Below are positions 1 through 64,000 of a DNA stretch of 64,000 nucleotides, one piece after another (positions within the stretch are counted from its first letter, which is position 1; every line of letters begins with the position of its first letter). Both the position numbers and the translations under genes were made by a program. The stretch is from the IMG/VR virus record IMGVR_UViG_3300011577_000001; one strand, given 5' to 3'. The stretch is from a virus. Taxonomy: Duplodnaviria > Caudoviricetes. The notes under the pieces were generated by a model. It saw only the letters and a list, made by a program, of their open reading frames with translations, ran no database searches and was not told where the DNA came from.

Positions 1-1001
1 ACGATGGTCGAGCAGTGACCCAGGATGTCGCGCAGGGTGTTCGGGCCCGGGCAGTCGATCTCGGTACCTTCGTTGATCGAAGGCTTCTTACGAGCCAGGG
101 TCAGGGTGTTCTTGGTAGCGTCTTCGCCAGCCGGGCCAGCTTCGGCCGAGGTGGAGAAGTACCAGCCACCGGCGGCTTCTTTCGAACGGCCGGACAGCTT
201 GGCGGCTACAGGCGAGAACATGCCTTCAGCGCTTTCGACTTCTTTGGTGATCGCAGCTTCTTCCAGAGCAGCCTGGGTTTTCGGGTCAGCCAGTACAGCA
301 CCCATGTGAGCGTAGTACTTCTCGGCAGCCGGAGCCAGTTCACCCCAGGATTCCTGGACCAGTTCACCCAGCACGCCCAGACCCTGAGCAACGCTGGCGC
401 CGTCCACTTTGCCTTTGTAGGCAATGGCGTCGCCGCCGGAGACCTTGACCTTCTTGCCCTGATAGTCGACCGCTTCGCCGGTTTTACCTTTCAGAGCTTC
501 GATGCGGGACTTCAGCTTCTTGGCGCCGCCGAAGATCTTGGCGAAGAAGTTCTTGACCGCAGCGATGGCCTTGGCCACGGCGTTCTTGATGGCCTGCCAG
601 ATCTTCTTGATGGTTTCCTTGATGCCTTCCATCGAGATGGTGGTGGCAGCGGCTTGGCCGGACTGGCCGCCGAAGGATTCCAGGGAAGGAGTAACCGAGC
701 TGACCTTCAGGCCCAGACGGCTGGTGTAGGCGCCGACGGCGTGCTGCATGAACAGAGCGGACTGAGGGTTCAGACCACCGTCTTGCATGGCGGCTTCCAT
801 CGAAACGTAGATGGACTCCAGGCCGTCGGAGATTTCTTCCAGCTCGCCTTGGTCGTCGGAAGACTGCTCGCTCTCGGCGAAGGCTTCGGCGGTTTCGGCG
901 ATTTCTTGCTCAACGGTATCGTCCGGGCTCACGACCAGGTCGGTTTCGTTGACGGTGTCGTCTTCCATGGAGACGAACAGTTGACGCAGAGATTGAGACA
1001 T
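1..1001 (-). CDS. Inner-body/internal head protein (phiKZ gp93-like family), runs off the window's left edge
   Basis: Not in the ORF track; translated by hand from ATG 1001 (MSQSLRQLFVSMEDD...). Acidic propeptide with several S-x-E head-protease sites (VSMED, VSMEA, PSLES, ISMEG) followed by the typical IKKIWQAIKNAV..FFAKIF helix. Confidence 0.8.
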   Translation of the reverse strand, partial: MSQSLRQLFVSMEDDTVNETDLVVSPDDTVEQEIAETAEAFAESEQSSDDQGELEEISDGLESIYVSMEAAMQDGGLNPQSALFMQHAVGAYTSRLGLKVSSVTPSLESFGGQSGQAAATTISMEGIKETIKKIWQAIKNAVAKAIAAVKNFFAKIFGGAKKLKSRIEALKGKTGEAVDYQGKKVKVSGGDAIAYKGKVDGASVAQGLGVLGELVQESWGELAPAAEKYYAHMGAVLADPKTQAALEEAAITKEVESAEGMFSPVAAKLSGRSKEAAGGWYFSTSAEAGPAGEDATKNTLTLARKKPSINEGTEIDCPGPNTLRDILGHCSTI

Positions 1002-1079
1002 GTGGAGTAACTCCGATAAACAATTGTTGATGCGTAAATGCACACGTGCATAACATACATACATTTACACAGATTGGCT

Positions 1080-1649
1080 TTACACGAACTTCGCGTAGAG
1101 GGCCCGGAGGTCGATAGGGTCGTCGCCCTTAGCCTTAGGATTGCGCCATTCACCAAACATGATGTACAGCGAAATCACCAAGTCGTTCAGACCTTCTGGA
1201 TGGGAGATCCATTCGGAAACCACCTTGCTCGGGGCGGTTCCTACCTTTTGGTAGAACTCACGAATCTCCTTGCTGGCGTTACGCTCCCTATAATCATTAC
1301 TGGGTTTAGGGTTCTCAGTCAGCAAGGCTAACCAGTTCTGAACAGACACCCGGCGACGACCCGTTTGGATGTACTTAAGGGTATCGAGCAGAAACTCATA
1401 ATTATATCCGTACAGAAACGGATTGTTCTTCTGCGTATTCAGGAACAGAGCAAAGTTGCTAAAGCAACCCATCGCCACACGCAGGGCTCGTTTTTGGAAC
1501 GTCCAACCATTGCGGTCAACCGTCCCTTCGATCAGAGCGGTGTACAGCGTGTTAACGTCAGCGCTACCGCTAACACGACTGATGTCCATACGATCGGAGG
1601 GAGCAATGAAGCCGCGTGGGTAGAGGTCACCCGATACACGGCTAGTCAT
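1080..1649 (-). CDS. Conserved virion-block hypothetical protein
   Basis: 189-aa ORF overlapping the upstream gene, in the head-protein operon. Confidence 0.65.
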   Translation of the reverse strand: MTSRVSGDLYPRGFIAPSDRMDISRVSGSADVNTLYTALIEGTVDRNGWTFQKRALRVAMGCFSNFALFLNTQKNNPFLYGYNYEFLLDTLKYIQTGRRRVSVQNWLALLTENPKPSNDYRERNASKEIREFYQKVGTAPSKVVSEWISHPEGLNDLVISLYIMFGEWRNPKAKGDDPIDLRALYAKFV

Positions 1650-2532
1650 TGAAACCTTCCTCCATCTCGGCGAGCTTCTTGTTCAGCTTCTGGAGACGAC
1701 CCTCGGTGTAGACGATCTCCTGCTCGATCTTCGCATCTTTGCTACCGTCTTTGAGGACAAGCAGACGGTACTCGAGAGCACGCTTCTCTTCTACGGCAGC
1801 TTTGTAGCGGTTGACTTGCCACTCGGCGATTGCCATGCGGACATAGTAGATCGGGTTCAGGCGGACCGGGATGATACCGAAGTGGAACGGATCGGTCTTG
1901 GTAGCGCCTACGGTGGCTTCTACAGTCGATACGTCGTCCGGTGCTACCACCATGTCAGGGATGGCCTGGAACGAGCTTTCCATGCGACGCACGTCGATGG
2001 AGAGGATGCTGAGACAGTACGCGTAGTTGTCGCGGTTGTCCCAGATCCAACGCTCTTCTGCACGGCTCAGTGCTTTCGGTACACGGAACGGACCGTCTTC
2101 CGATTGCTCTTCCGACAGGGTCCAGAGCAGGACACGGCGAGCATAACGAGAAGCGAACGAGGCCACTTCCAGATACTGGAGGATGTTGGCACGCAGGAAG
2201 CTGATGCTGGTGGAGCCGACGTCTTTGGCGAACGCACGGTCGATCAACTTACCGAGCACTTCCAGTTTGTCGTCCATGTTCGACAGAACTTGGTAGGACG
2301 CAACGATGTAGTTGCCACCAGCCTTTTCGATCTTGGCGATCTTGAGGAAGTTCTTGTCGTAGTTCTGGGTTTGCTTACCCTTGAACTTGGAGTTGCGGTA
2401 GAACTCGGAAGCTTCACGCAGCGGAGGCAGAGTGAGTTCTTTGAGTTCGTTCTTGACGACCGCCAGCTCTTCGATCAGACGACCCTTCTCGAAGGTCGGC
2501 AGCATCAGAGCGAGAAACTTTTGTAACTTCAT
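1642..2532 (-). CDS. Virion structural protein (phiKZ gp90-like)
   Basis: 296 aa with C-terminal coiled coil; assigned by synteny. Confidence 0.6.
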   Translation of the reverse strand: MKLQKFLALMLPTFEKGRLIEELAVVKNELKELTLPPLREASEFYRNSKFKGKQTQNYDKNFLKIAKIEKAGGNYIVASYQVLSNMDDKLEVLGKLIDRAFAKDVGSTSISFLRANILQYLEVASFASRYARRVLLWTLSEEQSEDGPFRVPKALSRAEERWIWDNRDNYAYCLSILSIDVRRMESSFQAIPDMVVAPDDVSTVEATVGATKTDPFHFGIIPVRLNPIYYVRMAIAEWQVNRYKAAVEEKRALEYRLLVLKDGSKDAKIEQEIVYTEGRLQKLNKKLAEMEEGFND

Positions 2533-2544
2533 GGTGACCTCGAG

Positions 2545-3678
2545 TTAGATGGCGGGGCTGTTGCCCAGTTGGTAAGCCTTCAGGATCTCGGCTACGTCTG
2601 GACCTTTGCCTTTGTTGGAGACAGCCAGTTCTTTCACCGACATCTCGGTTGGGATGGCAATCGAGCGGTGGTAGAAGGTGACGTGTTCCCACTCAGGATC
2701 GACCACGCAGAGGATCATGCAGTAGGTCTCACGGAAGAGCTTCTCACGAACGCGGAAGTCCTTCAGACGACCACCGACTTGGCGCTCAACGTCCTTCACT
2801 GCTTGCGAGGACATCACGATGATGTTCGAAGCGGTAGCAACAGAAGGTTGGCCCGAGAAGATGGCGGAGATGCTGTTACCCTTACGACGCTTACGCAGCT
2901 CGTCGTACAGACCGGTTGGATCTTTGGCCAGGGTTTTCTTGTGAGCGTCGATCAGGTCTTGGCACAGCAGCAGGTCGCGAACGAACTCCAGTTGGCCAGC
3001 ACGCCAAGCGTGGAAGCGTTCCTTGACGGAGATGTTCTTGCTGCCGACGCTTAAGATATGAACCAGCTCCTTGGTCCCGATGCCGCTGCAAATGAGGCGA
3101 ACGTTGATCGGGAAGGTAGCTTTGTTGCCCTCGGACTCGATGTTGACTTCCAGCATCTTGCCGACAGACAGGTTGGTCAGCTCACCCAGCATCGAGACAG
3201 TGTCACGACCGTTGGTGAGGGTTGGCGGATTGCCTTCCGGGATCGGATCGTCGATGTCTTCCAGGCTCACGTTGAGCTTTTGCAGACCATCACGACCACC
3301 AGGAACCGGCAGAGCAAAACGATACGAACGCGCATCTTCCAGGCTAACCACGGTGGCGACACCGTTGGAGACGCCGTTGATCAGGTTGTCGGTGGCGTTA
3401 CGCTTGGGGTTCAGCTTGTCCAACAGGCGGATGACATCCACGCTACCAACGTTTACCGACAGCGCGATCGCTTGCAGGTAATAGCCACTGAACAGCGAGG
3501 TCAGGGACTGCATGATGTCGTTGGCATAGGGCAGACGAATGAGCGACTCGTCCATCAGGACGATCGGCTCCACGCGAGTCGGCTGAGTGTATTCGATCAG
3601 CGAACCCGACTTCGCGGCCCGCATCGTGTCCGTCAATTTACTGGCCAGGTTAAGGCCAGTCACAATGTCATTCATCAT
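2545..3678 (-). CDS. Virion head protein (phiKZ gp89-like)
   Basis: 377 aa with two VSLED processing sites; synteny. Confidence 0.65.
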   Translation of the reverse strand: MMNDIVTGLNLASKLTDTMRAAKSGSLIEYTQPTRVEPIVLMDESLIRLPYANDIMQSLTSLFSGYYLQAIALSVNVGSVDVIRLLDKLNPKRNATDNLINGVSNGVATVVSLEDARSYRFALPVPGGRDGLQKLNVSLEDIDDPIPEGNPPTLTNGRDTVSMLGELTNLSVGKMLEVNIESEGNKATFPINVRLICSGIGTKELVHILSVGSKNISVKERFHAWRAGQLEFVRDLLLCQDLIDAHKKTLAKDPTGLYDELRKRRKGNSISAIFSGQPSVATASNIIVMSSQAVKDVERQVGGRLKDFRVREKLFRETYCMILCVVDPEWEHVTFYHRSIAIPTEMSVKELAVSNKGKGPDVAEILKAYQLGNSPAI

Positions 3679-3704
3679 TACTGATAATCCCTCGAAGGTG
3701 ACTA

Positions 3705-4835
3705 ATGGCTAAAACTATTAAAGATGTGTTGAGCATCATTCAAAAGGCAGGTGGGCTAGGTGATCTTTCGCAGGCCGCGATCAATAACCTTAAAGGCATC
3801 AACCACCGAGGTTTCGGAAACCCGTTACCAGTCAACAAAGATAACCAGGGCTTGACGTTCTTCACACGCCCTAACCTGAACTTATCATACGATAATATTG
3901 CAGCTAAGCGTATTCTGACCCCATTGCTCGATGGGGATGGTCCGGCGATGAACACGTATCAGCGTGCGATCCGTATGACACTCGATCCATACCTCGGTGA
4001 TCCGGCGATGTTTAAGCTGGGTGACCCGCGTCGTGGGGCACAGATGATGACTTGTGATCTGATCGATCAGAAGCAAGCCTTCATTCCAATCCTCACGAAC
4101 TGCCTCATTTCCCTAGGTGGTTGGCCTGACCTTTCGGTAGAGACTTTCCGCTCGACTCCCGGTAACTATGGTGAGTCATGGGCGATGGTGGACTCCAGCT
4201 CTCGCTTCTACGAAGTGTACGAGTTGAACGGTGCATTCAAAAGTCTTGAGGGTGATCCGATCTCCACGATCTTCTCGACTTGGCTACACTATATGTCGGG
4301 GGTTTACGAGGGGTCCATGGTCCCTTATCCGAATAACCTCGTGGAACGACGTATTGACTACCAGACGCGTATCTACCGTTTACTGTTAGACTCCAGTCGT
4401 CGATACGTTCAAAAGATCGCTGCTTGTGGTGCCGCCTTCCCTGTGAACTCACCACTGGGTAACTCGTTCAACTTCACGAACGAGGGTGTCTACAACCAAG
4501 ACAACGACCAGATCCAGATCCGCTTCGTAGCAATGGGTGCTGACTACAACGACCCTATCACCATTCAAGAGTTCAACGCCGTAGTACAGATCTTCAACCC
4601 GGAGATGAAAGGTGACGATAATGATCGTTCCCGCTACTACCGCAAGCTCGATGGTATCGATGAGATGAAAGCCTACAACTATAATGGCTATCCTCGAATC
4701 GATCCTGAGTCGATGGAACTGACCTGGTGGGTACCGATTGACAATTCCTCGGTAAGCGTTGCTGTTGCAACTCCTTCTGCGGGTGTGGACCTTTCCCCAA
4801 TCACTGATCTTCTTAAGGGCACTTCGACCTCATGA
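3705..4835 (+). CDS. Virion structural protein (phiKZ gp88-like)
   Basis: 376 aa, divergent from the head operon, ATGA-coupled to the next gene; synteny. Confidence 0.6.
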   Translation: MAKTIKDVLSIIQKAGGLGDLSQAAINNLKGINHRGFGNPLPVNKDNQGLTFFTRPNLNLSYDNIAAKRILTPLLDGDGPAMNTYQRAIRMTLDPYLGDPAMFKLGDPRRGAQMMTCDLIDQKQAFIPILTNCLISLGGWPDLSVETFRSTPGNYGESWAMVDSSSRFYEVYELNGAFKSLEGDPISTIFSTWLHYMSGVYEGSMVPYPNNLVERRIDYQTRIYRLLLDSSRRYVQKIAACGAAFPVNSPLGNSFNFTNEGVYNQDNDQIQIRFVAMGADYNDPITIQEFNAVVQIFNPEMKGDDNDRSRYYRKLDGIDEMKAYNYNGYPRIDPESMELTWWVPIDNSSVSVAVATPSAGVDLSPITDLLKGTSTS

Positions 4836-7747
4836 CGACCACTACCGCTGAGTTAATGGCCGCGATTGACGCGGTTCGTTTTAACCCCTCTGCGATCCAT
4901 CGCTTGGCCCTGAACATTCTCGAAGAGACTCGGAATGGGGAGCGAGTGATTGTAGACCCGACCAACCCTTTCATGTTCCTGCTGGAGTCCAGTGCGGTAA
5001 ACGTTGCGGCTGCTATGGCGTCCAACGAAGCCAACCTGCGTAAACAGTACGGGAGCATGGCGCTGACCGAGGAGGAGATCTACCTCCACATGTCCGACCG
5101 GGACTACCTCGATCGGTTCGCTAAACCGTCTCGTACTGAGATTGGTATTCTGCTGTCGCTGGATGAGATCTACCAACGTGTGATCCCAACTGGCTCTGGT
5201 GGGATGAAGAAGATGGTGATCCCTCGTCACAGTGAGTTTACTGTGGCAGGTTATTCCTTCACCATGCAGTACCCGATTGAACTGCGGGTCATGGCCAACA
5301 AAGGCTTGCAGGTGATCCACGATGTGTCACGACAGTCACCACTGATGTCCCTGACCTCCAACGTGGCTAAGACAGTGCTGATGAACATCGACGGTCAGAA
5401 GTACCTGTTGATCTACGCACCCGTCCTGCAAGTGAAGATCGACGTCCAGTATCCCAAGCTGGTCGCTGCGACGGCGTTCCGCAAACGCTACAACTTCGAT
5501 AACCAGTTCCACTTCGCTCGTGTCTACCAAGCCAACGCGGCTGGTGAATGGGTCGAGATGCGCACTACCCACACTGATCAGGTTTACGACCCGATGGTGC
5601 CCACGGCGGTACTTAAGGTGTTGGAAGGTCAACTCGAAGTCAGCATCCCGATGATCTACCAATCGGCAGGTACTGTAGAGTCTGAACTGCGGGTCGAGAT
5701 CTACACCACTGTCGGACCACTGGATCTGATCCTCAACAACTACGAACCCGGCTCTTACACCGCTCGTTGGTTGGACTTGGACGCTGATGACAACGGCATT
5801 TACATTGCACCGTTGACTCAGTTCAGTTCGGTCTCGGTGTTCTCTGACCGCGTGGTAACTGGTGGTAGCGATGCGCTGACGTTCGAGGCTCTGCGTGAGC
5901 GTGTGATCAACAACAGCCTGGGTTCCCAGCAACTACCGATCACCAACCAACAACTGACTTCGACGCTGTCGAACTTGGGCTATAACTTGTCGACCAACAT
6001 CGACTTGATTACCAACCGTCAGTTCTTGGCTACCCGCGTACTGCCTCCTCCGTCAGATGGTTCGGTGATCTCGGGTGCTGCGGCAACTGTGGCGACCTAC
6101 CAAGCATCGTTCGATGACTTGAAGTCCCATGAGTACATCCGTGACAACGGACTGCGCCTGACCATCACGCCGAAGGTGCTCTTCCAGGGCTACAACGGTC
6201 AGTACGGTCTGGTCTCCAAGATGCGCACCGATGAGCTGCTCGCCATGCGTGGCACCGATGCGTTTTTACCAGAGCTGGAACAGAACCGTTACCTAGCGTC
6301 GCCGTTCTACTACGTGTGGGACATTGACAATGACATCTTTGACTGCCGGATGTATCACCTCGATGCACCGACTGTTGAATCGAAGGTCTTTGTTCAAGAG
6401 AACGACACCACGGGTCTGATTGTTGCCACTGACACCTTTGCCCTGGAGAAGATCGACGAAGGCTATCGCGTCGTCATCAAGACCAAGTCGAGCGAAGAGT
6501 GGAAGCTGCTGCGTGACGATCAGGTCTACGTTCAGTTGGCGTTCGTGGCTCAAGGTGAAACAGCGCGTGCGTACATCAACGGTACGTTGCTGGCGCGTGA
6601 CGTCGACACCAACGAACGGATCTACGAGTTCAAGATCCTCACCAACTACGACGTGGATGAAGCGCATGGTCTGATGATCAACAACTTCACCATCTTCGGT
6701 CAGGTTCAAGACTGCCCAATCCCGCTGGAAGGTAAGTTGGACATTCTGTACGTCGCGGCGGACTACTCCTACCTCGACATGGTCTCCTCGGAAATCGACA
6801 CGATCCTCGACAGTTCTCTGCTGCCTGAGAAATACATCGGGTTGATCCACGAGCAACTGAACGTTACCCTGGGCCACACCTTGGATGGCTTCTGGTTGAA
6901 CAACCGTTCGGTGGTTTCGTCCATCGAGTACATGACCTACCCGACTGATGTGGTGGCCACCTATTCGGAAAACGTTTACGAACGCGATCCGGTGACCGGT
7001 GCGGTGAAGGTTGAGATCGGGGCTGATGGTAAGCCGAAGTTCAATCTGCTGTACGCCAAGGGCGATATCGTTCGAGACTCTACCGGTGAGGTGACTTACC
7101 AGTACCGTCAAGGCGACGTCATCGTTGATGCTCAAGGTAATCCGGTACCAGCTAACCCACGTGGGATGTTGCGGCAGACGGACCTGTTCTTGATGGACGG
7201 TCTGTACTACTTCGCTACCGAGAGTGCATCCAAAGACTACGCTGCGAGTGTTCCTAACACCATCGTGTCGTGGCTGGAAGATGACATCAAACCGATCTCT
7301 GAACGTCTGCTGGAACAAACCGAGCTGTTCTTCCATCCTCAGATTACCACTGGTTACGCCAAGGCTCTGGTGATGGATAACTTCGAGATCGACCTCGACA
7401 CTGAACAGACTCTGACAGTTCGCTACTACCTGTCGGAAACTGGCTTCAAGAACGCTGAGCTGCGCAAGAGCCTCGAGACCACTGCTATTGAAGTGATCCA
7501 CGAAGCCTTTGGGTCTTCTCGCGTGAGCACCAAAGACATCGCTAACCGCATCCAGTTGGCTGCTGGTGATGATGTTCGAACGGTGTCGGTGTCTGGTCTG
7601 GGTGGTGGTACTCCAGGTTACGATATCGTGTCGCTGCAAGACGAATCTGCTCGCTTGGGGATTCGTAAGAAACTGGTGGCACTGGCTGATGGTACTTACG
7701 CGGTGGAAGACTCCGTGGAAGTGCTGTTTATCCAACACGGTAACTAA
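4832..7747 (+). CDS. Large virion protein, probable baseplate wedge (phiKZ gp87-like)
   Basis: 971 aa; GGSDALTFEALRERVINN resembles the T4 gp6/baseplate-J motif; synteny. Confidence 0.6.
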   Translation: MTTTTAELMAAIDAVRFNPSAIHRLALNILEETRNGERVIVDPTNPFMFLLESSAVNVAAAMASNEANLRKQYGSMALTEEEIYLHMSDRDYLDRFAKPSRTEIGILLSLDEIYQRVIPTGSGGMKKMVIPRHSEFTVAGYSFTMQYPIELRVMANKGLQVIHDVSRQSPLMSLTSNVAKTVLMNIDGQKYLLIYAPVLQVKIDVQYPKLVAATAFRKRYNFDNQFHFARVYQANAAGEWVEMRTTHTDQVYDPMVPTAVLKVLEGQLEVSIPMIYQSAGTVESELRVEIYTTVGPLDLILNNYEPGSYTARWLDLDADDNGIYIAPLTQFSSVSVFSDRVVTGGSDALTFEALRERVINNSLGSQQLPITNQQLTSTLSNLGYNLSTNIDLITNRQFLATRVLPPPSDGSVISGAAATVATYQASFDDLKSHEYIRDNGLRLTITPKVLFQGYNGQYGLVSKMRTDELLAMRGTDAFLPELEQNRYLASPFYYVWDIDNDIFDCRMYHLDAPTVESKVFVQENDTTGLIVATDTFALEKIDEGYRVVIKTKSSEEWKLLRDDQVYVQLAFVAQGETARAYINGTLLARDVDTNERIYEFKILTNYDVDEAHGLMINNFTIFGQVQDCPIPLEGKLDILYVAADYSYLDMVSSEIDTILDSSLLPEKYIGLIHEQLNVTLGHTLDGFWLNNRSVVSSIEYMTYPTDVVATYSENVYERDPVTGAVKVEIGADGKPKFNLLYAKGDIVRDSTGEVTYQYRQGDVIVDAQGNPVPANPRGMLRQTDLFLMDGLYYFATESASKDYAASVPNTIVSWLEDDIKPISERLLEQTELFFHPQITTGYAKALVMDNFEIDLDTEQTLTVRYYLSETGFKNAELRKSLETTAIEVIHEAFGSSRVSTKDIANRIQLAAGDDVRTVSVSGLGGGTPGYDIVSLQDESARLGIRKKLVALADGTYAVEDSVEVLFIQHGN

Positions 7748-7783
7748 CGGCATAGAGGGAGGGCGCAGGCCCTCCCCTTATGC
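7748..7783. terminator. Hairpin between convergent genes
   Basis: GGGAGGGC-GCAG-GCCCTCCC flanked by GCATA/TATGC. Confidence 0.65.
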
Positions 7784-9019
7784 TCACTTCTTCTTGGACT
7801 TGTTGTAGTCGCGCAGCTTTTGCTTGGCGTCTTCATCATCCGAGGAGGTGATTGCTGCTACCATTGCGGTGTGACCACCGTTGGCAGCCATGCGACCCAG
7901 TTCCACGAAGCGGTTGCGCATGCGTTCGCACTTAGCCAACATGGCGTCGTACTTCTGCACTACGTCGATCATCTTCTTCATGGAAGCGATGCACTTACGC
8001 AAGGCGCGTTCAACGTCAGCCCCGACTTTCGGGTTGAAGGTGGATTTCTCCAACTTGTTGACGTCACGCAGCAAGTTCTCCAGTTGGCCTGGTTGCTTGA
8101 CTTTACGCAGCGGACACTTGTCGACAGAGTAGCCCTCCAAGTCGTTCAGTACTTTCTCTCCGTTGAAGGAGTTCGTGTAGGCTTGAGCGATGGTGGAGTT
8201 CAGACTGTCGATGATCTCCCGCATGTCTTCTTGGTAATCAACCGGCTCACCAGAGACGCGATGGATCACTTGGAAGGTCTGACGGATGACCGGGTCGGTG
8301 TCGCGGATCTCGATGTCGTTCAGGCTGGTCAGCACACGGTTGACAGCCATCTCGTCATTGGAGTTGTCCTTCTTCGACTCACGTTCGATCAGGGTCGCCA
8401 TCATTTGCATTTTGGTGACCATGGTGGCGAAGGTCGAATCAGCAGAAGCCAAGCAACGAGTGATCGGACCCTGGGCCAAGATGTCACGCAGGACACCGTT
8501 GTACAGTTGGGCCATTTCATCGTAGATCGGCTTGAGCTTTTCAGCTTTGCGTTCTTCGTAGTCGCGACGAATCGGCAGGGACACCATCTTCTCCAAGTCA
8601 CGGGTGGACTTGATGGAGGAGGTCATCTGCTCAGCCGACTTCTGGGCTTCTTTCGAAGCTTTGTCGTTGGCTTTGAACATACCAACCAGCCAGAAGATCA
8701 GTTTGGTCACCAGCGCTACGAAAGCCGCTACCGCACCACCAATCAGAGCCGCACTGGCCGCACTCATCGACTCCATCGAAACGGAGTAGTTGGTGAGGGT
8801 GGGGTTCTTACTGAAACTGTTGAGTTTCAGGTGGGCAGGGAGCAGATGCTGTACCGGTTGGATCATCGTTCTGCTAACGCCGTTCTCACGACGCATCGCG
8901 TTGATTACCATGTCGATATCCAGCGCCTTGGACTCCATCGAGAGCATGATCTCTTCTTCGTCGATGGTATCCGGCTTCTCGGGTTCTGGAAGACCTGTGG
9001 TAGTAGAGCTGAGGGTCAT
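7784..9019 (-). CDS. Internal head protein paralogue
   Basis: 411 aa; LSMES and VSMES sites, LNSFS..PT.TNY motif, then a hydrophobic helix. Confidence 0.7.
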   Translation of the reverse strand: MTLSSTTTGLPEPEKPDTIDEEEIMLSMESKALDIDMVINAMRRENGVSRTMIQPVQHLLPAHLKLNSFSKNPTLTNYSVSMESMSAASAALIGGAVAAFVALVTKLIFWLVGMFKANDKASKEAQKSAEQMTSSIKSTRDLEKMVSLPIRRDYEERKAEKLKPIYDEMAQLYNGVLRDILAQGPITRCLASADSTFATMVTKMQMMATLIERESKKDNSNDEMAVNRVLTSLNDIEIRDTDPVIRQTFQVIHRVSGEPVDYQEDMREIIDSLNSTIAQAYTNSFNGEKVLNDLEGYSVDKCPLRKVKQPGQLENLLRDVNKLEKSTFNPKVGADVERALRKCIASMKKMIDVVQKYDAMLAKCERMRNRFVELGRMAANGGHTAMVAAITSSDDEDAKQKLRDYNKSKKK

Positions 9020-9029
9020 ACCAGTCTCC

Positions 9030-9476
9030 TTAGAAAACGCTGTTGGTCTGGAAGACCTCGATCAGGTCGCGGTTCTCGTAAACACACTTGTAGCGGTTTG
9101 CGATCTCGCAGGAAACCGGGTCGGTGACTTCGCCGCACAGCAACAGGTTCTTCAGCAGGGAAGAAGCGGCCGGATGAGTAGCGTCGTGACACAGACGGTA
9201 ACGAGTAATCCACAGTTTGAACACCAGGTTTTCAACGATGTCCATGTCGATCACATGCTGTTCGTTGATCACGTTCAGCGCTTTACCGATGTTGATGCGC
9301 AGGGTGTTGCGGTACCACGCTTCTGGATGATCCACAGCACTCGAAGGGAGAGGGAGCTGGGCTGCCAGGGCGTCGGCCACCAACAGGCTAACCACCTTGC
9401 AGCGGTCAGCGAATTGCACTTCACCACAATCCAAAGCGCGTTGGATAGCAGTGGCGATAGGTTTGATCTGGAGCAT
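9030..9476 (-). CDS. Hypothetical virion-block protein
   Basis: 148-aa ORF tightly packed in the operon. Confidence 0.6.
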   Translation of the reverse strand: MLQIKPIATAIQRALDCGEVQFADRCKVVSLLVADALAAQLPLPSSAVDHPEAWYRNTLRINIGKALNVINEQHVIDMDIVENLVFKLWITRYRLCHDATHPAASSLLKNLLLCGEVTDPVSCEIANRYKCVYENRDLIEVFQTNSVF

Positions 9477-9485
9477 GTGGGAGCC

Positions 9486-10754
9486 CTATGCGAATTTCAG
9501 GTTGGTGAGTTTCTCGGCAGTCACGAAGAGCTGGTTGTTCACCAGTTTCTCGAGTTCTACCTGGAAGCGGAGTTGTTCGTACTGACGACGACCGCTCGGC
9601 AGGATGGAGGTGTAGAAGAACTCCATCAAGGTGCGTTTGTCATCGATGTTCTTGAGCAAGGCGTCGACCGCTTCGATGTCGTCCACGATTGCTTTGCGCT
9701 GATCGGCTGGCAGGTCTTTTTGCTTGAGGGAAGCAACCAGCTCACGCTTCATACGACCAAGGCGGGCACCTGGATCGTCGTACAGCTTCATGGCAGGGTT
9801 GATCAGCAGCACCAGCAGGATCAGGCCGCAGGTTGGGATCAACAGGGCGAAGAACAGGATCACACGGATCACGGTAGCGAAGATGTGCATGCCGGTAGAC
9901 ATGTACGAGGCGTCGCCGCCGTAGTGGCGGTGAATCTTGTCCAGGCCAGTAGCCAGGTAACGACCAGCACCGGCGCGGATAGCGTACTGGTCAGCCAGTG
10001 CTTCGGTCGCGGTGATGTCGTAGATGTTCGAGCCCAGGGAAGACTTGGCTTCGAGGATGGCTTTACGCAGTACGACGGTCTGGAAGACTTCTTTACTGTC
10101 ACACTTGACCAGTGCTTCAGGGTCATCCAGCGAGATTTCCAACGCTTTACAAGTCTCGTCCAGAATCTGCGTCCGTTTTACCAGATCGTCAGACTTGAAG
10201 AAGGCTTGGGTGGCCGCGTGTAGAATTACGTTCGTCGTTAATGTATGACCGAGGAACTCGTAGTAGGTGAACAGGTGCCCCACTTCGTGCAGTGTAACGG
10301 CTGCGCGTTCTTCATCACACAGCAGGGTGCTTTCACACAGACCCTTGTAAACAGTGAGCTGGTGTTCGATCTCGGTGAAGATACCGTACACCTTACCTTG
10401 TTTCAGGTCCACAGAACCCTTAATGATGTCGCTACGACGGGCTTTGATGAACTTCTTCACGTCGGTGTTATCGATGTGAGGTTTCCACCAATCGTAGATC
10501 AGCGGGTTGTTCTTGTCGACCATCGGCGGAATGACATACGCATTGATGTCATTGTTTTTCTCGACCTTGAATTTGACCTTGAGGCCAGTGTGACGCTTGA
10601 TGATTTCTTCGAATCCGATCCGCTTAAGGGCGTCTCCTTCGTAGGCCTTCTCCGTACGCATACGCTGGAAAGCCAACGTAAGCTCTTTGAAGAAGAGATC
10701 ATTCTGGACCTGAATGGCCTCGAGGCCGATGGAAAGTCGTTTACTGGTTAACAT
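9486..10754 (-). CDS. Virion-associated zinc metallopeptidase-like protein (phiKZ gp84-like)
   Basis: LHEVGH (HExxH), EALADQYA third-ligand motif, hydrophobic segment, N-terminal IGLEA site. Confidence 0.7.
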   Translation of the reverse strand: MLTSKRLSIGLEAIQVQNDLFFKELTLAFQRMRTEKAYEGDALKRIGFEEIIKRHTGLKVKFKVEKNNDINAYVIPPMVDKNNPLIYDWWKPHIDNTDVKKFIKARRSDIIKGSVDLKQGKVYGIFTEIEHQLTVYKGLCESTLLCDEERAAVTLHEVGHLFTYYEFLGHTLTTNVILHAATQAFFKSDDLVKRTQILDETCKALEISLDDPEALVKCDSKEVFQTVVLRKAILEAKSSLGSNIYDITATEALADQYAIRAGAGRYLATGLDKIHRHYGGDASYMSTGMHIFATVIRVILFFALLIPTCGLILLVLLINPAMKLYDDPGARLGRMKRELVASLKQKDLPADQRKAIVDDIEAVDALLKNIDDKRTLMEFFYTSILPSGRRQYEQLRFQVELEKLVNNQLFVTAEKLTNLKFA

Positions 10755-10839
10755 ATCAGCTCCATGGCTCGGGGGTGGGCTGTTAGAAAAGATGACTCAT
10801 AATGATAGTTTGAGCATGGGCTACTAAAGGAAACGGGCA

Positions 10840-12531
10840 GTGAACCAACCGAAATTTAACCCAGATGAAGTTAAAGGTTACGAAGTCAAACACGTAACTT
10901 ACACCAAGTCGAACAACCCGGATTCTCGTGACGATGCGCTGATCATCAAGAAGGTCGCGCACATGAAAAACGGTGACCTGATCCCTTTCGTTGACTTGGA
11001 AGTGAACTACAAGCGCACGTTCTATGTCGAGCGCCAGCAGAACTATTCGGAGAAGAAAACCCAGCAAAAACGTAGTCGTCTCCAACCGTTCACCTGTACT
11101 CAGCGTAACCTGATCCCAGCGATTGGTCGAGCATTAGGTCGAGGCAAGTTATCGGGTGGTCTACGAACCATTGCGCGTAACCCTTTCCTATACGGCACTG
11201 ACATCACCAGTGCTACGCTGTACAAACAAGACTTCCGTAAAGCCTATCCAGATTGTAACTCGCCTAACCGGGTGGCTGTGTTCGACATTGAAACTGATGT
11301 CGTTAACGGTGACGGTAGCGAACCGATCTGTATGTCCCTGACCTTCAAGGACAAGGTCTACCTGGCTGTTACGAAGAAGTGGATCGGCAGCATTCAGAAC
11401 TTTGAAGAGAAGGCCCACAAGGCGGCTGAGAAGTACCTGAGCGAGCACTTCAAAGCTCGGAACATCACCATGGAAGTTCAGGTGGTGGATACTCCGGGTC
11501 AAGCGGTAGTGGAAACGTTCAAGCGTGCTCACGAATGGCAGCCTGACTTCGTGTCTGTCTGGAACATCAACTTCGACCTTCCTAAGTGCTTGCAGGTATT
11601 GAAGAACGAAGGGATCGATCCTGCTCAGGTGTTCTCCGACCCGTCGGTACCAGAAGAGTACAAGTTCTTCCGTTATAAGGAAGGCAATGCGACCAAGGTC
11701 ACTGCTACTGGTCGCGTGGACTCGATTCACCCAGCAGAGCGTTGGCACGTAGCTGAATGCCCTGCCAGCTTCTTCTTGATCGACTCGATGTGCGTGTACA
11801 AGCGCATTCGTATGGCCAAGCAGAACGAACCGAGCTACGGCTTGGATGCTGTAATGAAGAAGAACCTCAAGAACCTGGGTAAGCTCAAGTTCGCTGAGGC
11901 TGACGCTTACAGCGGTCTGCAATGGCACATCTTCATGCAGGAACACTACAAAGTCGAATACGCGATCTATAACGTCTTTGACTGCATTGGTGTGGAACTG
12001 CTCGACGAGAAGATCAAAGACCTGCAACTGGTTATCTCGACTCAGTCCAAAGCGTCGGAGTACACCATCTACAACTCGCAGCCTAAGCGACTCGTGGATG
12101 ACTTCTACTTCTTCTGCTTGGAGCGCGATTACGTTCTGGGTTCTTGCTCGGATGAAATGGCGCACGAGTACGACCAGTACGTCACCGACATGAAGGGTTG
12201 GATCGTTACGCTACCGTCTCACCAGACTGTGGATAACGGGATCAACGTCATTGAAGAGATGCCAGACGTGCGGACCTACATCCGTACCCACGTGGCAGAC
12301 TTGGACATTGTATCAACCTACCCGAACGTACAGGTGATCCTGAACATCTCGCGTGAGACCACTCGTCGTGAGCTGTACAAGATTGCAGGTATCGATGTCC
12401 GTACACAACGGATGGCGGGTATCAACCTCACCGGTGGTCATGTGAACGCTGTTGAGATTGCGTGCTCGGTTTACCAAGCGCCGAACTTCGACATGCTGTT
12501 GGCTGACTTCGAAGCTGAACAAGCGGCATAG
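10840..12531 (+). CDS. Split family-B DNA polymerase, 3'-5' exonuclease plus motif A subunit (phiKZ gp82-like)
   Basis: ExoI FDIETD, ExoII WNINFDLP, ExoIII YNVFD, PolB motif A DLDIVSTYPN. Confidence 0.85.
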   Translation: MNQPKFNPDEVKGYEVKHVTYTKSNNPDSRDDALIIKKVAHMKNGDLIPFVDLEVNYKRTFYVERQQNYSEKKTQQKRSRLQPFTCTQRNLIPAIGRALGRGKLSGGLRTIARNPFLYGTDITSATLYKQDFRKAYPDCNSPNRVAVFDIETDVVNGDGSEPICMSLTFKDKVYLAVTKKWIGSIQNFEEKAHKAAEKYLSEHFKARNITMEVQVVDTPGQAVVETFKRAHEWQPDFVSVWNINFDLPKCLQVLKNEGIDPAQVFSDPSVPEEYKFFRYKEGNATKVTATGRVDSIHPAERWHVAECPASFFLIDSMCVYKRIRMAKQNEPSYGLDAVMKKNLKNLGKLKFAEADAYSGLQWHIFMQEHYKVEYAIYNVFDCIGVELLDEKIKDLQLVISTQSKASEYTIYNSQPKRLVDDFYFFCLERDYVLGSCSDEMAHEYDQYVTDMKGWIVTLPSHQTVDNGINVIEEMPDVRTYIRTHVADLDIVSTYPNVQVILNISRETTRRELYKIAGIDVRTQRMAGINLTGGHVNAVEIACSVYQAPNFDMLLADFEAEQAA

Positions 12532-12534
12532 AAG

Positions 12535-12570
12535 CAAAAAAAAGGAGAGGGTAAAACCTCTCCTTTATGC
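12535..12570. terminator. Bidirectional intrinsic terminator
   Basis: A-tract, AAAGGAGAGG-GTAAAA-CCTCTCCTTT, between convergent genes. Confidence 0.8.
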
Positions 12571-12572
12571 TG

Positions 12573-13049
12573 TCAATGCGGCGGACGCCATGTACCCTTC
12601 TTCTGCTTTCGAATAACTTCTTCTAAGCCTCGGATATCGTCTTGGTCTTTAGGTCGATTCAAGGAACGTTTGAACTTGAGGATTTCCTCAGGAGCCCACA
12701 TCCCTACTCCATCCACCACGATTACGGGGATGTCAGGATTACCACATTGTACATCGACAACATGGTTCATTTCTAACATCTCCATGTCTGGATCATAGTA
12801 GTTCTTGACCTTGAACTTTTTGGATTTCTTCCAAGCCGTGTAGACTTCCAGAGGTACATCCATATCGATGTCGGAGGTATATTGGCGAATACCCAACAAG
12901 AGACACCCACCACCTGCTAACACTGGAGCTTGTTCTGGCTTAAGGTCATACTGACGAATGAACTTAAGGTACTCCCAGATAAATTCATTACGGGACAACA
13001 CTTTCTTACCATCTACTATCACGATTACAGCCCCTATGAAAAAAATCAT
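12573..13049 (-). CDS. Minimal nucleotidyltransferase-fold protein (possible GTG start at 13022)
   Basis: VLAGGGCLLLGIRQYTSDIDMD (GG..DxD) and C-terminal RPKDQDDI. Confidence 0.7.
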   Translation of the reverse strand: MIFFIGAVIVIVDGKKVLSRNEFIWEYLKFIRQYDLKPEQAPVLAGGGCLLLGIRQYTSDIDMDVPLEVYTAWKKSKKFKVKNYYDPDMEMLEMNHVVDVQCGNPDIPVIVVDGVGMWAPEEILKFKRSLNRPKDQDDIRGLEEVIRKQKKGTWRPPH

Positions 13050-13056
13050 ATGATAG

Positions 13057-13090
13057 CAAAAAAAGAAGGGGTGCGAGCCCCTTCTTTATG
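13057..13090 (-). terminator. Intrinsic terminator
   Basis: AAAGAAGGG-GTGCGAG-CCCTTCTTT hairpin with a U-tract on the minus strand. Confidence 0.75.
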
Positions 13091-13121
13091 TCGTCAGTCT
13101 TCTAGACGCTGACGCGCCAGT

Positions 13122-14087
13122 TCATTTCAGTGAACCGTAGATTGGCTGTTGGAAGTCGGTGTCGTAAGCAAACTCGCCCGGCAGGTGGTTGTTGCCATCA
13201 GCCAGTTGGATTTGCAGGACACGCGGTTTCTCAGAACGAGTGATGCAGATCACCTTCTCGTAGTCTGGGTTCTCCCACTCGACCAGTTGGGCACGGACCA
13301 GAGTTTCGTCTGGGCGAGCCAGACCCACATCAACCTCACCCACTTCCAACGGAGTAGTCGACTGAGCCAACATCAGGATCACGTGCGACAACAAGTTCAG
13401 AGGCTGAGCCGCCGAGATATACAACTCGTAACCGAGGGTGCTCACCAGGCCGGTGGTGTAGATGAACTGCGGAACGTCGCCGTTGGCTTCGACGTGTTGA
13501 GCAGCGAAACCGTGTTCAGCGATCAGGCGATCGGTACGGTCCTGAACGATGGAACGCTCAACCGACTGGAGGGTCTTGGTCAGTTGTTCACGGTTCAGGT
13601 CTTTACGAGCACCCAGGCCTTTGAAGAACAGCTCGCGAGTGATACCTTCGTTGACGAACTCACGGGTGTGGTAAGCCGTGGAGAGCATCTCGGCTTCGAA
13701 CTGTTCGATGTACAGCTCAGGCGATTGGGCAACCTTGATCAGGAACTCGCGCATGTCTTCACCGGTTGGGATCAGCGCATGTACGAAGAAGAGGTTACCG
13801 ACGATTGGTGCGTCGTTGTACTCTTCGGGTTCCACGTAGCGACCGTAGTCGTTGTTGACCAGGTACTTGATGAAGCCGGTGCAGATGGTTTCAGCCATCG
13901 GGTGGTCAATCTTGTCGAGGTTGTCGTAGCTGTTCACGCCTTCCGGCAACGCGACCGACGAGATGTAGATCTCGTACATCTGGTACGGGTTGAACTGACG
14001 GCTGGCTTCAAAGCCGAAACCGAAGAACGACGCCATTGCCATCGGAGCCAGTTGGAAGATTGCGCGTGGGCCTTTATGGTTTTGCAT
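13122..14087 (-). CDS. Two-domain protein with C-terminal DUF4262-like domain
   Basis: SD TAAGGAG before ATG 14087; EHGFAAQHV..PQFIYTTGL..GYELYI..QIQLAD...LPGE..YD pattern. Confidence 0.6.
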   Translation of the reverse strand: MQNHKGPRAIFQLAPMAMASFFGFGFEASRQFNPYQMYEIYISSVALPEGVNSYDNLDKIDHPMAETICTGFIKYLVNNDYGRYVEPEEYNDAPIVGNLFFVHALIPTGEDMREFLIKVAQSPELYIEQFEAEMLSTAYHTREFVNEGITRELFFKGLGARKDLNREQLTKTLQSVERSIVQDRTDRLIAEHGFAAQHVEANGDVPQFIYTTGLVSTLGYELYISAAQPLNLLSHVILMLAQSTTPLEVGEVDVGLARPDETLVRAQLVEWENPDYEKVICITRSEKPRVLQIQLADGNNHLPGEFAYDTDFQQPIYGSLK

Positions 14088-14159
14088 TTTAATGCTCCTT
14101 AGCATCAATAGGTTTATCGTCGAATTGGACATCAACGACACTTCTGAAGGTTAATAAGA

Positions 14160-14939
14160 TTAGGCTTTTGGGAATGGTATTAATGGACGACTGACCAGTT
14201 CCTCGTAGACATGGTAGAGTTCATCATAAAAGTCGATGTCGACCTCTTTAATGCCCCACAACAACTTAGGTTTGTAAATTGTAAAATCTCCATCCTCACC
14301 ATCGACTATGATATATTTCGACCCAAAGTGAGTGAAAGTTCGATAGCCGCTTGGTTTGTGATCAGGGTCAATTTTTTGTATCGCCGATATGAGTTCACCG
14401 ACACTACCACTGATGATCATTTCGTTGGCTATGGATTGAAGATGGTCAACCTCGAAAGTGGCGCCAAAGACTTTGAGGTCAATCTCCAAATCCTCGAAGT
14501 TACCGTTGTATTCGACCTCAAGCATCAATGTAACTTCGGTATCTGGTACAGTGCATTTCCAAACAGCCGTACTTCCACCGAAGATCATCAATTCCAAAGT
14601 GTAGCCCGCGTAAGGGGCAAACTTCGAAAAGTCGTGTTCCGTGAAAACTTTAGTTACCATTTGTTGCGGGATGTAGCGAGGTAGCACCAAGGTCTCGTGA
14701 CTAACCAAAATATCGTGATCATTGGTAGCGATCTGGATGGCGTGGGTAGCTGTAGTTACCGCATACCAAGTTACGGTCTCGTCCGGCTCAACGGAACATT
14801 TCCATTCGTTGTTAGGATCTTCTGCCGAATGAGTCCAGAGATTAATGCCGTGCTGCTTCTCCAGTTGTTTGGCAGTTTCCAAATCGATATCGTCGAAGTG
14901 ATGGAAAGTTTCTACAAATTCAGCGGTTACTTTAGACAT
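14160..14939 (-). CDS. Acidic hypothetical protein
   Basis: 259 aa, SD AGGAG, AT-richer codons than core genes. Confidence 0.7.
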   Translation of the reverse strand: MSKVTAEFVETFHHFDDIDLETAKQLEKQHGINLWTHSAEDPNNEWKCSVEPDETVTWYAVTTATHAIQIATNDHDILVSHETLVLPRYIPQQMVTKVFTEHDFSKFAPYAGYTLELMIFGGSTAVWKCTVPDTEVTLMLEVEYNGNFEDLEIDLKVFGATFEVDHLQSIANEMIISGSVGELISAIQKIDPDHKPSGYRTFTHFGSKYIIVDGEDGDFTIYKPKLLWGIKEVDIDFYDELYHVYEELVSRPLIPFPKA

Positions 14940-14957
14940 GTTTTGTTCTCCTGAGAA

Positions 14958-15215
14958 CTAGAAATTATCGAACGCTGTCAATTGTTTTTCAAGACGGGTT
15001 CTAAACTTATCTACCTCGTACCAATAGAAGTACGGAAGGTTTTTAGTTCCCAGTTGCCCGTGGAACTCGACGACGCACGGGTAGGTAGGTTCGTACCCAC
15101 CCGGTTGTCTGGGATTACAAGGTCTTCCAAAGTGTCGCGCCGCAGCCTCGTTAAAGCCTGCGGCAGTACGGACAATGTAAACCCCATAATCAACTTGGCG
15201 GTATACATCACCCAT
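14958..15215 (-). CDS. Small hypothetical protein, paralogue of the next gene
   Basis: 85 aa; RTAAGF...PTYPCVV. Confidence 0.7.
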   Translation of the reverse strand: MGDVYRQVDYGVYIVRTAAGFNEAAARHFGRPCNPRQPGGYEPTYPCVVEFHGQLGTKNLPYFYWYEVDKFRTRLEKQLTAFDNF

Positions 15216-15217
15216 AC

Positions 15218-15493
15218 TTACTCTCCTTGAACTTCTCGGAACTGTGCCAGCAGCTTGTCCTTATAAGCTTCGAGACACATCCAGCGAACACCCATGTCGC
15301 CCCAACGATCGAAGTAGGTCCATACCACACACGGGTACTTCTTCGGGTAGTTGGTTGGGTAGTCTAGCGGTTCGTCGTTTTCCTTATGCTCCCGTTTCAC
15401 AAGGTCACGGTAAGCAGCTTGCGTACGGCAGAGATGTCCACCACACATCAAGCGTTTGTAATTCGGTCTTGCAGCAGTTGTCACAGTGTCCAT
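15218..15493 (-). CDS. Small hypothetical protein, paralogue of the previous gene
   Basis: 91 aa; RTQAAY...PKKYPCVV. Confidence 0.7.
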   Translation of the reverse strand: MDTVTTAARPNYKRLMCGGHLCRTQAAYRDLVKREHKENDEPLDYPTNYPKKYPCVVWTYFDRWGDMGVRWMCLEAYKDKLLAQFREVQGE

Positions 15494-15547
15494 TCCCCAG
15501 CCCCTCTATTGGGCTACAAAAAAGAAGGGGTCAGTAGACCCCGATAT

Positions 15548-15934
15548 TTATTTCGAGCGTTCCTCGAACATCGTGAGGACTTTGGCCCTGGTCCTGCGCA
15601 CCCAACGACCACAGGGTACTTGCGTACCCGTCTTGTGACCTTGGAGCACACGGTCTCGTTCAGTTTTGAACACCAGAGGCAGAGGATAATACACCCAACC
15701 GTTATCAATCACCCGCCGTACCAAGGAGTAGTTGTACTCCCGACTCTCCACCTTCTCGTAGATCCCACGTCTACAGTGTTCGAGTTCTTCTTCGTTTACT
15801 TCGTCGTAAAGGATGGTAGTCACCCCAGTCTCGTCGTCAACGAACTGTTTCTTTCGGAAGATCAGTCCATCGATAGCATGGCTGTAGATTTTGTCATCCC
15901 TCTTTACGATCACACGGTCGGCGGTCTCGGTCAT
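15548..15934 (-). CDS. Hypothetical protein
   Basis: ATG 15934 overlaps the upstream stop (ATGA); terminator-like hairpin follows at about 15517-15542. Confidence 0.65.
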   Translation of the reverse strand: MTETADRVIVKRDDKIYSHAIDGLIFRKKQFVDDETGVTTILYDEVNEEELEHCRRGIYEKVESREYNYSLVRRVIDNGWVYYPLPLVFKTERDRVLQGHKTGTQVPCGRWVRRTRAKVLTMFEERSK

Positions 15935-16224
15935 GGGACTTGAATCCCGTTCTTGTTGACCCACTCCACAACTTCTTTCTCGATCTTGCGGAGTTTCTCT
16001 TGCGGATACTTCTTCGGATCAAAGAGCACGTGGTCGCCATCTTGTAGGTCGTAGTCGAAGAACTCCTTCCCTGTGGCGTAGTTATAACACCAACCCTGAT
16101 TGCAATGGGTGGGCTGCATGTCTTTGACCCAGTACGGATCTTGATCTGCTTTTGGTTGAGCACCAACGTTCGCCTGAACAGAAGCACAGGCTACCAGAGC
16201 GATTACTGCGAAAAGAGTTTTCAT
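15931..16224 (-). CDS. Small secreted/periplasmic protein with CxxGWC motif
   Basis: Sec-type signal MKTLFAVIALVACASVQA; PTHCNQGWC. Confidence 0.7.
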   Translation of the reverse strand: MKTLFAVIALVACASVQANVGAQPKADQDPYWVKDMQPTHCNQGWCYNYATGKEFFDYDLQDGDHVLFDPKKYPQEKLRKIEKEVVEWVNKNGIQVP

Positions 16225-16231
16225 TATTATG

Positions 16232-16543
16232 TCATTCCACAATGACTAGTTTTTGATTGTCGAAGAGTGCTGGCAAACCCATAGGGTCTTCCCTCTCCAG
16301 ACGGAGGAACTCTTCCACCGAGATGGGGTTATCCAAATCAGTGAAAGCGATGTAACGAATACCACCGCACTCACTTTTCACGTAAGCGTAGGGGTAAGGG
16401 GCTTTCTTGGTCGGGAGGTTATCCTCGATCCATTTGGTCGCTGCTTGAGCTTCCTCGAGAGTCTTGAAGACTTTATCCGAGGTGTGCTGAATCATGACCT
16501 TGCAGGTTTTAGGATCAGTGTGATACATGGAGCAACCCCGCAT
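16232..16543 (-). CDS. Hypothetical protein
   Basis: ORF packed in the early operon; start may be ATG 16528. Confidence 0.6.
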   Translation of the reverse strand: MRGCSMYHTDPKTCKVMIQHTSDKVFKTLEEAQAATKWIEDNLPTKKAPYPYAYVKSECGGIRYIAFTDLDNPISVEEFLRLEREDPMGLPALFDNQKLVIVE

Positions 16544-16793
16544 CCGACAAGTCCTTACGGATCATGCGGTACACGATCCAAGTAGCAACTACTACGAAGA
16601 ACAGCAACCAGACCTTGAAGATCGCCAGCGCCAGCGCGATAAAGAAGAACCCAGTTGGAGAGAAGTTCTGGACGCCCCACAGTGCAACCTTGAGCCAGAA
16701 CGTTTCTTTCTTTGTCAGGATGTATTCGCGGCTGGCTTTCCAGACCACGAACAACCCGAACAACACCAGTACCAGAATCAAAACACCCATCAC
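16515..16793 (-). CDS. Small multi-pass membrane protein
   Basis: 92 aa with about three hydrophobic helices; SD AGAAGG. Confidence 0.7.
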   Translation of the reverse strand: MMGVLILVLVLFGLFVVWKASREYILTKKETFWLKVALWGVQNFSPTGFFFIALALAIFKVWLLFFVVVATWIVYRMIRKDLSDAGLLHVSH

Positions 16794-16801
16794 CCTTCTC
16801 C

Positions 16802-17095
16802 TTAGAAGACGTACTTCACCACTTTGATATTAGCCCGCGTTGCCACGGGGTGCAGATCCGCTCGGCTCCACTGTTGAGTGACGCTTTGCGAATAATCTTT
16901 CAGGTGCTGCGCTTCTTCCTGAGGGTGCTCAGGAGTCCCTTTGACGTGCGGAATGAAGATCGCAGTCAATACCAGGGCTACGACGAAGAACAGCACCAGC
17001 CAGCGCAGGAACGCGTTCTGACGTGCCAGTTCACGTTGGTCCACGTTCTCCAGATCGTGGATCAGTTTTGCGTTCTTTTCAGCTTCCTTATCCAT
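16802..17095 (-). CDS. Single-pass membrane protein
   Basis: 97 aa with central WLVLFFVVALVLTAIFI helix; TAATG-coupled. Confidence 0.7.
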   Translation of the reverse strand: MDKEAEKNAKLIHDLENVDQRELARQNAFLRWLVLFFVVALVLTAIFIPHVKGTPEHPQEEAQHLKDYSQSVTQQWSRADLHPVATRANIKVVKYVF

Positions 17096-17295
17096 TACTT
17101 ACCCACCCACACTTTGACTTCGGTTTGTTCGAACGAGCCGTCTTCCAGGACGACAGTTTGTTTCACATTGCACCAGCCAGCTTCACACTGAGCAGGCTCA
17201 GCTTTGAAGTCCTTGAGTTGGTACATGGCGAAGGCCGAAGAGCAGATGCCAGCGATGGCGATAACGGCGATCAGAGCTTTTACGAATTTGTTCAT
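17095..17295 (-). CDS. Small secreted/periplasmic protein with CxxGWC motif
   Basis: Signal MNKFVKALIAVIAIAGICSSAFA; PAQCEAGWC; SD GAAGGA. Confidence 0.7.
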   Translation of the reverse strand: MNKFVKALIAVIAIAGICSSAFAMYQLKDFKAEPAQCEAGWCNVKQTVVLEDGSFEQTEVKVWVGK

Positions 17296-17328
17296 GGTTC
17301 TTTTCCTTCTGAGGATTTTAAGTTTAGT

Positions 17329-17964
17329 TTAGTGGCGCGACTTTGGATTGATGTCGATGCCGGGCAAACGGGATACTGCGGTTAAGAGACGGCGTACGTG
17401 AGAGACCTGAATACTGATACGGGAAGGACCACCACGAGGATAACCACGACCGCGAGTGATTTGCTGCACAGCTTCATTGAGAGCGTCAACTAACCCTTGA
17501 ATGAACTCACGTTCTTCCTTCATTGGTTGGAAACGCATTGGACAGAGTCGAACGAATTCTTCAACAGTCCAACCCATGATGAAGATCTCGCCGTCTTTAA
17601 CAACGACTTCTTCAGCAGGATCGGTCTTCAAGTACTTGAAATACAGAACCGTTGCGTTGTCTCTCTTCTGCTTGGGTGGTGGGTAAACGATGTCTCGAAG
17701 TTCATCGATCGTGTTAGGACGAATTGCTTCGATCAACTTCATCACCGATGCTGGGGGTAGCGGCTCACGGCGCAATTGATTCCCGTAATCGAGTCCAAGT
17801 TTGATCTTGAATCCGCTCGGGGAATGTGCAATAGCGAAAGGCTGGTGTTGGTCCACGCCAACAATCGTGTAGTAACTCGCATCCGAGAACTGAAGTTTGT
17901 TGTCGTAGTTATAAAGCAGTGCATGGATAAGAAGCCTGAGGCCTTCTCGCATGATGTTCTCCAA
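17329..17964 (-). CDS. Hypothetical protein
   Basis: About 211-aa ORF in the early operon. Confidence 0.65.
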   Translation of the reverse strand: MENIMREGLRLLIHALLYNYDNKLQFSDASYYTIVGVDQHQPFAIAHSPSGFKIKLGLDYGNQLRREPLPPASVMKLIEAIRPNTIDELRDIVYPPPKQKRDNATVLYFKYLKTDPAEEVVVKDGEIFIMGWTVEEFVRLCPMRFQPMKEEREFIQGLVDALNEAVQQITRGRGYPRGGPSRISIQVSHVRRLLTAVSRLPGIDINPKSRH

Positions 17965-18007
17965 AGAACAGAAATTAGAATGGGGAACCGAGGCTCCCCA
18001 GTGTCGC

Positions 18008-18487
18008 TTATTTCAGGCGAGCCATCGCGTCAGCCAGAGCACGGTCGGCGTGCTGAGCACGGACTTCCGATTGAGCCAGCTCACGCTCAGAAGCAGCGAG
18101 GTTCTGACGGGCACGTTGGATGCCTTCTACCAGAGTAGGGGCAGCAGCAGTAGGGGCGTCACCGTCTTTACGCTTGGCTACATCGGACAGCATGATGGGA
18201 GTGCAGTTGAACTCGCGGCAGGACTTGCGCAACATATTCACGTCAGTAGGGATCGACTCACGACGTTTGAACACGAAGTCGAACAGTTCGTCACCGATGA
18301 TGACTACGCCCATACCCAGGTAGGTGTGGAAGTGGCGACCACCGATGTTAACGACGCACAGATCACGCTCGTAGGGATCGTTCTCTTTCGAGGTGCCGAC
18401 TTCTACGGTGTGGACCAGGGTTTGTACTTGGGTGTTCTTCAGACGAGCAACGCCGGAAGACAGAATCAGGTTGTCGATTGCTTTCAT
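18008..18487 (-). CDS. Early hypothetical protein with C-terminal coiled coil
   Basis: First gene after an early promoter; SD AGAAGGA; biased codons. Confidence 0.75.
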   Translation of the reverse strand: MKAIDNLILSSGVARLKNTQVQTLVHTVEVGTSKENDPYERDLCVVNIGGRHFHTYLGMGVVIIGDELFDFVFKRRESIPTDVNMLRKSCREFNCTPIMLSDVAKRKDGDAPTAAAPTLVEGIQRARQNLAASERELAQSEVRAQHADRALADAMARLK

Positions 18488-18542
18488 GGTACGATTCCTT
18501 CTAAGGGTTTAAGGTTAGATGAAAGGGATTTAGTATCCTATT

Positions 18543-18562
18543 CACTTTCGTAATATGTATCT
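18543..18562 (-). promoter_or_regulatory. Early (virion RNAP) promoter
   Basis: AGATACATATTACGAAAGTG; one of eight copies of a motif resembling the phiKZ early TATATTAC consensus. Confidence 0.75.
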
Positions 18563-18589
18563 GAGATTTTTTTGATTCCAGTTTACACG

Positions 18590-18733
18590 TATGTAGTGAA
18601 TACAGGCAATGTCAACATTGCTCGCAAGGGGGTGATCCAGCCTTAGTGTGGTCTCCGAATCCTTGTATCGCTGGGAAGCGTAATAAAACGGATTCACGGC
18701 TGCCTGTATCCAGTCCGCCCTTCGGGGCGGACT
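18590..18733 (+). ncRNA. Candidate structured small RNA or leader
   Basis: ATACAGGCA(18600-18608)/TGCCTGTAT(18701-18709) closing stem, inner GAATCC/GGATTC helix, then AGTCCGCCC-TTCG-GGGCGGACT. Confidence 0.5.
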
Positions 18734-18762
18734 CCTATTCCCAAAATCAACAGGTATCGAAC

Positions 18763-19257
18763 ATGACCACCAAGATGACGATCGATTACGATACGATCAT
18801 GCAGGGGCTTGAGAAAGCTGTAGAAGAGCGTAAAGAAGCGGCGGCATGGACCATGGCTAAAGGTCCCACGTTGTTGAAAGAATTCTGTACCATTGGCGTT
18901 ATTGTCCCTAGACAGTGTGGCCGCACCTACACTGCACTTAAACGCTTGGTAGCAAACGAACGTTCAATGTTGATTGTTCCAAACGGGTCTATCCGTGATG
19001 CAATGGCCTGCAACTACCATCATCACTGTGGAGACGAGTTGAACGCCTACGCCAAGTCCCGCATCTACACTTACGGTAATATTGCCTCGGCGATCGCTAA
19101 GGTGGAGGATGGTCAACAGGACATCCTTTGTGCCAATGTGACCGAGATCATCGTGGATGACGCTCTGTACTTCTTCGAACACATTCGCCGTAACAAGTTC
19201 TACAAATGGCTTCACGCTCGCGGTGGGAATGACCAGTTGATTGTCCTGTTGAGCTAA
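18763..19257 (+). CDS. Small degenerate P-loop NTPase-like protein
   Basis: IVPRQCGRT (terminase-like Walker A with K to R) and EIIVDDA (Walker B-like). Confidence 0.55.
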   Translation: MTTKMTIDYDTIMQGLEKAVEERKEAAAWTMAKGPTLLKEFCTIGVIVPRQCGRTYTALKRLVANERSMLIVPNGSIRDAMACNYHHHCGDELNAYAKSRIYTYGNIASAIAKVEDGQQDILCANVTEIIVDDALYFFEHIRRNKFYKWLHARGGNDQLIVLLS

Positions 19258-19293
19258 AAAAAAAGCAGGGGATGCGGCCCCTGCTTTTATGCC
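19256..19293. terminator. Bidirectional terminator
   Basis: AAAAGCAGGGG-ATGCGG-CCCCTGCTTTT between convergent genes. Confidence 0.8.
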
Positions 19294-19294
19294 C

Positions 19295-19651
19295 TTAGAT
19301 ACGGGCACCAGCTTTCTTCAAAGCCGCTTTTACCAATGGGTTCTGTTTGGTCTTGTCCTCGGACATGAGCTTAAGGAGGGTCGGGCTGGATTTAACCAAC
19401 TCGGAGATTTCGATCTCATACCGACCACCCTTACGGATGTGCAGTATACCGAGCTGCCAGCCAAACTCGATACTGGCGAACTCGATGAAGTCGCCTTCGT
19501 TGCAATAGCTGATAGCCAACTGCAACATCCGAGGGATAGCTGTGTCTAAGTAACTGTAACGCCGCACATCAATGATCTCTTTGGATTTACCGCGAGTCAT
19601 GGTGGCGATGATACGACGAGGGGCGATTGCTTTTTGTTCCGATGTAGCCAT
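19295..19651 (-). CDS. Hypothetical protein
   Basis: 118 aa; SD TAAGAAGGA. Confidence 0.7.
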   Translation of the reverse strand: MATSEQKAIAPRRIIATMTRGKSKEIIDVRRYSYLDTAIPRMLQLAISYCNEGDFIEFASIEFGWQLGILHIRKGGRYEIEISELVKSSPTLLKLMSEDKTKQNPLVKAALKKAGARI

Positions 19652-19717
19652 TTTCTATTTTCCTTCTTAGGACTAAAGTTTAATGGGGGGTTCTTCAATA
19701 AACCCCTTTATGCCTTG

Positions 19718-20392
19718 TTACTTCAAGCGCATGTTACGTTGAGCGATTTTCAGGATGTCCTCGTACGACTGAGCAGGACGAACCCTTTCTTTCATGCCAA
19801 GCTTTTGTTTGCCTGTTTCCTTGTCCAACTTCCAACCAGCAACGCTGTAGGTGTCGGTGCTGGAATGTTTGTCTCGATGGATAGCCATGCGGAAAGCAAA
19901 GAACCAACCGATCTTGAAAGATTCAAGGTAGGTGTGGAAGTAGGATGCACCAGAACCAATGGCCACAGGTAGTTCTTTCTGTGGGATCTCGCGGAGAAAC
20001 ATCAGCTTTTTGCGAGGACTGACGCTAAACCGATAGACCTCATGGTTCTCTGTGACGATCAGAGCCTGACCATCTGGAATGCGGGTGTTCTCCATGTTCA
20101 CAGCGCTGAAAGCATCAACGATGTGTTTAAGGTCAGAACGTGCAGTCCAGATAGCCTTGATGAAGGAGGTCATGTTGGAAGAACCACAGGTTCCCATGAA
20201 GACCGCTTTGCGACCTTCGATCAACCGATGATCCAGTTTAGACTCTTTATCAAGGAGTGTGATCTTTGTAGCTTCTTCTTTACTACTGTGGCCAGTAGAC
20301 CCACAGTCGTTACAAGCGTAGTTGTTGGGGTTGATGTTCGTTGACCGTTTGTCAGCGTACATCGCGTGTCCGTTTGTTGCAACTGTCGTCAC
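19718..20392 (-). CDS. HslV/proteasome-beta-like Ntn hydrolase
   Basis: N-terminal (M)TTVA, ADKR, AIGSGA and AIHRD motifs; SD TAAGAAGGA. Confidence 0.7.
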   Translation of the reverse strand: MTTVATNGHAMYADKRSTNINPNNYACNDCGSTGHSSKEEATKITLLDKESKLDHRLIEGRKAVFMGTCGSSNMTSFIKAIWTARSDLKHIVDAFSAVNMENTRIPDGQALIVTENHEVYRFSVSPRKKLMFLREIPQKELPVAIGSGASYFHTYLESFKIGWFFAFRMAIHRDKHSSTDTYSVAGWKLDKETGKQKLGMKERVRPAQSYEDILKIAQRNMRLK

Positions 20393-20451
20393 AGGCTATT
20401 CCTTCTTAGGATCTAATTAGTGGGGTCCCCGAGAGGACCCCGTTATGTCAC

Positions 20452-21531
20452 TTACTTGTCAGCGTTCAGTTCGAACCGCTTGCGGAAGTGTTGCAACAGA
20501 CCAGCCTTGATCTCGGCACGCTTCTTGACACCGACGCCGTCGATGCAGATGAAGGCTTCGTTGATCGCTTCTTCTGCTGCTACCATGTACTTCTCGAGCG
20601 TAACCTTGCTGTCGCTCTGGAAGTGACGCTGATACACCGCACCGAGGCTAACGGTGGTGGCGTGCCCCAGTGAACCAGGTTCGAGAGGCAGCAAGGTGGT
20701 GAGCATTTCACACACTTGCTTTTCGCTGAACGTTGGGCTGTTGTGGACACCACCACGGTGAATGCCACTGCGAGCTTCGTCTTTCGGTAGGTTGTACGGC
20801 ATCGGGTTGACGCCACGTACTCGCCAACCTTTGATCGAGTACTCGCGAGTGAAGCGAATGAACTCGTTGTAACCTTTGGCCGAAGTGACTACCTTCAAGC
20901 CTAACGGCAGGCTATCGCCGTGACGCTTGGTGACGAACCAGATGTTGCCGTTATCGCACCACATCAGAATGTTGCCAAACTCGAGATCGGTGCGTTCGTT
21001 ATCACGACCACGATGGTATTGGCCTTCGCCGAAGAACTCGAGGTTGATCATAGCTTTCGGGGTGTGGAAGAGCCCCTCGGTGTCAATGAACTTGTCGACG
21101 CCGTCGAAAGTCACCAGCGCATTGCTGTGGAAGCACGGGAAGATCTCCTTGGTAGGGAGGAACTCCAGCAACTTGACGTAGTTGTGATCGTAGTTGCCGC
21201 TGAGCAACATGGCGAACAACTCATCCACCGTGGTGCCTTCGTGTCGACCCTGGAGGTAGCGGAAGTGGTAACCGTTGTCATCGAACTCTGTGACTACTTC
21301 GACCAGCGCAGTGCGATTGGCGGCTGGGTTCTGTGTGACGTCTCCAGTGAGTACCAACGGAAGGTAATGTTCTTTACAGAACAGCAGTTGCTTCGGAACA
21401 TCGTTGAACGTGAACAGCGCTACCGCTTGTACGGTGAGAGGACCACCATCACGACGAGAGCCGGAAGGTGGCATCACAACAACGTTCTTCTGGGCGAACA
21501 GTTTATCTACAACAGGCTGGAGCAGAGACAT
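20452..21531 (-). CDS. Early hypothetical protein
   Basis: 359 aa; SD AGAAGGA; directly after an early promoter. Confidence 0.75.
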   Translation of the reverse strand: MSLLQPVVDKLFAQKNVVVMPPSGSRRDGGPLTVQAVALFTFNDVPKQLLFCKEHYLPLVLTGDVTQNPAANRTALVEVVTEFDDNGYHFRYLQGRHEGTTVDELFAMLLSGNYDHNYVKLLEFLPTKEIFPCFHSNALVTFDGVDKFIDTEGLFHTPKAMINLEFFGEGQYHRGRDNERTDLEFGNILMWCDNGNIWFVTKRHGDSLPLGLKVVTSAKGYNEFIRFTREYSIKGWRVRGVNPMPYNLPKDEARSGIHRGGVHNSPTFSEKQVCEMLTTLLPLEPGSLGHATTVSLGAVYQRHFQSDSKVTLEKYMVAAEEAINEAFICIDGVGVKKRAEIKAGLLQHFRKRFELNADK

Positions 21532-21597
21532 ACGACATCTTCCTTCTAAGGATTCATAAATAGCTTAGGTGTGTGAGAATTAACAACCGTTGTTCCT

Positions 21598-21617
21598 CAC
21601 CTGGGTAATATGTATCT
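21598..21617 (-). promoter_or_regulatory. Early promoter
   Basis: AGATACATATTACCCAGGTG. Confidence 0.75.
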
Positions 21618-21656
21618 CAAATTTGTTTCATTGCGGCATAGAGGGCCCGAAGGCCC

Positions 21657-22097
21657 TCAGAACAAAAGGATGTCGATTGGGAGTTCTGTTTCGCTCAGAC
21701 ACTCGTGTACCAAGGGTTTGAAGACCTTGATGTAATCGAGTTGTCCGTAGCCACAACCGAGAGCAGGCATCGCGAGTTCCGTGATGCCCAGCTCTTTATA
21801 CCGCGCAACCAGATCCTTGAATCCAGCTTCGAGGTATTCCTTCTTGCTCGGCTTGGACCAATGCTGCTTCGTGGGAAACAACAAGACACGGAACGGACCG
21901 ACGTCGTAAGTCACAAGCTTGCCTACAGCCAAGTCACCTGAACGCAAGGCGGCTTGATAGAACTCCAACAGCCCAGGAATCCTGATCTTGAACTGGAGCG
22001 CCAAACCATTGCCCAAAGTACCTGCGGTGTTCACAGGACAAGCAATGGTCTGGACTCCACAGGAGAACAAGTCTCCTTCACCCTCGAATCGGATCAT
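21657..22097 (-). CDS. DarG-like macrodomain (ADP-ribosyl glycohydrolase)
   Basis: GDLF..CPVNTAGTLGNGLALQFK, FPTKQHW, MPALGCGYGQL. Confidence 0.85.
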   Translation of the reverse strand: MIRFEGEGDLFSCGVQTIACPVNTAGTLGNGLALQFKIRIPGLLEFYQAALRSGDLAVGKLVTYDVGPFRVLLFPTKQHWSKPSKKEYLEAGFKDLVARYKELGITELAMPALGCGYGQLDYIKVFKPLVHECLSETELPIDILLF

Positions 22098-22516
22098 TAG
22101 GTCTTCCTCGTGTTTTGATTCTGTTGTAGCTGACGAATCTGCTGTTCCGTAGGCAAGGTTGCCCGGTTGGCATCTTCGGCAGTGATTCGCAGGATCAAAC
22201 GGTGAATCTCTCGAGGCAAGGCCAAGAACTGATCAACCGTGTAGCCCCAGCGCTTATAGATCTCGTTGACGTTGTACTGGTAGATCGCTCTGTAAAGACC
22301 ACCGTACTCGTGGTAGTCTTCTTTGTCAAAGCGAGCTGCCAATGCCAACGGACGAGACCTGTCATTGAGATGGTCGTAAATCCCATAATCAATGTCGTAT
22401 GCGTCACGCAATACTAATTGGGCAGAAATGCTATCGAGCTTCGGCGTTGTTTCCAACAGATGCTCGACTTGCCCTTTGGCACCGACGCGACCCAATCCGA
22501 AGCCTGGCATAGCCAC
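22097..22516 (-). CDS. T4 gp51-like tail/baseplate assembly protein; probably the -1 frame extension of the upstream gene
   Basis: WGYTVDQFLALPRE motif; weak own RBS; frame open back to the T8 run at 22604-22611. Confidence 0.6.
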   Translation of the reverse strand: MAMPGFGLGRVGAKGQVEHLLETTPKLDSISAQLVLRDAYDIDYGIYDHLNDRSRPLALAARFDKEDYHEYGGLYRAIYQYNVNEIYKRWGYTVDQFLALPREIHRLILRITAEDANRATLPTEQQIRQLQQNQNTRKT

Positions 22517-22551
22517 ATGGCGATCGTTGTGTTCTCTGATCTCGGGATCGA

Positions 22552-24105
22552 TTACAAGAGGGAGGCTTTTGAAAGGACTTTGCTGATGCGTTGGGAGAGC
22601 AGGAAAAAAAACACTCGAGCCACATCCAGGGGAATGACGTGCGGGTGTACTTTGTGCTCTGCGGTCATCTGCGGGAAGTTACAGGCCGGGCAGTTATGGC
22701 GCGGCAGACCAACCAGCGAGATGGTGGAGTCATCGATGAACTTACCAATCGACTCGATGAACTTGTTACGCAGTTCTTCGTTGGTCGAGAAGGTAGCCAT
22801 CAGACCTTCCACAGTTTCACGGTCAGTGCCCAGTTGGACATCGCCGTTACCCATGTGGACTTCCTGCACCCAGTGGCCGTATTGACGCATGGTCGACAGA
22901 CGACCCTGGTTGCTGATGTAGGCGTCGCGCTCGTCGCCTTTCAGCGGAACTTGGAACGCGCTTTCCATCATGTCCACAATACCACCAACCCAGGTGAAGC
23001 CCGAGTCTTCGTATTGTTGCAGGTTCGGAACAGCCAGGGTAGCCGAAACGACTTCCGACAGTTCCACACGACGTTGACCACCACGAACGTGTTCGGACTC
23101 GTAGCGCTTGATGTCCTCGTCGGTCATGCGGGCTTTGCGCTGCTGCATGCGGCGCTTCTGCCATGGCGACAGAGATGCCTTGTCGGTGTAGATCAGCTTG
23201 CCCAGGTCGAGCATTTCTTTGATCACGTGCTTGCACGACGCGTCGGTGTTCACGCACGCCTGAGCGTACGGATAACCGTTCGGGTACATTGCCAGCGCAA
23301 TACCCCACAGGATGGTCGGGATGTCGGTGACCTTGATGATCGACTTGAGGTAGTCGATGTTCAGCTCTTTGGCGTTGGTTTCGAACACGTAGGTGAACGC
23401 GAAGTTCAACAAGTAGTTGATCTGGTAGACCGAGGTGTTCGAGAACAGCAGGCCGTTGGTGAAGCGACCGAGGGTGATCTTGTCGTTGGCGATGCGACGT
23501 TCCAGCTCCAGGATCGCAGCTTCTGGTGGAGCCTTGAAGCTCAGCCAGATACCGGTGTGCCACAGTGGGATCGACACAATCGAACCCAGGCCGGTGGCTG
23601 CCGCGGCAAAGATCATGGCGCGTTCGCCGGTCAGTACGCCACCGCCAGTGTCGAACTTCGGACGAGCGGCACCGAGCTTCTGACCTTCAACTTCGATGTA
23701 CTGAACCCACTCGGAGTCATCGCGGTTCATCGAAGCAGCCAGCGGGTTACCACGCATCAGGGCGTCTTGGCCCTTGTTCAGCGTGTTGGTCCACAGACGC
23801 GTGGTCGGATCACCAGCCGAGTTGATGTTCGGGTAGTTGTCGATCAGCGCGTTCAGGTCGAGGGCGTCGCCACCGAGCAGTTGCAGAGTGGAGTTCTCTG
23901 CTTCGTAGTCGATGTACTGGAGTTCCTTTTCAGTCGGCTTGCGGCTGTGGGGAATCTCTTGGGTGACCCGAGGGTTGTGGGTCTTGGTCTGGTAGTCGTG
24001 GCTCTGAGAAGTCGGATCGAGGCTTGCTTTGGTCACCTCGTTCGAAGAAGCAGGGACACCCTGCTCTTCTGGACTTGCGCCTTGACCGTCATCATTGATA
24101 GGCAT
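22552..24105 (-). CDS. Conserved core protein (phiKZ gp77-like), T4 gp26-like tail/baseplate assembly chaperone
   Basis: 517 aa; C-x6-C and CPAC motifs, C-terminal VFFF; SD AAGGAG. Confidence 0.6.
   Translation of the reverse strand: MPINDDGQGASPEEQGVPASSNEVTKASLDPTSQSHDYQTKTHNPRVTQEIPHSRKPTEKELQYIDYEAENSTLQLLGGDALDLNALIDNYPNINSAGDPTTRLWTNTLNKGQDALMRGNPLAASMNRDDSEWVQYIEVEGQKLGAARPKFDTGGGVLTGERAMIFAAAATGLGSIVSIPLWHTGIWLSFKAPPEAAILELERRIANDKITLGRFTNGLLFSNTSVYQINYLLNFAFTYVFETNAKELNIDYLKSIIKVTDIPTILWGIALAMYPNGYPYAQACVNTDASCKHVIKEMLDLGKLIYTDKASLSPWQKRRMQQRKARMTDEDIKRYESEHVRGGQRRVELSEVVSATLAVPNLQQYEDSGFTWVGGIVDMMESAFQVPLKGDERDAYISNQGRLSTMRQYGHWVQEVHMGNGDVQLGTDRETVEGLMATFSTNEELRNKFIESIGKFIDDSTISLVGLPRHNCPACNFPQMTAEHKVHPHVIPLDVARVFFFLLSQRISKVLSKASLL
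22603..22611 (-). promoter_or_regulatory. Candidate -1 ribosomal frameshift site
   Basis: GTG TTT TTT TTC contains the X XXY YYZ heptamer T TTT TTC; the -1 frame is stop-free to 22097. Confidence 0.6.
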
Positions 24106-24116
24106 TTACCTGCTCC

Positions 24117-24629
24117 TTACAGCGAGGACAGTTCAGGGGTTTGGACTGGCGCGACTTGGCCAGGTTGGGTGGTAGCCACAACGTCAGCAGGCTGGAAGAA
24201 GCCAGTCACGTTGTACGCAGCCGGGATCACAACCAATTGATATGACGTGATCCATTCGCTGTACTCTTCTGCGATCGAAAGCACAGCGGCCAGCAGGTCT
24301 TCCTGCGTCAGGGTTGGGTTGCCCTGTTGGGCACGAGCCAACTCAACGTGCTTGGCGTGGATGACTTCCAGCTTAGCACGATAGGTCTGCATATCGCGGT
24401 TCAGTACTTCGACCGCAGCCATCAGACCCTTCGGATCTTGCACCGCACGGCTGACCAGCTCCTTGTTGCGGATGAGGATCAGTGCGTTGGACGGACTGGT
24501 GCGCAGTGCGTTGCACTCGGCCAGCAGTTCATCCAGACCCATCCAAACGGACAGGCCTTCATTGTGAGCTTTCAGTTCGCTCACATTATTTGGCCCGCGA
24601 TATTTCGAGCGACTTTGGGAATTCGACAT
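24117..24629 (-). CDS. Hypothetical helical protein
   Basis: ATG 24629 with AGGA upstream; same operon as the gp77-like gene. Confidence 0.7.
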   Translation of the reverse strand: MSNSQSRSKYRGPNNVSELKAHNEGLSVWMGLDELLAECNALRTSPSNALILIRNKELVSRAVQDPKGLMAAVEVLNRDMQTYRAKLEVIHAKHVELARAQQGNPTLTQEDLLAAVLSIAEEYSEWITSYQLVVIPAAYNVTGFFQPADVVATTQPGQVAPVQTPELSSL

Positions 24630-24741
24630 TGCTTCTGAGTTCCTGTGGTAAAAAGTTACGTGCCGGTGGACTGAATAAAAGAAAAGAGGCACTTTTCCTA
24701 TAATTGGAAGTCGGTGTATTATTTAACAGATAGGACAGTCT

Positions 24742-25596
24742 ATGACTATTGATGAACTTGAGGTCTACCTCGATCAGCGCATCTCACCCGAGGCGACCGA
24801 GTCACTGGTTGACTGTGCTCGCGTGATGTGCGAATCCGGTTTGGTCACTCACTTAGATGACATCGAAGACATCATTGCCGTTGAGGACGGTGTGGGTCGT
24901 GATGCTACCATGGCCAAAATCCGCAACTATTTGGAAGACGCACTCGAAGCTTGCGTCAACCAGTTCGGTGTTACCCTGCAACAAGGGATTGACATCAACC
25001 TGCGTCACTTAGTTGCTTTGCAACGCGGGATCAACCAGATCACCAACTTCGAGGACATCGAGACCATCGAAGCGTACTGTCTGTCCGAAGAAGATCCTGA
25101 ACAACGTCTGGCTGACATGTTGGAGTTGCTCACTGAATACACGTGGGCCGACTACTTACTGTTTGTACAAGAAGTCAGTCCATCACTGTTCAAGCGCATC
25201 CTTGAAGAGATCACCAAGCCGGACGAACTCGAAGAGATCGACAACTCGGACAACGCAATTCTGCTGCGCACCAAATCGTTACTGCTCAAGGTTGAGAAGC
25301 CTTGGCTGATCGATGAGATCGAAGACGGGGCTACGCTGGGTCTGCCTCTGGAAGCGCTGATCATTCGTTTCCGTGCTCGTTACGAAGCAGCACTTGCTCA
25401 AACTATGGATTGGAACCGTAAGCCTCAACTGTTGGCTGAACAGTACCTTCTGTATGTGCTCGCCTCGAACGTTCCAGACGACAAGTTGCTGGAAGCTGCA
25501 CAGACCCAGGCCGAAGACGTGATCCATCACATGCCAACCTTGTCGGCTGTGTTGCGTCATTGCCAACAACTCTTAAGTCAGGTGCCCACTAAATGA
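24742..25596 (+). CDS. Conserved acidic protein (phiKZ gp79-like)
   Basis: 284 aa, overlapping the start of the vRNAP gene; synteny. Confidence 0.6.
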   Translation: MTIDELEVYLDQRISPEATESLVDCARVMCESGLVTHLDDIEDIIAVEDGVGRDATMAKIRNYLEDALEACVNQFGVTLQQGIDINLRHLVALQRGINQITNFEDIETIEAYCLSEEDPEQRLADMLELLTEYTWADYLLFVQEVSPSLFKRILEEITKPDELEEIDNSDNAILLRTKSLLLKVEKPWLIDEIEDGATLGLPLEALIIRFRARYEAALAQTMDWNRKPQLLAEQYLLYVLASNVPDDKLLEAAQTQAEDVIHHMPTLSAVLRHCQQLLSQVPTK

Positions 25597-26906
25597 AAGT
25601 CGCCGATTACTACTTGGCCGCCTTGAATGCTGGCGCCTATAAAAAGAAGATCTGGGTACTGAGTCTGTTCAGCCTTTTGGTTGACCCAAAGGAATATCGG
25701 TTCCCGTACGAGATCGTGAAGACCGACAAGAATGTGTTCTTCCGTAACCCTGATGACTTAGATGACCTCGTGTTACTGGACGACGCTCCGATTGATCGTC
25801 CGGTCCTGACCTTCAAGGACAAGCTCCAAATCACCCCTGATCGGGTTCCTAACCTGGCTGCGCCGATCACGACCACAGCGGGTAACTTGCTGTTTAACTT
25901 CTACGTCCTGATCTACTCGATGGGCAAGAAGATTCCATACTTGGAAGGGCGTCTGACGCCTAAGGGTGTGGAGGCGTTGATCCAGCCTCGTCTGACGTCG
26001 AACCCTGTGAACAATGGGGAGAACTACGACCCGAACGATCTGAACCCGATCTACGTTTCAGAGTACAAGAAGTTCAACCGTGCAATGTTTGCACTGATGG
26101 GCTTCACACAGCTCTGTGTGCCGTCTGCTACGCCTCGGACGATGTCGACTGACCCTCGTATCCCTGAGATCCGAAACAAGCTGGTAGAGAAGTACAAGGA
26201 CCGTCTGAACGACCCAGCCGTGATCTCGATGATCGATGCTGAGTTGATCAAGATCGACAAAGAGTGGATGAAGAACGACCCCGATGGCGGTGCTGGCTTC
26301 TACGTGAACGAGAACAAGTCTTACGACGTTGTGCGTAAGAAAGTGTTCCTGATGCACGGTGCAGAAGCAGGCTTCCAAGAAGGTACGGATGTTGACTTCA
26401 TCAAGAACTCCCTGAACGAAGGTTGGGAGATCGAGAAGCTACCGAGCATGGTGAACTCCTTGCGTGAGGGTTCGTATAACCGTGGTCGAGACACAGCACT
26501 CGGTGGTGAAGCGGTGAAGTTCCTGGGTCGTGTTTTCCAGAACACGGTGATTGCAGAGAAGGACTGTGGGTCTACTCTGGGCTGGGACAAGGAAGTTACC
26601 GAGGACAACTACAAGGATTATGCTGGCTTCTATGAGAACACCCCAAAGGGCCCTGTCCTCTTAGAAGAAGCTTACCTCAAGGGTAAGATCGGTAAAACTA
26701 TCAACATGAGAACACCCATGTTGTGTAGGACTCCGAAAACCGGCTTCTGCGAATGCTGTATGGGCGCAAAGAACGCCCTGAACCCAACCTCGCTGGGTTT
26801 GCTGGCGGCAGACGTAGGTTCCCAGATGATGGGCATTTTCATGGGTGCCATGCATGGCAAATCACTTAAGACTGCGCCCTATAACTTCAAGAAGATGATC
26901 TTTTAA
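25593..26906 (+). CDS. Virion RNA polymerase beta' fragment (phiKZ gp80-like)
   Basis: Bridge-helix-like REGSYNRGRDTALGG, EKDCGS, Zn site RTPMLC..GFCECCMG. Confidence 0.85.
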   Translation: MKVADYYLAALNAGAYKKKIWVLSLFSLLVDPKEYRFPYEIVKTDKNVFFRNPDDLDDLVLLDDAPIDRPVLTFKDKLQITPDRVPNLAAPITTTAGNLLFNFYVLIYSMGKKIPYLEGRLTPKGVEALIQPRLTSNPVNNGENYDPNDLNPIYVSEYKKFNRAMFALMGFTQLCVPSATPRTMSTDPRIPEIRNKLVEKYKDRLNDPAVISMIDAELIKIDKEWMKNDPDGGAGFYVNENKSYDVVRKKVFLMHGAEAGFQEGTDVDFIKNSLNEGWEIEKLPSMVNSLREGSYNRGRDTALGGEAVKFLGRVFQNTVIAEKDCGSTLGWDKEVTEDNYKDYAGFYENTPKGPVLLEEAYLKGKIGKTINMRTPMLCRTPKTGFCECCMGAKNALNPTSLGLLAADVGSQMMGIFMGAMHGKSLKTAPYNFKKMIF

Positions 26907-26946
26907 TTCCACGCATGCCTTATCATATAACACTTTGACGTGAGTT

Positions 26947-27558
26947 GTGATGATGGCTAGGAAGAATAAGGTGTGCGGGTTCTATAAGCTCCTGCACAAA
27001 CCTTCTGGTAAGTTTTACCTCGGTAGTAGTGCAGATGTTCTTGGACGACTGGCTCACCATAAGTGGGCGCTCAGGAAAGATCAGAATGCGTGTAGGAAGC
27101 TCCAAGAGGCTTTCAACACTCATCCCGACCTAGATCAACTGGATATCCTGATTCATCCCTGTAAGACTCGAGAAGAAGCTTACGACATGGAACAATCCTG
27201 GGTGGATCGTTTTTGGGATCATCCTGACTGCTTAAATAGTAGTCGAGATGTTCGTAGTCCAATCACAGAGCAGATGCACAAACCCGAGGTTAATGATAAG
27301 CGCAAACAGACTTGGGCTAAACGAGCTGAAAGCGAAGAGTTCCGTCAGGCTATGGGTAAGTACTCAGAATCTAGATGGAAGAGCCCAGGTGCCCGTGAAG
27401 CTTTCTCTGGTGCTAATAACCCGTTTGCCAAAGGCATCAAGATCGACGGGACCGAATATGGTTCTGTTAAAGATGCTGTCAGAGCCACGGGGGTTAGTGA
27501 AAAGACTATTCGCAAAAGGGCTAACCTAGAGTCGTTCCTTAACTACTCTTGGACTTAA
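26947..27558 (+). CDS. GIY-YIG homing endonuclease
   Basis: GFYKL..FYLGSS..R..HH catalytic module; C-terminal IDGTEYGSVKDAVRATGVSEKTIRKR HTH. Confidence 0.9.
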   Translation: MMMARKNKVCGFYKLLHKPSGKFYLGSSADVLGRLAHHKWALRKDQNACRKLQEAFNTHPDLDQLDILIHPCKTREEAYDMEQSWVDRFWDHPDCLNSSRDVRSPITEQMHKPEVNDKRKQTWAKRAESEEFRQAMGKYSESRWKSPGAREAFSGANNPFAKGIKIDGTEYGSVKDAVRATGVSEKTIRKRANLESFLNYSWT

Positions 27559-27604
27559 GTCCTTGAAGACCGCCAAGTACGATTTCAAGAAGATGATTTT
27601 CTAA
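27557..27604 (+). pseudogene. Orphaned 3' end of the vRNAP gene
   Basis: 15 codons plus stop, 13/15 identical to the in-use C-terminus, no start codon or RBS at its 5' end. Confidence 0.75.
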
Positions 27605-27651
27605 AGTCTATCTTCTGAAGCAGTTCATTCTCAATACGGAGACAGTCCCAA

Positions 27652-28566
27652 ATGGGCAAGCAAAACAACACCACCCAAACTCAAACTCAACAGCAGGGTG
27701 AACAGGATGTTCAGGACCAGGACAAGTTGGCTACTATTGGCGCTATCGACGACGCTGAGCAAGACAGCGAAGCCTCTGGCGATTCGAGCGGCGAACAGAG
27801 CGACGGCCAGGGCGGCACCGATTCCGAAGGCTCCGAGGGTGATGGGTCGTCCGATGCGGGCTCGGACGCAGAAGCGCTGGCAGCGCTCGAGGCGCTGACC
27901 GCTGCTGGTCTGGCTGGCGGTGAAACCGGTGCTGATCAAGGTGAAGGTGGTGATGAAGGCGAGGCCGCTGATGAAGACCCCATCAACGATGCTCCCGCTG
28001 TAGTCGACGCCCCGGCTCAAGGCGACCTGCCTTCCGTGGCTGACGCCCCGAACGATACCCCAGTGGCCATCCAACACGCACGTGCGCCGTCGGTGACCCT
28101 GACCCCAGTCGCTGTTACCAAAGAAGAGATCAAAGTGCAGCAGAACAACCTCACCCTGACCATCCTGGCCAACCAGCTCGCTGAATACGCCAAAACCATG
28201 CACCCGTCGCAGCCGATGACCGCTACCATCGGTAAGACCCAGCAGACCATCTTGTGGCGCACCATCGACGCCATCCTGAAGCTGGAAGGTGCCGAGTTCA
28301 TCAAGGGCTACACCATGCTGCTGGCCTTCGTGAACGAGAACCGCGACGGTGCTCTGAACGAGCGTTACATCTACCGTTACTTCGCGGATCTCACCATGCC
28401 GAACAACGACCGCAAGAACTTCAACCGCATCCTGAACCTGCTGTCGGCGACTGCTGATCCGGCCACCCGTCGTCTGGGTCTGGAACAAGCTGACCTGGCT
28501 GCTTCCCTGGCTGGCTTCCGCGACGGCGCCATCCAACAGCGTGTGACCGAGTTCTACTCGCTGTAA
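27652..28566 (+). CDS. Hypothetical protein with long acidic disordered N-terminus
   Basis: 304 aa; Q/D/E/G/S-rich first half; SD GGAG; strongly biased codons. Confidence 0.8.
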   Translation: MGKQNNTTQTQTQQQGEQDVQDQDKLATIGAIDDAEQDSEASGDSSGEQSDGQGGTDSEGSEGDGSSDAGSDAEALAALEALTAAGLAGGETGADQGEGGDEGEAADEDPINDAPAVVDAPAQGDLPSVADAPNDTPVAIQHARAPSVTLTPVAVTKEEIKVQQNNLTLTILANQLAEYAKTMHPSQPMTATIGKTQQTILWRTIDAILKLEGAEFIKGYTMLLAFVNENRDGALNERYIYRYFADLTMPNNDRKNFNRILNLLSATADPATRRLGLEQADLAASLAGFRDGAIQQRVTEFYSL

Positions 28567-28580
28567 GGCGGCATAGAAGC

Positions 28581-28620
28581 AAAAAAAAAAGAGCCCTGGG
28601 AAACCGGGGCTCTTTATGCC
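28581..28620. terminator. Bidirectional terminator
   Basis: A10-GAGCCCTGG-GAAA-CCGGGGCTC-TTTATGCC. Confidence 0.8.
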
Positions 28621-28624
28621 GCAC

Positions 28625-29236
28625 TCAATGTACGGTGTAGTCATGGTTGATGTGTTTGGACACTTGCTTGGTACGTTCACAGATAACCTTCGTTTGTGCA
28701 ACGGAGGCATTCATGAAGTGGAGCACGCGACCGATCATATCGACCGAGACTTCTTCACGGAAGCAACCTTCCATGTTGGCAAACAGTGTAACAAGGTAGT
28801 CGTCGATCACCGAGAACATCCTTAATGGATTAGTCTCGGGGCGAATGTGTTGCAGATACATCGTGATGCGGAACTGGTCATACGCTTCGGCTAAGAAGAA
28901 CCCAGCGAAGAGTAAGCCCATGTGACGAACGAACCCCATAACCCAGGCAGGACCCATCAGGTGCCACGCAAAGTTAAAACCGTGCAGGACTTGAAGACGC
29001 AGGGTCTGATCGTTCAGTTCATGACCCACCCAAGAGAAGTGGTAGGCGCTGTCTGGTATCGCATAACGAGTAGACAACATGTATCGCAAATACGGCTGTT
29101 CCAACAACTGAATCATCAGGTGTCGTAAATCAGGAGGGCACCGAGGGTCGGAGAAGAACGCGTCGGGTGCCAAGTTGAAAAGCTGTTCAGCACGATGTTT
29201 GGGCATCTCACCGAAGATTACTGCCGATTGTTCCAT
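28625..29236 (-). CDS. Hypothetical protein
   Basis: ATG 29236 preceded by GAGGAG. Confidence 0.65.
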   Translation of the reverse strand: MEQSAVIFGEMPKHRAEQLFNLAPDAFFSDPRCPPDLRHLMIQLLEQPYLRYMLSTRYAIPDSAYHFSWVGHELNDQTLRLQVLHGFNFAWHLMGPAWVMGFVRHMGLLFAGFFLAEAYDQFRITMYLQHIRPETNPLRMFSVIDDYLVTLFANMEGCFREEVSVDMIGRVLHFMNASVAQTKVICERTKQVSKHINHDYTVH

Positions 29237-29293
29237 ACTCCTCACCTTTCTAAAGGCTGGCATAAAACGTAGGGGTCCGTAGACCCCCACAAT

Positions 29294-30871
29294 TTAAATC
29301 ACGTAATCGGTTGTGTACAACTTGTGACTGACCACTCGACCACGGAAAGTTTCCACCTTGCGGTCGTGATACTCGATATGCTTTTCAATGTCGCTACACA
29401 CCAAGTAGAAGAAGATCGGTACAGCATCGGGCCAGATCTTCAAGATCGTATCCCGTAGGCGCCCCATCGCTTGCAGGTTTGCCTGACTGGAACCCAATCC
29501 ATCCGTCATGTACACATGGAGCAGCTTTGGAATGTCCTGGGCCGTACCAAGTGATTTCAGGGTGGAGATAATGATGTCCGACTCTAACATCTCGTCGAAA
29601 TCATCTTCTGCTGTATACCGCATGACCTTCAAGTCAGGGTGACGTGGACGCAGGTAATCTGCCATCAACGTACACATTTCCACCGTGGCGAAGTACATCA
29701 AGCATTTCTGCCCTTCCTTCATTACACGGCGGTAGTTCTGCTGGATGATGTCAGCGTTCATCTCCAGATAAGCTTTCAACGACTCTTTATTCTTCGGGTC
29801 CATCAGGGCCTGTTCGAAGATGATGTGCGAATAGGACTTACGGGCCCTATTGATCCATTTGAGTCGTGTTGGCTGTTTCAACCGATACGCAAGCGCTTCC
29901 ACTGTGGTGTAGATCACCCGCTCGCCGTTGTCAATCCGTTCCCGTTTCGGGAACATGATCTCCTTACGACGGTTCAGGAAATCGTCATCACCTTCCAGCG
30001 TACCGGACAGTGAGAGCGCTTTCTGACAGTGCATGTACAGGTCTTGGCGATAGTTGAGGTGGAAGTCCTGGTGAACCTCGTCAATCAACCGGAAGCCAAT
30101 CCCAAGGGTTTGATAGAAGTTAGGTGGAGTGCACCCGTACCCGATGTCTAACAGACCATCTTTAAACTTCTCATAATCCTTCAGGTAGTTGTAGAACGTC
30201 GTGTTGGAGCAGATGATGATCTTCGCATCCAACGCATTCGCCACAGCCAGGTTCGTCGCAAGCGCAAGCTGCTTGGAACCTTGGATCACCATCAGGTCAC
30301 CCTTCTTTAACTTAAACGCAGCCTCAATGTCACCGATCCACTTCTTGATGTACATGGCTTTGATGCAGATAAACACCCGCTTGCCATAACTCGCGATAGC
30401 AGTCAATGCCATAAAGGTTTTACCACGACCGGGATCGACCGTGATGATTTTTGTGACACCGTCTTGTCCGACGTACTCAATCTTGGGGATCTGGTCGTCT
30501 CGGGGAGTACGTTTGTCGATAACATCGAACGACGCTGGGAAGCCGTAGTTCTCGACTAAGTACTCGTACTGGATGTTCTGGTCGTTAAACCCGTACATCT
30601 TCAGGTGTCGCTTAAGGTCGTCTAACTCATTCCGGTGGAAGTGAAAGAATGACCTGTCATGTGCTACCCCTACAAAGACGCGCAGCATGGCACGTTTGAA
30701 TTGCCCATTGGGCATTCGCTCCATGCCGTACTGCGCTAAGCCCCTACAGAACTCCAGCAGGGCAAACTTCACCCGGTGATCGAAATCGGTCACACGGACG
30801 TGATGACTCGCCACAATGATGCGCAAGTCCGGCTTTGCAATGGTAGGTGGGATCGGGGTTAAACTCGACAC
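29294..30871 (-). CDS. SF2 DEAD/H helicase (phiKZ gp75-like)
   Basis: DPGRGKT, DEVH, SGT, QAMGRLR. Confidence 0.9.
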   Translation of the reverse strand: MSSLTPIPPTIAKPDLRIIVASHHVRVTDFDHRVKFALLEFCRGLAQYGMERMPNGQFKRAMLRVFVGVAHDRSFFHFHRNELDDLKRHLKMYGFNDQNIQYEYLVENYGFPASFDVIDKRTPRDDQIPKIEYVGQDGVTKIITVDPGRGKTFMALTAIASYGKRVFICIKAMYIKKWIGDIEAAFKLKKGDLMVIQGSKQLALATNLAVANALDAKIIICSNTTFYNYLKDYEKFKDGLLDIGYGCTPPNFYQTLGIGFRLIDEVHQDFHLNYRQDLYMHCQKALSLSGTLEGDDDFLNRRKEIMFPKRERIDNGERVIYTTVEALAYRLKQPTRLKWINRARKSYSHIIFEQALMDPKNKESLKAYLEMNADIIQQNYRRVMKEGQKCLMYFATVEMCTLMADYLRPRHPDLKVMRYTAEDDFDEMLESDIIISTLKSLGTAQDIPKLLHVYMTDGLGSSQANLQAMGRLRDTILKIWPDAVPIFFYLVCSDIEKHIEYHDRKVETFRGRVVSHKLYTTDYVI

Positions 30872-30887
30872 TTCCTACCTCCAACAC

Positions 30888-32855
30888 TTACTGTCTAGTC
30901 AAGTCCCCCATCATCAGAGGGTCCAGTGGGTGGTCTGGTCGGTTCTTCAAAATGAAGGTACGGATGTCTTGGAGCGTAGCCCCTTGACGCTCGTACGCCA
31001 TGGACGCAGTCAGGCTGCGGTGATCCATGTTATCCTCGTAGTACCCAATTTCACCGTTCTCACGGTCTAGTGGTAAGCGGTGGTCCCGTTTCTCCACGCT
31101 CTCCACCATGGTGGACAGAATGATCACCTCAAGGTGTTGGATGTTCACATTCAGCTTCGAGCTGATCAGCCCGTAGAACGCAAACAGTGCTTCCTCGGTG
31201 TTCGAGTAGGCATTCGAGGTCTGGTAGCGCGAACGCTTCCCACGCGGTTTGCCTTTCCGGGTCGGGGCCGCTTTGATGAACTTCTCGATCTCGCCCATGT
31301 ATTCCACCATGTTGGTGTGTTTCATGGGGAGCTTGAACATTACATCGTTGTAGTCCCAGTTGGTCAGGTCGATGACATAGTCACCGCGCGAGGTCAGATC
31401 CCATCCGTTACGCTTGATGTAGATCAACGCTTCTTCAGTCAGGTACGACAGACGCGAACCCATCGAGACCGACAGGTTGACTTTGTCCGCCGTTTCCTCG
31501 GGTCCAGGGATTTCCAGGGTGATGTCGACGATTTCCGACAGCCGTTCCAACGGTAGCGCCCGTACAGTCCGTACCCGGTTAAGGTCCGGCAGTCGTGGTG
31601 CGTAATCCGCAGGGATAACCATCTTGATCGGTTGACCAGCGAACTCAGCATTGAGCTTGACTTCGTTGCCCATTGTACCCAGTCGCAGATACGCCTGATC
31701 GTGTTCGTTGATGTAGAAGTCATCGACCACAGAGCTACCATCCAGGTGTTTGGTAGACAGAACGCTTTGCGACACCAGCTCACATAAGGTTGTGGCAGAG
31801 ACGTGACCCAATACAGTACCGGGCGGAATCGAGAATGCCAGCTCACCCATGCAGGTAGAACACACACCGTAACGGTCGGGGTGCTTACATTTCAGTACGG
31901 TCCGTACTTCAATTTCAGTCCCGATCAGGTGACGCTGGTGTTTCAGGATCGGGAACAGACCCTCAGGGGTCACCCGATACTTACCTTCCAGAGCCTGGAA
32001 GTTCCCAGCAGTCACCTTCCAACGCATGGTCCCGGTGGAACCACAGTCGCCGTAGTGTACCCGTTGAAGCGTACCGCAACCGAGTTGGAGCTGTCGGTTG
32101 AAGTATTCGGAATCCGCCACCGGGTCTTTTGCAGCTTCCAACGCTTTGGATGCCGATCGAGATTCGATCAACGCGTCGTACAGGCTGATCAGACCTTGGG
32201 TGTAGTTCCGCATCACCGGATCGTGGAAGATCCGGGAGTCTACGTCAGTCAGGAAGCCCCGCAGAGAAACCACCTGCAACGTCTGACCGATGCTCACCAG
32301 CTTAGACTTCACAGCCTTAGCAATTGGGTTGCCGATCAGTTCGTTGGGGTCTTTCAACACCGCCGTCACAGCACGATAAGTTTCATCGATACTCTGTTGG
32401 GTCGGTTTCGCATTGGCGTTGGCCGCTGCGATCTTCGGATGCCGGATCACTTGGATGAAGTCAGTAATGCAGATACTGGCTACATGTTTCTCCTGCATCG
32501 TCACGGTGTTGTTGTAGATCACCTGCTGCGTGTCGTAGATTGCTCGCGACCACTCTTCGTTGTCGTAGCTGATCCCGTTCGCGTTGCAGTAGTCCACTGC
32601 CAAGGAGCGCCCCACGGCCATGAGGTCGTTGAACGTTTCCTTGGTCAGACGGTCATTCCCCATGTGCGACTTCTTGAGATGGGGGATCTGCGGGTAACGG
32701 CGGTTGAACAAGGCGCAATACCACACGTAGATCGTGGACTCACGCTCAACCAGAAGGTCACCATCGTCGTATTCGATGATGAACTTGTCGTCCGGGAAGG
32801 TCCAGACATCTTCTTCACTCTGCTGGTAAATCTCGCGTGCAGGGTAACGATTCAT
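30888..32855 (-). CDS. Non-virion RNAP beta' C-terminal subunit (phiKZ gp74-like)
   Basis: YFNRQL bridge helix, GDCGS, C..GVCSTCMG, SQSVLSTKH trigger loop; SD TAAGGAGG. Confidence 0.9.
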   Translation of the reverse strand: MNRYPAREIYQQSEEDVWTFPDDKFIIEYDDGDLLVERESTIYVWYCALFNRRYPQIPHLKKSHMGNDRLTKETFNDLMAVGRSLAVDYCNANGISYDNEEWSRAIYDTQQVIYNNTVTMQEKHVASICITDFIQVIRHPKIAAANANAKPTQQSIDETYRAVTAVLKDPNELIGNPIAKAVKSKLVSIGQTLQVVSLRGFLTDVDSRIFHDPVMRNYTQGLISLYDALIESRSASKALEAAKDPVADSEYFNRQLQLGCGTLQRVHYGDCGSTGTMRWKVTAGNFQALEGKYRVTPEGLFPILKHQRHLIGTEIEVRTVLKCKHPDRYGVCSTCMGELAFSIPPGTVLGHVSATTLCELVSQSVLSTKHLDGSSVVDDFYINEHDQAYLRLGTMGNEVKLNAEFAGQPIKMVIPADYAPRLPDLNRVRTVRALPLERLSEIVDITLEIPGPEETADKVNLSVSMGSRLSYLTEEALIYIKRNGWDLTSRGDYVIDLTNWDYNDVMFKLPMKHTNMVEYMGEIEKFIKAAPTRKGKPRGKRSRYQTSNAYSNTEEALFAFYGLISSKLNVNIQHLEVIILSTMVESVEKRDHRLPLDRENGEIGYYEDNMDHRSLTASMAYERQGATLQDIRTFILKNRPDHPLDPLMMGDLTRQ

Positions 32856-32865
32856 ACTGGCCTCC

Positions 32866-35043
32866 TTAGGACTCTTCTTTCTTATAGACGAAGCGCATGC
32901 CCGCACATTCAAGGATGTGGTTCACGAACACGTTGTTTCGACCATTACCCACCGGGAACTCTTTCCGGTCGATAACTTCCTTGATATCGGTAGGTTTCTC
33001 AGCTCGCATGATGTTTGCCAAGATTTCCTTACCGACGGTCGGGTTGTTGGACTGATCGATGATATCCGCCCACACTTCGCCACCACAGGTCGCCGCACCC
33101 AGACGCACTTCCGCCTCACCAGTCATCCGTACAGGCTGCGCAGCCCCTGGGTAACTGTTCTTGTCAGACTTGGTGATCTTGGCTGGGATACCGTGGTGTT
33201 GCAGTTTCGCTGCCGAAACGCCCGACCAATCGCCACCGGTTTTCTCCAGGACGATGATGTAGGCGCTACCGATCAATACAGGCTCGACGGTAGTGATTTC
33301 CTTGCCGAGGTAACCGATGAACTTAACCGGACCGTATACTGGCGGGAACTCCGCCTGCAACTGTTCGATCATGGTCGGGTAATCGACTGGGTTGTTGTTC
33401 GGCATCCACAGGTAGATCCCGTCCCGTAGAACGGAGAGCACGTGTGGTTCACCGGCGTTCGGATAGTCCGGCTCCATCATCATCTGCACCATCCACGGCG
33501 AGCAGATCTGATAGAAGCGCAGCAACGAACTGTACGCCAGTTGTACTTTCTCTGGGTCCAACCGCACACCAGGTTGTGGTGTTGTGAAGCGCAGCAACGA
33601 TTTAACCTCCTTAGGGACGTCGCTACCATCGCGATTGAAACCGAACAGCTCACGCAGGTTCTTGGTCAGACGGTCTGCCGAGGCGTTGATATACGGCTCG
33701 TACATGCAACCCAGGTTCATCCGCTTGATAACGGAGTAGGGCTCCATGATGATGTCAGCCCGGTTACCCTCAGCATCGACAGGCATCCGGTGGGCTGGCC
33801 ACACTTGGCAGATTACGCCTTTGTTACCGTGACCACCAGAAAGCTTGGCACCATCGGTTGGATGGGTGTCGAACTCAATGGTGATTTCCACCCGCCAATC
33901 GTCAAGCGGTTGCCGTCGATAGGTTTTACTCGCTTGTTGCCCTTGCGAGTTGGGTTTGTTCACATAGCCCAGCGCCTGGAAGATCAGCTCGTGGAACTCA
34001 GGAGTCAACGACAGGTTAGCGCCGTGAGACTTCTTGAGCTTGTAGTACACGTCCAGGATTTTCTGGGAGAACTTCAGGTTCGCCTGATAATACTTGTTCA
34101 TCTGGCGTTCCATACCCACAGGCGTCGGAGGATTCCGGTTGGTATCCTCGTGATACACCTGTACGTCAATGACGCGCGCACCCGGTTGAACATAGGTGAG
34201 TTTGTCGTAGACGTAGTCGACTTCTTGCAGAGCACCCACAGACATCTCTACGGGAGCCAGCAATGGATCGTACGGGCGAGTGGCAAACAGCAGGCCGTCT
34301 GGACGAACGTAGTCGCCAATGTCCGGGAACGGCTTGTACTGACCGGGGTTTTCCTTGTCGTGATACAGATTCAGGAACATGTGTTTCGAACCTGCCGACT
34401 CGGTGTACTTCTTGAAGCCTTTTGCAACGAGGTGAGGGCAGACGTCGTCAGCCACAATCACGCCGTCCTCGATAACCCCCGGCAACGACATGTACGCCAC
34501 CTTGAGTTCACGACCCAAGTTGTAGTTACCGTCTTTGTCATGGTTCGAGGAACGTGCCACCACGGAACCAGCAGGAATGCTAGCACCGGCATAAAGCTTG
34601 GAGGTCACGTCTTTGTTGAACTGGTACTTGAAACCAAAGTACTGGTGTTTGCAGTTAAACCGGGGGACCACCAAGACCCCAATTTCTAGTGTCTCCGCAT
34701 CTTCGTAGATGTAAACAGTTTCAGGGTTTTCAGCAATGGTGTCCACACCAATGGAAAACGGATAGCGTTCGATCTCTGCAATGATGTTCACATTGCGGTC
34801 AAACCTTTTCTCAAAGGTGAAACGACCGAACTCTCGTTCTGTGCCGGTTTGTTGCCGACGGGGTGTTGCTCCCTTAATTACCAGTGCTTGACCGTACTGC
34901 GAGTTGACCATCTGCACACGAGACGAACTGTTGGCGCGCAGGTGAGTAATGATACTACCTTGGCCAGTGATCTCTGGAAACAGTTGGTAATCTGTCGCCA
35001 TCGGGTCCGCGTTCGAATAGTGCGGAATGGGTGTATCGTCCAT
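32866..35043 (-). CDS. Non-virion RNAP beta C-terminal subunit (phiKZ gp71-73-like), uninterrupted
   Basis: NSSSRVQM, IEDGVI, GAKLSGGHGNKGVI, RMNLG, RMTGEAE. Confidence 0.9.
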   Translation of the reverse strand: MDDTPIPHYSNADPMATDYQLFPEITGQGSIITHLRANSSSRVQMVNSQYGQALVIKGATPRRQQTGTEREFGRFTFEKRFDRNVNIIAEIERYPFSIGVDTIAENPETVYIYEDAETLEIGVLVVPRFNCKHQYFGFKYQFNKDVTSKLYAGASIPAGSVVARSSNHDKDGNYNLGRELKVAYMSLPGVIEDGVIVADDVCPHLVAKGFKKYTESAGSKHMFLNLYHDKENPGQYKPFPDIGDYVRPDGLLFATRPYDPLLAPVEMSVGALQEVDYVYDKLTYVQPGARVIDVQVYHEDTNRNPPTPVGMERQMNKYYQANLKFSQKILDVYYKLKKSHGANLSLTPEFHELIFQALGYVNKPNSQGQQASKTYRRQPLDDWRVEITIEFDTHPTDGAKLSGGHGNKGVICQVWPAHRMPVDAEGNRADIIMEPYSVIKRMNLGCMYEPYINASADRLTKNLRELFGFNRDGSDVPKEVKSLLRFTTPQPGVRLDPEKVQLAYSSLLRFYQICSPWMVQMMMEPDYPNAGEPHVLSVLRDGIYLWMPNNNPVDYPTMIEQLQAEFPPVYGPVKFIGYLGKEITTVEPVLIGSAYIIVLEKTGGDWSGVSAAKLQHHGIPAKITKSDKNSYPGAAQPVRMTGEAEVRLGAATCGGEVWADIIDQSNNPTVGKEILANIMRAEKPTDIKEVIDRKEFPVGNGRNNVFVNHILECAGMRFVYKKEES

Positions 35044-35154
35044 AAAACGCTCCTGACAGAGGGAGTTTTGTTACCATTGAAACAGGCGCACGAAGCCTAT
35101 GTCCCAATAATAGTATAGGTTTCAAATGATTTTTGTTGGATGTGAGGTTTTACT

Positions 35155-35499
35155 ATGGCCATGCCAATTGCCCAGAAAATGATTGACCCTGGAGCGCAGG
35201 TCTATTACGACCCCGCATTCAGGCGCGTGCTCGAAACACATCTAGGTCTACTGCGTAACATGCAGGACACCAAGCCAGTTGAAATCAGTAACGACCTTGC
35301 GTACAAGTACGAATACGATTTCTACGGGTTGCTCCAGGCTAAAAACGTCCCGGAGTATTTACACTGGGTAGTCATGCGGGTTAATGACATGACCGATCCA
35401 CGGGAATACCTGAGTACCATGAACCAGTTCCTCTATCCACCGATTGAAGTCATTGAGAACATCCGTCGGATTTATGCAACCACTGTCAATAAGCTATAA
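35155..35499 (+). CDS. Small LysM/T4 gp53-like baseplate protein
   Basis: DFYGLL....PEYLHWVVMRVNDMTDP. Confidence 0.55.
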   Translation: MAMPIAQKMIDPGAQVYYDPAFRRVLETHLGLLRNMQDTKPVEISNDLAYKYEYDFYGLLQAKNVPEYLHWVVMRVNDMTDPREYLSTMNQFLYPPIEVIENIRRIYATTVNKL

Positions 35500-35541
35500 A
35501 AAGAAAAGGGAGGGTTTGACCCCTCCCTTTTCTTTATGCCG
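35497..35541. terminator. Bidirectional terminator
   Basis: AAAGAAAAGGGAGGG-TTTGA-CCCTCCCTTTTCTTT. Confidence 0.8.
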
Positions 35542-35546
35542 TCAGG

Positions 35547-36896
35547 TCAGATCCCGTTAGGGAACATGACCTGTTGCTGCTGACCGAAGAGACCCGGAGT
35601 CGGTTGACCACGGAAGCTGTTCTGGTTGTTGAAGAAGCTGTTCGCCTGCGGCTGTGCGTAGCCACCACGAGACACCTGCACAGGTGGGTGGAAGGCTTGC
35701 GGCTGCTGGTTGAACAGACCGGGCTGAGCGAAACGATTCGCCTGCTGGAACGCGGCGTTTTGTTGTTGCAGCGCTGGGGACTTGGCGAGCAGCTCTTTCC
35801 ACGAACCCTGGGCTGGTGCTTGCTCTTGCTGAGCAGTGACCGGTTGCTGGCTGAACGGTGGATCGAACGGAATGTCGCTGTTGCTCTGTTGCGGGAACGG
35901 AGTAGGAGCAGCGGATTCACGCTCAACCACAGCTTGAGCCAGGCGATTCACGTTGGCCTTCGGAGCACCGGTGACACCACCGAGTGCAGCCTTGATGCCT
36001 TCGTGACCGTCACCTACATCACCCTCGTTGCCAGCCAGCGACGGAATCAGGTCGCGGTACTGGGCCAGATCGTCGATGTGATCGGCGAAGGACAGGTCGA
36101 TGTGCAGTTCGTCTGGATTGTCCAGGTGTTTGCGGAACAGGTGAGTAACCTTGTTCAGCTTCTTGGCGATCTTGACGAACGAACTCAGCAGCGCGTGCAG
36201 GTTCGGAGCGGCCAGGCTGTTGCTGCCGAACGAGTAGGCTTCTGCGACGTCCGCATCCGGGAGGATGTAGTTGAACAGCGCGAGGATTGCCTTCTTGTTC
36301 TTGAGCGACCCCATGTTGACTTCGTAGGCTTTGGTGCCTTCGGATTTCAACTGCTCGATCAGTGGGAAGTCCACGACCGCCACACGCTGGTAGCTTTTAC
36401 CTTTGTAGTGACCACCACGCTTGATGAACAGCGACATCAGGCGACGTTCGCCGTCGATCGAGATCACGTCCATCAGGTTGTTGAGCTTCTTGAGGGTGTC
36501 AGCGTTGACCGAACCGATCAGCGACAAGAACTCCGACTGGGTCGGAGACAGCTTCTTGTGGTAGTCGGTATCGACAGCCATACCCATCAGGTCGGTCAGC
36601 AGGCAGGAAGCCACGGTGGTGATACGAGCCATCACCGCCACTTTCAGCTTACGGATCATCGGGGACTCGCCCCGAATGATCGCTTCGGACATGGGGTGGA
36701 ACGCGATGGTGTTCTCCCAGTCCGGGTTCTGGAGTACCGAAGGTGCCGGGAAGACAATGCGCTTCCCGTTACACATGGCCGGGACTTTCTCGCCGCCGAT
36801 TACGTAGCTGACGAGATTGTCGTCGCCGACCACGAAGTTGTTCGCAGCCAGGATGGCGCGATACAGTTCGAGGATGGTCATAGTTTTCCTTCCCAT
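35547..36896 (-). CDS. Conserved nucleus-block protein (phiKZ gp70-like) with Q/P/F-rich disordered tail
   Basis: 449 aa; FHPMSE motif; synteny. Confidence 0.7.
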   Translation of the reverse strand: MGRKTMTILELYRAILAANNFVVGDDNLVSYVIGGEKVPAMCNGKRIVFPAPSVLQNPDWENTIAFHPMSEAIIRGESPMIRKLKVAVMARITTVASCLLTDLMGMAVDTDYHKKLSPTQSEFLSLIGSVNADTLKKLNNLMDVISIDGERRLMSLFIKRGGHYKGKSYQRVAVVDFPLIEQLKSEGTKAYEVNMGSLKNKKAILALFNYILPDADVAEAYSFGSNSLAAPNLHALLSSFVKIAKKLNKVTHLFRKHLDNPDELHIDLSFADHIDDLAQYRDLIPSLAGNEGDVGDGHEGIKAALGGVTGAPKANVNRLAQAVVERESAAPTPFPQQSNSDIPFDPPFSQQPVTAQQEQAPAQGSWKELLAKSPALQQQNAAFQQANRFAQPGLFNQQPQAFHPPVQVSRGGYAQPQANSFFNNQNSFRGQPTPGLFGQQQQVMFPNGI

Positions 36897-38371
36897 GGGT
36901 TATGTTGATGACCCGACATCGGATCGTTGAATTGCGGCTGCTGGACAGGCACCTGAACATTGTAGTTCTGTGGAGTCTGCGGCGCGTGGTGTTGAATGTC
37001 CAGGTTGCGGGCGATCGTTTCGAAATCGCTCACCAGACCGAACACGTGCTCTTTGTTGTACGACAGGACCGGAGCGAACAGGGCCGAGGCACAGGTCGGT
37101 GCGCAGTAGTCCTGAGCAGGACCGCCTTGCATGCTGACTTTTACCCAAGTTTCGCCGTGCATGTCCACCATACCAGTCAAGCTGAACTTGATCTGGCTGT
37201 TGTGAGACAGGCCGCGCAGCACCGAGCCGATCAAGCGTTGCTTGAACATTTCGATGTAGCGAGTCATGTCGAACGCTGCGAAGGCGTGGTAGTCTTTGAC
37301 GTCCACGATGTACTCACCGCCGAAGGTGTCGTTAGTAGCTACGAACACCACGCCAGTCAGGAACAGATCCGACATCAGAGCCGGTACCTGAGTGGCTACA
37401 GCGATTGCTGCCAGGGTTTCCCCGTTGGCCGCGTTCCAGTTCGCAGTCGAACCACGGTTGTGCAGCGCATGAGCAAACTGCGACTGACCGCCTGCTACCG
37501 CCGTGACGTTGTCCAGACCCGGAGAGATGCTGCACAGCGCACCGTAAGTGATGCTGCCATCCTCGTTGAAGTTCAGCGTCTTACAGATCGCATGGAACAG
37601 CGGGTCTTCGGTAATCACGCCTTCTGCCACGTTACCGATGGCGTACTGCATGGCGTCTGGCATGGTGGACTGCCCACCCATACCGTTGACCACCGAGTCA
37701 CGGAAGTTCGACATCACCGAAGCCGCGTAGTGGTTCGGGATCTCGTTCACCAGCTTCGACTTCTTCGGCAACTGGTCAGCAAAGACCAAGCGACCGTCAG
37801 CGTAGTGAGCGCCGCCAGTTTGCGACGAGACTTCCAGTACCGAGAAGATGTCTTCTGGACGGATAGCCATTGCCACGTTTTCTTGGCTGGCGTTGAAGCT
37901 TGGGTTGTACGCACCGAACAACAGGTGGCTGGAATCGATGACGTTGGTACGCTCACCCAGGTGCTGGATGGTGACCGACTTGTCGAAGTACAGCTTGAGG
38001 TTCGGATCGATCACGGTGTTCTGGCTGTCCACACGGTGGTAGCCAGGGTAGTCGGTGTAGCCCGACACGTAGGTGATCAGGTTAGCGCCCATGGCGCGGG
38101 AATGTACTTCCATCATGAAACGCAGGCGCTGCTCACCAAACCCGTTGGCGATTTGTACTTGCGTATAGATGTCAGCACTCGGCTTGAGCATCATGCCACC
38201 CAGACCGGACAACGTACCTGCGTTGATCTGACGTCCGTTACGGGTGCTCTCCTGCAACATCGACAGCACTTGGCTGTCCACGTTGTCGCCCATGTAGTAC
38301 GGACGCAGGTACTGGTCGTTGTACGTGCCGGTCGGCGTGAACAACAACTTAGCGATTTGGAAATTGGACAT
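36878..38371 (-). CDS. picA: Nuclear protein import factor PicA/Imp1 (phiKZ gp69-like)
   Basis: 497 aa; TGTYNDQYLRPY, IANGF..R.RFM, GYTD, IRPEDIF; position between gp68- and gp70-like genes. Confidence 0.75.
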   Translation of the reverse strand: MSNFQIAKLLFTPTGTYNDQYLRPYYMGDNVDSQVLSMLQESTRNGRQINAGTLSGLGGMMLKPSADIYTQVQIANGFGEQRLRFMMEVHSRAMGANLITYVSGYTDYPGYHRVDSQNTVIDPNLKLYFDKSVTIQHLGERTNVIDSSHLLFGAYNPSFNASQENVAMAIRPEDIFSVLEVSSQTGGAHYADGRLVFADQLPKKSKLVNEIPNHYAASVMSNFRDSVVNGMGGQSTMPDAMQYAIGNVAEGVITEDPLFHAICKTLNFNEDGSITYGALCSISPGLDNVTAVAGGQSQFAHALHNRGSTANWNAANGETLAAIAVATQVPALMSDLFLTGVVFVATNDTFGGEYIVDVKDYHAFAAFDMTRYIEMFKQRLIGSVLRGLSHNSQIKFSLTGMVDMHGETWVKVSMQGGPAQDYCAPTCASALFAPVLSYNKEHVFGLVSDFETIARNLDIQHHAPQTPQNYNVQVPVQQPQFNDPMSGHQHNPWEGKL

Positions 38372-38406
38372 CTTCGTATTTGACCTTCTGAGTCAGTGAG
38401 TTTAGA

Positions 38407-39936
38407 TTAGGCCGGGATACGCTCAATGATCAAGCGCGCCAACTGATTTTTGATTTCAGCAGGCAGGACCATATCGCCATTGACAATGTAGCGGGAGAGT
38501 TCCGGGAGCAGTTCCTGAGGCAGGTTCAGACTCCAGTAGTTCTTCGACATCTCGCTGACCAACATGTTGATCGCTTTGATAGCCACATTGTTTTGCCGGT
38601 CGTTTTGACCAGCGTTCGCTTTCCCGCCTTGGCGTTGAGCGTATGGATAACGCTCCAACAGTGCCGCAACGTGATCACGAGAGACACGCGCACGGTAATC
38701 GTTGTTACCCAACGAGTACTCATCAGCCAGCACGACAGGCTGTGCGCTCATCAAGGCTGCGAGTTCCTTGAAGTCCCAATGCCACAGCAGCGCTTGGGTT
38801 ACACCCATGGTGCGCAGCAAGGCAGGTTTGTTCAGGCTTGGGATTGCCCGGGCTGACAGGGATTTCGACATCACCCACTGACACAGGGTCATGTGGTGTT
38901 GCTCAATGCGCATCCCCGACATCCTCGTGAGAATTCCCACGAAACCTTCTACCAGTTCTGATGGGATCGTCGGATCGACCTTCCGCGCCATACCAAGGTA
39001 GTTCTCCGTATAAACAGACAACATCACGATGTCGCCGTTGGAGACTTCCTGTTTGATCTTGTAGTTCTCTGCCGAGGAAATGTTATCTTCCTCAGTTTCC
39101 CGGGACTTGTTGGTCTTCGGGATGATCGCGCCGTCTTTCCAGAAGTTACGATCCAGCGAACGCAAGCTGGTGTCGATCGTGTGGTACACGTTCGAGATCA
39201 CGCTGCAATTGTTATCTTCAACGGTGACTTCACCGATGCAGACTTTGCGCACGATCACTTTCGCCAACAGCCAGGTAGGCAGGGCTTCGGAACCCAGTGC
39301 CTTGTAAACCGCCCCGTTCGAAACTTTCTCGGCTTGAGCGTACGGTTCAATGTACACCCGCAGTCTTTCCATCGCTGGAGTTTCGTACAGCCACGATTTA
39401 CCGATCAAGCCCAGAGTGTGGAACTCTTTCAAGTTGTTGCCAACCTGAGGCAAGATCACTTCGGCGTATTCACCGAAGATTGGGACCATTGCATTCAAAG
39501 CCACCGACATGATGGCCATGCTGTAATAGTCATCCCGCAGGTACGTTTTCTCCCACGGTTTGTCGTCATACTCCGTTTTGGTGGTGGTGGGCATGTAGAT
39601 CTTTCCGTACATGCGGATGTAGTTCGTAACCCCTTCCAAGCTGATGAGCTTGTAAAGATCACGGACCAACGCCATGATGCGCATCTTCATGCGCGACATT
39701 TCCGCAACGGATTTGATCACCTCGTGGATCTGACAGTAGATCTGCCAGATTTCGAACTGCTTCTCGTGGGGCAACGAGGCAAAGAATGCGTTGATCTGCA
39801 AAAACAGACTCGGCAAATCTTTGAAGTTGTTCCGACGATACAGAATCGAAACGCTCCAGTCCAACGACTCAAGTCCGTGCACGATACGGATTGTAGTGAG
39901 TTCATTGGGCTTCTCACTAGCATTTAGAATTTGCAT
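38407..39936 (-). CDS. Non-virion RNAP promoter-specificity subunit (phiKZ gp68-like)
   Basis: 509 aa; KTYLRDDY, EEDNISSAENYKIKQEVSNGD; synteny. Confidence 0.75.
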   Translation of the reverse strand: MQILNASEKPNELTTIRIVHGLESLDWSVSILYRRNNFKDLPSLFLQINAFFASLPHEKQFEIWQIYCQIHEVIKSVAEMSRMKMRIMALVRDLYKLISLEGVTNYIRMYGKIYMPTTTKTEYDDKPWEKTYLRDDYYSMAIMSVALNAMVPIFGEYAEVILPQVGNNLKEFHTLGLIGKSWLYETPAMERLRVYIEPYAQAEKVSNGAVYKALGSEALPTWLLAKVIVRKVCIGEVTVEDNNCSVISNVYHTIDTSLRSLDRNFWKDGAIIPKTNKSRETEEDNISSAENYKIKQEVSNGDIVMLSVYTENYLGMARKVDPTIPSELVEGFVGILTRMSGMRIEQHHMTLCQWVMSKSLSARAIPSLNKPALLRTMGVTQALLWHWDFKELAALMSAQPVVLADEYSLGNNDYRARVSRDHVAALLERYPYAQRQGGKANAGQNDRQNNVAIKAINMLVSEMSKNYWSLNLPQELLPELSRYIVNGDMVLPAEIKNQLARLIIERIPA

Positions 39937-39960
39937 ACAAGCTTCCTAGTCGAAGTACTG

Positions 39961-39980
39961 CACTTGGATGATATATACTT
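39961..39980 (-). promoter_or_regulatory. Early promoter (variant)
   Basis: AAGTATATATCATCCAAGTG. Confidence 0.55.
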
Positions 39981-40094
39981 CAAAAATCTTCGTGTCGACT
40001 TTTCTCAAGCGACACATAGCCCTTCGATTCAGGACAAGTTACCTAAGAGAAAGGAGTGGATCGTATTGATCCACTCCTTTCTCTCTTTATGGGT

Positions 40095-40862
40095 TTACAT
40101 CGGGAAATCGTCGTCGCCGAAGGAATCAGCGCCGCCACCGGTACCAGCACCATCACCGCCCCAATCGTTGTTGCGCTGGCCACCGCCACCGCCGCCACCA
40201 TTGTTGTTACGGTTGTAGTTGTTACCGCCGCCACCACCGTTACCGCCACGGTTGTAGTTGTTGCCACCGCCGTTGTTGTCTTTCGGCTTCGGCTCGGTGT
40301 AGTTGACGGCAGCCACAGCAGCCATCATGTTTTCCAGCATGTTCGCGTAACCAGCCAAGAAGTAGTTGGACGCTTCACGCTTGTTCATCGGCTCGCCGTT
40401 CACGTCGATCATGACGTGGTAGTTGGTCGGCAGCATGTTGAACTTGAGGTACGGACGATCTTTGGCCACGCAGGCCAGGAACAGCACGCCGTCTTTGTCG
40501 CGACCGACCAGAGTGGTCGAGATCAGCTTCGGCTCGGCCGAGCGCTCACCGCCGAAGAAGACGTGGTTCAGGTTTTGCAGCTTGAGGACTTGGTTGTCGT
40601 CGAGGGTGATCGCTTTACGCATCATCTCGATCAACAGGTAGAACGTCGGCATGTCCATGGCGCCACGGATGTTGCCGTTGTTCTTGTCGTTCGGGACGTT
40701 GGTGTAAACGTCGATGCGCGGGTTGTTCGCTACCAACGAGATTGCCCAGGAACCCGGCTTGGTCGCACCTTGCACGGGTGGGCACGACAGGCGCAGTTTG
40801 AATTCGTCCAGGGCATTCTTCGGACGGGGTGGTGCTTGGAAACGACCTTGTTGACCAGCCAT
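40095..40862 (-). CDS. chmC: ChmC-like nucleic-acid-binding protein (phiKZ gp67-like)
   Basis: NNPRIDVYTNVPNDKNNGNI domain, G/N-rich disordered tail ending SFGDDDFPM; synteny. Confidence 0.7.
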   Translation of the reverse strand: MAGQQGRFQAPPRPKNALDEFKLRLSCPPVQGATKPGSWAISLVANNPRIDVYTNVPNDKNNGNIRGAMDMPTFYLLIEMMRKAITLDDNQVLKLQNLNHVFFGGERSAEPKLISTTLVGRDKDGVLFLACVAKDRPYLKFNMLPTNYHVMIDVNGEPMNKREASNYFLAGYANMLENMMAAVAAVNYTEPKPKDNNGGGNNYNRGGNGGGGGNNYNRNNNGGGGGGGQRNNDWGGDGAGTGGGADSFGDDDFPM

Positions 40863-40924
40863 TGTGAATCTCCAACTTGCGTACAAATGATGAGTGATCG
40901 CTGTAAACAGTTACAGTGACCTAT

Positions 40925-41776
40925 TTAAAACATCGACAACAGGATCGCTTTGAAGGTTGGATGCAGTGGTTCCGCTTGGATGTCCATCCGCATCTTGTCC
41001 AACGTGGTGGTGGGATTCCACCGCCGCGCTTCCGCTAACTCGATGATTTGTTTCTTTTCCTTCATCGGGAAGGTGTTGAAGTGAACGCCGTCACCAAAGA
41101 ACTGGAGGGTTACATGGTTGAACGGCATCCGCGACAATTCTTTACCGCCTGTGAGCTTTGAGTTCCAGGAGGTGTATGCCTTGATCTTACCCGTGTGGGA
41201 CTCCAGTAACCGAAGGCGGGAGAACTGATACCGAGACAATAAGTCAATCGGCATGTGGGTAATGATCAGTGCATCATCGGGATTTTGCGGCAGCTTCATG
41301 TCGCTTTGCATTACCACCATGTCCAAGTGCATCTCAGGGATACGACTTAGAACGTTGCGCTCAAGTTCAGCATTGAACAACTGCTTCTCGGTTTTGGGTT
41401 CCCGAATGAAGCAGTTCTTGTATTGCGACTTAAGGCTTTGGTACGACTGAACGTACGGTACCAATTTACAGCGACGCTGCGTGTTCATCTGAACGGCTGA
41501 GGCAAGGATTCTCAACTCAGCCGTCAAGGCGTCAAGCAGTGGATCAGGGAAGACTTTATCCTGATCTTGGGTTGGGATTGCTCCCATGATGTTACGGATC
41601 AGCGTGCGCAGGTTAACCCAAAGCGCAGTAGCCGATTGTAGCGGCGGCTTGGCCTTGTGCTCTGGGTGGTCTTCTGAGATCCCCATCGCACTTTCCAAAG
41701 CCAAGGCTGTTGCAATGGAAACGGGTACTTGCGTACCCATCTCACGATTACCCAGTACTTGGTAGTAGCGATCCAT
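40925..41776 (-). CDS. Conserved core protein (phiKZ gp66-like)
   Basis: WVNLRTLIRN, HMPIDLL..LLESHTG, MPFN..TLQFFGD. Confidence 0.7.
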   Translation of the reverse strand: MDRYYQVLGNREMGTQVPVSIATALALESAMGISEDHPEHKAKPPLQSATALWVNLRTLIRNIMGAIPTQDQDKVFPDPLLDALTAELRILASAVQMNTQRRCKLVPYVQSYQSLKSQYKNCFIREPKTEKQLFNAELERNVLSRIPEMHLDMVVMQSDMKLPQNPDDALIITHMPIDLLSRYQFSRLRLLESHTGKIKAYTSWNSKLTGGKELSRMPFNHVTLQFFGDGVHFNTFPMKEKKQIIELAEARRWNPTTTLDKMRMDIQAEPLHPTFKAILLSMF

Positions 41777-42893
41777 TCATGTATTCCTCAGCCAGCGCAA
41801 GATGCTCTGGAGAAAACCCTCTCGCTCGCAACCTTTCCAGTACCATTGGAACGACCGACGTCGGTGTGATAGCCACTGGCGTAAACGGTGTAACAATGCG
41901 GTTGACTGCTTCGCGAGTGATCTTTTCGCCATCTGTCCACTTGCCACTTAACGAGTGCAGGTTGAAATGTTTCTCGACCTCTTTGAAGCCGAGTTGGATA
42001 GGATCACCCTTATTACCGAGGACCCGGATGAACGTACCGATAGGCATGGTGTCCGCCAAAGCTTGGATGCGGTTCATGCACTCTTCCAGCTCGTAACCCT
42101 TGAGGTCAATGGTCTTGTACAACATCGCGTCTTCGTTCACCACGAAAGTGATCTCATGGTTTCCGTGTTCGCGATCAACCACCACGCGGTAGTGACCTTT
42201 GTCTTCCTCTTCCCCGTGACTCAGGCGTTCCAGAGAACCAGCAGCCAGGATGTTCCCGTACTGCGAGCGCTTGTGGATGTGTCCGCCAAAGACGAAGTAC
42301 CTGGTGATTCCCATGTACCTCTCGGGGATGTGGGTTGGAACCGGAACGTGGCTCGGAAGCTGGTAGTTAAACGCACCGTGCAAAATGGTGAAGTCTACCT
42401 TTTCCAAACCTTTCTCGGTCATGACCTGGACAACGTCTTTCCAAACATCGTCAGTCTCCACACGCCATTCGTCAGGTACGTAAAGAATGTTGATACCGAA
42501 CCGTTCGATGTACTCGATCGACAGGGTTTCAATCCACTTCACGTCAGCCCCGATAGACGCAATCTCGTTCTCGGAGATTACGTTAGCACTCTGCTTCCAG
42601 TCGTGGGACGGTGTCCCTTCCAGAATGCGCACCACAATGTCACGGCGCTTACACATGGAAAGGAACCAGAAGAACCAGCGACGGATCTGGTCAATCAACA
42701 CAACCTCAGAGTGCATGATCAGACGGTCGTAGAGATCGCCTGCGATGATGATCAAGTCCAGCTCACCAGTCTCTGCGTTATCCGGGAACGCTTTGTACAG
42801 CGCTTTCAGGACGTGGCTGGTGGGGGTATTGTGATGGCCTAGGTGAACATCCCCCGTTTCACCTATACGCAGCTTACGCGAGGTCGAAGTCAT
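41748..42893 (-). CDS. sbcD: SbcD/Mre11-like metallophosphoesterase nuclease (phiKZ gp65-like)
   Basis: GDVHLG, AGDLYD, GTPSHD, GHIH, GSLERL. Confidence 0.85.
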   Translation of the reverse strand: MTSTSRKLRIGETGDVHLGHHNTPTSHVLKALYKAFPDNAETGELDLIIIAGDLYDRLIMHSEVVLIDQIRRWFFWFLSMCKRRDIVVRILEGTPSHDWKQSANVISENEIASIGADVKWIETLSIEYIERFGINILYVPDEWRVETDDVWKDVVQVMTEKGLEKVDFTILHGAFNYQLPSHVPVPTHIPERYMGITRYFVFGGHIHKRSQYGNILAAGSLERLSHGEEEDKGHYRVVVDREHGNHEITFVVNEDAMLYKTIDLKGYELEECMNRIQALADTMPIGTFIRVLGNKGDPIQLGFKEVEKHFNLHSLSGKWTDGEKITREAVNRIVTPFTPVAITPTSVVPMVLERLRARGFSPEHLALAEEYMNGSLLPSTG

Positions 42894-43437
42894 CGGACAG
42901 GAATCCAGCAGACTGAACGGGAGCAGCTTTCTGAGCTGGCGCTTTGCCTGGCTCTACGGCAGATGCTTCGGTGTCTAAGGATTTCAGTCCATAGTAGTCA
43001 AAGACCTTACGCCATTCCAACACTTCACGATCGTACAGACGACGACCTTCTACACGTTGCACCAGAGCGTTCTGGATGTAACGCTGGCCCAGCATCGGGA
43101 TCATGTCATCCTTTTGCATGGCTTTGGAGATGTGCTCGAACATGCTGTCGCGTGGATTGCGAGCATGACCGAAGTTCACAGGTCGACCAATGGCCGGACA
43201 CTTGAACAGGAAGGTTTGCCCTTGATACACATTGATCGGACGCAGCAAGGAATCCGATACAGCGAACCACGCCGAGAAATCTTTCGGTGGCTCTTTGCTC
43301 AGGATCAACGGCAGAATTGTATCGCGGAACTGATGTTCCTGAATACGCGGAAGATCTTCTTCGAATGCTTTTTCTAACACTGCGAAGGCTTCTTTTACTC
43401 TGTCGTCGTTTGGTACCGGTTTGCTAAGTGGGTTCAT
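42874..43437 (-). CDS. Conserved hypothetical protein
   Basis: 187 aa; SD AGGAGGA. Confidence 0.7.
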   Translation of the reverse strand: MNPLSKPVPNDDRVKEAFAVLEKAFEEDLPRIQEHQFRDTILPLILSKEPPKDFSAWFAVSDSLLRPINVYQGQTFLFKCPAIGRPVNFGHARNPRDSMFEHISKAMQKDDMIPMLGQRYIQNALVQRVEGRRLYDREVLEWRKVFDYYGLKSLDTEASAVEPGKAPAQKAAPVQSAGFLSDDFDLA

Positions 43438-43517
43438 GATAGTCCTCCTACGAAAGACCCAGGGCTCTATACCCTAGGTCTTTCGCATAAAGAGTTACGT
43501 GGTGAGTAGCGGTACGT

Positions 43518-44240
43518 TTATCGCGACTGACCCGCGCCCGGCAAACCCGGACGAGAGTCTCCGACGGTACGGGCACGGACTTGTTCAGTCAGACCTTGAA
43601 CCATCTGTTGCATCTGTTGCGCCGGAGTCAGGTGTTCGAACACACCTTGATCTACAGCAGGCAGACCAGCGGAGGGCTGGAGTGCCGGTTGCAGAGACTT
43701 CGGCAGGGCTGGGGCGACGCGGGCCGCACCAACAGGTTGAGCCACAGCTTCGGCAGGCGCTGGCGCTTGGTCCATGATGAAGGAGGTTTCGTCGATCGGC
43801 TCAGCCGACGCACGATACACTTCGACATAGAATGCGACGTTCACGGTGCCGCCAGTCTGGTGCTGGAACTCGTGAGTCAGTAGCGCAGCCAGCGCTTCAT
43901 CCACTTCCAGAACTTCGAACTGGTCGGAACCCAGCTCACGGCGGGTATGGATGTGCACCTTGCCAGGATTGATCGGATGATCATAAGCGTCCTGGTAAAT
44001 GCGGTACATAGTATTCTCGGTCAGGCGCTCGAATACCTTGAACACCAGTTGAGGAGCTTGGGGCTCTTCGTGGTGGTGGTCATGACCGTGGCTGTGGCCT
44101 TGCGCTTGGCGCAGCGAGATCAGTTGGGAGACGGTGATACCCAGGTCACGAATAGCGACCAGCAGGGAGTTCTCCAGACCATCCAAACGTTGTTCGATGG
44201 CGATCAGGCGTTGCTCATGGCTCGGTTGGTTCTTGGACAT
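43518..44240 (-). CDS. Hypothetical protein with N-terminal coiled coil and His-rich linker
   Basis: 240 aa; HSHGHDHHHEE. Confidence 0.7.
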   Translation of the reverse strand: MSKNQPSHEQRLIAIEQRLDGLENSLLVAIRDLGITVSQLISLRQAQGHSHGHDHHHEEPQAPQLVFKVFERLTENTMYRIYQDAYDHPINPGKVHIHTRRELGSDQFEVLEVDEALAALLTHEFQHQTGGTVNVAFYVEVYRASAEPIDETSFIMDQAPAPAEAVAQPVGAARVAPALPKSLQPALQPSAGLPAVDQGVFEHLTPAQQMQQMVQGLTEQVRARTVGDSRPGLPGAGQSR

Positions 44241-44251
44241 CGGTGTTTCCT

Positions 44252-44653
44252 CTACCCGTTGTTGGCGTCAAAGATAGCGACGACTTTCGAGTTGATGACT
44301 TGGATCTCCTTACCGACACTATAAATAGTGGCGTCTTGGGTCACAGTAGCATCCACCCGAAGGTTGATATTGTCAGGGTTGGTTTCGTCAACTGCCGAGA
44401 TCGACACGTCCACTTGGATGGTGTCAAAGTAGGGAGTGATGAAGTTCATTACCACGCGTTTGGTTTCCGAGCGCAGTAAGCTGCGATTATCCGCACACTC
44501 CTTGATCAGGTTTGGCAGAGAAGAAATCTGGCCCTGATACAGGTGACTCTGGGAAAAGTCACTCAAAAAGAAATAGCTGATCAACTTATCCAGCTTCTCT
44601 GAAATGTTTCCGACCCAGCCGGAAGCACTCAGACTTGGCACTTGAACGGCCAT
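44252..44653 (-). CDS. Conserved small protein (phiKZ gp62-like)
   Basis: MAVQVPSLSASGWV..SDFSQS..YQG.ISSL; synteny. Confidence 0.6.
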   Translation of the reverse strand: MAVQVPSLSASGWVGNISEKLDKLISYFFLSDFSQSHLYQGQISSLPNLIKECADNRSLLRSETKRVVMNFITPYFDTIQVDVSISAVDETNPDNINLRVDATVTQDATIYSVGKEIQVINSKVVAIFDANNG

Positions 44654-44751
44654 GACTCTACCCTCTAAAAGACATATAAAGGAAGAAGAGGGTAGAAAGG
44701 ACAAAAAAAGAAAGGGAGCCGAAGCCCCCTAACTTTTCCCAGCCCGCAGGA

Positions 44752-45366
44752 TTAAAGAGAGGCGTTGTAACGACTGGTTGGGTCGTCACGGCCTTCTTTA
44801 ATCTTACGGATCAGATTACCGATCGAGTTTTCCAGGATGACTTGTTCGTCATGCTGCAACTCGCGGTCACCTTCGAGGAGTTCTTCGAAGAACGTCCACG
44901 CTACCCAGTCTTCTTCGGTTTCCTGCACCACACCATTCATGAGGCGGCGGTAGTCATAATGATCATGACCAATCGCATCCCCGTGGATGTTCTTGTAGGT
45001 ATCGGAGTAACCGTCGAGTTTCTGAGCCAAGTACCTTGCCCGGATGAACGGGTCTGCCATCAGGTAACGCTGCATGACCGGTGGAGCATGTTGCATCTGT
45101 GCAATCGATTCAAGCAGCCGGATTACATCAGCATCCCACATGGTCTGGACACTACGGACCGCAGCACGCGCTGCCCGCATCGCATCTTGACCGAAATACT
45201 GATCCCATTTTTGCGTGGCCATCTGCACGAACGCCCGCCCAGAATCCGTAAGGTTCTGTGTGAACATCTGTGCCGATTCAGCCAGGTATTGCATTGTTGA
45301 CTCAGCTCGTGGCGCGTACGCCAACTCGTTAAACGCCAACGAGCCGCCTTCGATATAGCCTGCCAT
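44752..45366 (-). CDS. Conserved nucleus-block protein (phiKZ gp59-like)
   Basis: 204 aa; MQRYLMADP..DGYSDTY..HYDYRRLMNG..DPTS. Confidence 0.65.
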   Translation of the reverse strand: MAGYIEGGSLAFNELAYAPRAESTMQYLAESAQMFTQNLTDSGRAFVQMATQKWDQYFGQDAMRAARAAVRSVQTMWDADVIRLLESIAQMQHAPPVMQRYLMADPFIRARYLAQKLDGYSDTYKNIHGDAIGHDHYDYRRLMNGVVQETEEDWVAWTFFEELLEGDRELQHDEQVILENSIGNLIRKIKEGRDDPTSRYNASL

Positions 45367-45407
45367 GGTAGCTCCCTCGTTACATACTTTATTGGCTACC
45401 TGTAAGA

Positions 45408-45689
45408 TTAGACGTGCTCGAACCCTCGGGCCTTAAGCCAATCAGGTTGAGCGTTCGTTGCGACCAGCACCATGGAGTCGGTTCCTTTGTCCACCAGGTA
45501 CAGGTCATACTGCTTCTTGTCGTCGTTCTCACGACCACGCAGTTCGAAAACCACGTTGTGTTCCTCGAGTCCCTGTTTCATCAACACGAAGTCTTCCGCA
45601 GGTTGCGGGAACATGGCAAGGTAGAGAGCAGGGGTGGAGTGGTGTCCATCCTTGATCATCTGGAGCACTTTCTCAGCACTGGTGTTCAT
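45408..45689 (-). CDS. Hypothetical protein
   Basis: 93 aa; SD AAGGA. Confidence 0.65.
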   Translation of the reverse strand: MNTSAEKVLQMIKDGHHSTPALYLAMFPQPAEDFVLMKQGLEEHNVVFELRGRENDDKKQYDLYLVDKGTDSMVLVATNAQPDWLKARGFEHV

Positions 45690-45736
45690 AGTTTCCTTTT
45701 CCTTAAAAGGGAAGGGGGACTCAAGTCCCCCAGAGG

Positions 45737-47179
45737 TTAGCGGCCATGGTGAATGAAGTTGGCAATGGTTGCGATGATAGGTGCCGGGAGCGATACGTGT
45801 CCAGAGATTGCCCTGGGGTTACGCAGATCCAGTACACCGTTATGCGGGGCCAACGGGTCTAACTTGAGAAGCGTCTTTTCGTCCAGGATCACAATGCCGT
45901 TCAAGGCGTCACCGTCAAAGTCAGCGTTCATACCGGAGAGGATGTTCACCGACGGGCTGATGGTGTTGATCTTGGGGTCTTTCTTGATACGACGGATGTA
46001 CAGGCGCTGAGCCGAGAGACGAGTCAGCGTTGGGTTTCGCTGGAAGATTACCGCAATACCGCCACGGGGACCTTCTGCGATCAGTTCCTCAAACAGCTCA
46101 TCCAGCAGTGGGTGATACCGCAGGGTGTGCTCGTAAAGGAACTTGTTGATTTCGTTCGGACTGAACAGTTGGTCAGTGCCCGGAACGCAACGGCGCAGCA
46201 GCTTACTGGTCAGGTGGACCTTGAGGGTCATCACCGCCATTGGCCACGGCATTTCCAGATCTTCGTAGTGGTGCGGGTCAGACAAGGACGAGATCACACC
46301 ACGGAACGAGTAGTTCACTCGAGAGCCGAAGATGTGTTTGCGGTACCATCCTGGCTTACCGCCCAGTTGCCCTGCAATGAATGGTGCATAATAAGCCACC
46401 AACATGTTCAGAGCTTTGATCGTCATCACTTCAATCTGCCGAGGTTTCAGCGGAGTCGGTGAGTTTTCGATCGAACTGAATGTCCGCATCGCGTTGATCG
46501 CCGGAGTCATCCCAGTATCGGCATAAGTGCCGGTGGCCGTATTCTCCGTGATGAAGGAGATCCGACTTGGACAGGGAATGTACTTCGAGAAGATCGCATG
46601 GCGATACATCTGAATGAAGAGCAGCGTGTCATCCATCTGCTGCTGGTTCTTGTTGTTCGGAAGAATCTCCCGCAAGAACAAGTTCATCAGGTCATCGAAA
46701 TGCCTGTAGAACGTATTGATGCCGCGACCGATGTTGAGCCCTTTGAGGTACTGCAACACGTTTTGTGCATCGTTGTTGGGAGGAATGTAGGACGGATTTG
46801 TAATCCAGTCCAGCAAGTTCGTTCCCTTGTAGGCGAAGATCGGTTTCAGCACATGCAGAGCCCAGGGGTTGATCAGTGCGTCAATACCACGTGGCGCAGC
46901 AATCCACAACAAGGACTCCAGAGGTCTTTCCGTAACCGACATACAGGGAAACCCGCAGTGGTCACACACAACGCCTACGTTGTGCTCGTACTTGACTCTC
47001 TTACATTCACATGACGGCACGACGTCTAAGGTGTCACCCTCATAACGCGTCATGATCATTTGGTTCAGTCGTTCCCGATCCAGCTCGGTAGTAACATCGA
47101 AGTCGTTGATGATCACGGGAGCTGTTGTCAACTTGTTGAACAACTCGTCATGACTCACGATTTCCGCTTCTACGCCCAT
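45737..47179 (-). CDS. Non-virion RNAP beta' N-terminal catalytic subunit (phiKZ gp55-56.1-like), uninterrupted
   Basis: NADFDGD catalytic motif, N-terminal Zn finger, GKPGWYRKHIFGSR, RNPTL. Confidence 0.92.
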   Translation of the reverse strand: MGVEAEIVSHDELFNKLTTAPVIINDFDVTTELDRERLNQMIMTRYEGDTLDVVPSCECKRVKYEHNVGVVCDHCGFPCMSVTERPLESLLWIAAPRGIDALINPWALHVLKPIFAYKGTNLLDWITNPSYIPPNNDAQNVLQYLKGLNIGRGINTFYRHFDDLMNLFLREILPNNKNQQQMDDTLLFIQMYRHAIFSKYIPCPSRISFITENTATGTYADTGMTPAINAMRTFSSIENSPTPLKPRQIEVMTIKALNMLVAYYAPFIAGQLGGKPGWYRKHIFGSRVNYSFRGVISSLSDPHHYEDLEMPWPMAVMTLKVHLTSKLLRRCVPGTDQLFSPNEINKFLYEHTLRYHPLLDELFEELIAEGPRGGIAVIFQRNPTLTRLSAQRLYIRRIKKDPKINTISPSVNILSGMNADFDGDALNGIVILDEKTLLKLDPLAPHNGVLDLRNPRAISGHVSLPAPIIATIANFIHHGR

Positions 47180-47202
47180 GGGCTACTCCTGAAGAGACGG
47201 AC

Positions 47203-47234
47203 ATAAAAAGAAAAGGGGACCGAAGTCCCCTTTT
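47203..47234 (-). terminator. Terminator after chmA
   Basis: AAAAGGGGAC-TTCG-GTCCCCTTTTCTTTT on the minus strand. Confidence 0.85.
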
Positions 47235-47259
47235 ACTCATTGCAACAACCTACCGCTGA

Positions 47260-49278
47260 TTAGCGGTTCCAGGTCCCGGTGAAGGGAGAGCTGAACAGGC
47301 GCGAGCCTTGTTGCTGACCGCCACCGTAGTTGAAGAAGCCACCAACGTTGTTGGCAACCAGGTGGTTCAGGTCGTAGCCACCACGCTGAGTCAGGACGTT
47401 GTTATCGTCCAGGCCCTTGGCAGGACGCACGTTCAGACCGCAACGTACGATTGCTTCGGACAGCGCGTCCATGAAGGCGTTGTCGAACGACACGCGACGA
47501 GCGAAGCCCTTGACGTGGATTTCCGAGGCCAGGAGCTGGCGCAGGATTTCCTTGCGCTGAGCCAGGCGGATTTCCAGCGGGACCTGCACGTTGCGGTGGG
47601 TTTCTTCCCAGGCTTCGACCAGTTTCGGGTTGGTCTTGCCAGCCAGGTTGAGGATGGCCAGGTAGTCGATTTCACGCAGGTCACGACGATTGCCTTCGCG
47701 ATCGTAGTAGAAGCCCAGGTGGATGCGATCCTGATCGTCGTAGCAAACCGGCTTGGTCGCGTCGAACAGTTGCTGGAAGTGACCCATGGTCAGGTTGTTG
47801 GCCGCTTGCAGGATGGCCAGACGAGCGTTCTCGTCGCCGTTGGCGGCGGCGATGTAGGTCTGGTGAATCCAGGACAGCTCGCCAACCTCGGCGATGTCGA
47901 GGGTGAAGATCAGCTTCGGCGCGATCAGGGTGTTGATGAGCTGGCGCATTTCGTTGTCACCGAAGTCGGCGGAACGAGTCGGCAGTGCATCAGGCTTGGC
48001 GTTCGGGTCACCGGTCAGGTTGACTTCGTAGCCGACAGCACCCAGGTCTTTCAGATCGACGTCGGTAGCCTTGCCCTTGTTGGCGCGCCAGGTACCGGTG
48101 TACAGCGCGTTGCGGTTCAGACCGAAGGCGGTAGACAGGGTCAGCAGTTGCAGTTCCATGTTCACGGCGTCGGTCAGGGTGTCGACCGAGGTCATCACCA
48201 GACGCGGCTGGTACATCTGAGTCGCCATCATTTGCTGCTGGCCGAACATACCGAAGGCGTTCTGCTGCGGCTGGAAGCCCGCTTGTGCCGGTTGGTACAT
48301 CAGGTCAACGTACGCACCCACGCGGGTGAGCTGACGGGTTTGTTGCAGGCTGAACTGCGAGTCGGCTTGGGACTGCGCGGACATGGTGACGATGATGTCT
48401 TCACGTACCGGCATGCCAACCAGGTCTTCGCCGTGCTGACGAGTGAACTCGACACGCGCGCTCAGTTGGTCACCAGCGCCGACTTCGCCCAGGGTGAACG
48501 GCTCTTCGGTGCCGCCGAGCTGGTTGTCCATGATGGTGTAGCAGGCCTGGGTGCTGTTGTGCAGCAGGCGGTTGAAGCGGTTCTCGGTGCTGACTTCGGC
48601 TTCGGCCGGGATCACGATGCCACCGGCGTCGTGGACCTGAGCGTTCATGCCGTAGGTGTTGATGACGAACTGCTCCAGAACTTGCCAGTACGACTTGTTC
48701 AGGTAGATGTCACCCGGTACGATGTCGACTTCGACGGTGGTGCCGCCCAGGTTGACGCTGTTCGGGTCCAGCGGCGCACCGCTCGATTCGATCAGCATGC
48801 TGTAGACCGCGATGTGGTCTTGGCCCTGGAAGTTCTCGTGGTAGCAGACCAGGATGCTGGAGAAGGTCACCTTGGACTGGTTGTTGTCCAGTACCAGGAT
48901 GTTGAATTCCTTCTTCTGCTGTTCGGTCAGCACTTTGGCGGCGCGTTCTTTCAGACCGGTCTGGATGGTCTGCACGTCTTCGCCGGACATGTTACGAGGA
49001 ACCGGACGGCGGTGGTTGGCGTTGACGTCGAGGACCGAACGGCCACGGCTGCCGACGCGAGAGTTTTGCTGGTTCATCTGAGCACCTGCGTTGAAAGGTT
49101 GTTGCGGTTGAGCGTTACCGCCAGTCGGCTGTTGCTGACCACCGGCTGGTTGTTGTGCTTGCTGGGTCTGATCAGCACCCTGCGGATTGAGGCCTGCTTT
49201 CAGCATGGCTTCTGCCATTGCGCTGTTCGCAGGTTGGTTCGACTGGCTCTGGCCAGGTTGGTTACGTTTGACGGACAT
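47260..49278 (-). CDS. chmA: Chimallin (phage nuclear shell protein)
   Basis: About 672 aa directly upstream of the nvRNAP catalytic gene; Q-rich N-terminus, GMPVREDI, HLGFY...G..RDLREIDYLA; strongly biased codons; SD AAGGA. Confidence 0.88.
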   Translation of the reverse strand: MSVKRNQPGQSQSNQPANSAMAEAMLKAGLNPQGADQTQQAQQPAGGQQQPTGGNAQPQQPFNAGAQMNQQNSRVGSRGRSVLDVNANHRRPVPRNMSGEDVQTIQTGLKERAAKVLTEQQKKEFNILVLDNNQSKVTFSSILVCYHENFQGQDHIAVYSMLIESSGAPLDPNSVNLGGTTVEVDIVPGDIYLNKSYWQVLEQFVINTYGMNAQVHDAGGIVIPAEAEVSTENRFNRLLHNSTQACYTIMDNQLGGTEEPFTLGEVGAGDQLSARVEFTRQHGEDLVGMPVREDIIVTMSAQSQADSQFSLQQTRQLTRVGAYVDLMYQPAQAGFQPQQNAFGMFGQQQMMATQMYQPRLVMTSVDTLTDAVNMELQLLTLSTAFGLNRNALYTGTWRANKGKATDVDLKDLGAVGYEVNLTGDPNAKPDALPTRSADFGDNEMRQLINTLIAPKLIFTLDIAEVGELSWIHQTYIAAANGDENARLAILQAANNLTMGHFQQLFDATKPVCYDDQDRIHLGFYYDREGNRRDLREIDYLAILNLAGKTNPKLVEAWEETHRNVQVPLEIRLAQRKEILRQLLASEIHVKGFARRVSFDNAFMDALSEAIVRCGLNVRPAKGLDDNNVLTQRGGYDLNHLVANNVGGFFNYGGGQQQGSRLFSSPFTGTWNR

Positions 49279-49358
49279 CTCGTGTTCCTTTTCATTGGGG
49301 TTGAGCACTACGACACACCATTTGCCTATGCTCTATTTATTTACATTGGGCATGGTGT

Positions 49359-49378
49359 CACTTAGGTAATATGTGGGT
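49359..49378 (-). promoter_or_regulatory. Early promoter of chmA
   Basis: ACCCACATATTACCTAAGTG with upstream GATTCAAA. Confidence 0.7.
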
Positions 49379-49498
49379 CAAATCGCTTTGAATCCAATAC
49401 CACCAACCGGTTACAAAGATCATGCGCCCATAACGCTAAGTGCCGAAGCACCTAGTTGAGAGCATTCTCCTATAACATAGTGCAGTGTATGTAAGAAA

Positions 49499-49795
49499 TT
49501 ACTTTATCCTTACATTGCTGATCAGCGAGTACACGTTAAGTCCTTTCGCCTTTGCAGCTTTTCGAGCTTCCATCTCGGCAGGTAGTTCGAAGGTTTGCTT
49601 GGAGTCAAACACAAACTCCGTGATATCGTGCCCACGGTTATTGCTGATTCCCAACGTCACCCGACGCTCGAACTTCTTCCGGGTCTTCGCAACGGCCTTC
49701 GCCGGTTCCGAGGCAGCAGGAGTTTGTCCAGTAGTACGGGCAATCTCCAAACGCAGCGCTGCTTCGAAATCCGAGAGTTCTTTGCTAACAACCAT
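49499..49795 (-). CDS. Small basic hypothetical protein
   Basis: 98 aa; SD TAAGGAG. Confidence 0.7.
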   Translation of the reverse strand: MVVSKELSDFEAALRLEIARTTGQTPAASEPAKAVAKTRKKFERRVTLGISNNRGHDITEFVFDSKQTFELPAEMEARKAAKAKGLNVYSLISNVRIK

Positions 49796-49848
49796 GGTTC
49801 AACTCCTTAGTTGAAAAAAGTTTATAAGACAGATTACCTAGTGTCTGT

Positions 49849-49868
49849 CACGTGGATATTATGTATTT
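49849..49868 (-). promoter_or_regulatory. Early promoter (variant)
   Basis: AAATACATAATATCCACGTG. Confidence 0.55.
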
Positions 49869-49904
49869 GAAATTCCTTTTAATCAACTCTAAAGGGCCGC
49901 CCCA

Positions 49905-51005
49905 ATGTACAGCCTTTTCAATGAACCGATCTGGGGTACGCAAGGTGCTAACATTACCTTCCCCAAGTATCAGCGCGCTATTCAGGGGCTGCGCCAGAAT
50001 CTCGAGAAGGTGATCGAGTACAACCGTACCTATCCACGTGCTGTTGATAGTGGTCACTTCCTCGTGAAATTGCTGCAATCCCTTAACGTACCATTATCCA
50101 TGGACGTCAACATTTACAGGGACCGGGTTGAAGAAGCGGCTGAAGGCGCCAGTATGGCGTTCAACATGACCTCTTCATTATACAGGGGTCGCGTGTTCAG
50201 TCCAGGACTTTTCTATGGGCCGGGGTCTTACGAGATCGTGATTGCCCACTCAGAAGAATTCGATCTGCGGGGAATCGAAGACAACTGGGAAGACTTATGT
50301 CCTGTGACGTTCCTGACCCATCCCAAAACTGACCTTGGCATGGACACACCCATCGGCTTCCAAACCAACGGCGAGGAAGGTCTGACCATTGTGTTGGTCA
50401 ACATCCCGATGCTGGCGGTTCAGTACCGGATGTGGCGTATCCGAGAATGGCACCAGAACAATGAAGCCCAACGGACGATCATGCAGTTCATGTCTTCGTA
50501 TCCGTTGAACAACGCTTTACATTCCCAGCTAGACTTGGCGATCCTCAACCGGTTCATGGCGGTTTACCGTGGTGATCCTCGAGGAATGTCCATGGTTCGA
50601 AAACCCTACACCCTGACACGCTGGGAAGCAGAGTTGGACTTTGGTCTGGACCAGTACGCCGAGGACTTGCAGAAACGTAAGTACACCTTCGATCACTTCC
50701 TCTCTGTGTTCAAGGGAGTGTCGTCGTGGACCCTGCGTGATGCTATTCGTATTCCTCGGATGGTACCAACCCGACAGGTTACTTGGGCGTTGGCAATGTC
50801 CAGGGCTCGTGTAGTGGACTTCCTGTTGGATTGGACCAAAGAGAACAACGTTGACCGCAACAAAGGTTACTGTAACGACATCCAGTTGGAGACTTCCAGA
50901 ATGCTCAATGACAGTGCTCTTCGCAGTTCCCTCCCGCGCTGGGCATATCCGGCATGGGAAGACCTCTTTAAAGAGATCGTCGCCAAAGCTAAAAGCGTCC
51001 GCTAG
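49905..51005 (+). CDS. Conserved core protein (phiKZ gp52-like)
   Basis: 366 aa, opposite strand between the polymerase and chimallin genes; synteny. Confidence 0.65.
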   Translation: MYSLFNEPIWGTQGANITFPKYQRAIQGLRQNLEKVIEYNRTYPRAVDSGHFLVKLLQSLNVPLSMDVNIYRDRVEEAAEGASMAFNMTSSLYRGRVFSPGLFYGPGSYEIVIAHSEEFDLRGIEDNWEDLCPVTFLTHPKTDLGMDTPIGFQTNGEEGLTIVLVNIPMLAVQYRMWRIREWHQNNEAQRTIMQFMSSYPLNNALHSQLDLAILNRFMAVYRGDPRGMSMVRKPYTLTRWEAELDFGLDQYAEDLQKRKYTFDHFLSVFKGVSSWTLRDAIRIPRMVPTRQVTWALAMSRARVVDFLLDWTKENNVDRNKGYCNDIQLETSRMLNDSALRSSLPRWAYPAWEDLFKEIVAKAKSVR

Positions 51006-51006
51006 A

Positions 51007-51050
51007 GAAACGGGGAAGCCGCAAGGCCTCCCCGTTTCCCTTTATGCCGC
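51007..51050. terminator. Terminator between convergent genes
   Basis: GAAACGGGGA.GCC-GCAA-GGC.TCCCCGTTTC. Confidence 0.75.
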
Positions 51051-53270
51051 GGTAGACGCTGGAACAAAGTCCGAAACCAACTTGGTATTATTGTCGTTAG
51101 ACAAGAACACGCCGAGCGATTCCAAGATCAGATAGAACGGTCGGACTGTAGAGTATACCAGTTTGCGAATGTTCATTGCTGACAGCACTTCTTTTGGTAG
51201 ACCTGTCAACTCCACTACGTCCTTAGGCAGCAGCAACGTGGTAGCGTTGGTTTTGCCAGCGTAAGTCGCAGTAAGGGTTTCTTTGATCTGCGGATCTTCG
51301 ATACCATCCAACCAGAGTTGCAGTGCCGTTTTGTTCGGCAGGTCGAGGGATACCTTGATCGCTTGGTACGGCGGCTTTGGAGCCTCGCCGTATTTTGGAC
51401 GGAACACTCGCTCCCACAGGAGGTAGTGTTGGTATGGTGACTGGCCTGGGTTTGCATAAGCAGCCGGGTCTTTCACCGAAGTCCGTGCCAGGTAAGTCGA
51501 TTCAGCACGCATCACAGAACCGATAATGCCGTGTTCGATATCTGCCACACGTTGCATGATCTCGGTGATGCTGATCTTCTTACCGTCGATTACAGTATCC
51601 ATGATCTCGCACATGGTGGCCGTAACCTGTTTCATGATTGCTGGAGGACAGTTCGAGTCTTTGAGGTAAACCCCTTTGATCTCTTCTTCCAACTCAGCAA
51701 ACACGTTCCCTTCTTTGGCTGCCTTGTAGGCGTAGTAATGCTTAGCCATCGAAGTCAGCGAGAACACCGAGAAAGCAAACTCGTTCTTCATCGCCAGTAC
51801 GTTCAGCTTGTCTGGTACCACACCGAGTGTAGTCGACAGCATAGCCAACACGTGGATGATCGACTGCGTAGCCAGGTAAACCATGGTGTAGTCCACGGCA
51901 AAAGCGGTTTCGCTAAAGTCAATCTTACCGGTGTACCACTCAACCCAGTTCTGCACGGTGAAGATCGTGGAGTCTGTGTCGGAGGTGATCGCAACGTGAC
52001 GGACAGAATCTCGAATCCATGCAACCGAAGCAGGCATGTTGTCGGATACCCAAAACGCTTTGATCAGGTACTGGTAGTCGTTCAGTACAGCGTGGATGTT
52101 CTTGATGGTCGCACCGATCAAGCAGTAGTTCGCAGGATTGACTTCCAACAAACGACCCAGACCCAAGCCTTGTAGCTCCTTAGCGCACAGGAGGCTCACA
52201 AACGCTTTTAAGTCTGCATCCATACCCTTGACATAGACTTTCGCTTCTTCAAGCTCCAGCGGCACCTCAGCCTTCATAGAGAGGCGTGCCATGAACACCC
52301 GCATTGGTCCGTCGTTGTACTTCGCTAGATGCCAGCAATCGCCGACATACGCAAAGGCCGAACGTTGCAGATCGTTCATCCCTTCAACCAGCTTACGGAT
52401 TTCCGCAATCTGACTTTTGTTGTTCCAGTAGTGGTGGGTGGAGTACAGGATCAGCTCCATGACTTCATCCACGGTCGGAGCACGGAAACCGTACAGCGAC
52501 ATGGCTTTCTCGATCAACTCATAGTCAACATGACCAATGATGCTGACGATGTTAGCCTTCACTACATCAGGACACCAGTAGTGACGGTTACCGGCCAAGA
52601 ACTTCTCGTTGTTGGCGTTCCCCAAACTGGTAGCCACTCGACAGGTCGAAGTCAGGCTCGAGTGAGCAGACTTGTTGTGCAGAATGGTGGAGGTCGACGC
52701 CTGTGCCCCGGACAGACTGTTGTTGGCAATCTTGTACGTAGTCTGTTCGTTCTCCTTGAGTTCCGCCAGTTCTTCCATCTGAGTGGCGTGTCTGCGAAAC
52801 TTTGCCGCGGCAACGGTATCGCCTGATTTCTCAGCCTCGGCTGCTTTCAGGTTCGATTCTTGTTGCTCCATCTGTGCATTGTGACCTTCCTTCTTCACAG
52901 CACCCCGGCCGACGATGTTACCGGTGATGTATTCCGACAACAGGGACGGAATAACGTCTGGGTGTTCGTACACAGTCATGGACGGTGCAAACAACCAGTT
53001 GTTGTCCTTGATGTCCTTGAGGTAAGTTGAGTAGGTCATCTCCGTACGCTCACGGTCACCGACTTTGTTGCGGTGCAGGCAGTACAGAGCTGGGTCTTTG
53101 ATCTCGAATTTACCACCAGGACCTGTCACGCGATGAATGTAAGCCTGACAGTCTTCCAACGGCTTCCCCGTACGGACATGCAAGAATATCGCCATGTCTC
53201 GACGGTAGTTAGCCAGAATATCGAGGTCTCGCTTATAAGCGGACGCTGGCTTGATGAAATGGTTTTCCAT
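51042..53270 (-). CDS. Split family-B DNA polymerase, polymerase subunit (phiKZ gp50-like)
   Basis: Motif B KIANNSLSG, motif C SDTDS, KHYY..KGV. Confidence 0.88.
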   Translation of the reverse strand: MENHFIKPASAYKRDLDILANYRRDMAIFLHVRTGKPLEDCQAYIHRVTGPGGKFEIKDPALYCLHRNKVGDRERTEMTYSTYLKDIKDNNWLFAPSMTVYEHPDVIPSLLSEYITGNIVGRGAVKKEGHNAQMEQQESNLKAAEAEKSGDTVAAAKFRRHATQMEELAELKENEQTTYKIANNSLSGAQASTSTILHNKSAHSSLTSTCRVATSLGNANNEKFLAGNRHYWCPDVVKANIVSIIGHVDYELIEKAMSLYGFRAPTVDEVMELILYSTHHYWNNKSQIAEIRKLVEGMNDLQRSAFAYVGDCWHLAKYNDGPMRVFMARLSMKAEVPLELEEAKVYVKGMDADLKAFVSLLCAKELQGLGLGRLLEVNPANYCLIGATIKNIHAVLNDYQYLIKAFWVSDNMPASVAWIRDSVRHVAITSDTDSTIFTVQNWVEWYTGKIDFSETAFAVDYTMVYLATQSIIHVLAMLSTTLGVVPDKLNVLAMKNEFAFSVFSLTSMAKHYYAYKAAKEGNVFAELEEEIKGVYLKDSNCPPAIMKQVTATMCEIMDTVIDGKKISITEIMQRVADIEHGIIGSVMRAESTYLARTSVKDPAAYANPGQSPYQHYLLWERVFRPKYGEAPKPPYQAIKVSLDLPNKTALQLWLDGIEDPQIKETLTATYAGKTNATTLLLPKDVVELTGLPKEVLSAMNIRKLVYSTVRPFYLILESLGVFLSNDNNTKLVSDFVPASTAA

Positions 53271-53362
53271 TAGTGCTCCCGAAAGCGGTAGTCCCACATT
53301 CTATTACCCACGGACAGATTTAAATACAGACGTCATAAAAGGAGGCCGAAGCCTCCCTCTAT

Positions 53363-53980
53363 TTATTCCTCAGCGGAACCTTCTTGCTCTGCAACCACAT
53401 TCGCCATATCGACGTTGATGGTCCACTCTTCGAAGAGCTTGCCGATGTGGGCTTTCTCTTCTTCGGTGCGTTGGGCAGGTTGGTTCACGATCACTTCTTT
53501 CAGTGGGAACGGGAACTTTGGCAGCTCGGTCCCTTCGGACTTCACTTCCAGATCAATCTTGATCCATGGGTGACGCTCACCGCTCTGGGTGGTATACACG
53601 TCCACTTCCCATTTCAGGTCGGTACCTTCGATGTTGAAGAAGTACCGGGTCTTGTTCAGGCCTTTGTCGGCGAACATGCGGAAGAGATCGAAGTAGTCCT
53701 TGGTGCAGATCTGTTCGACTTCCCGCTTACCGAGTTCGGCGGAGAACTTGGCCTTGACGCACATGTGGTACACGTTGTCGTTGATGGCCCGTACGCGACA
53801 CTGAGCGAAGTTACCCTCACCACGATCGCGGTAAGATTCCCATTGCTCTTGTTTCTCCTGGCCGTCGGCCTGTTCCAGGAAACTCCAATCCTCTACACGA
53901 GCAAAGAACGTGTATTCGATTTCTTGTTGGACTTGCCCGTTGGCTTCATCCTCGAGCGAAATCCTCAAACGCTTCAACAT
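53363..53980 (-). CDS. CYTH/triphosphate-tunnel protein with N-terminal S-L-E site
   Basis: EIEYTF, RVR, KTRY, WEVDVY, IDLEV; N-terminus MLKRLRISLED. Confidence 0.75.
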   Translation of the reverse strand: MLKRLRISLEDEANGQVQQEIEYTFFARVEDWSFLEQADGQEKQEQWESYRDRGEGNFAQCRVRAINDNVYHMCVKAKFSAELGKREVEQICTKDYFDLFRMFADKGLNKTRYFFNIEGTDLKWEVDVYTTQSGERHPWIKIDLEVKSEGTELPKFPFPLKEVIVNQPAQRTEEEKAHIGKLFEEWTINVDMANVVAEQEGSAEE

Positions 53981-54028
53981 TGTCCATCCCTCGCAAAAAA
54001 AAAAAGAGCTAGGGCCGAAGCCCTGTAC

Positions 54029-54442
54029 TCAGAGTGGTTTCGCCGACAGTTCCACGTGATCGTATCCGTTCGCCGCCAACAACGCCAGGATGTGCTCGTA
54101 GTCATCAGGTTTGACTTGAGAGATCTTGGCGTAGAGGGTTTCGAAGTTCATGGATACGATGGTGGATTCCCTGATCCATGGCAAGCCGAGGATTTCGAAC
54201 TCGCCAGAGGGATGTTGAATGCGCACGTACATGTACGCAGTCGGATCGTCCGGCGTACCGGCTGGGAGTGAGGGATAAACGTTGACGTGTTTCTCCTGCA
54301 CGCTGAGCCCCAGAGCACGAGCCGTGGTGTCGTCGATGATGCCCAACACTTTCACGTTCTTGTAGCTCGAAGGGAGCGCAGCGGCAGGGTAGACTGAAAA
54401 CGAGACAGTGCTCTTGGGGATCAGTAAGTCCTGGGTAGCCAT
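54029..54442 (-). CDS. Conserved small protein (phiKZ gp49-like)
   Basis: HVNVYPSLPAGTPDDP..Y..GLPWI. Confidence 0.65.
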   Translation of the reverse strand: MATQDLLIPKSTVSFSVYPAAALPSSYKNVKVLGIIDDTTARALGLSVQEKHVNVYPSLPAGTPDDPTAYMYVRIQHPSGEFEILGLPWIRESTIVSMNFETLYAKISQVKPDDYEHILALLAANGYDHVELSAKPL

Positions 54443-54789
54443 GGGAAGTAGGTCTCCTTGAACTCGACGAAGATCAAGCCTCGTCCGTTCAATACTTTAA
54501 TAGAAAGAAGAGGACCTCTTACCATTGATTGCCAGAACCGTTCCCGCCTGATTCCTTCCACCAGATCCCAAAACAACTGGAATTGCTCGTGGTCGTACTC
54601 AGGGATATCGTAGTCATGCGGATCTACGATACCCAGAACAATGCTGATTAGCAGCTCAAGGTATTCAGTGCGCTCTTCATCATAAGGTGTATCCTCATAA
54701 TGATTCCCCTCCAAACAGGAAGAACGCAAAACCCCGTACTGCTTTAGAGCCTCCGCCAGGCTGTGTGACACGAAGGCAACTCGACCCAC
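54421..54789 (-). CDS. Hypothetical protein
   Basis: 122 aa in the early operon. Confidence 0.55.
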   Translation of the reverse strand: MGRVAFVSHSLAEALKQYGVLRSSCLEGNHYEDTPYDEERTEYLELLISIVLGIVDPHDYDIPEYDHEQFQLFWDLVEGIRRERFWQSMVRGPLLSIKVLNGRGLIFVEFKETYFPWLPRTY

Positions 54790-54797
54790 GATGACCT

Positions 54798-55154
54798 CTA
54801 CTTAGTAGCCACCACCATTACGGTCTGGCTAACGAGTGCTTGGAAACGGTAGTTTAACTTACCGGATTCATCGTACAGGCGCATCTGACGCATGCACTTC
54901 TGCAACCCGTTAGCCAGGTTCTGGAGTGCATCCACCATGATGTCACCATCGAACCCTGAACCGCCTTCGCGGAGATTCAGTTCACGGTGCGACTCGATGT
55001 AAGCGGTAAGTGTGTTCATGTTATTACTATCGTGCAAATGATTAATTACATCAGACACGATTGTTTTCAGATCATAGTCCACCACAGACATTCGTGCTAC
55101 GGCGGCTTGGAACTGACTTAAAACATGGACACTGTTGAGAGCACAAGTAAGCAT
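54798..55154 (-). CDS. Hypothetical protein
   Basis: 118 aa; SD GAGGA. Confidence 0.65.
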   Translation of the reverse strand: MLTCALNSVHVLSQFQAAVARMSVVDYDLKTIVSDVINHLHDSNNMNTLTAYIESHRELNLREGGSGFDGDIMVDALQNLANGLQKCMRQMRLYDESGKLNYRFQALVSQTVMVVATK

Positions 55155-55189
55155 GGGAAATCCTCGTCATAAAGCGAGGGCCAATGCCC

Positions 55190-55606
55190 TCATCGAAATG
55201 GTTCAATCAAGATGTTGTTTCCGATCCATCTGCGGATCTCGTGATAACCATAGTTGGGTAGTGGGGTATAGCAGTTAACCATACTTACTACGCGGTCATG
55301 AATTTCACTGGCCAGTGCGGTAAGCTGGTGTATCTCGATAGCCTCACTGTCCGTAAGCTCGGTTTGAGCATTAGGACGGTGTGCTATAAAGTAGTCGGAC
55401 ATGACAGCCAACGTCGACCACATGGTGGGTCGTTTATCAAACGATTGGTTGAGGTCCGACAGGGAGAACGATAACTCGACTAAGCCCTTCACGCTGAGCT
55501 GGTGCTCAGCGAGATAGCTTTCGAGGTGATCGTACTCTTTGACAATTCGTTCGACGGGAACGAGGATATGTTCATTTTGCACGATAACCAATCCTTCCAT
55601 ATCCAC
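55190..55606 (-). CDS. Hypothetical protein
   Basis: 138 aa; SD GAGGAG. Confidence 0.65.
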   Translation of the reverse strand: MDMEGLVIVQNEHILVPVERIVKEYDHLESYLAEHQLSVKGLVELSFSLSDLNQSFDKRPTMWSTLAVMSDYFIAHRPNAQTELTDSEAIEIHQLTALASEIHDRVVSMVNCYTPLPNYGYHEIRRWIGNNILIEPFR

Positions 55607-55626
55607 TCTCCTCAGAGTGTGTCAGG

Positions 55627-56058
55627 TTAGTAGATGTCTATTAAGTACCCGCGATCAGTGTGCTTGAGGTCAAACGACCAATCACGGTTCCGCATCAACT
55701 TGCCAACGTACTGTCTGGCAATGCGACGAGTTAGCCCATACACGTACTCGTAATGCCGAAGCATCCGGTGATCATTGTGAAAGGCATAATACTCGTCGTT
55801 GCACATGTTGTCGACCAACACCTCATCCATCGCCATGACCAGACTTTCGTCGTACGCCATTGGATCGTGGGTCAACTCACCATGTAGCACATTCAGAATG
55901 AAATCTGCCCGACCCATGCCGAGCATGTTCAGAATGCGCTGCTCCATCACTGGAAAATGCGAATCGGGGATATAGATGTACACGATATCTTTCTCAGATG
56001 TCGGTGAGGTATCCAGTAATCCCAAGCTGTCGACGAAGTTCCTCAGGATACCAGTCAC
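55627..56058 (-). CDS. Hypothetical protein
   Basis: 143 aa, overlapping operon gene. Confidence 0.6.
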   Translation of the reverse strand: MTGILRNFVDSLGLLDTSPTSEKDIVYIYIPDSHFPVMEQRILNMLGMGRADFILNVLHGELTHDPMAYDESLVMAMDEVLVDNMCNDEYYAFHNDHRMLRHYEYVYGLTRRIARQYVGKLMRNRDWSFDLKHTDRGYLIDIY

Positions 56059-56500
56059 CTTTGTCCACTCCTTCTTGTATCTGTCGACGCAATACGTCAG
56101 TCGGGTTCTCAGGGCGACTGCGTGCTAGTTGATGGATCACCACGTCTCCGCGTGGGGTCAAATCAAAGTCCCAACTCCAGTCTTCTACTTCCACTTGTAC
56201 CAATGACCACACATACTTCTTAATGGAGTCAATGGCTTCTTCGAGCATATCCTCGACTTGGTCAACAGGAATCCGATCGCTATATGACTGAATGTAGTTG
56301 ACCAAGCTTTGGTAGTTCGACATTACGTTTCCATAGAAAACGTTTTCCACTAACCCGAAGTAGAAACCACTCAGGTCAATGAACTTGGCTTGGGCGCCCA
56401 AGTATTCAGCTAGGCGCCCCTCCAATTGTCTAATGACAGGAGCCCCAGGGATGACAGTTGACGCCACGAGAGTTACTCCAATCCCAAATCCGGTAGTCAC
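55994..56500 (-). CDS. Hypothetical protein
   Basis: 168 aa, overlapping operon gene. Confidence 0.6.
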   Translation of the reverse strand: MTTGFGIGVTLVASTVIPGAPVIRQLEGRLAEYLGAQAKFIDLSGFYFGLVENVFYGNVMSNYQSLVNYIQSYSDRIPVDQVEDMLEEAIDSIKKYVWSLVQVEVEDWSWDFDLTPRGDVVIHQLARSRPENPTDVLRRQIQEGVDKGDWYPEELRRQLGITGYLTDI

Positions 56501-56948
56501 CTTTACGCTCCAGAATCAAGTTATAACCGAACTCCTTGATTTCGAACACATCCCAGCTCGGTTGATCGCCGAAGTACTTACCGAAGATCTGATTGATCAG
56601 ACATTCGATTGGGTCACCAACGGCATCTACAAACATAGCTTTAAATTGCGGATGTAGATATTCATCGTTTGGACACAAGCGAGCCATTGCTCCCGCCCGG
56701 TGGCCACGTTCGATGAACTCTTTCGGGAACGGGCCAAAAGCACGGGTGAGTTTCTTCTCCCGTGTTTCAATCTCCCACCAAGGTAGCCAACTACGCAGTT
56801 GTTGGAGCACCATCGCTTTGGCCAAGAGTATGCACTTTGGCCGTGTTGCTGCCGGGATCAAGTGGTGCGCACCGATCTCCAAGTAGAAGTTATCAAGCCT
56901 GTACTTCAGTTGCAGCGCAATGGTTTCTACTGGATACAAGAAGTTCAT
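56430..56948 (-). CDS. Conserved hypothetical protein
   Basis: 172 aa; SD TGAGG; C-terminal GDYRIWDW. Confidence 0.65.
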   Translation of the reverse strand: MNFLYPVETIALQLKYRLDNFYLEIGAHHLIPAATRPKCILLAKAMVLQQLRSWLPWWEIETREKKLTRAFGPFPKEFIERGHRAGAMARLCPNDEYLHPQFKAMFVDAVGDPIECLINQIFGKYFGDQPSWDVFEIKEFGYNLILERKGDYRIWDWSNSRGVNCHPWGSCH

Positions 56949-56955
56949 GCCAACC

Positions 56956-57306
56956 TCATTTACTGAACAAGTACAACCCAGTTGTGAGGATCTCCAAACG
57001 AAGTTCTCCTTCCGGGATGTGATGGTAACCGCATGAGGTTATCAATTTGAACAAACGCTCTCGAAGTAGGTTAGACGAATCCATGTCGTGGATAGTTCTC
57101 AGAACAGGAACCGAAGTCTCCTGTTTAATGCTGAGTAGTGTACAGGATTCGATTACATCGATAACCCATGCACGTTCTATCACACCGACTGTAGTCATGA
57201 AATCGCATCCAGGAAACAGATCGCGATTCTTCGAGAGAGCCTGCACAACCTCACCATGTATCAACGGTTGTATGTTGCGATAATCCGCAACCAATTGAAG
57301 GCCCAT
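56956..57306 (-). CDS. Hypothetical protein, first gene of an early operon
   Basis: 116 aa after the promoter motif. Confidence 0.65.
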   Translation of the reverse strand: MGLQLVADYRNIQPLIHGEVVQALSKNRDLFPGCDFMTTVGVIERAWVIDVIESCTLLSIKQETSVPVLRTIHDMDSSNLLRERLFKLITSCGYHHIPEGELRLEILTTGLYLFSK

Positions 57307-57332
57307 AGTTTCTTACCTTTCTGAAGGTTAGT

Positions 57333-57352
57333 CACTTGGATAATATAGGTCT
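57333..57352 (-). promoter_or_regulatory. Early promoter
   Basis: AGACCTATATTATCCAAGTG. Confidence 0.7.
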
Positions 57353-57451
57353 AAAACTTATTGGGATGGCGTCTATGACGCTTTCTCTATAGGATCAGGG
57401 GTATGTGTCAATTTAAACAGTCTGTTGCTTAAAACGCAAAATAGACGGCAT

Positions 57452-58100
57452 AAAAGGTAAATCCCCACAACGCACCCCGCGGACACGAGGAGCGCCGTGG
57501 GGCGCCTCACCAACAACACAAGGTCCGCTTAGGAGGACGGACATGAAGCGACACCCGGATCGCTTCCCTAAACACACTCAGTCAAGGTCGGCCGCCAGAG
57601 AACCGAGAGTGTTTAAGGCTGCGGTCAAGACGCTAAATCCCGTCGATGGTTAACGGGAGGGTCTACAACAACAACTTGTGGGATTCGCCGTCCCACCAGA
57701 CCTTTTCAGTTACTTAGCACTTGCGAGGCGCTAAGTACTTCCTTACTGCCCCTGTGATGGAAGGTCTAGGTACACAGGAGTCCTACCCTAACACGGGTTG
57801 GATTACACGCACAAGGCGACAAGCCGCGCTCGCAGCGGCCGCCGTGCAGGTGTCAAGCAGCTTTCGCCCTTTGGGCTGTCTACACTTACAGGATGACTCG
57901 GTTCTTAGCCAAGGTCCTGATTTGGGGTTCTGTCCTGAAAGTAGTAACAGTTCCTACGACACTGGGGTTTAATCCAGGAAAGCTCAACTCAAGAGTGAGT
58001 GGGGAAGCCGAAACCTCCCAGACAGTTAATGGCCCGACGGGGTGGGGTCCTGTCCAAGGTTAGGGTAGATTAGCTCCTAACCAAGACTTTCGATACACTC
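57452..58100 (-). ncRNA. Large (~640 nt) multi-hairpin RNA ending in a terminator-like stem
   Basis: No credible ORF; continuous helices whose G-U pairs mostly favour the minus strand; UUCG loop; possible pseudoknot. Confidence 0.6.
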
Positions 58101-58105
58101 ACGTT

Positions 58106-58192
58106 TGGTACCCGAAGTCGGACTCGAACCGACATGGCTCAAGGCCGTCGCATTTTAAGTGCGGTGCGTCTCACCAATTTCACCATTCGGGC
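58106..58192 (-). tRNA. trnL: tRNA-Leu(UAA)
   Basis: GCCCGAA acceptor, CT-TAA-AA loop, long variable arm, TTCGAGT, CCA. Confidence 0.92.
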
Positions 58193-58195
58193 AAA

Positions 58196-58271
58196 TGGGT
58201 GCCTTCTCTACTTTGCCAGGTAAGGGTTCTTTGTTTCCACGCGCAGATCCACTCATTGACGAGAGAAGACA
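58196..58271 (-). ncRNA. 76-nt rod-like RNA ending in CCA
   Basis: TGTCTTCTCT/AGAGAAGGCA 10-bp terminal stem then C-CCA; no D or T arm. Confidence 0.4.
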
Positions 58272-58276
58272 TTGAA

Positions 58277-58376
58277 AGGGGTCCCCTGATGGATTCGAAC
58301 CACCGACCGTCGCATCCATTCTGTCCCAGGTTTGGACCAAGATGCACAACTCTAACCGACTGAGTTTAAGGAGACC
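58277..58376 (-). ncRNA. tRNA-like RNA with expanded anticodon arm
   Basis: 8-bp acceptor GGTCTCCT/AGGGGACC, D arm AACTC..GGTTA-GAGTT, T arm GGTGG-TTCGAAT-CCATC; 24-nt insert between TGCATC and GATGCG. Confidence 0.7.
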
Positions 58377-58453
58377 ATCAACTGAATTCCCTGGGGAACC
58401 TTAATCGACTTGGAAGCCATTCAAAGTTTGATGGGAGACTCCCCAAGGGAAAG

Positions 58454-58541
58454 TGGCGGAAGGACAGGGACTCGAACCCTGGGACCTGTTACAGTCGGCG
58501 GTTTTCAAGACCGCTGCAATACGCCGCTATGCGACCCTTCC
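58454..58541 (-). tRNA. trnS: tRNA-Ser(UGA)
   Basis: GCGGT-CT-TGA-AA-ACCGC, long variable arm, GCCA. Confidence 0.93.
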
Positions 58542-58747
58542 GAAAATCAAGCCAGGGCTATTCCCTGGAGTCACTCCCATGGCTAGGCACCATGACCGAT
58601 TAGAGCGAGGTCCTAAGCGAAACCGATCGGCACGGTTACTCGCTTACTCTTTCGAGTACGGATGTCTAGGCGTCTCGTTGTGTGAGCAACGATCCACTCG
58701 CCCGCAGGACAGGGCCACCAGCAGGGCAGGCGCTTGGTGTTCCTTGG

Positions 58748-58843
58748 TCAGGCTTTCGCCCGAGACAGCAGTTTCAGCATTCCTTTCGGGATATGCTTAG
58801 TCTTCGCTTTACGACGAGGACTGTAGAACGGAAAACCAGGCAT
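58748..58843 (-). CDS. 31-aa basic peptide MPGFPFYSPRRKAKTKHIPKGMLKLLSRAKA
   Basis: Preceded by CTAAGAAGGA, the same RBS used by the genes starting at 19651 and 20392. Confidence 0.5.
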   Translation of the reverse strand: MPGFPFYSPRRKAKTKHIPKGMLKLLSRAKA

Positions 58844-58864
58844 GGCTCTCTCCTTCTTAGAAAG

Positions 58865-58952
58865 TGGCAGTAGGTGAGAGATTCGAACTCTCGTGGCTGT
58901 TACACCAACACGCTTTCCAGGCGTGCCTTTTCGACCGCTCAAGCAACCTACT
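58865..58952 (-). tRNA. trnS: tRNA-Ser(GGA)
   Basis: CACGC-CT-GGA-AA-GCGTG, long variable arm, GCCA. Confidence 0.93.
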
Positions 58953-58970
58953 GTGAAAGGTAAAGCAAAG

Positions 58971-59125
58971 TTCAATCAATACCCGGTGTGTGGTATCTTT
59001 TCGTTTACAGATCTGGTGGCCCAGCCAGGATTTCGGGTTGTACCTGGAATGCTACCTTGGAGGGTAGAGTTATACCTTTCGGCGTTTTTAACTATTGGGC
59101 CTTTCTTACCACACCACTGATTGAA
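58971..59125 (-). ncRNA. Cloverleaf-in-a-stem RNA, copy 1
   Basis: Outer stem TTCAATCAGT..GTGTGGTA/TACCACAC..ATTGATTGAA encloses a tRNA-like unit at 59014-59101 ending GGCC-ACCA. Confidence 0.6.
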
Positions 59126-59148
59126 TCCCGCGAGGGAACTTCCAAACA

Positions 59149-59304
59149 GATAGACAAGATTCCTTTGTAACGCGTATTGTATTCGCTCTCTTTCAAACGA
59201 GTGGCCAGGGGAGCCTTCGGACCCTACTCCCACGTGGAACCCCGGTTGGTGGGGCTGCTTTAGAGCTTTTAGCGACTGGCCTTTCTACGTTACCGCTGTC
59301 TATC
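59149..59304 (-). ncRNA. Cloverleaf-in-a-stem RNA, copy 2
   Basis: Outer stem GATAGACA..GTAACG/CGTTAC..TGTCTATC encloses GGCCAG-(three hairpins)-CTGGCC-AC at 59203-59281. Confidence 0.55.
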
Positions 59305-59307
59305 AAA

Positions 59308-59421
59308 ATCACAAGCAGTAGATTTCACCGTACCGTCGGCTGTGATGTTACTTTCTACTTGCCTAGGCTTTCGCCTTGATTCCCTGCATCCAGACTCGCG
59401 TTACTGGATACTGCTTGTGAT
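59308..59421 (-). ncRNA. Structured RNA closed by a perfect 13-bp stem
   Basis: ATCACAAGCAGTA/TACTGCTTGTGAT; inner TCCAG/CTGGA and AGGC-GAAA-GCCT. Confidence 0.5.
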
Positions 59422-59463
59422 CTTTGTCAACCATCTTGTCGAGGACGACAACACAGTCGAACA

Positions 59464-59539
59464 TGGCACGCACCCAGGGAGTCGAACCCCGAACCTACGG
59501 ATTTGGAATCCGTTGCTCTGCCAATTGAGCTAGGCACGT
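59464..59539 (-). tRNA. trnW: tRNA-Trp(CCA)
   Basis: ACGGA-TT-CCA-AA-TCCGT; canonical D and T arms; CCA. Confidence 0.93.
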
Positions 59540-59546
59540 GTAAAAC

Positions 59547-59622
59547 TGGTAGCACCAAGTGGGCTCGAACCACCGACCTCACCCTTATCAGGGGTGCGCT
59601 CTACCAACTGAGCTATAGCGCT
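59547..59622 (-). tRNA. trnI: tRNA-Ile(GAU)
   Basis: CACCC-CT-GAT-AA-GGGTG; CCA. Confidence 0.95.
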
Positions 59623-59629
59623 ATGAAAC

Positions 59630-60001
59630 TTAACCGCGACGGTTATAGTTGACGCGCTGGACTTCCAGCTCGACATACAATTCCATCGGGTATTGAGAAG
59701 GCAGTTCTACCGAGACACGCGCGATGGCAGTCTCAGGGTTGACGAATACCGCAAACGGAGCATTGGCGAAGGAGCCCAACACGCCTTGCATCTGGACACC
59801 ACGCTCGGTTTCGCTCTTGATCGGGCTGGTGATGTTGCAGGCAATGTCCACACCGTCAACGGTGGTGACACGCACTGCTTTCACCGACTCGATGGAGTCA
59901 GTACTGTCGAACTCTTCGGTCTGTGTAGCAATCAGACCAAACAGGTTGACTTGGCTAACCTTGAGCGGCAAACGAACGTGGTCAACAGGATACTTGTACA
60001 T
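59630..60001 (-). CDS. Stand-alone paralogue of the C-terminal domain of the Tad2 fusion
   Basis: VRLPL....NLFGL...T......DSIESV..V...TVDG and ELYVEL..NRR match the upstream gene. Confidence 0.75.
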   Translation of the reverse strand: MYKYPVDHVRLPLKVSQVNLFGLIATQTEEFDSTDSIESVKAVRVTTVDGVDIACNITSPIKSETERGVQMQGVLGSFANAPFAVFVNPETAIARVSVELPSQYPMELYVELEVQRVNYNRRG

Positions 60002-60010
60002 GACAGCCCC

Positions 60011-60646
60011 TTATTCAGAACGACGGTTGCGTTGGCCGTACTCGATGCGAAGAACCGCGAACAGCTCAACCGAATTCTCGGCAGCAGATGAACGCGTTGG
60101 CATGCAACCCCATTTCTGGGTGTCAACTTGGATGTTGACGTGTTGCTTACCGTTGAGGCGATCCGCAAAGGTCTTCAAGCGAGTCTCAGTACGGTGTCCC
60201 GGTACTTCGACGACGTTGCTCTTGACGACCAACCCATCAGCAGTCTCCAGGTGAACGACTTCCACCGAGAAGATAGCATCAGGACCCTCCAACACGGCGC
60301 CGGTTTCACCAGCCAACGTGAAGAGGTTTTGTTCAACGCCGTTCAAAGGAACGCGCACGTCAACCTTGGCAACGTAATCCTCAGCATCAAGGACTACCCA
60401 GTCGTCGGCAAGGATGTCGGACTGAGAAGCAACCCACGGGACAAAATCACCGTTGTGCGCTTTCAGACCCAGCCAAGGTCGCAGAGTCGGTGCAGGGTCC
60501 TTACGAACGTTGAGACCAACGGTGCGAGCACCCACGTCATAATGGCCAGAGCCAACCATGACGACCCACATGCCTTTACCGTTCCAGCCTTCGCGTGTGG
60601 CGCGAGAGCCATGCTTCAAAGCCGTAAGGGCTTGACCGAACTCCAT
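60011..60646 (-). CDS. tad2: Tad2/DUF2829 anti-defence sponge domain fused to a ~125-aa domain
   Basis: MEFGQALTALKHG.RATREGWNGKGMWV...PWVASQSDILADDW; SD CAGGAG before ATG 60646. Confidence 0.8.
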   Translation of the reverse strand: MEFGQALTALKHGSRATREGWNGKGMWVVMVGSGHYDVGARTVGLNVRKDPAPTLRPWLGLKAHNGDFVPWVASQSDILADDWVVLDAEDYVAKVDVRVPLNGVEQNLFTLAGETGAVLEGPDAIFSVEVVHLETADGLVVKSNVVEVPGHRTETRLKTFADRLNGKQHVNIQVDTQKWGCMPTRSSAAENSVELFAVLRIEYGQRNRRSE

Positions 60647-60667
60647 GTGAAGCTCCTGTTGTGAATG

Positions 60668-60753
60668 TGGCGGTGGGCGAAGGATTCGAACCTTCGGGGC
60701 CGCAACCCTCTCCCTTAGCAAGGGAGTGCGATAGACCGCTCTGCCAGCCCACC
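60668..60753 (-). tRNA. trnS: tRNA-Ser(GCU)
   Basis: CTCCC-TT-GCT-AA-GGGAG, variable arm, GCCA. Confidence 0.93.
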
Positions 60754-60776
60754 CATTTGAAAAGATGAAACGAAAT

Positions 60777-60853
60777 TGGCTGGGATAGTTGGGCTCGAAC
60801 CAACGACCTGGTGATTAACAGTCACCCGCTACTACCAACTGAGCTATATCCCA
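60777..60853 (-). tRNA. trnN: tRNA-Asn(GUU)
   Basis: GGTGA-CT-GTT-AA-TCACC; GCCA. Confidence 0.93.
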
Positions 60854-61356
60854 TTATAACGAATACCAAGAGCTACCCGACGAACCGTGTCTTTACCGAT
60901 TTCAAACTCCCGAGCAATTGCTCGATAGCTCATGGTACCGACCAGTTCAAGGATAGCCTTGACTGACTCTTCATCAAGCGCAGCATGTGGGCTGTCAAAC
61001 CCTTTCTTGCCTTCATACAAACCTAAGGCTTGCGCATGATCAATATTACCTTGATGCGTTACCCACTCCAAGTTATCCCACCGGTTATTTGTCTTATCCG
61101 TGTCCTTATGGTTCACGAAGGGAAGATTCAACGGGTTAGGGACAAAAGCCTTGGCCACTTGTACATGAGCCCTTAAACAGAACGACTTACCTTTCCTTCC
61201 TCCTATCTTGGAGGCGTGAGTAAGATAGCCATTATGGTTGGGCGTCAGTGCCAAATCTTGGAACGTGCGAATGCTAAACAGTGTCCCGAAATTGCCGATC
61301 ATGAAGAGATCAGGGTAGTCAGGACATTCCGTGAAGACTTCAAATTCATACGACAT
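60844..61356 (-). CDS. HNH homing endonuclease (I-HmuI-like, C-terminal HTH)
   Basis: HVQVAKAFVPN..FVNHKDTDKTNNRWDNLEWVT..N..HA; stop codon lies inside tRNA-Asn. Confidence 0.9.
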   Translation of the reverse strand: MSYEFEVFTECPDYPDLFMIGNFGTLFSIRTFQDLALTPNHNGYLTHASKIGGRKGKSFCLRAHVQVAKAFVPNPLNLPFVNHKDTDKTNNRWDNLEWVTHQGNIDHAQALGLYEGKKGFDSPHAALDEESVKAILELVGTMSYRAIAREFEIGKDTVRRVALGIRYNGI

Positions 61357-61380
61357 GTACTACTCCAGTAAGTGTTACTT

Positions 61381-61400
61381 CCTGTAAGTAATATACATCT
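61381..61400 (-). promoter_or_regulatory. Early-type promoter of the HNH gene
   Basis: AGATGTATATTAC. Confidence 0.65.
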
Positions 61401-61428
61401 GAACTATTTTAGTCTCCTAGGAAGGAGA

Positions 61429-61505
61429 TGGCGCCTCCGAGGGAACTTGAACCGTCGACCCCCGGCGTGACAGGCCGGTGCTCTAACCAACTGAGCTACG
61501 GAAGC
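61429..61505 (-). tRNA. trnD: tRNA-Asp(GUC) with mispaired T stem
   Basis: CCGGC-CT-GTC-AC-GCCGG; T stem GACGG/TCCCT has two mismatches. Confidence 0.8.
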
Positions 61506-61699
61506 GAAAACGTCCTGAGGAAAATGGACTCTGCAATCACCCAGACTGTGCCTGTAGGTGCATCGCGTGTAGGCTCAAGGTTCATGTAGACAACCATGGG
61601 CCAAGAACAATCCTGAGCGTGTCGACCGACGTGTAGCACTCGGAAGCGCAACCCGCTAGGAGAGAGGTACTCTCGATCCTTCTCGACAAACTCTAACAT
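61496..61699 (-). CDS. DUF1653-like small protein
   Basis: Y....G..F.VLHVGRH..D....MVVY..L....WV....F...F; SD GAGGA; stop inside tRNA-Asp. Confidence 0.65.
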   Translation of the reverse strand: MLEFVEKDREYLSPSGLRFRVLHVGRHAQDCSWPMVVYMNLEPTRDAPTGTVWVIAESIFLRTFSLP

Positions 61700-61717
61700 T
61701 GTTCATTCCTCTAATTC

Positions 61718-62257
61718 GGCTCCGGCTTGCTTCCCACCGCTTCGGTGGTTCACTGTACAACTCACCTGTAAACCAGACGACCCGCCGGAGAGGTCTTTAA
61801 CTAACTACGTCAGCACACCTAAGGTTCCGAAGAAGGTAGGTACTTGATGTAGATCCACTGGAGTACTAGCTCTCGTCGACGTTGGCACTAACGAGATTGG
61901 GTGATCCTCCCGGCGGGGACATCCGCCGAGTTAATGCACAGTGAGCCGGATTTTCGTAACGCACAAAGGCAAACGACACGGCATGGCAAAGGATCGTAAG
62001 GGTGGTCTCCCCGTAGTTCTCCCACGAGGTTAAGGGACCGCTGCGGCGCTATGCTAGATGCTTTTGTCCGCTGCGACAATCCAAGACCGTTGTTTGACAC
62101 GCCTCGCCTCATTGGGTTGGAATTCCCGAGACTTATTTTCCCTGACTGATGACGCTCTCAGCATCGACCGAGCGGGTTACTCCTTTCCAAGGGAGCACCT
62201 ATCTAAGTCTTACAAGGTAAAACCACCGTATCGCCAGCAAGGGTCGTCGCGGTGTTA
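61718..62257 (-). ncRNA. Non-coding stretch with several structured modules
   Basis: CTCCGGC/GCCGGAG-closed 73-nt unit, AGACTTA/TAAGTCT multiloop, GATCCT/AGGATC stem followed by ACCCA. Confidence 0.4.
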
Positions 62258-62261
62258 AAAG

Positions 62262-62348
62262 TGGTGGTCGAAGGATGGAATTGAACCTCTAGCACAAGGC
62301 GGCGCGTTTACAGCGCGCTGACAGTAGCCATCTGTCTCTACAACGACC
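62262..62348 (-). tRNA. trnY: Atypical tRNA-Tyr(GUA)
   Basis: GCGCG-CT-GTA-AA-CGCGC and ACCA end; irregular acceptor, D and T stems. Confidence 0.65.
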
Positions 62349-62355
62349 GTGAAAC

Positions 62356-62486
62356 TGGTGCCCCGTTACTCTATTACGAGTGTCTGTTAGACTGACCCCG
62401 TGAGAGGGGAGTTTGGGTTTGACCGGCTCTACATTCCCACCCCGAAGGGTTCACAATGCGATCTCCGATGACCTCAGACCAGGACA
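62356..62486 (-). ncRNA. 131-nt CCA-terminated non-tRNA RNA
   Basis: TGTCCTG/CGGGGCA stem plus CCA, ACTC-GTAATA-GAGT hairpin in the T-arm position, GTCTG/CAGAC-closed domain with ACCC-TTCG-GGGT. Confidence 0.55.
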
Positions 62487-62499
62487 TGAAACTAGAAGA

Positions 62500-62633
62500 T
62501 GGCCCCGCTACGTGGACTCGAACCACGGACCTCCCGCTGGCACGCGCATTCAAACGTCATCACTGCCGGAAGGGCTGCTAGCGACGTAACCGCATGTCTA
62601 ACGAGTGCTCTAACCAACTGAGCTATAGCCGGG
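62500..62633 (-). ncRNA. tRNA body whose anticodon loop is replaced by a 63-nt structured extension
   Basis: TAGCTCAGTTGGTTAGAGCA D arm, AGGTC-CGTGG-TTCGAGT-CCACG T arm, GCCA end; insert between CTCGT and GCGGG. Confidence 0.8.
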
Positions 62634-62636
62634 ATG

Positions 62637-62871
62637 TGAGAGAAGGCCGCTACCCCGATCTACGGGCCGTGATACTCTCGGGGACTCAGGCGAAAGGGAA
62701 CCAAAAGCCTAAGAACTGCGGTATGCAAGCGCAGTCGTCTATTACCCCAGAGTCGGGTCGCAATATCATTCGATGGTGTGTGGGGTCCGTCAAGTCTCCA
62801 CGTTCCCTCTCGGTGGCGAAACCAAGAGCGTGCTGGAACTTACCATTCAAACAAATCACGTCATTCTCTCA
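62637..62871. ncRNA. 235-nt multibranch structured element at the head of the RNA island
   Basis: TGAGAGAA/TTCTCTCA closing stem; ACTCT.GGGG/CCCCAGAGT, ACTGCG/CGCAGT and GTTCC/GGAAC helices; strand ambiguous. Confidence 0.45.
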
Positions 62872-62914
62872 TGATATCATTGAGCTATGTATTTTTTTAC
62901 TGCATTTGTAGGGA

Positions 62915-62943
62915 CAAAAAAAAGAGGGCCCCGAAGAGCCCCG
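62915..62943 (-). terminator. Terminator after an early gene
   Basis: GGGCTC-TTCG-GGGCCC then TCT8 on the minus strand. Confidence 0.8.
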
Positions 62944-62950
62944 ACTTTTA

Positions 62951-63349
62951 TTAAGGTATTTCAGGGAACCCAACGATCTTGAGGATCAGGTTCCGTTTGC
63001 GTCTGTACCAACCATCAGGCATCGCGGGTATTCCACGAGCTTCGGATTCTTTACGAATCTCTTCATCGGTCTTGAAGAGCAGGGGGACCGGGAAGTAGTG
63101 CCAGGCATTGGGTTGACCGTAACGCACCAAGGCGTGAGCAGCCTTGCGGCTCCACTCTTTCTCGGTGATACCTTTACGCAGTTCTTCTTTCAGTTGCTCT
63201 TGCAGTTCCTCAGGCGAGGACGGGTTGAGCAGACTGATGTAATGGGTGCTCTTCTTTTTGGATCGACGAGCAGCGTAGATAACGCCACCGAGTTCGTGGT
63301 GAACTTGGTTACCGTTACTGTAAGTGTGGGTGTAATATTCGCGAGTCAT
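62951..63349 (-). CDS. Early hypothetical protein
   Basis: 132 aa between an early promoter and a terminator. Confidence 0.7.
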   Translation of the reverse strand: MTREYYTHTYSNGNQVHHELGGVIYAARRSKKKSTHYISLLNPSSPEELQEQLKEELRKGITEKEWSRKAAHALVRYGQPNAWHYFPVPLLFKTDEEIRKESEARGIPAMPDGWYRRKRNLILKIVGFPEIP

Positions 63350-63401
63350 GATGAAGGTTACCTTCGAAGGCTATTAGGTTAGAGGTTTATCACCAACTAT
63401 T

Positions 63402-63421
63402 CACTCGGGTAATATGTATCT
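63402..63421 (-). promoter_or_regulatory. Early promoter
   Basis: AGATACATATTACCCGAGTG with upstream GATTCAAA. Confidence 0.75.
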
Positions 63422-63483
63422 GAAAGTAGTTTGAATCGACCCGAATAGAATGAGTGGGTTTTCTTTATATGGGGAGTTCTTAA

Positions 63484-64000
63484 ATGAACCGGTTACAACA
63501 ATTGGTGGAGGAAGGAGAACTTTCCTATACCTACAGTCCTGAGGGCATAGACCTTCTGGATGCAGCAGGGGTTGAAGTACCCACCAAGGAGATCTTTGTT
63601 CTTCTGACTGATACCAAGACTCTCGTGAGTAAGGTCAGTCGGATGGTGACGGGTGATCCTTATAACCACGTTTCCTTAATGCTGTCCGATAACTTCGACG
63701 ACGGGATCTACACGTTCAGTCTGGGCAACGGGATCAATGGCATAAAAGGCGGGTTCATGGTGGAAGACCGTGCCAACCTTAAAGGCTCACGGTACTCCAT
63801 GTATCGCATGGCTGTCACACAGGCGGTATACGACAAGATCAAAGCGCGGGTGACAGACTACATCAATGGGGTGGAGAAAACCTCCTACAACCACCTAGGG
63901 TTGTTTAACGCGATCTTCAAGAAGAACATCTTCAAGTCAGAAGACGATCAGACATCCATCTGTTCGGAGTTCGTAGTCGAAGTCTTGAAGTTCTCCGGCG
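63484..64000 (+). CDS. Permuted papain-like (NlpC/P60, YaeF/YiiX-type) amidase, runs off the window's right edge
   Basis: Translated by hand from ATG 63484 (SD GGGGAG): YNHVSL (His) precedes SYN..GL and ICSEFV (Cys). Confidence 0.75.
   Translation, partial: MNRLQQLVEEGELSYTYSPEGIDLLDAAGVEVPTKEIFVLLTDTKTLVSKVSRMVTGDPYNHVSLMLSDNFDDGIYTFSLGNGINGIKGGFMVEDRANLKGSRYSMYRMAVTQAVYDKIKARVTDYINGVEKTSYNHLGLFNAIFKKNIFKSEDDQTSICSEFVVEVLKFSG

What the first reader, a model, noticed from the sequence alone, without database searches (positions are those of the whole stretch)
26859..27604. Homing endonuclease cassette that supplies a recoded replacement C-terminus to the virion RNAP gene
Seen: the last 15 codons occur twice around the GIY-YIG gene. 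In use: AAA TCA CTT AAG ACT GCG CCC TAT AAC TTC AAG AAG ATG ATC TTT TAA. Orphan: AAG TCC TTG AAG ACC GCC AAG TAC GAT TTC AAG AAG ATG ATT TTC TAA, overlapping the endonuclease stop. Most differences are synonymous, and the orphan has the GC3-rich codons of core genes. Inference: intron-less insertion inside an essential gene, repaired by a cleavage-resistant new end; the target site spans ..CATGGC/AAGTCC.. It could be a weapon against co-infecting relatives.
Basis: partly seen in the sequence, partly recalled or inferred. Interest (0 to 1): 0.7.

Follow-up and report, generated by a model that had tools for sequence, protein, structure and literature searches.

The report
Homing endonuclease replaces RNA-polymerase gene end
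A selfish DNA-cutting enzyme gene sits inside the end of a giant phage's virion RNA polymerase gene and keeps that gene whole by bringing a foreign substitute for its last 15 codons, leaving the original end stranded behind it; the trick is known from yeast and fungal mitochondria, and I found no published phage example.

Summary
The last 15 codons plus stop of the 437-aa gene 25593..26906 occur twice, at 26859..26906 (in use) and 27557..27604 (orphan). They flank an intact I-TevI-like GIY-YIG gene (26953..27558). The host gene is the ortholog of phiKZ gp80, a virion RNA polymerase beta' piece.

- **The in-use end is foreign.** It differs from the orphan at 14 of 48 nt. An APYN-type end occurs naturally in a relative that is 76% identical.
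- **The layout recurs.** Replacement end, endonuclease and orphan are found at the same MHG|K codons in two distant metagenomic phages (L010, L011). L011 has a near-identical empty-site partner (L093). The same nuclease family lies directly downstream of this gene, without an orphan, in 7 of 80 IMG/VR loci and in phages PhiPA3, Moabite and Totoro.
- **The site is conserved.** The junction follows an invariant histidine, inferred to be the trigger-loop His.
- **No intron.** The cassette holds only 46 non-coding nt.

The mechanism matches yeast WHO elements and fungal mitochondrial mORF gene hybrids. Cleavage, resistance of the new end and a role in phage competition are untested. This scan has noted the same layout in other phages.

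The parts
25593..26906 (+). Host gene: a virion RNA polymerase beta' C-terminal piece, ortholog of phiKZ gp80. It is a chimera of a resident body and an imported end.
   Evidence: PHROG 2962 'RNA polymerase beta subunit', E 2e-142. Synteny gp79-gp80-gp81 in PA7 and PhiPA3. vRNAP = gp178, gp149, gp180, gp80 (PMC8287921). A profile of the family matches beta' from the bridge helix to region G and phiKZ gp74.
26837..26858 (+). Short co-converted tract upstream of the junction. It may start at 26795. It covers the codons for I-F-M-G-A-M-H-G, including invariant His421.
   Evidence: Four window-private synonymous changes (ATT, GCC, CAT, GGC against ATC, GCG, CAC, GGT in all three relatives) fall in the last 22 nt, out of 28 such changes in 1266 nt (P = 0.0013). 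H421 is invariant in 21 diverse orthologs.
26859..26906 (+). Imported replacement end in use: KSLKTAPYNFKKMIF plus stop.
   Evidence: It differs from the orphan at 14 of 48 nt and from cassette-free relatives at 10-14 of 36 nt. An APYN-type end is natural in P0011. The exact protein was seen on 2 contigs from 2 sources (P0132).
26917..26957 (+). Hairpin in the 46-nt spacer. Its 3' arm contains the endonuclease start codons (ATGATG, 26950..26955). Probably limits translation of the endonuclease on read-through transcripts (inferred).
   Evidence: Minimum free energy -16.3 kcal/mol, z = -2.7. Stronger hairpins sit at the same position in L010 (z -5.4), L022 (z -5.1) and L025 (z -6.9), but not in L011.
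26953..27558 (+). Free-standing I-TevI-like GIY-YIG homing endonuclease gene (201 aa; the start may be 26950).
   Evidence: Pfam GIY-YIG, E 1e-4. Y11, Y22, R32, H36, E80 and N95 are invariant across 11 homologs, and the C-terminus is natural. The I-TevI DNA-binding domain (PF20987) is found in homologs; the window protein gives only a weak NUMOD1 match. GC3 is 0.46 against 0.68 for the host gene.
27557..27604 (+). Orphan: the displaced resident-type gene end (KSLKTAKYDFKKMIF plus stop). It has no start codon and lies out of frame with the host gene. It probably also serves as the right-hand homology arm of the element.
   Evidence: It differs from L001-L003 at 4-7 of 36 nt. Its translation is the working end of relative P0135. 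Cassette-free contigs join 26854/8 to 27556/7.
27605..27618 (+). Third, oldest remnant of the gene end: (A)AG TCT ATC TTC TGA = KSIF*, the native end of the nearest relatives. The window carries 14 extra nt (27593..27606) compared with them.
   Evidence: Alignment to L001-L003. Contigs in X1 and X2 lack 14 nt at 27590. P0133 and P0139 end KKSIF.
27652..28566 (+). Next gene, gp81-like (virion structural). It is the right-hand resident flank.
   Evidence: PHROG matches. The gene order matches PA7 and PhiPA3. The intergenic sequence is shared with L001 and L002.

Best explanation
This is a terminus-replacing homing element. The mobile unit has three parts: a foreign copy of the last 15 codons of the vRNAP beta' gene, a 46-nt hairpin spacer, and an I-TevI-like GIY-YIG endonuclease gene.

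Inferred steps: in a mixed infection the enzyme cuts the cassette-free allele at or near the codons for the invariant Met-His-Gly-Lys motif, inferred to be the trigger loop. The break is repaired from the cassette-bearing genome. The left end recombines in the gene body, only about 20-65 nt upstream of the junction. The right end resolves at the break, or within the downstream repeat of the gene end.

Shown: the recipient ends up with its own gene body fused in frame to the donor's end, followed by the endonuclease gene and then its own former end as an untranslated orphan.

Inferred: the silent differences of the imported end protect the new allele from re-cutting. The orphan is the homology arm for the next round. 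Repeated invasions stack old ends; the KSIF* remnant would be one such layer.
For: - **Filled and empty alleles.** L001 and L002 (87-95% nt identity across the junction), L003, P0133 (1 of 422 body residues differs) and contigs in two runs (X1, X2) lack 26859..27556 precisely and read MHG-KSLKTAKYDFKK.
- **Resident versus foreign end.** The orphan is close to the relatives and the in-use end is not. An APYN end is natural in P0011.
- **Differences concentrate in the end.** Against P0133, 1 of 422 body residues differs but 3 of 15 in the end. Against P0138 it is 1 of 422 and 4 of 15 (P = 1e-4 to 4e-6).
- **Co-conversion tract upstream**.
- **Independent repeats of the layout.** L010: the gene body is 99% identical to P0062, whose own end equals the L010 orphan, while the in-use end is foreign. 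L011: the empty partner L093 is about 100% identical in the flanks. The 11 changed codons, 10 of them silent, are confined to about 60 nt at the junction. The orphan is a chimera of in-use-type 5' sequence and native-type 3' sequence.
- **Same left boundary without an orphan.** In L022 and L025 the heterology also starts right after MHGK.
- **Family habit.** Homologous endonuclease genes lie directly downstream of this gene in 7 of 80 IMG/VR loci and in PhiPA3, Moabite and Totoro.
- **The endonuclease looks intact and foreign.** Catalytic residues are conserved and the composition differs from the host gene.
- **Tested precedent.** WHO elements at yeast FBA1 work by the same mechanism, shown experimentally (PMC7282813). 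Mitochondrial mORF hybrids have the same layout (PMC3630166).
Against: - No cleavage, homing or expression data exist for this enzyme. No RNA run was available.
- The cut site is inferred only from where heterology starts and where the orphans begin. That point varies: codon 0 in the window, -1 in L010, -4 in L011.
- Most family members at this locus have no orphan. The orphan may therefore be an accident of repair rather than a working part.
- The 14-nt KMIF*/KSIF* layer has no endonuclease of its own. It could have another origin.
- The cassette status of P0011, the candidate source lineage of the APYN end, is unknown.
Confidence: 0.85

Rival explanations
1. This is an ordinary free-standing intergenic endonuclease gene. 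Its home is the gap downstream of the gp80-like gene, and the gene's end is swapped merely by co-conversion. The orphan and the KSIF* remnant are functionless scars of imprecise repair (end joining at the break), not parts of the element.
For: Most family members at this locus have no orphan: L022, L025, L070, L071, L088, L090, L076, PhiPA3 and Moabite. In L022 and L025 the replaced tract runs cleanly to the next gene's start.
Against: Three independent orphans start within 4 codons of each other, immediately after the endonuclease stop. The L011 orphan is a recombinant of donor-type and native-type sequence, so recombination has resolved inside it. In WHO elements the downstream fragment is the recombination site. 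This rival differs from the main reading only on whether the orphan is used.
Confidence: 0.3
2. The insert is a self-splicing intron (or another spliced or bypassed element), so the mature message joins MHG to the downstream 'orphan'. The upstream copy would then be irrelevant.
For: Endonucleases in phage genes are often intron-borne. PhiPA3 has an intron endonuclease aimed at another vRNAP gene.
Against: Rfam finds no intron at E <= 1 in 25000..29000. Outside the endonuclease ORF only 46 nt of non-coding sequence and the 48-nt in-frame end are available, too little for a ribozyme core. The upstream copy is an intact, in-frame end of a natural type. The same holds in L010 and L011.
Confidence: 0.02
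3. The duplication is an assembly chimera of two co-occurring strains, or a local tandem duplication unrelated to the endonuclease.
For: The window comes from a metagenomic assembly in which related strains coexist. Cassette-free relatives were seen in other runs.
Against: The exact chimeric protein and the exact endonuclease were each found on 2 contigs from different sources. The same layout occurs in unrelated assemblies (L010, L011). The contig in run X3 follows the in-use end and then carries a different insert of about 680 nt. The 698-nt unit holds a complete foreign gene.
Confidence: 0.02

Closest known systems
WHO homing elements at the yeast aldolase gene FBA1 (Coughlan et al. 2020, eLife, PMC7282813)
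   Same: The functional unit is an endonuclease gene plus the upstream, resistance-conferring 3' end of the target gene. The displaced old 3' end lies downstream as an untranslated fragment that serves as the recombination site. Repeated homing pushes old ends rightwards and makes the 3' end evolve discordantly from the 5' part. Here the counterparts are the in-use end, the orphan, the KSIF* remnant, and the excess of differences in the last 15 codons.
   Different: WHO proteins are intein-like LAGLIDADG/zinc-finger enzymes acting in meiosis of a eukaryote, and they replace about 400 bp. This element is an I-TevI-like GIY-YIG enzyme in a lytic jumbo phage, and it replaces only 45 coding nt. 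Cleavage and allele specificity were shown for WHO6 and not for this enzyme.
Mobile endonuclease ORFs (mORFs) that make gene hybrids in fungal mitochondria: Allomyces macrogynus atp6; Glomus atp6, atp9, cox2, nad3 (PMC3630166 and Paquin et al. 1994 cited there)
   Same: An inserted foreign C-terminal in frame, then an endonuclease ORF (GIY-YIG in Glomus atp9), then the native C*-terminal. The native copy is far closer to relatives (91-98%) than the inserted copy (64-81%). Here the figures are about 81-89% against 61-72%.
   Different: Those are organelle genomes, and some of their endonuclease ORFs are fused in frame to the host gene. Here the host is a phage, the endonuclease ORF is separate, and it lies behind a hairpin spacer.
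Intronless homing by free-standing T4 Seg/Mob endonucleases (SegF; Belle et al. 2002, cited in PMC12908238; SegB, PMC2330249)
   Same: A free-standing GIY-YIG gene next to a conserved gene. Presence or absence varies among relatives. Flanking markers are co-converted, with localised marker exclusion.
   Different: As far as I know, T4 seg genes sit between complete genes and are not described with a duplicated, displaced gene end. That rests on my own knowledge plus searches, which found no phage report.
PhiPA3 intron endonuclease acting on the phiKZ vRNAP gene (Birkholz et al. 2024, Science; summarised in PMC12908238)
   Same: A selfish nuclease in a nucleus-forming jumbo phage whose target is a virion RNA polymerase gene. 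It is proposed as a weapon in co-infection.
   Different: That enzyme is carried in a group I intron and nicks its target; from my own knowledge it is an HNH-type enzyme and the target is a different subunit, the gp178 ortholog. This one is free-standing, GIY-YIG, at the gp80 ortholog, and keeps the gene intact by end replacement rather than splicing.

Membership tests
GIY-YIG (I-TevI-like) homing endonuclease | GIY-YIG catalytic domain with the conserved Tyr, Tyr, Arg, His, Glu and Asn residues | tested here: met
   PF01541, 22.8 bits against a cut-off of 22.6. Y11, Y22, R32, H36, E80 and N95 are invariant in 11 homologs. From memory, their spacing equals that of I-TevI Y6, Y17, R27, E75 and N90.
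GIY-YIG (I-TevI-like) homing endonuclease | Separate C-terminal DNA-binding module (helix-turn-helix, NUMOD type) | tested here: inconclusive
   The window protein gives only NUMOD1 at E 0.08. Homologs P0122, L010 and L011 pass PF20987 (I-TevI_DNA-bd), and that region is the best-conserved part of the family.
GIY-YIG (I-TevI-like) homing endonuclease | Presence/absence polymorphism at one site among close relatives, with co-conversion of flanks | tested here: met
   Empty sites: L001-L003, P0133, X1, X2, and L093 for L011. Co-converted tracts.
GIY-YIG (I-TevI-like) homing endonuclease | Site-specific cleavage of the empty allele and over-transmission in crosses | not testable with these tools
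   This needs the enzyme and phage isolates.
Terminus-replacing homing elements (WHO / mitochondrial mORF gene hybrids) | The imported end is in frame and completes the target gene. The native end is displaced downstream of the endonuclease gene. | tested here: met
   The same is seen in L010 and L011.
Terminus-replacing homing elements (WHO / mitochondrial mORF gene hybrids) | The displaced end matches relatives' native ends, and the imported end is of foreign origin. | tested here: met
Terminus-replacing homing elements (WHO / mitochondrial mORF gene hybrids) | The imported end confers resistance to the element's own nuclease. | not testable with these tools
   Indirect support only. Silent changes flank the MHG codons in the window. 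In L011 both copies carry them, while the near-identical empty L093 does not.
Group I intron with an internal endonuclease ORF | Ribozyme core flanking the ORF, with exon ligation | tested here: not met
   No Rfam match at E <= 1. Only 46 nt are non-coding, and an in-frame stop ends a complete protein.

The most novel reading that the evidence does not exclude
A lineage of I-TevI-like endonucleases has specialised on the trigger-loop histidine codons of the virion RNA polymerase beta' gene across several clades of nucleus-forming jumbo phages. It moves as a self-contained, WHO-like 'splice-free intron': replacement end, hairpin-gated nuclease gene, and homology repeat. Inside a shared phage nucleus it would break the vRNAP gene of cassette-free co-infecting relatives. 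It would thus be both a gene-conversion drive and an interference weapon, and stacked remnants would record serial invasions.
Probability: 0.35. Interest if true: 0.65.

Novelty: new member of a known kind. Interest (0 to 1): 0.5.

Why it matters
It shows that the end-replacement strategy works in viruses, and at one of the most conserved sites of a multisubunit RNA polymerase. That strategy lets a selfish nuclease enter a coding sequence without an intron or intein, and it has been proven only for yeast WHO elements and described for fungal mitochondria.

It supplies clean filled and empty allele pairs (window against L001/P0133; L011 against L093). These make the target site and the resistance changes directly testable.

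It adds a second route by which jumbo phages could attack each other's virion polymerase genes, alongside the PhiPA3 intron endonuclease.

For annotation, it explains short orphan gene ends and the mosaic, fast-evolving last 15 codons of gp80-like genes.

Tried and rejected
I could not fetch the contigs of the closest endonuclease homologs (P0122-P0125, P0142) or of P0135, P0138, P0136 and P0011. Their adjacency to the polymerase gene rests only on matching contig lengths.
- IMG/VR scans with the endonuclease alone or as an alignment found nothing. The genome-contig scan found nothing. P0127 against the phage collection gave only distant hits.
- Rfam found no intron or other RNA family in the cassette.
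- No RNA holder was listed among the sequencing runs, so there is no evidence on expression or splicing.
- The run X3 contig carries a different insert of about 680 nt after the same in-use end, but its sequence cannot be retrieved.
- A PDB sequence search with the last 68 aa alone gave nothing. The trigger-loop assignment rests on colinear extrapolation from the profile match and on the published phiKZ gp74 helix positions.
- The sigma-70 promoter and terminator scan gave nothing useful in the cassette.
- I considered a 14-nt slippage duplication as the source of KMIF*/KSIF*. I rejected it as sole cause because 5 of 14 positions differ in a background that is 90-97% identical.
- Assembly artefact was rejected (see rival explanations).
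- No orphan was found in PhiPA3, Moabite, Totoro, FLC4-5C or the IMG/VR loci that carry the endonuclease.
Full report
**1. Observation**

The sequence is as described. ORF 25593..26906 (437 aa) ends ...GCC ATG CAT GGC | AAA TCA CTT AAG ACT GCG CCC TAT AAC TTC AAG AAG ATG ATC TTT TAA. After a 46-nt spacer comes ORF 26953..27558. Its TAA overlaps the first codon of a second copy of the same 15 codons plus stop (27557..27604).

The copies differ at 14 of 48 nt but at only 2 of 15 residues. Deleting 26859..27556 (698 nt) joins MHG in frame to the second copy. A local tblastn finds the second copy at E = 2e-6. GC3 is 0.87 in the orphan, 0.60 in the in-use end, 0.68 in the gene body and 0.46 in the inserted gene.

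**2. The genes**

The window lies in a 240-kb IMG/VR record of a phiKZ-like jumbo phage.

- The 437-aa protein matches PHROG 2962 ('RNA polymerase beta subunit') end to end. It is 36-42% identical to the corresponding protein of about 300 jumbo phages.
- In PA7 and PhiPA3 the ortholog lies between the gp79-like and gp81-like genes, and PhiPA3 annotates it as similar to phiKZ gp080. gp80 is one of the four known virion RNAP polypeptides (PMC8287921).
- A family profile aligns to bacterial beta' from the bridge helix into region G, and to the non-virion paralog phiKZ gp74.
- The four Zn-binding cysteines and His421 (the H of MHG) are invariant in 21 diverse orthologs.
- In gp74 the first trigger helix directly follows the last Zn cysteine by about 12-30 residues. 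On that basis His421 is most likely the trigger-loop histidine. This is an inference from colinearity, not an alignment that reaches the residue.

The inserted ORF is a GIY-YIG nuclease. All catalytic residues are conserved across its homologs and its C-terminus is natural. The family carries the I-TevI-type DNA-binding domain.

**3. Empty sites**

Three IMG/VR relatives have no insert (96, 95 and 83% protein identity; L001-L003). They read ATG CAC GGT AAG TCY TTG AAG ACC GCN AAR TAC GAC ..., that is MHG-KSLKTAKYDFKK-SIF*, followed by the same intergenic sequence as the window.

With the cassette removed, the window aligns to L001 at 87-95% identity straight across the junction. Contigs 95-99% alike in two public runs skip 26854 to 27556. 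Protein P0133, from a 242-kb contig, differs from the window protein at one body residue and three end residues, and ends AKYDFKKSIF.

**4. Which copy is foreign**

Over the first 36 nt the orphan differs from L001-L003 at 4-7 positions. The in-use end differs at 10-14.

The orphan's exact translation (AKYDFKKMIF) is the working end of relative P0135. An APYN-type end (KSLKTAPYNFKEAIF) is the end of P0011, a 76%-identical relative. The new end is thus a natural allele from a more distant lineage, not a local recoding.

Window-private synonymous changes cluster just upstream of the junction: 4 in the last 22 nt out of 28 in the 1266-nt body (P = 0.0013). The imported tract therefore starts at about 26837, possibly 26795.

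Among sister genomes the last 15 codons carry far more differences than the 422-codon body. WHO elements leave the same signature on FBA1.

**5. The layout recurs**

A metagenome scan with the nuclease family found two distant loci, about 38% nuclease identity and 42-48% polymerase identity. Both have the same architecture.

- **L010.** The gene ends MHGKSLSLAKYEISEIM*. Then comes the nuclease. Immediately after its TAA follows GGT AAG AGT ... = GKSLSLAKFDLESAIN*. The gene body is 99% identical to P0062, whose own end is exactly that orphan.
- **L011.** The in-use end and the orphan both begin at GCG ATG CAT GGA AAG. Its IMG/VR partner L093 has no cassette and is essentially 100% identical in the flanks. 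All differences lie in about 60 nt at the junction: native AGC GCC ATG CAT GGC AAA ... GCG CCT TTC GTC ATT GAG GAG CAC CTC ACT against in-use TCA GCG ATG CAT GGA AAG ... GCT CCA TTT GTG ATT GAT GAG CAC CTG ACA. Eleven codons are changed, ten of them silently.
- **The L011 orphan is a chimera.** Its 5' part is of the in-use type and its 3' part of the native type. Recombination has therefore resolved inside the repeat, and both copies carry the variant sequence at the MHGK codons.

In a survey of 80 gp80-like loci from IMG/VR, family members lie directly downstream of the gene in six loci on the same strand and in one convergently. An eighth locus has one 1.9 kb away. PhiPA3 gp078 and the Moabite and Totoro nucleases occupy the same position. 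None of these has an orphan.

In L022 and L025, however, heterology with nuclease-free clade mates again begins right after the MHG-K codons. It runs through the stop, spacer and nuclease gene to the next gene's start.

Five independent cases thus share the left boundary, which places the initiating event at these codons. Sister genomes of the window (P0138, P0136) have yet another end (TSRYD) and probably another nuclease (P0125, P0142; 58% identity), judged from shared contig lengths only. A contig in run X3 follows the window through the in-use end, then has about 680 different letters before rejoining at the KSIF* remnant.

**6. The third remnant**

Right after the orphan's TAA the window reads AG TCT ATC TTC TGA (27605..27618). 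That is the native KSIF* end of the nearest relatives, which lack 14 nt here.

The locus therefore holds three generations of the gene end:

- APYN...MIF* (in use);
- AKYD...MIF* (orphan, a working allele in P0135);
- SIF* (oldest).

This matches the stacking predicted for repeated end replacement. The nuclease of the older layer is absent, so this part stays an inference.

**7. Mechanism**

Shown:

- the architecture;
- filled and empty alleles;
- the foreign origin of the in-use end;
- short co-conversion tracts;
- recurrence at one site;
- an intact nuclease gene of foreign composition.

Inferred:

- the enzyme cuts the empty allele near the MHGK codons;
- repair copies the donor's end and the nuclease gene;
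- the right side resolves at the break or within the orphan repeat;
- the silent changes protect the new allele.

Hairpins occupy the spacer and engage the nuclease start region in the window, L010, L022 and L025 (z from -2.7 to -6.9), but not in L011. This resembles the RBS-sequestering control known for T4 homing endonucleases (my own knowledge). It would limit nuclease synthesis on read-through polymerase transcripts.

A spliced intron is excluded for practical purposes (only 46 nt of non-coding sequence). An assembly artefact is excluded by independent contigs and independent loci.

**8. Comparison and novelty**

The mechanism is that of WHO elements at yeast FBA1 (PMC7282813). The anatomy is that of fungal mitochondrial mORF gene hybrids (PMC3630166).

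Four full-text searches found no phage description. The nearest jumbo-phage precedent is the PhiPA3 intron endonuclease that nicks the phiKZ vRNAP gene.

Notes of this scan report the same end-replacement layout in several other phages, one of them at an RNAP gene of a giant phage. I did not check those notes. One of them led me to the WHO paper, which I read.

I class this as a new member of a known kind. It is solidly documented at the sequence level and untested at the bench.

Noticed in passing
window 26904..26965; L010:458-520; L022:3794-3875; L025:3794-3882: Strong hairpins fill the spacer between the replaced gene end and the endonuclease start, and overlap or abut the start codon (z from -2.7 to -6.9). 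L011 has none. This may be translational gating, as for T4 homing endonucleases.
   Followed up: partly
L007 (PhiPA3) 3398..4591: PhiPA3 gp078 looks like three tandem GIY-YIG-like modules: SFYMVCAT..., KLIIGTTQD..., HFYIGSSGH.... Only the last matches the window's enzyme over its full length. It lies directly downstream of the gp80 ortholog gp077, with no orphan.
   Followed up: partly
G000:C1:793-1581 (- strand; outside the window; locus L005): The same phage genome holds a second GIY-YIG homing endonuclease gene (PHROG 314, E 6e-26). It lies between a phrog_3841 gene and a virion structural protein gene and overlaps the start of the latter. No duplicated gene end was obvious.
   Followed up: partly
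L012 (Ralstonia phage FLC4-5C) 2501..3274: A homolog of the endonuclease lies directly downstream of a different RNA polymerase beta' gene (659 aa, gp224). The family may be associated with polymerase genes more generally.
   Followed up: no
window 27700..28000 and 28600..29200: The acidic, low-complexity N-terminal part of the gp81-like gene and the region 28600..29200 drop to 53-70% identity with relatives that are otherwise 87-97% identical. These are local hypervariable or replaced segments.
   Followed up: no
window 26300..27732 versus a 15.3-kb contig of run X3: A wastewater contig shares the window's in-use gene end up to 26893, then carries about 680 unrelated letters, and rejoins exactly at the KSIF* remnant (27604). 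It is probably a sister cassette with a different endonuclease and no long orphan. Its sequence could not be retrieved.
   Followed up: partly

Follow-up and report, generated by a model that had tools for sequence, protein, structure and literature searches.

Several phages carry, among their tRNA genes, stable RNAs that are not tRNAs and have no assigned function. The tRNA cluster of T4, which includes a homing endonuclease, has two such RNAs of 119-139 nt at its 3' end, rnaC (species 1) and rnaD (species 2), and both are processed out of the tRNA precursor. tRNA-like processing is also used by MALAT1-mascRNA and by the TMERs of MHV68, and engineered tRNA scaffolds stabilise RNAs inserted into them in E. 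coli; in the scaffold of Ponchon and Dardel, the cargo RNA reportedly takes the place of the anticodon arm, and the acceptor, D and T arms are kept along with the CCA. GOLLD and ROOL, found mainly in Firmicutes and Actinobacteria, are much larger. They occur in phage tRNA islands, where they adjoin tRNAs (10.1101/2024.12.08.627333). The bacterial Y RNA YrlA (RF02553) combines a tRNA-like domain with a long stem formed by both ends; RNase P can cleave it, and a CCA can be added (PMC4201824). The T5 record (AY543070), for its part, annotates RNAI, RNAIII, RNAIV and RNA2H among tRNAs and HNH genes, together with the tRNA-like RNA1, RNA2 and RNA3 and the 719-nt RNAX.

Here we describe a locus of this kind in a 64,000-nt stretch of viral DNA (the window), whose source is an uncultured phiKZ-like jumbo phage and whose tRNA island is best explained as a single stable-RNA operon. 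An earlier note, made from the letters of the window, had called it the best candidate for a new system. This was too strong: loci of this kind were already known, being annotated in the deposited records of T5 and T4, and the island corresponds to the "stable RNA" regions of these two phages, which have never been explained. What is new, judging from sequence comparison, are the RNA families themselves, about ten conserved folded non-coding RNAs within a tRNA cluster, seen in ~13 related uncultured phages. T5 belongs to another phage lineage (Demerecviridae). In both it and the island, the tRNAs are interspersed with stable RNAs that are not tRNAs, with tRNA-like RNAs, HNH genes and small ORFs, and both place a ~700-nt RNA immediately beside a tRNA. 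However, S7, the large RNA of the island, follows its tRNA and closes the operon, whereas RNAX precedes tRNA-Arg, and a Tad2-like gene is embedded in the island. Against the T5 region, nhmmer profiles of S7, S4c and S3a gave no match and the T1 profile only a weak partial one (E=0.31); covariance models of the S7 core and S4c gave no significant match to T5. Compared by annotated record, T4 has its two small RNAs where the island has ~10 units plus a 640-nt RNA.

The island (57452-62942, minus strand) is a single terminator-to-terminator unit of ~5.4 kb, with ~2.5 kb of spacers and with every unit on the same strand between two terminators (Table 1). Its lower boundary is a hairpin+TTATGCC junction of a type that occurs ~35 times genome-wide; none of these recurrent copies lies inside the island. 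A sigma-70-like match is found in S1 at 62793-62765, but phiKZ-type phages transcribe with their own polymerases.

Table 1. Features of the island, in order along the minus strand.
Feature	Position	Strand	Basis or remark
Strong intrinsic terminator that ends the upstream gene (62951-63349) and bounds the island above	62925..62942	-	7-bp stem, then T8 run
S1, leader 5' of T1	62634..62900	-	90.7% identity with L002
T1, tRNA shell with encoded CCA	62500..62633	-	Rfam tRNA match and predicted fold
S2, structured CCA-ended unit	62356..62499	-	Comparative alignment
T2, non-canonical tRNA-Tyr(GUA)-like gene, ACCA end	62262..62348	-	Comparative alignment
S3a, structured module	61980..62261	-	Also in L043, L044
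S3b, structured 5' leader of DUF1653 gene	61700..61870	-	Conserved in L002, L003
67-aa protein, phrog_9138; homologue annotated DUF1653	61496..61699	-	
tRNA-Asp (GTC)	61430..61506	-	ARAGORN
HNH homing endonuclease	60844..61356	-	Pfam HNH_3, phrog_59
tRNA-Asn (GTT) and tRNA-Ser (GCT)	60668..60853	-	ARAGORN
Tad2-like domain (residues 1-85) fused to ~125-aa domain of no assigned identity	60011..60646	-	PF11195
123-aa protein, kin of the fusion's C-terminal domain	59630..60001	-	BLASTP 34% identity, 65 aa, E=6e-7
tRNA-Ile (GAT) and tRNA-Trp (CCA)	59464..59622	-	ARAGORN
S4a, 106-nt unit, 8-bp closing stem, three hairpins	59312..59417	-	Nearly invariant
S4b, ex-tRNA cloverleaf within long outer stem, twin of S4c	59147..59306	-	Covariance model R1
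S4c, ex-tRNA cloverleaf within 17-bp outer stem	58969..59127	-	Present in 10 relatives
tRNA-Ser (GGA)	58865..58952	-	ARAGORN, Rfam
31-aa basic micropeptide with ribosome-binding site	58748..58843	-	
S5, ~200-nt multi-hairpin RNA	58542..58747	-	Ends in invariant hairpin and U tract
tRNA-Ser (TGA)	58454..58541	-	ARAGORN
T3, tRNA body without anticodon loop	58278..58376	-	Predicted fold and homology
S6b, conserved hairpin leader directly 5' of tRNA-Leu	58193..58277	-	Nine genomes
tRNA-Leu (TAA)	58106..58192	-	ARAGORN
S7, ornate ~640-nt RNA	57452..58105	-	Comparative structure
Terminator hairpin, then TTTTATGCC; lower island boundary	57453..57483	-	Terminator and TTATGCC junction

Compared with the closest relative, L002, the spacers are 85.9% identical over 1881 nt, while for four neighbouring genes the identity at third codon positions is 65.0%. 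Spacer conservation resembles that of first and second codon positions, and on this comparison the spacers are under purifying selection. Those units with enough relatives retain their helices via compensatory base changes: 97-99% of cells are paired in the proposed structures, versus 30-50% in slid controls where the 3' partners were displaced by 1-3 columns. Many of these changes trace to one split between two clades, so that the counted cells overstate the number of independent events. The folding energies of single sequences are unremarkable (z -0.3 to -1.4), hence the case for structured RNA is a comparative one. The expectation that the spacers fold into discrete units on the tRNA strand is borne out. 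The earlier note would have been abandoned if the spacers lacked conservation or covariation or all fell into known Rfam families; we found both conservation and covariation, and in an Rfam search of the island the tRNA model alone matched, the spacer units being otherwise absent from Rfam. S3a shows 10 compensatory changes among 76 pairs in an alignment of two distinct sequences. A 74-aa ORF lies over S3a and, by reading of the alignment, ends after 18 codons in L043.

Nine tRNAs had been counted. ARAGORN calls eight, every one on the minus strand, and the ninth is T2, a non-canonical Tyr-like gene that it does not call and whose best Rfam match is tRNA-Sec (20.3 bits). The D stem of T2 is 5 bp long, its T stem is weak and its acceptor stem contains U-U mismatches. 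T2 shares 88% identity with DNA of Pseudomonas phages KIL2 and phiPsa374 that carries no annotation, its homologue in phage ZY21 is annotated tRNA-Tyr, and seven aligned sequences show 8 compensatory changes over 21 pairs. tRNA content varies among close relatives.

The two tRNA bodies described as lacking an anticodon loop are indeed present. T1 keeps its D arm, T arm and an 8-bp acceptor stem with one conserved mismatch position, but a bent helix of ~63-73 nt replaces the anticodon loop. The Rfam tRNA model matches it (41.2 bits at 62503-62632, with a large insert), which argues for tRNA descent; its alignment holds five homologues and 39 pairs, 13 of them compensatory. T3 likewise has an 8-bp acceptor stem, a D arm and a T arm, with no encoded CCA and with a 24-nt, hairpin-containing loop in place of the anticodon loop. 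At the same position, relatives carry a tRNA(UAG) with a 7-nt loop (L060, L049) or bodies capped by a UUCG tetraloop (L004, L039). T3 aligns with both, which argues for tRNA descent, and across relatives the paired body persists although its anticodon loop has been eliminated by three distinct routes. CCA-ended non-tRNAs had also been noted, and both T1 (GCCA in 5/5 homologues) and S2 (CCA at the equivalent position in 5/5 sequences) fit. S2 shows 11 compensatory changes in 35 pairs across five sequences, and in L043 and L049 its core is housed in a tRNA-like shell retaining D and T arms. The Ponchon and Dardel layout is exactly that of T1, and of S2 in L043/L049; theirs is a laboratory construct, whereas the layout of the island is natural, conserved and covarying.

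Four proteins stand out among these RNAs: the HNH homing endonuclease, the Tad2-like fusion, the DUF1653 protein and the conserved 31-aa basic peptide. The HNH gene lacks a homologue in any relative's locus and is thus a mobile insert. The fusion and the micropeptide, both spotted in the earlier reading, hold up. Residues 1-85 of the 211-residue fusion match the Thoeris anti-defence 2 family (Tad2, PF11195) with 83.2 bits (E=1.9e-23), a likeness of sequence; compared with Tad2, the protein has an extra C-terminal domain, duplicated as the next gene, whose 123-aa product belongs to no Pfam or PHROG family. The micropeptide ORF is kept at the amino-acid level in five relatives (L003, L049, L043, L060 and L033), with the pattern MPG...KGLLKLL(S/A)RAKA.

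To explain these features, we lean towards a stable-RNA operon in which tRNA genes and tRNA-derived bodies serve as processing and stability scaffolds for swappable structured RNAs. The host enzymes that mature tRNAs would cleave at each tRNA and each body of tRNA shape, with RNase P acting on 5' ends and RNase E/Z plus exonucleases on 3' ends. The cuts would free the tRNAs used in decoding, the tRNA shells whose arms carry cargo (T1, T3, S2), locked ex-tRNA cloverleaves (S4b, S4c), the small RNAs S3a, S4a, S5 and S6b, and the terminal S7. The tRNA shape would provide defined ends and nuclease resistance, and the cargo helices and the large RNA would be the working parts; conceivably, they bind or titrate host factors in an accessory host-takeover or counter-defence role. 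Modules are present or absent independently of each other and have been shuffled among the ~13 related phages. Release at tRNA processing sites had been part of the earlier proposal, and here the anatomy fits. We infer such release because units (S5, S6b, S7, S4c, T2/S3a) adjoin tRNA ends with gaps of 0-18 nt across many genomes, because one terminator lies upstream and one downstream, and because the island holds no internal hairpin+TTATGCC junction. Against the operon reading, several of the units might work in cis alone (S3b as a 5' leader, S6b as a tRNA leader, S5 as the possible 3' UTR of the micropeptide gene), and in a nucleus-forming phage it has to be explained where host RNase P would meet the transcript.

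A possible, tentative alternative is that the anticodon-less tRNA bodies and mimics are counter-defence decoys soaking up tRNA-targeting or RNA-sensing host effectors, while canonical and altered phage tRNAs substitute for cleaved host tRNAs. Intact bodies that lost the anticodon loop three ways at one position would suit decoys. The queuosine-family tRNAs, targets of colicin E5-type nucleases, are represented by Asp, Asn and the Tyr-like T2 (and by His in L002). Moreover, evasion of anticodon nucleases has been proposed for phage tRNAs (PMC10264068). Yet such nucleases read the very loop that is missing from the bodies of the island, so decoys could fit only effectors that read the acceptor stem, the elbow or the CCA end, and a search for complementarity to plasmid genes found none. 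The putative decoy role is read from context, namely the embedded Tad2-like anti-Thoeris domain and the fast turnover of modules and ORFs among relatives, as in anti-defence islands.

S7 invites another reading, unlikely in our view, in which it would be by analogy a counterpart of GOLLD/ROOL, a self-assembling multimeric cage or scaffold, the small units being unrelated passengers. The ~640-nt RNA of the earlier note is confirmed as a covarying structure. A conserved 250-nt 5' core (57854-58103) is followed by a variable 3' domain and the terminator, and the whole folds into 28 helices with 173 predicted pairs; 96.6% of its cells are paired and 53 pairs are compensatory (both sides changed), against 36-44% and 2-9 in slid controls. 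The core, across 13 phages, has 99.1% of cells paired and 20 compensatory changes. Many G-U pairs are invariant, which identifies the minus (tRNA) strand as the RNA strand, and the GNRA loops vary (GAAA, GUAA, GCAA). S7 shares with GOLLD/ROOL a size class, many helices, phage origin and a place directly 3' of a tRNA (here tRNA-Leu) where a phage tRNA island ends (10.1101/2024.12.08.627333); its conserved core with a variable domain also favours this reading. But the Rfam models of both give no match, even with E allowed up to 10, so the likeness drawn in the earlier note stands for context and size and goes no further; the hosts differ, and our searches found the S7 family in one phage clade only.

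It is quite unlikely that all units are cis-only leaders, trailers and UTRs tuning tRNA processing and small-ORF translation or stability, with no function in trans. S3b (80-82% identity in L002/L003, with covarying hairpins) does lie immediately 5' of the DUF1653 ribosome-binding site, and S6b is invariably ahead of tRNA-Leu, with a gap of 0-1 nt across nine genomes. S5 (four sequences, 55 pairs, 12 compensatory) always adjoins tRNA-Ser(TGA) at 0-1 nt, usually 3' of the micropeptide gene, of which it may be the 3' UTR; it contains a terminator-like site at 58568-58552. However, S7, S4a, S4b, S4c and T1 are each a self-contained unit with a closing stem that turns up in changing contexts, and the CCA-ended shells resemble mature products. 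In fact, S4a is 99% identical in L002 and 95% in L049 despite differing neighbourhoods, with flanks at ~80% and the S4a/S4b order reversed in L002.

As had been noticed, S4b and S4c are cloverleafs nested in outer stems. S4c has 37 pairs, 98% of cells paired and 12 compensatory changes (0-1 in slid controls); R1, the covariance model built from S4c alone, matches S4b over its full length (23.3 bits, E=7e-4), S4b itself being 90% identical in L002. The inner part of R1 aligns with a genuine tRNA-Arg of phiPsa374, which argues that the inner cloverleaf of S4c descends from a tRNA. Since both units follow the general plan of YrlA (PMC4201824), a tRNA-like domain joined to a long terminal stem, they and tandem tRNA-like units might tether a host RNA-decay machine as Y-RNA-like partners of Ro60/Rsr. 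This is very improbable: the only hint of YrlA is a weak match (25 bits, E=0.046) across the T1/S2 junction in L043, with no YrlA match in the window, the phage has no TROVE/Ro60/Rsr gene and no RtcB gene, the cloverleaf is not permuted as in YrlA, and the GCCGAAAG stretch forms a GNRA loop (GUAA in L028) instead of the stem motif.

That the island consists of neutral remnants, tRNA pseudogenes in decay plus scars of recombination left behind by homing endonucleases, is scarcely credible: differing tRNA content between close relatives, the HNH gene and the mismatches in T2 stems would agree with it, but it is contradicted by the covariation of S7, S4c and T1, by spacers conserved like first and second codon positions, and by tRNA bodies that are perfectly paired, with only the anticodon loop remodelled.

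The virus record that carries the window is 240,392 bp long (estimated 87% complete) and encodes a tubulin/PhuZ-like protein; the closest relatives of the island's small DUF1653-type protein are found in the Pseudomonas jumbo phages pPa_SNUABM_DT01, Psa21 and Noxifer. The virus is therefore a phiKZ-like jumbo phage, and its host is probably a pseudomonad. Between the two terminators that bound the RNA island, all recognisable features lie on the minus strand: eight tRNAs found by ARAGORN (Asp, Asn, Ser-GCT, Ile, Trp, Ser-GGA, Ser-TGA and Leu-TAA), the protein genes listed in the table and a gene-free remainder of ~2.5 kb. The Tad2 fusion and the basic micropeptide that the earlier note had placed here both hold up, the first by its Pfam score and the second by its conservation. 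The fusion's C-terminal domain has no match in Pfam or PHROG and is 34% identical over 65 aa (E=6e-7) to the product of the next gene (window 59630-60646).

Features of the RNA island and of its boundary junctions
Feature	Window coordinates	Strand	Description
Strong terminator	62942-62925	minus	upper island boundary
T1	62500-62633	minus	tRNA shell with encoded CCA
T2	62262-62348	minus	non-canonical tRNA-Tyr(GUA)-like, anticodon loop invariant
S4c	58969-59127	minus	cloverleaf within 17-bp outer stem; 10 relatives
31-aa basic micropeptide gene	58748-58843		conserved; peptide MPGFPFYSPRRKAKTKHIPKGMLKLLSRAKA
T3	58278-58376	minus	tRNA body, perfect acceptor, D and T arms
S7	57452-58105	minus	~640 nt, 28 helices
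Terminator	~57483-57453	minus	lower island boundary
67-aa protein gene			phrog_9138/DUF1653
HNH endonuclease gene			
211-aa protein gene			Tad2-like; residues 1-85 match PF11195 (83.2 bits; Pfam cut-off 25 bits)
123-aa protein gene			related to C-terminal half of the 211-aa Tad2-like protein
Hairpin+TTATGCC junction	19287, 28614, 35534, 51042, 57453		example sites

The lower boundary consists of a hairpin followed by TTTTATGCC. In fact, a GC-rich hairpin joined to TTATGCC recurs in ~35 copies across the genome, on both strands, and resembles a junction at which a terminator and a phage promoter are combined; TATG is present in phiKZ-type promoters. Not one copy lies inside the island, which fits one single transcription unit. 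The search for sigma-70-type promoters returned one weak site, in the spacer unit S1; a conserved TTGACA...TATAGA block with a 14-nt spacer lies downstream and is unique in the genome.

A search with the 67-aa protein gave 18 viral contigs, four of which (L002-L005) have the spacers in common, and an invariant 17-base motif of the terminal RNA S7 brought in more members from viral and metagenome collections. The motif scan yielded 47 stretches; by BLAST, ~11 proved to be real relatives and 31 (2 viral, 29 metagenome), with no similarity in their flanks, to be chance matches. L002 is the closest relative, and in a comparison with it four neighbouring genes show identities of 87%, 91% and 65% at codon positions 1, 2 and 3; the nine spacer units, pooled over 1881 nt, are 85.9% identical, which argues that the spacers evolve as constrained positions rather than as near-neutral ones. 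The single-sequence folding z-scores were uninformative; compensatory pairs are found in S7, S4c, T1 and S5. Rfam searches, whether at gathering cut-offs or with E up to 10, gave only tRNA-clan matches and noise, the spacer families being absent from Rfam. Similarly, megablast and blastn searches for cultured kin in 50,697 phage records found only matches to tRNAs or to T2, a plasmid search with the spacers found only tRNAs, and the phages that carry these RNA families form an uncultured clade. Thus what the earlier note had observed, a tRNA cluster with folded units in its spacers, is confirmed.

The ~640-nt RNA described there is S7, whose consensus comprises 173 pairs in 28 helices (seven full-length homologues, 68-94% pairwise identity). 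In this alignment 96.6% of the cells are paired, and both sides have changed in 53 of the pairs; controls in which the partners were slid by 1-3 columns gave 36-44% paired cells and 2-9 such pairs, and none of 500 shuffles reached the observed values. A 250-nt 5' core (57854-58103) is common to all 13 distinct sequences, with 99.1% pairing and 20 compensatory pairs; the 3' domain that follows comes in two versions, so that the whole RNA measures ~650 nt in its short form and ~850 nt in its long form. The many invariant G-U pairs show that the RNA strand is the tRNA strand, and the GNRA loops vary (GAAA, GUAA, GCAA). S7 has no match in Rfam even at E up to 10, and the covariance model of its core finds no significant match in T5, Psa21, pPa_SNUABM_DT01 or two more distant jumbo contigs. 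S7 and E. coli M1 RNA presumably share the 10-mer GACAGAACCC. We nevertheless dropped the idea of an RNase P RNA because the supposed CR-I stretch is one of the variable GNRA hairpins and no RNase P model matches.

Several other units are built on tRNA bodies, and two of them lack the 7-nt anticodon loop, as the earlier note had proposed. In T1 the D arm, the T arm with its T-loop and an 8-bp acceptor stem in which one mismatch position is conserved are kept, and the anticodon loop has become a bent helix of ~63-73 nt. Compensatory changes occur in 13 of its 39 pairs (five homologues), and it scores 41.2 bits against RF00005 with a large insert (cut-off 29 bits); ARAGORN leaves T1, T2 and T3 undetected. 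The CCA-ended non-tRNAs of that account are T1 and S2, each with an encoded CCA in 5/5 homologues; in the related loci L043 and L049 the S2 core is housed in a body whose D and T arms are canonical. Could T1 be an intron-bearing tRNA? The 5' side of its L002 homologue resembles a Val (GAC) anticodon loop. We rejected this reading: the window has A at position 33, the L043 and L049 sequences differ there, and the putative splice sites fall within the helix, with no bulge-helix-bulge.

In T3 a 24-nt loop with a hairpin replaces the anticodon loop, CCA is not encoded, and the tRNA-Sec model of Rfam gives 20-21 bits. The same position is held in L060 and L049 by a homologous body whose loop has 7 nt and the anticodon UAG, and in L004 and L039 by one capped with a UUCG tetraloop; there (L004:8147-8225 and the L039 equivalent) ARAGORN calls a 'tRNA-???' with a two-base anticodon for what is a complete body with a UUCG loop. 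Similar 'tRNA-???' calls with two-base anticodons occur at L010:5003-5089 and L011:1122-1208. That the body is kept as the decoding loop is lost in different ways argues against simple decay. This natural series at one position, from anticodon loop to UUCG cap to hairpin insert, points to the use of the tRNA shape as a processing and stability scaffold, a trick later engineered in the laboratory.

T2 retains the acceptor stem, D arm, T arm and CCA, with mismatches, around a 7-nt anticodon loop (CUGUAAA/C), and it too reaches 20-21 bits with the tRNA-Sec model. It is 82-90% identical in jumbo contigs and in cultured Pseudomonas phages of other genera. Its copies in phiPsa374 (L021:1501-1594) and in KIL phages (KIL2 17608-17700) carry no annotation, and that in ZY21 (L020:1145-1230) is annotated as tRNA-Tyr. 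Because cultured phages of Pseudomonas syringae (phiPsa374, KIL and ZY21; 82-88% identity) carry T2, this part of the question lends itself to direct testing.

The nested cloverleaves of the earlier note are S4b and S4c, twin former tRNAs linked by a covariance model: R1, built from S4c alone, matches the whole length of the neighbouring S4b (E=7e-4). S4c is 98% paired, with 12 of 37 pairs compensatory. The inner part of R1 aligns to a genuine tRNA-Arg of phiPsa374, and some nested copies retain ACCA remnants after the inner stem. A weak, full-length-like R1 match at L006:5689-5817 (16.5 bits, E=0.058), between the tRNA-Tyr and DUF1653 genes of a jumbo contig further removed from the window, may be a distant relative. 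As for the smaller units, S4a (~106 nt) keeps 95-99% identity in each of three contexts, and S5 (~200 nt), with 12 compensatory pairs, closes with an invariant hairpin and a U tract. S6b stands upstream of tRNA-Leu in nine genomes. S3a and S3b are structured; we rejected a coding role for S3a, whose sole sizeable ORF (74 aa) ends after 18 codons in L043. The micropeptide gene usually lies directly upstream of S5, and the two may form a peptide-RNA pair.

We mapped modules and tRNAs across 13 loci and found that the structured units are present or absent independently of each other. S4a and S4b have changed places in L002. The ORF cargo is exchanged as well, the HNH gene being found in the window only and the Tad2 pair in the window and L002 only. 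In all this shuffling, unit ends coincide with tRNA ends: gaps measure 0-1 nt from S5 to tRNA-Ser and from S6b to tRNA-Leu, 0-3 nt from tRNA-Leu to S7 in most genomes, and 0-5 nt from tRNA-Val or tRNA-Gly to S4c. The island is a one-strand unit under purifying selection, with conserved helices, tRNA descent and modular shuffling. In L004 (8617-9120) and L039 an ORF with a signal-peptide-like start is inserted in the 507 nt between tRNA-Leu and S7; by eye, its GDTI...IRLAGIDTPE stretch resembles a staphylococcal-type (SNase) nuclease.

The stable and tRNA-like RNAs that lie among the tRNAs of T4 and T5 became known some 40-50 years ago, and the deposited records still list stable RNAs without a function. 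In the T5 tRNA region, RNAI, RNAIII, RNAIV and RNA2H are annotated as 'stable RNA with unknown functions', and the tRNA-like RNA1, RNA2 and RNA3 are found together with a 719-nt RNAX beside tRNA-Arg, all amid HNH endonucleases and small ORFs; in T4, rnaC and rnaD follow the tRNAs and segB. The island, too, interleaves non-tRNA and tRNA-like RNAs with tRNAs, a homing endonuclease and small ORFs on one strand. Therefore, this kind of locus is known, though unexplained. nhmmer and the covariance models of S4c and the S7 core found no significant match in T5 to RNAX, RNA1 or RNA2, and the RNA families described here are not detectably related to the T5 RNAs, to Rfam or, T2 excepted, to the 50,697 deposited phage genomes. 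What this jumbo phage adds to the T5/T4 type of stable-RNA tRNA operon is several new RNA families, one of them the ornate RNA of 640 nt.

S7 also recalls GOLLD and ROOL, phage RNAs often located near tRNA islands (10.1101/2024.12.08.627333), in being a large ornate phage RNA that adjoins a tRNA island. The GOLLD and ROOL Rfam models give no match at E up to 1 across the island or at E up to 10 in 57440-59470. We rejected membership of the YrlA/Ro60 system: the YrlA model (RF02553) has no match in the window, and no TROVE domain (Ro60/Rsr, PF05731) was found in the 240-kb record, estimated 87% complete. In L043 the YrlA model matches weakly (25 bits, cut-off 69) across two adjacent tRNA-like units. 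Neither a phage-encoded RtcB nor a CCA-adding enzyme was found in the virus record.

How could such a locus operate? We propose that the island is co-transcribed and that the host enzymes of tRNA 5' and 3' maturation would release each unit. The tRNA shape would provide defined ends and stability, the working parts being the cargo helices and S7, which might, at a guess, bind or titrate host factors. The earlier note's interpretation is partly supported, in that the spacers are conserved, structured and in several cases tRNA-derived; its proposed role of decoy or scaffold RNAs against host defences is one that the embedded Tad2-like gene and the turnover pattern may suggest. Taken further, nucleus-forming jumbo phages would deploy swappable tRNA-scaffold RNA effectors and a new ornate RNA class (S7), and it would be these RNAs, not proteins, that work on the host; candidate targets would include tRNA-directed immune nucleases, enzymes that mature or modify tRNAs, and the ribosome. 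We regard this as rather unlikely; if true, the T4 and T5 stable RNAs would be long-overlooked first examples of RNA-based host takeover.

The island combines clear purifying selection with strong covariation, and it extends the stable-RNA tRNA design to a distant lineage, a phiKZ-like jumbo phage with a PhuZ-type tubulin. It also adds a new 640-nt ornate RNA family (13 phages), of the same kind that gave the ROOL and GOLLD nanocage structures. Finally, the tRNA region of Psa21 (L070) contains unannotated gaps of 600-820 nt (4663-5269 and 9195-10015) and an over-long 'tRNA-Asn' of 90 nt (5269-5358), that of L013 measuring 85 nt; these may be further RNAs of the shell or cargo type, and Psa21 can be grown in culture.

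What the first reader, a model, noticed from the sequence alone, without database searches (positions are those of the whole stretch)
57452..58100. ~640-nt ornate RNA at the 3' end of the tRNA operon
Seen: back-to-back helices, e.g. CCTTAAACAC(57618-57609)/GTGTTTAGGG(57575-57566), CCCCACGGCGC/GCGTTGTGGGG, TACTTAGCG/TGCTAAGTA and a UUCG loop. A possible pseudoknot: CTCCTGTG/CACAGGGG encloses AGACCTT, which can pair with AAGGTCT at 57704-57698. It ends in a long stem plus TTTT. Known: size and context match the GOLLD/ROOL class, but I cannot recognise their sequence. A short stretch (CCTAGAC.TCC..AGTAAG..AGTA) recurs near 58635-58670, hinting at a paralogous RNA.
Basis: partly seen in the sequence, partly recalled or inferred. 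Interest (0 to 1): 0.75.

Follow-up and report, generated by a model that had tools for sequence, protein, structure and literature searches.

The report
New giant phage RNA beside tRNAs
A nucleus-forming jumbo phage encodes a 650-base, intricately folded non-coding RNA right after its tRNA genes; it belongs to no described RNA family and looks like a new cousin-in-kind of the mysterious GOLLD and ROOL RNAs.

Summary
Window 58102→57452 on the minus strand (651 nt) is a real structured non-coding RNA. It starts 4 nt after tRNA-Leu(UAA) and ends in a terminator-like hairpin.

Thirteen further loci were aligned: five other IMG/VR records and eight further metagenome contigs. They fall into three subclades, with RNAs of about 650-855 nt.
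- The predicted fold holds across them: 210 pairs, 94.7% of cells paired, and 58 pairs with compensatory changes, against 2-10 in slid controls.
- About ten pairs are G·U in every sequence, which fixes the strand as that of the tRNAs.
- No ORF is conserved.
- The RNA is 84-90% identical where the next gene is 71% or less.

No Rfam 15 family matches even at E≤10, including GOLLD, ROOL, RNase P, tmRNA and the introns. Covariance models of the 5' core found it only in the closest clade (DNA polymerase ≥81% identical), not in 47 other relatives of this phage.

The host genome is a chimallivirus. The best reading is a new family of large ornate phage RNA, made with the tRNA transcript and acting as a free folded RNA, perhaps self-associating. 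Its function is unknown. The paralogue hint is not supported. The scan has not found this RNA on other DNA.

The parts
57452..58102 (-). The whole RNA (651 nt), from the 5' strand of helix P1 to the U-rich tail after the terminal hairpin
   Evidence: Homologs align over this span. Covariation runs along the full length. No Rfam match. No conserved ORF.
57995..58102 (-). Domain D1. Helix P1 (GUGAGUG 58102-58096 with CACUCAC 58001-57995) encloses four elements: a GNRA-capped hairpin (58092-58087), a hairpin with a conserved 11-nt loop (58082-58058), a GGACAG/CUGUCU helix, and the UUCG hairpin (58019-58002).
   Evidence: The GNRA loop varies GAAA/GUAA/GCAA at the same site. Model R2 scores 136 bits here and finds nothing else in the window.
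57859..57984 (-). Domain D2, closed by AGCUUUC/GAAAGCU. This is the most conserved part of the RNA.
   Evidence: Four of the seven closing pairs are compensatory. Model R1 was built on this domain.
57918..57960 (-). A 43-nt block that is nearly invariant, GUCGUAGGAAcuGUUACUACUUUyAGGACagAACCCCAAAUCA
   Evidence: It is invariant in subclades A and B. In subclade C, CUG/CAG changes to UGG/CCA in a compensatory way. A pattern scan finds it in only 5 other IMG/VR contigs.
57815..57843 (-). Hairpin capped by a GCGA tetraloop
   Evidence: Helix 16: 99% of cells paired.
57749..57780 (-). Hairpin whose loop (AGACCUU, 57767-57761) forms the 5' half of the pseudoknot
   Evidence: helices 19 and 20.
57698..57704 (-). 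3' half of the pseudoknot (AAGGUCU)
   Evidence: Complementarity is kept through four compensated variants across the subclades.
57711..57737 (-). Hairpin UACUUAGCG/UGCUAAGUA with a loop that contains C-GCAA-G
   Evidence: Four of its eight pairs are compensatory (helix 21).
57678..57696 (-). Hairpin GUGGGA/UCCCAC with a CGGCGAA loop
   Evidence: Four of its six pairs are compensatory (helix 22).
57566..57618 (-). Long hairpin with an invariant self-complementary GGCC at its tip (57593-57590)
   Evidence: Helix 25 (23 pairs), of which this hairpin is the main part, has eight compensatory pairs. GGCC is invariant in all 11 sequences. Its flanks read CGGCCG, AGUGGCCACU or GUCUGGCCAGAC.
57463..57502 (-). 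Terminal hairpin, terminator-like, followed by AUUUACCUUUU
   Evidence: The stem sequence differs between subclades but still pairs (helix 28).
57446..57454 (-). TTTATGCCG, the start signal of the next transcription unit; it overlaps the RNA's tail
   Evidence: The motif occurs 22 times in the window against 9 expected, mostly at gene boundaries. phiKZ late promoters are TATG, with transcription starting at the G (PMC4666361).
58106..58192 (-). tRNA-Leu(UAA), directly upstream on the same strand
57307..57445 (-). Highly conserved non-coding block in front of the next gene (ORF 56956-57306). It is not part of the RNA.
   Evidence: 79-94% identical in the ten loci compared, more conserved than the ORF it precedes.

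Best explanation
This is the gene for a large, compactly folded non-coding RNA of a family that has not been described. It is carried by one genus-level group of nucleus-forming jumbo phages (chimalliviruses).

How it is made (inferred):
- It is transcribed on the tRNA strand as the last part of the tRNA-island transcript.
- It is freed at its 5' end when tRNA-Leu is processed. In some relatives it instead follows a small nuclease gene.
- It ends at its own terminator-like hairpin.

What it looks like (shown):
- A strongly conserved 5' core of about 245 nt (domains D1 and D2).
- A pseudoknot and several GNRA-capped hairpins.
- A more variable 3' half that grows from 651 to about 855 nt in one subclade.

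How it most likely works (inferred): it acts in trans as a free-standing folded RNA, in the manner of GOLLD and ROOL. It may self-associate through the invariant self-complementary GGCC loop. It probably serves something linked to the phage's tRNAs or translation, or acts as a decoy against host factors.

My odds: a real structured RNA gene, about 0.93. A trans-acting free RNA rather than a cis element, about 0.6. Self-association, about 0.3.
For: - Covariation: 58 of 210 pairs are compensatory, against 2-10 in slid controls, with 94.7% of cells paired. In the 5' core, 19 of 60 pairs are compensatory and 99.2% of cells pair.
- The pseudoknot covaries.
- About ten pairs are G·U in every sequence, so only the minus strand can form the fold.
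- GNRA loops interchange at fixed sites.
- No ORF is shared among the homologs.
- The RNA is 84-90% identical in loci where the adjacent ORF is 71% or less.
- No promoter-type motif lies between the tRNAs and the RNA; a hairpin plus TATG motif follows it.
- The host genome encodes the nuclear shell protein.
- GOLLD and ROOL are likewise phage RNAs near tRNA islands, and they form homo-oligomers (PMC12286853).
Against: - There is no expression data.
- The family is narrow. It appears in only 6 IMG/VR records plus some metagenome contigs, and in no genome whose polymerase is 63% identical or less. It is therefore dispensable for chimalliviruses in general.
- Nothing here shows self-association or any partner. 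GGCC could equally be a tertiary or protein contact.
- In two subclades the RNA follows a protein gene, so it could be that gene's 3' UTR.
Confidence: 0.6

Rival explanations
1. It is a cis-acting part of the tRNA-island transcript. It could be a long structured trailer that blocks 3' exonucleases, guides processing, or insulates the tRNA unit from the next promoter.
For: It is fused to the tRNA array with no promoter of its own. It ends in a terminator directly before a conserved promoter-like block. In subclade C and part of subclade B it sits behind a nuclease ORF, like a 3' UTR.
Against: A protective trailer does not need 650-855 nt, a nearly invariant 43-nt block, a covarying pseudoknot and many GNRA loops. 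Other units in this phage end with a simple hairpin.
Confidence: 0.15
2. It is a new ribozyme, or the RNA subunit of a phage ribonucleoprotein. For example, it might cleave itself from the tRNA transcript, or guide or scaffold a phage protein.
For: The long invariant stretches, pseudoknot and GNRA loops are typical of catalytic or protein-bound RNAs.
Against: No known ribozyme family matches. No RNA-binding or partner protein could be recognised among the neighbours. No cleavage site can be inferred from the sequence.
Confidence: 0.12
3. It is a very divergent member of a known family: GOLLD, ROOL, RNase P RNA, tmRNA, or a group I or II intron.
For: Its size and tRNA-side setting match GOLLD and ROOL. 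A short string, ACAGAACCC, recalls RNase P RNA; that comparison is from memory only.
Against: cmscan against all 4227 Rfam families gave only chance hits of 13-16 bits on the 716-nt stretch at E≤10. ARAGORN finds no tmRNA. The conserved part is at the 5' end, whereas in GOLLD it is at the 3' end. There are no interrupted flanking exons.
Confidence: 0.04
4. It is hidden coding sequence or a decayed gene.
For: Stop-free stretches of 51-163 codons occur in individual homologs.
Against: These stretches differ in strand, frame and position between homologs. Indels are not in multiples of three. Substitutions are compensatory across helices.
Confidence: 0.02

Closest known systems
[quoted passage not shown]
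   Same: Both are phage-encoded and lie next to a tRNA island. Both are about 650-850 nt, have an elaborate fold with pseudoknots, and consist of a conserved half plus a variable half. The function of both is unknown (PMC12286853).
   Different: There is no match to the Rfam model. The conserved part here is at the 5' end, not the 3' end. The host is a chimallivirus found in environmental metagenomes. Oligomer formation has not been tested.
ROOL RNA (rumen-originating, ornate, large)
   Same: Both occur in phages or prophages, often near tRNA islands. Both have multiple pseudoknots and no known protein partner.
   Different: There is no match to the Rfam model, and the sequence and helices are unrelated. 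ROOL forms a nanocage; the assembly state here is unknown.
Stable RNAs of the phage T4 tRNA cluster (species 1 and 2). Cited from my own knowledge, not checked here.
   Same: They are non-tRNA RNAs co-transcribed with phage tRNAs and released by tRNA processing, and their function is unknown.
   Different: The T4 RNAs are roughly 140 nt or less, not 650 nt, and no sequence relation was seen.
Small non-coding RNAs reported in phiKZ
   Same: They are non-coding RNAs of a chimallivirus (PMC10914365).
   Different: They are UTR-derived species of 71-196 nt. No large ornate RNA is described there.

Membership tests
GOLLD | Match to the Rfam covariance model | tested here: not met
   No hit at the gathering score or at E≤10. 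Rfam holds a GOLLD profile.
GOLLD | Universally conserved 3' region with a less conserved 5' region | tested here: not met
   Here the 5' domains D1 and D2 are conserved in all three subclades, while the 3' half varies and expands.
GOLLD | Encoded in phages or prophages near tRNA genes | tested here: met
   It lies 4 nt after tRNA-Leu in a phage record.
GOLLD | Forms a 14-mer nanocage | not testable with these tools
   This needs cryo-EM or mass photometry.
ROOL | Match to the Rfam covariance model | tested here: not met
   No hit at E≤10.
ROOL | Phage or prophage setting near tRNA islands | tested here: met
RNase P RNA | Match to any Rfam RNase P model | tested here: not met
   No hit. The ACAGAACCC resemblance is one short string.
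tmRNA | tRNA-like ends plus a tag reading frame | tested here: not met
   ARAGORN and Rfam find none.
Group I / group II intron | Match to the intron models and an interrupted host gene | tested here: not met
   No Rfam hit. The flanks are a complete tRNA and a promoter block.
Large ornate phage non-coding RNAs (a descriptive class, not a homologous family) | More than 500 nt, no coding capacity, many covarying helices and pseudoknots, encoded by a phage | tested here: met

The most novel reading that the evidence does not exclude
A new class of giant RNA specific to nucleus-forming phages. It would assemble with itself, through the invariant GGCC loop and GNRA contacts, into a multi-copy RNA particle. 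That particle would handle or shield phage tRNAs or ribosomes, or soak up a host defence factor. Alternatively, it is a new ribozyme.
Probability: 0.2. Interest if true: 0.9.

Novelty: new variant of a known kind. Interest (0 to 1): 0.68.

Why it matters
Very few large ornate RNAs are known in bacteria and phages, such as GOLLD, ROOL, OLE and raiA. Three of them (GOLLD, ROOL and OLE) were recently shown to form RNA-only assemblies, yet the function of these classes remains unknown. An unrelated family in the same setting, a phage tRNA island, would be an independent example of the same habit. That strengthens the idea that phages pair big folded RNAs with their tRNAs for a shared purpose.

It would also be the first RNA of this size that I could find reported for a chimallivirus. 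In these phages transcription happens inside a protein shell and translation outside it, which raises the question of where such an RNA acts. The family is small and well delimited, and its fold is supported by covariation. It is therefore ready for structure work.

Tried and rejected
- BLAST of the region against 50,697 phage records matched only the tRNA.
- Models R1 and R2 found the RNA in 3 more close relatives but in none of 47 other records of phages with a related DNA polymerase. With filters off they also found nothing in the polymerase-upstream regions of the next three lineages.
- I first took ORF-poor stretches in the lineages with 63% and 57% polymerase identity for positional counterparts. 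Their shared 19-nt block instead matches window 62647-62665, in the leader at the other end of the tRNA island. They are a different element.
- In Xanthomonas phage Xoo-sp14, two gaps left unannotated folded with z about -4.5. One of them appears to hold an unannotated ORF. A z-score alone therefore does not discriminate, and I rest the case on covariation.
- The RNase P-like string ACAGAACCC and a 16S-like string were dropped, because there is no model match.
- The loop CCUCCUAAG looked like an anti-Shine-Dalgarno mimic, but it is not conserved in L023 or in subclade C.
- The paralogue hint at 58635-58670 was rejected.
- Pfam and PHROGs gave no function for the neighbouring small ORFs.

Full report
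**Setting**

The window is part of a 240-kb IMG/VR virus record. It encodes a nuclear shell protein (47260-49308) and a chimallivirus-type DNA polymerase (51042-53297). The phage is therefore a nucleus-forming jumbo phage. Its nearest cultured relatives are Xanthomonas and Burkholderia phages, at only 43-44% polymerase identity.

Eight tRNA genes lie on the minus strand between 61506 and 58106. The finding lies directly downstream of the last one, tRNA-Leu(UAA) at 58106-58192. Upstream of it in window coordinates is a run of small minus-strand ORFs that leads to the polymerase.

No ORF longer than 83 aa lies in the stretch. The minus strand folds at -268.5 kcal/mol (z = -3.8) and the plus strand at z = -2.8. 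I give the z-score little weight, because two gaps left unannotated in another phage, one of which appears to hold an unannotated ORF, scored z about -4.5.

**Homologs**

- A search of related virus records found the stretch at 83% and 73% identity.
- A pattern from its most conserved block found nine metagenome contigs.
- A covariance model found three further, more divergent copies.

The sequences fall into three subclades:
- A: the window, L023, L006, and the partial L017.
- B: L022 and L018 (same sequence in this stretch), L021, L020, L019, L007, and the partial L016.
- C: L105-L107. Here the RNA is about 855 nt, with inserts in the middle and in the 3' part.

**Structure**

On the 5' core, RNAalifold's consensus has 60 pairs. 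Of the cells, 99.2% pair, and 19 pairs carry compensatory changes, against 0-3 when partners are slid by 1-3 columns.

Over the full length in subclades A and B there are 210 pairs. Of the cells, 94.7% pair, and 58 pairs are compensatory, against 2-10 in the slid controls. No shuffle out of 500 reached the observed covariation score.

About ten pairs are G·U or U·G in all sequences. On the plus strand these would be A·C mismatches, so the RNA is read from the minus strand, like the tRNAs.

The loop and its downstream partner read as follows:

| Sequences | Loop / partner |
|---|---|
| window | AGACCUU / AAGGUCU |
| L023 | GACUU / AAGUC (a matched loss of one C and one G) |
| subclade B | UACCUU / AAGGUA |
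| L106 | AUCCU / AGGAU |
| L107 | ACCCU / AGGGU |

At one hairpin tip the loop is GAAA, GUAA or GCAA depending on the sequence, and several other loops are GNRA. Such loops are common in RNAs with tertiary folds.

**Anatomy in window coordinates, minus strand**

- D1, 58102-57995, closed by GUGAGUG/CACUCAC.
- D2, 57984-57859, holding a 43-nt nearly invariant block at 57960-57918.
- A GCGA-capped hairpin, 57843-57815.
- The pseudoknot hairpin, 57780-57749, with its partner at 57704-57698.
- Hairpins at 57737-57711 and 57696-57678.
- A long hairpin, 57618-57566.
- The terminal hairpin, 57502-57463, followed by AUUUACCUUUU.

The tip of the long hairpin carries GGCC in all 11 sequences. Its flanks read CGGCCG, AGUGGCCACU or GUCUGGCCAGAC. 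A self-complementary loop that never changes is what a kissing-loop self-contact would need. This is a lead, not a result.

**Not coding, and under selection**

The longest stop-free stretches differ in strand, frame and place between homologs. Indels are not in threes.

Against L023 the RNA is 89.6% identical while the next ORF (56956-57306) is 71.5%. Against L014 the RNA is 83.5% identical and the ORF is barely detectable.

**Ends and transcription (inferred)**

The RNA's first helix starts 4 nt after the tRNA's CCA. In part of subclade B and in all of subclade C, a small gene is inserted between tRNA-Leu and the RNA, and the RNA then starts right after its stop codon. By eye that gene resembles a staphylococcal-type nuclease.

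After the terminal hairpin comes TTTATGCCG. With one mismatch allowed, this motif occurs 22 times in the window against 9 expected, largely at gene boundaries and often just after a hairpin. phiKZ late promoters are TATG, with the G as the start site (PMC4666361). No such motif lies between about 63740 and 57454.

I therefore infer three things. The RNA is made as the tail of the tRNA-island transcript. It is released by tRNA processing. The next unit starts at about 57449.

**Comparison with known families**

cmscan against all 4227 Rfam 15 families gives nothing at the gathering scores. At E≤10 it gives only chance hits of 13-16 bits. Rfam holds GOLLD and ROOL profiles. ARAGORN sees no tmRNA.

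GOLLD and ROOL are phage RNAs that are often near tRNA islands. Their function is unknown and they form nanocages. GOLLD's conserved part is at its 3' end (PMC12286853), whereas here the conserved part is at the 5' end.

So this RNA works, or at least sits, like those RNAs but is not a member of either family. The reported phiKZ non-coding RNAs are 71-196 nt (PMC10914365).

**Distribution**

The invariant block occurs in only five other IMG/VR contigs. Models of D1 and D2 found no copy in 47 other records of phages with a related DNA polymerase, including lineages at 63% and 57% polymerase identity. The own genome has one copy.

I first took ORF-poor stretches in those two lineages for counterparts. 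Their shared block CCGTAGGACGGGGTAGCGG instead matches window 62647-62665. That lies in a roughly 300-nt leader at the start of the tRNA island, so they are a different element.

**Verdict**

This is a real RNA family, new to Rfam and to the literature I could search: large, ornate and phage-encoded, in the setting known from GOLLD and ROOL. Its function is unknown.

I think a free, trans-acting folded RNA is most likely, possibly self-associating. A cis role for the tRNA transcript and a ribozyme or ribonucleoprotein role are the main rivals. The paralogue hint is not supported.

Noticed in passing
window 62640-62930 (-): A leader of about 300 nt with no ORF of 60 aa or more on its own strand. 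It lies between a terminator and the first tRNA-like element of the island. It contains CCGTAGATCGGGGTAGCGG at 62647-62665. A near-identical 19-nt block sits in comparable ORF-poor stretches of more distant chimalliviruses (polymerase 57-63% identical). This element is therefore more widely conserved than the 650-nt RNA.
   Followed up: partly
window 62500-62628 (-): Directly after that leader comes a tRNA-like sequence. It has the D arm GCTCAGTTGGTTAGAGC and the T arm GGTTCGAGTCC, but a long insert lies between them. ARAGORN did not call it.
   Followed up: no
window 58280-58376 (-): A tRNA-like element between tRNA-Leu and tRNA-Ser. It gives only a weak tRNA-Sec model hit (20.9 bits, E = 1.1) and is not called by ARAGORN.
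   Followed up: no
window 58193-58453, 58542-58864, 58953-59463 (-): Parts of the spacers between the tRNAs are 75-90% identical in related phages, about as conserved as the tRNAs themselves.
   Followed up: partly
window, 22 sites, for example 51041-51049 (+), 53331-53339 (-), 55165-55173 (-): T(T/C)TATGCCG recurs at gene boundaries, often just after a hairpin. It is probably this phage's version of the phiKZ-type TATG promoter, coupled to terminators.
   Followed up: partly
L007:1929-2425 (-); also L019 and L105-L107: In part of subclade B and all of subclade C, a gene of about 500 nt is inserted between tRNA-Leu and the RNA. Its C-terminus reads ...LIKNGLAVAYDGGTK..., which by eye resembles a staphylococcal-type nuclease. 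The short sequence ACCA recurs at both ends of the insert.
   Followed up: no
window 60844-61356 (-): An HNH endonuclease gene lies inside the tRNA island (phrog_59, E = 5e-38).
   Followed up: no
window 57307-57445 (-): The non-coding block in front of ORF 56956-57306 is 91-94% identical in the closer relatives. That is more conserved than the ORF itself or the RNA. It includes GTTTAAATTGACA and CCTATATTATCC.
   Followed up: partly
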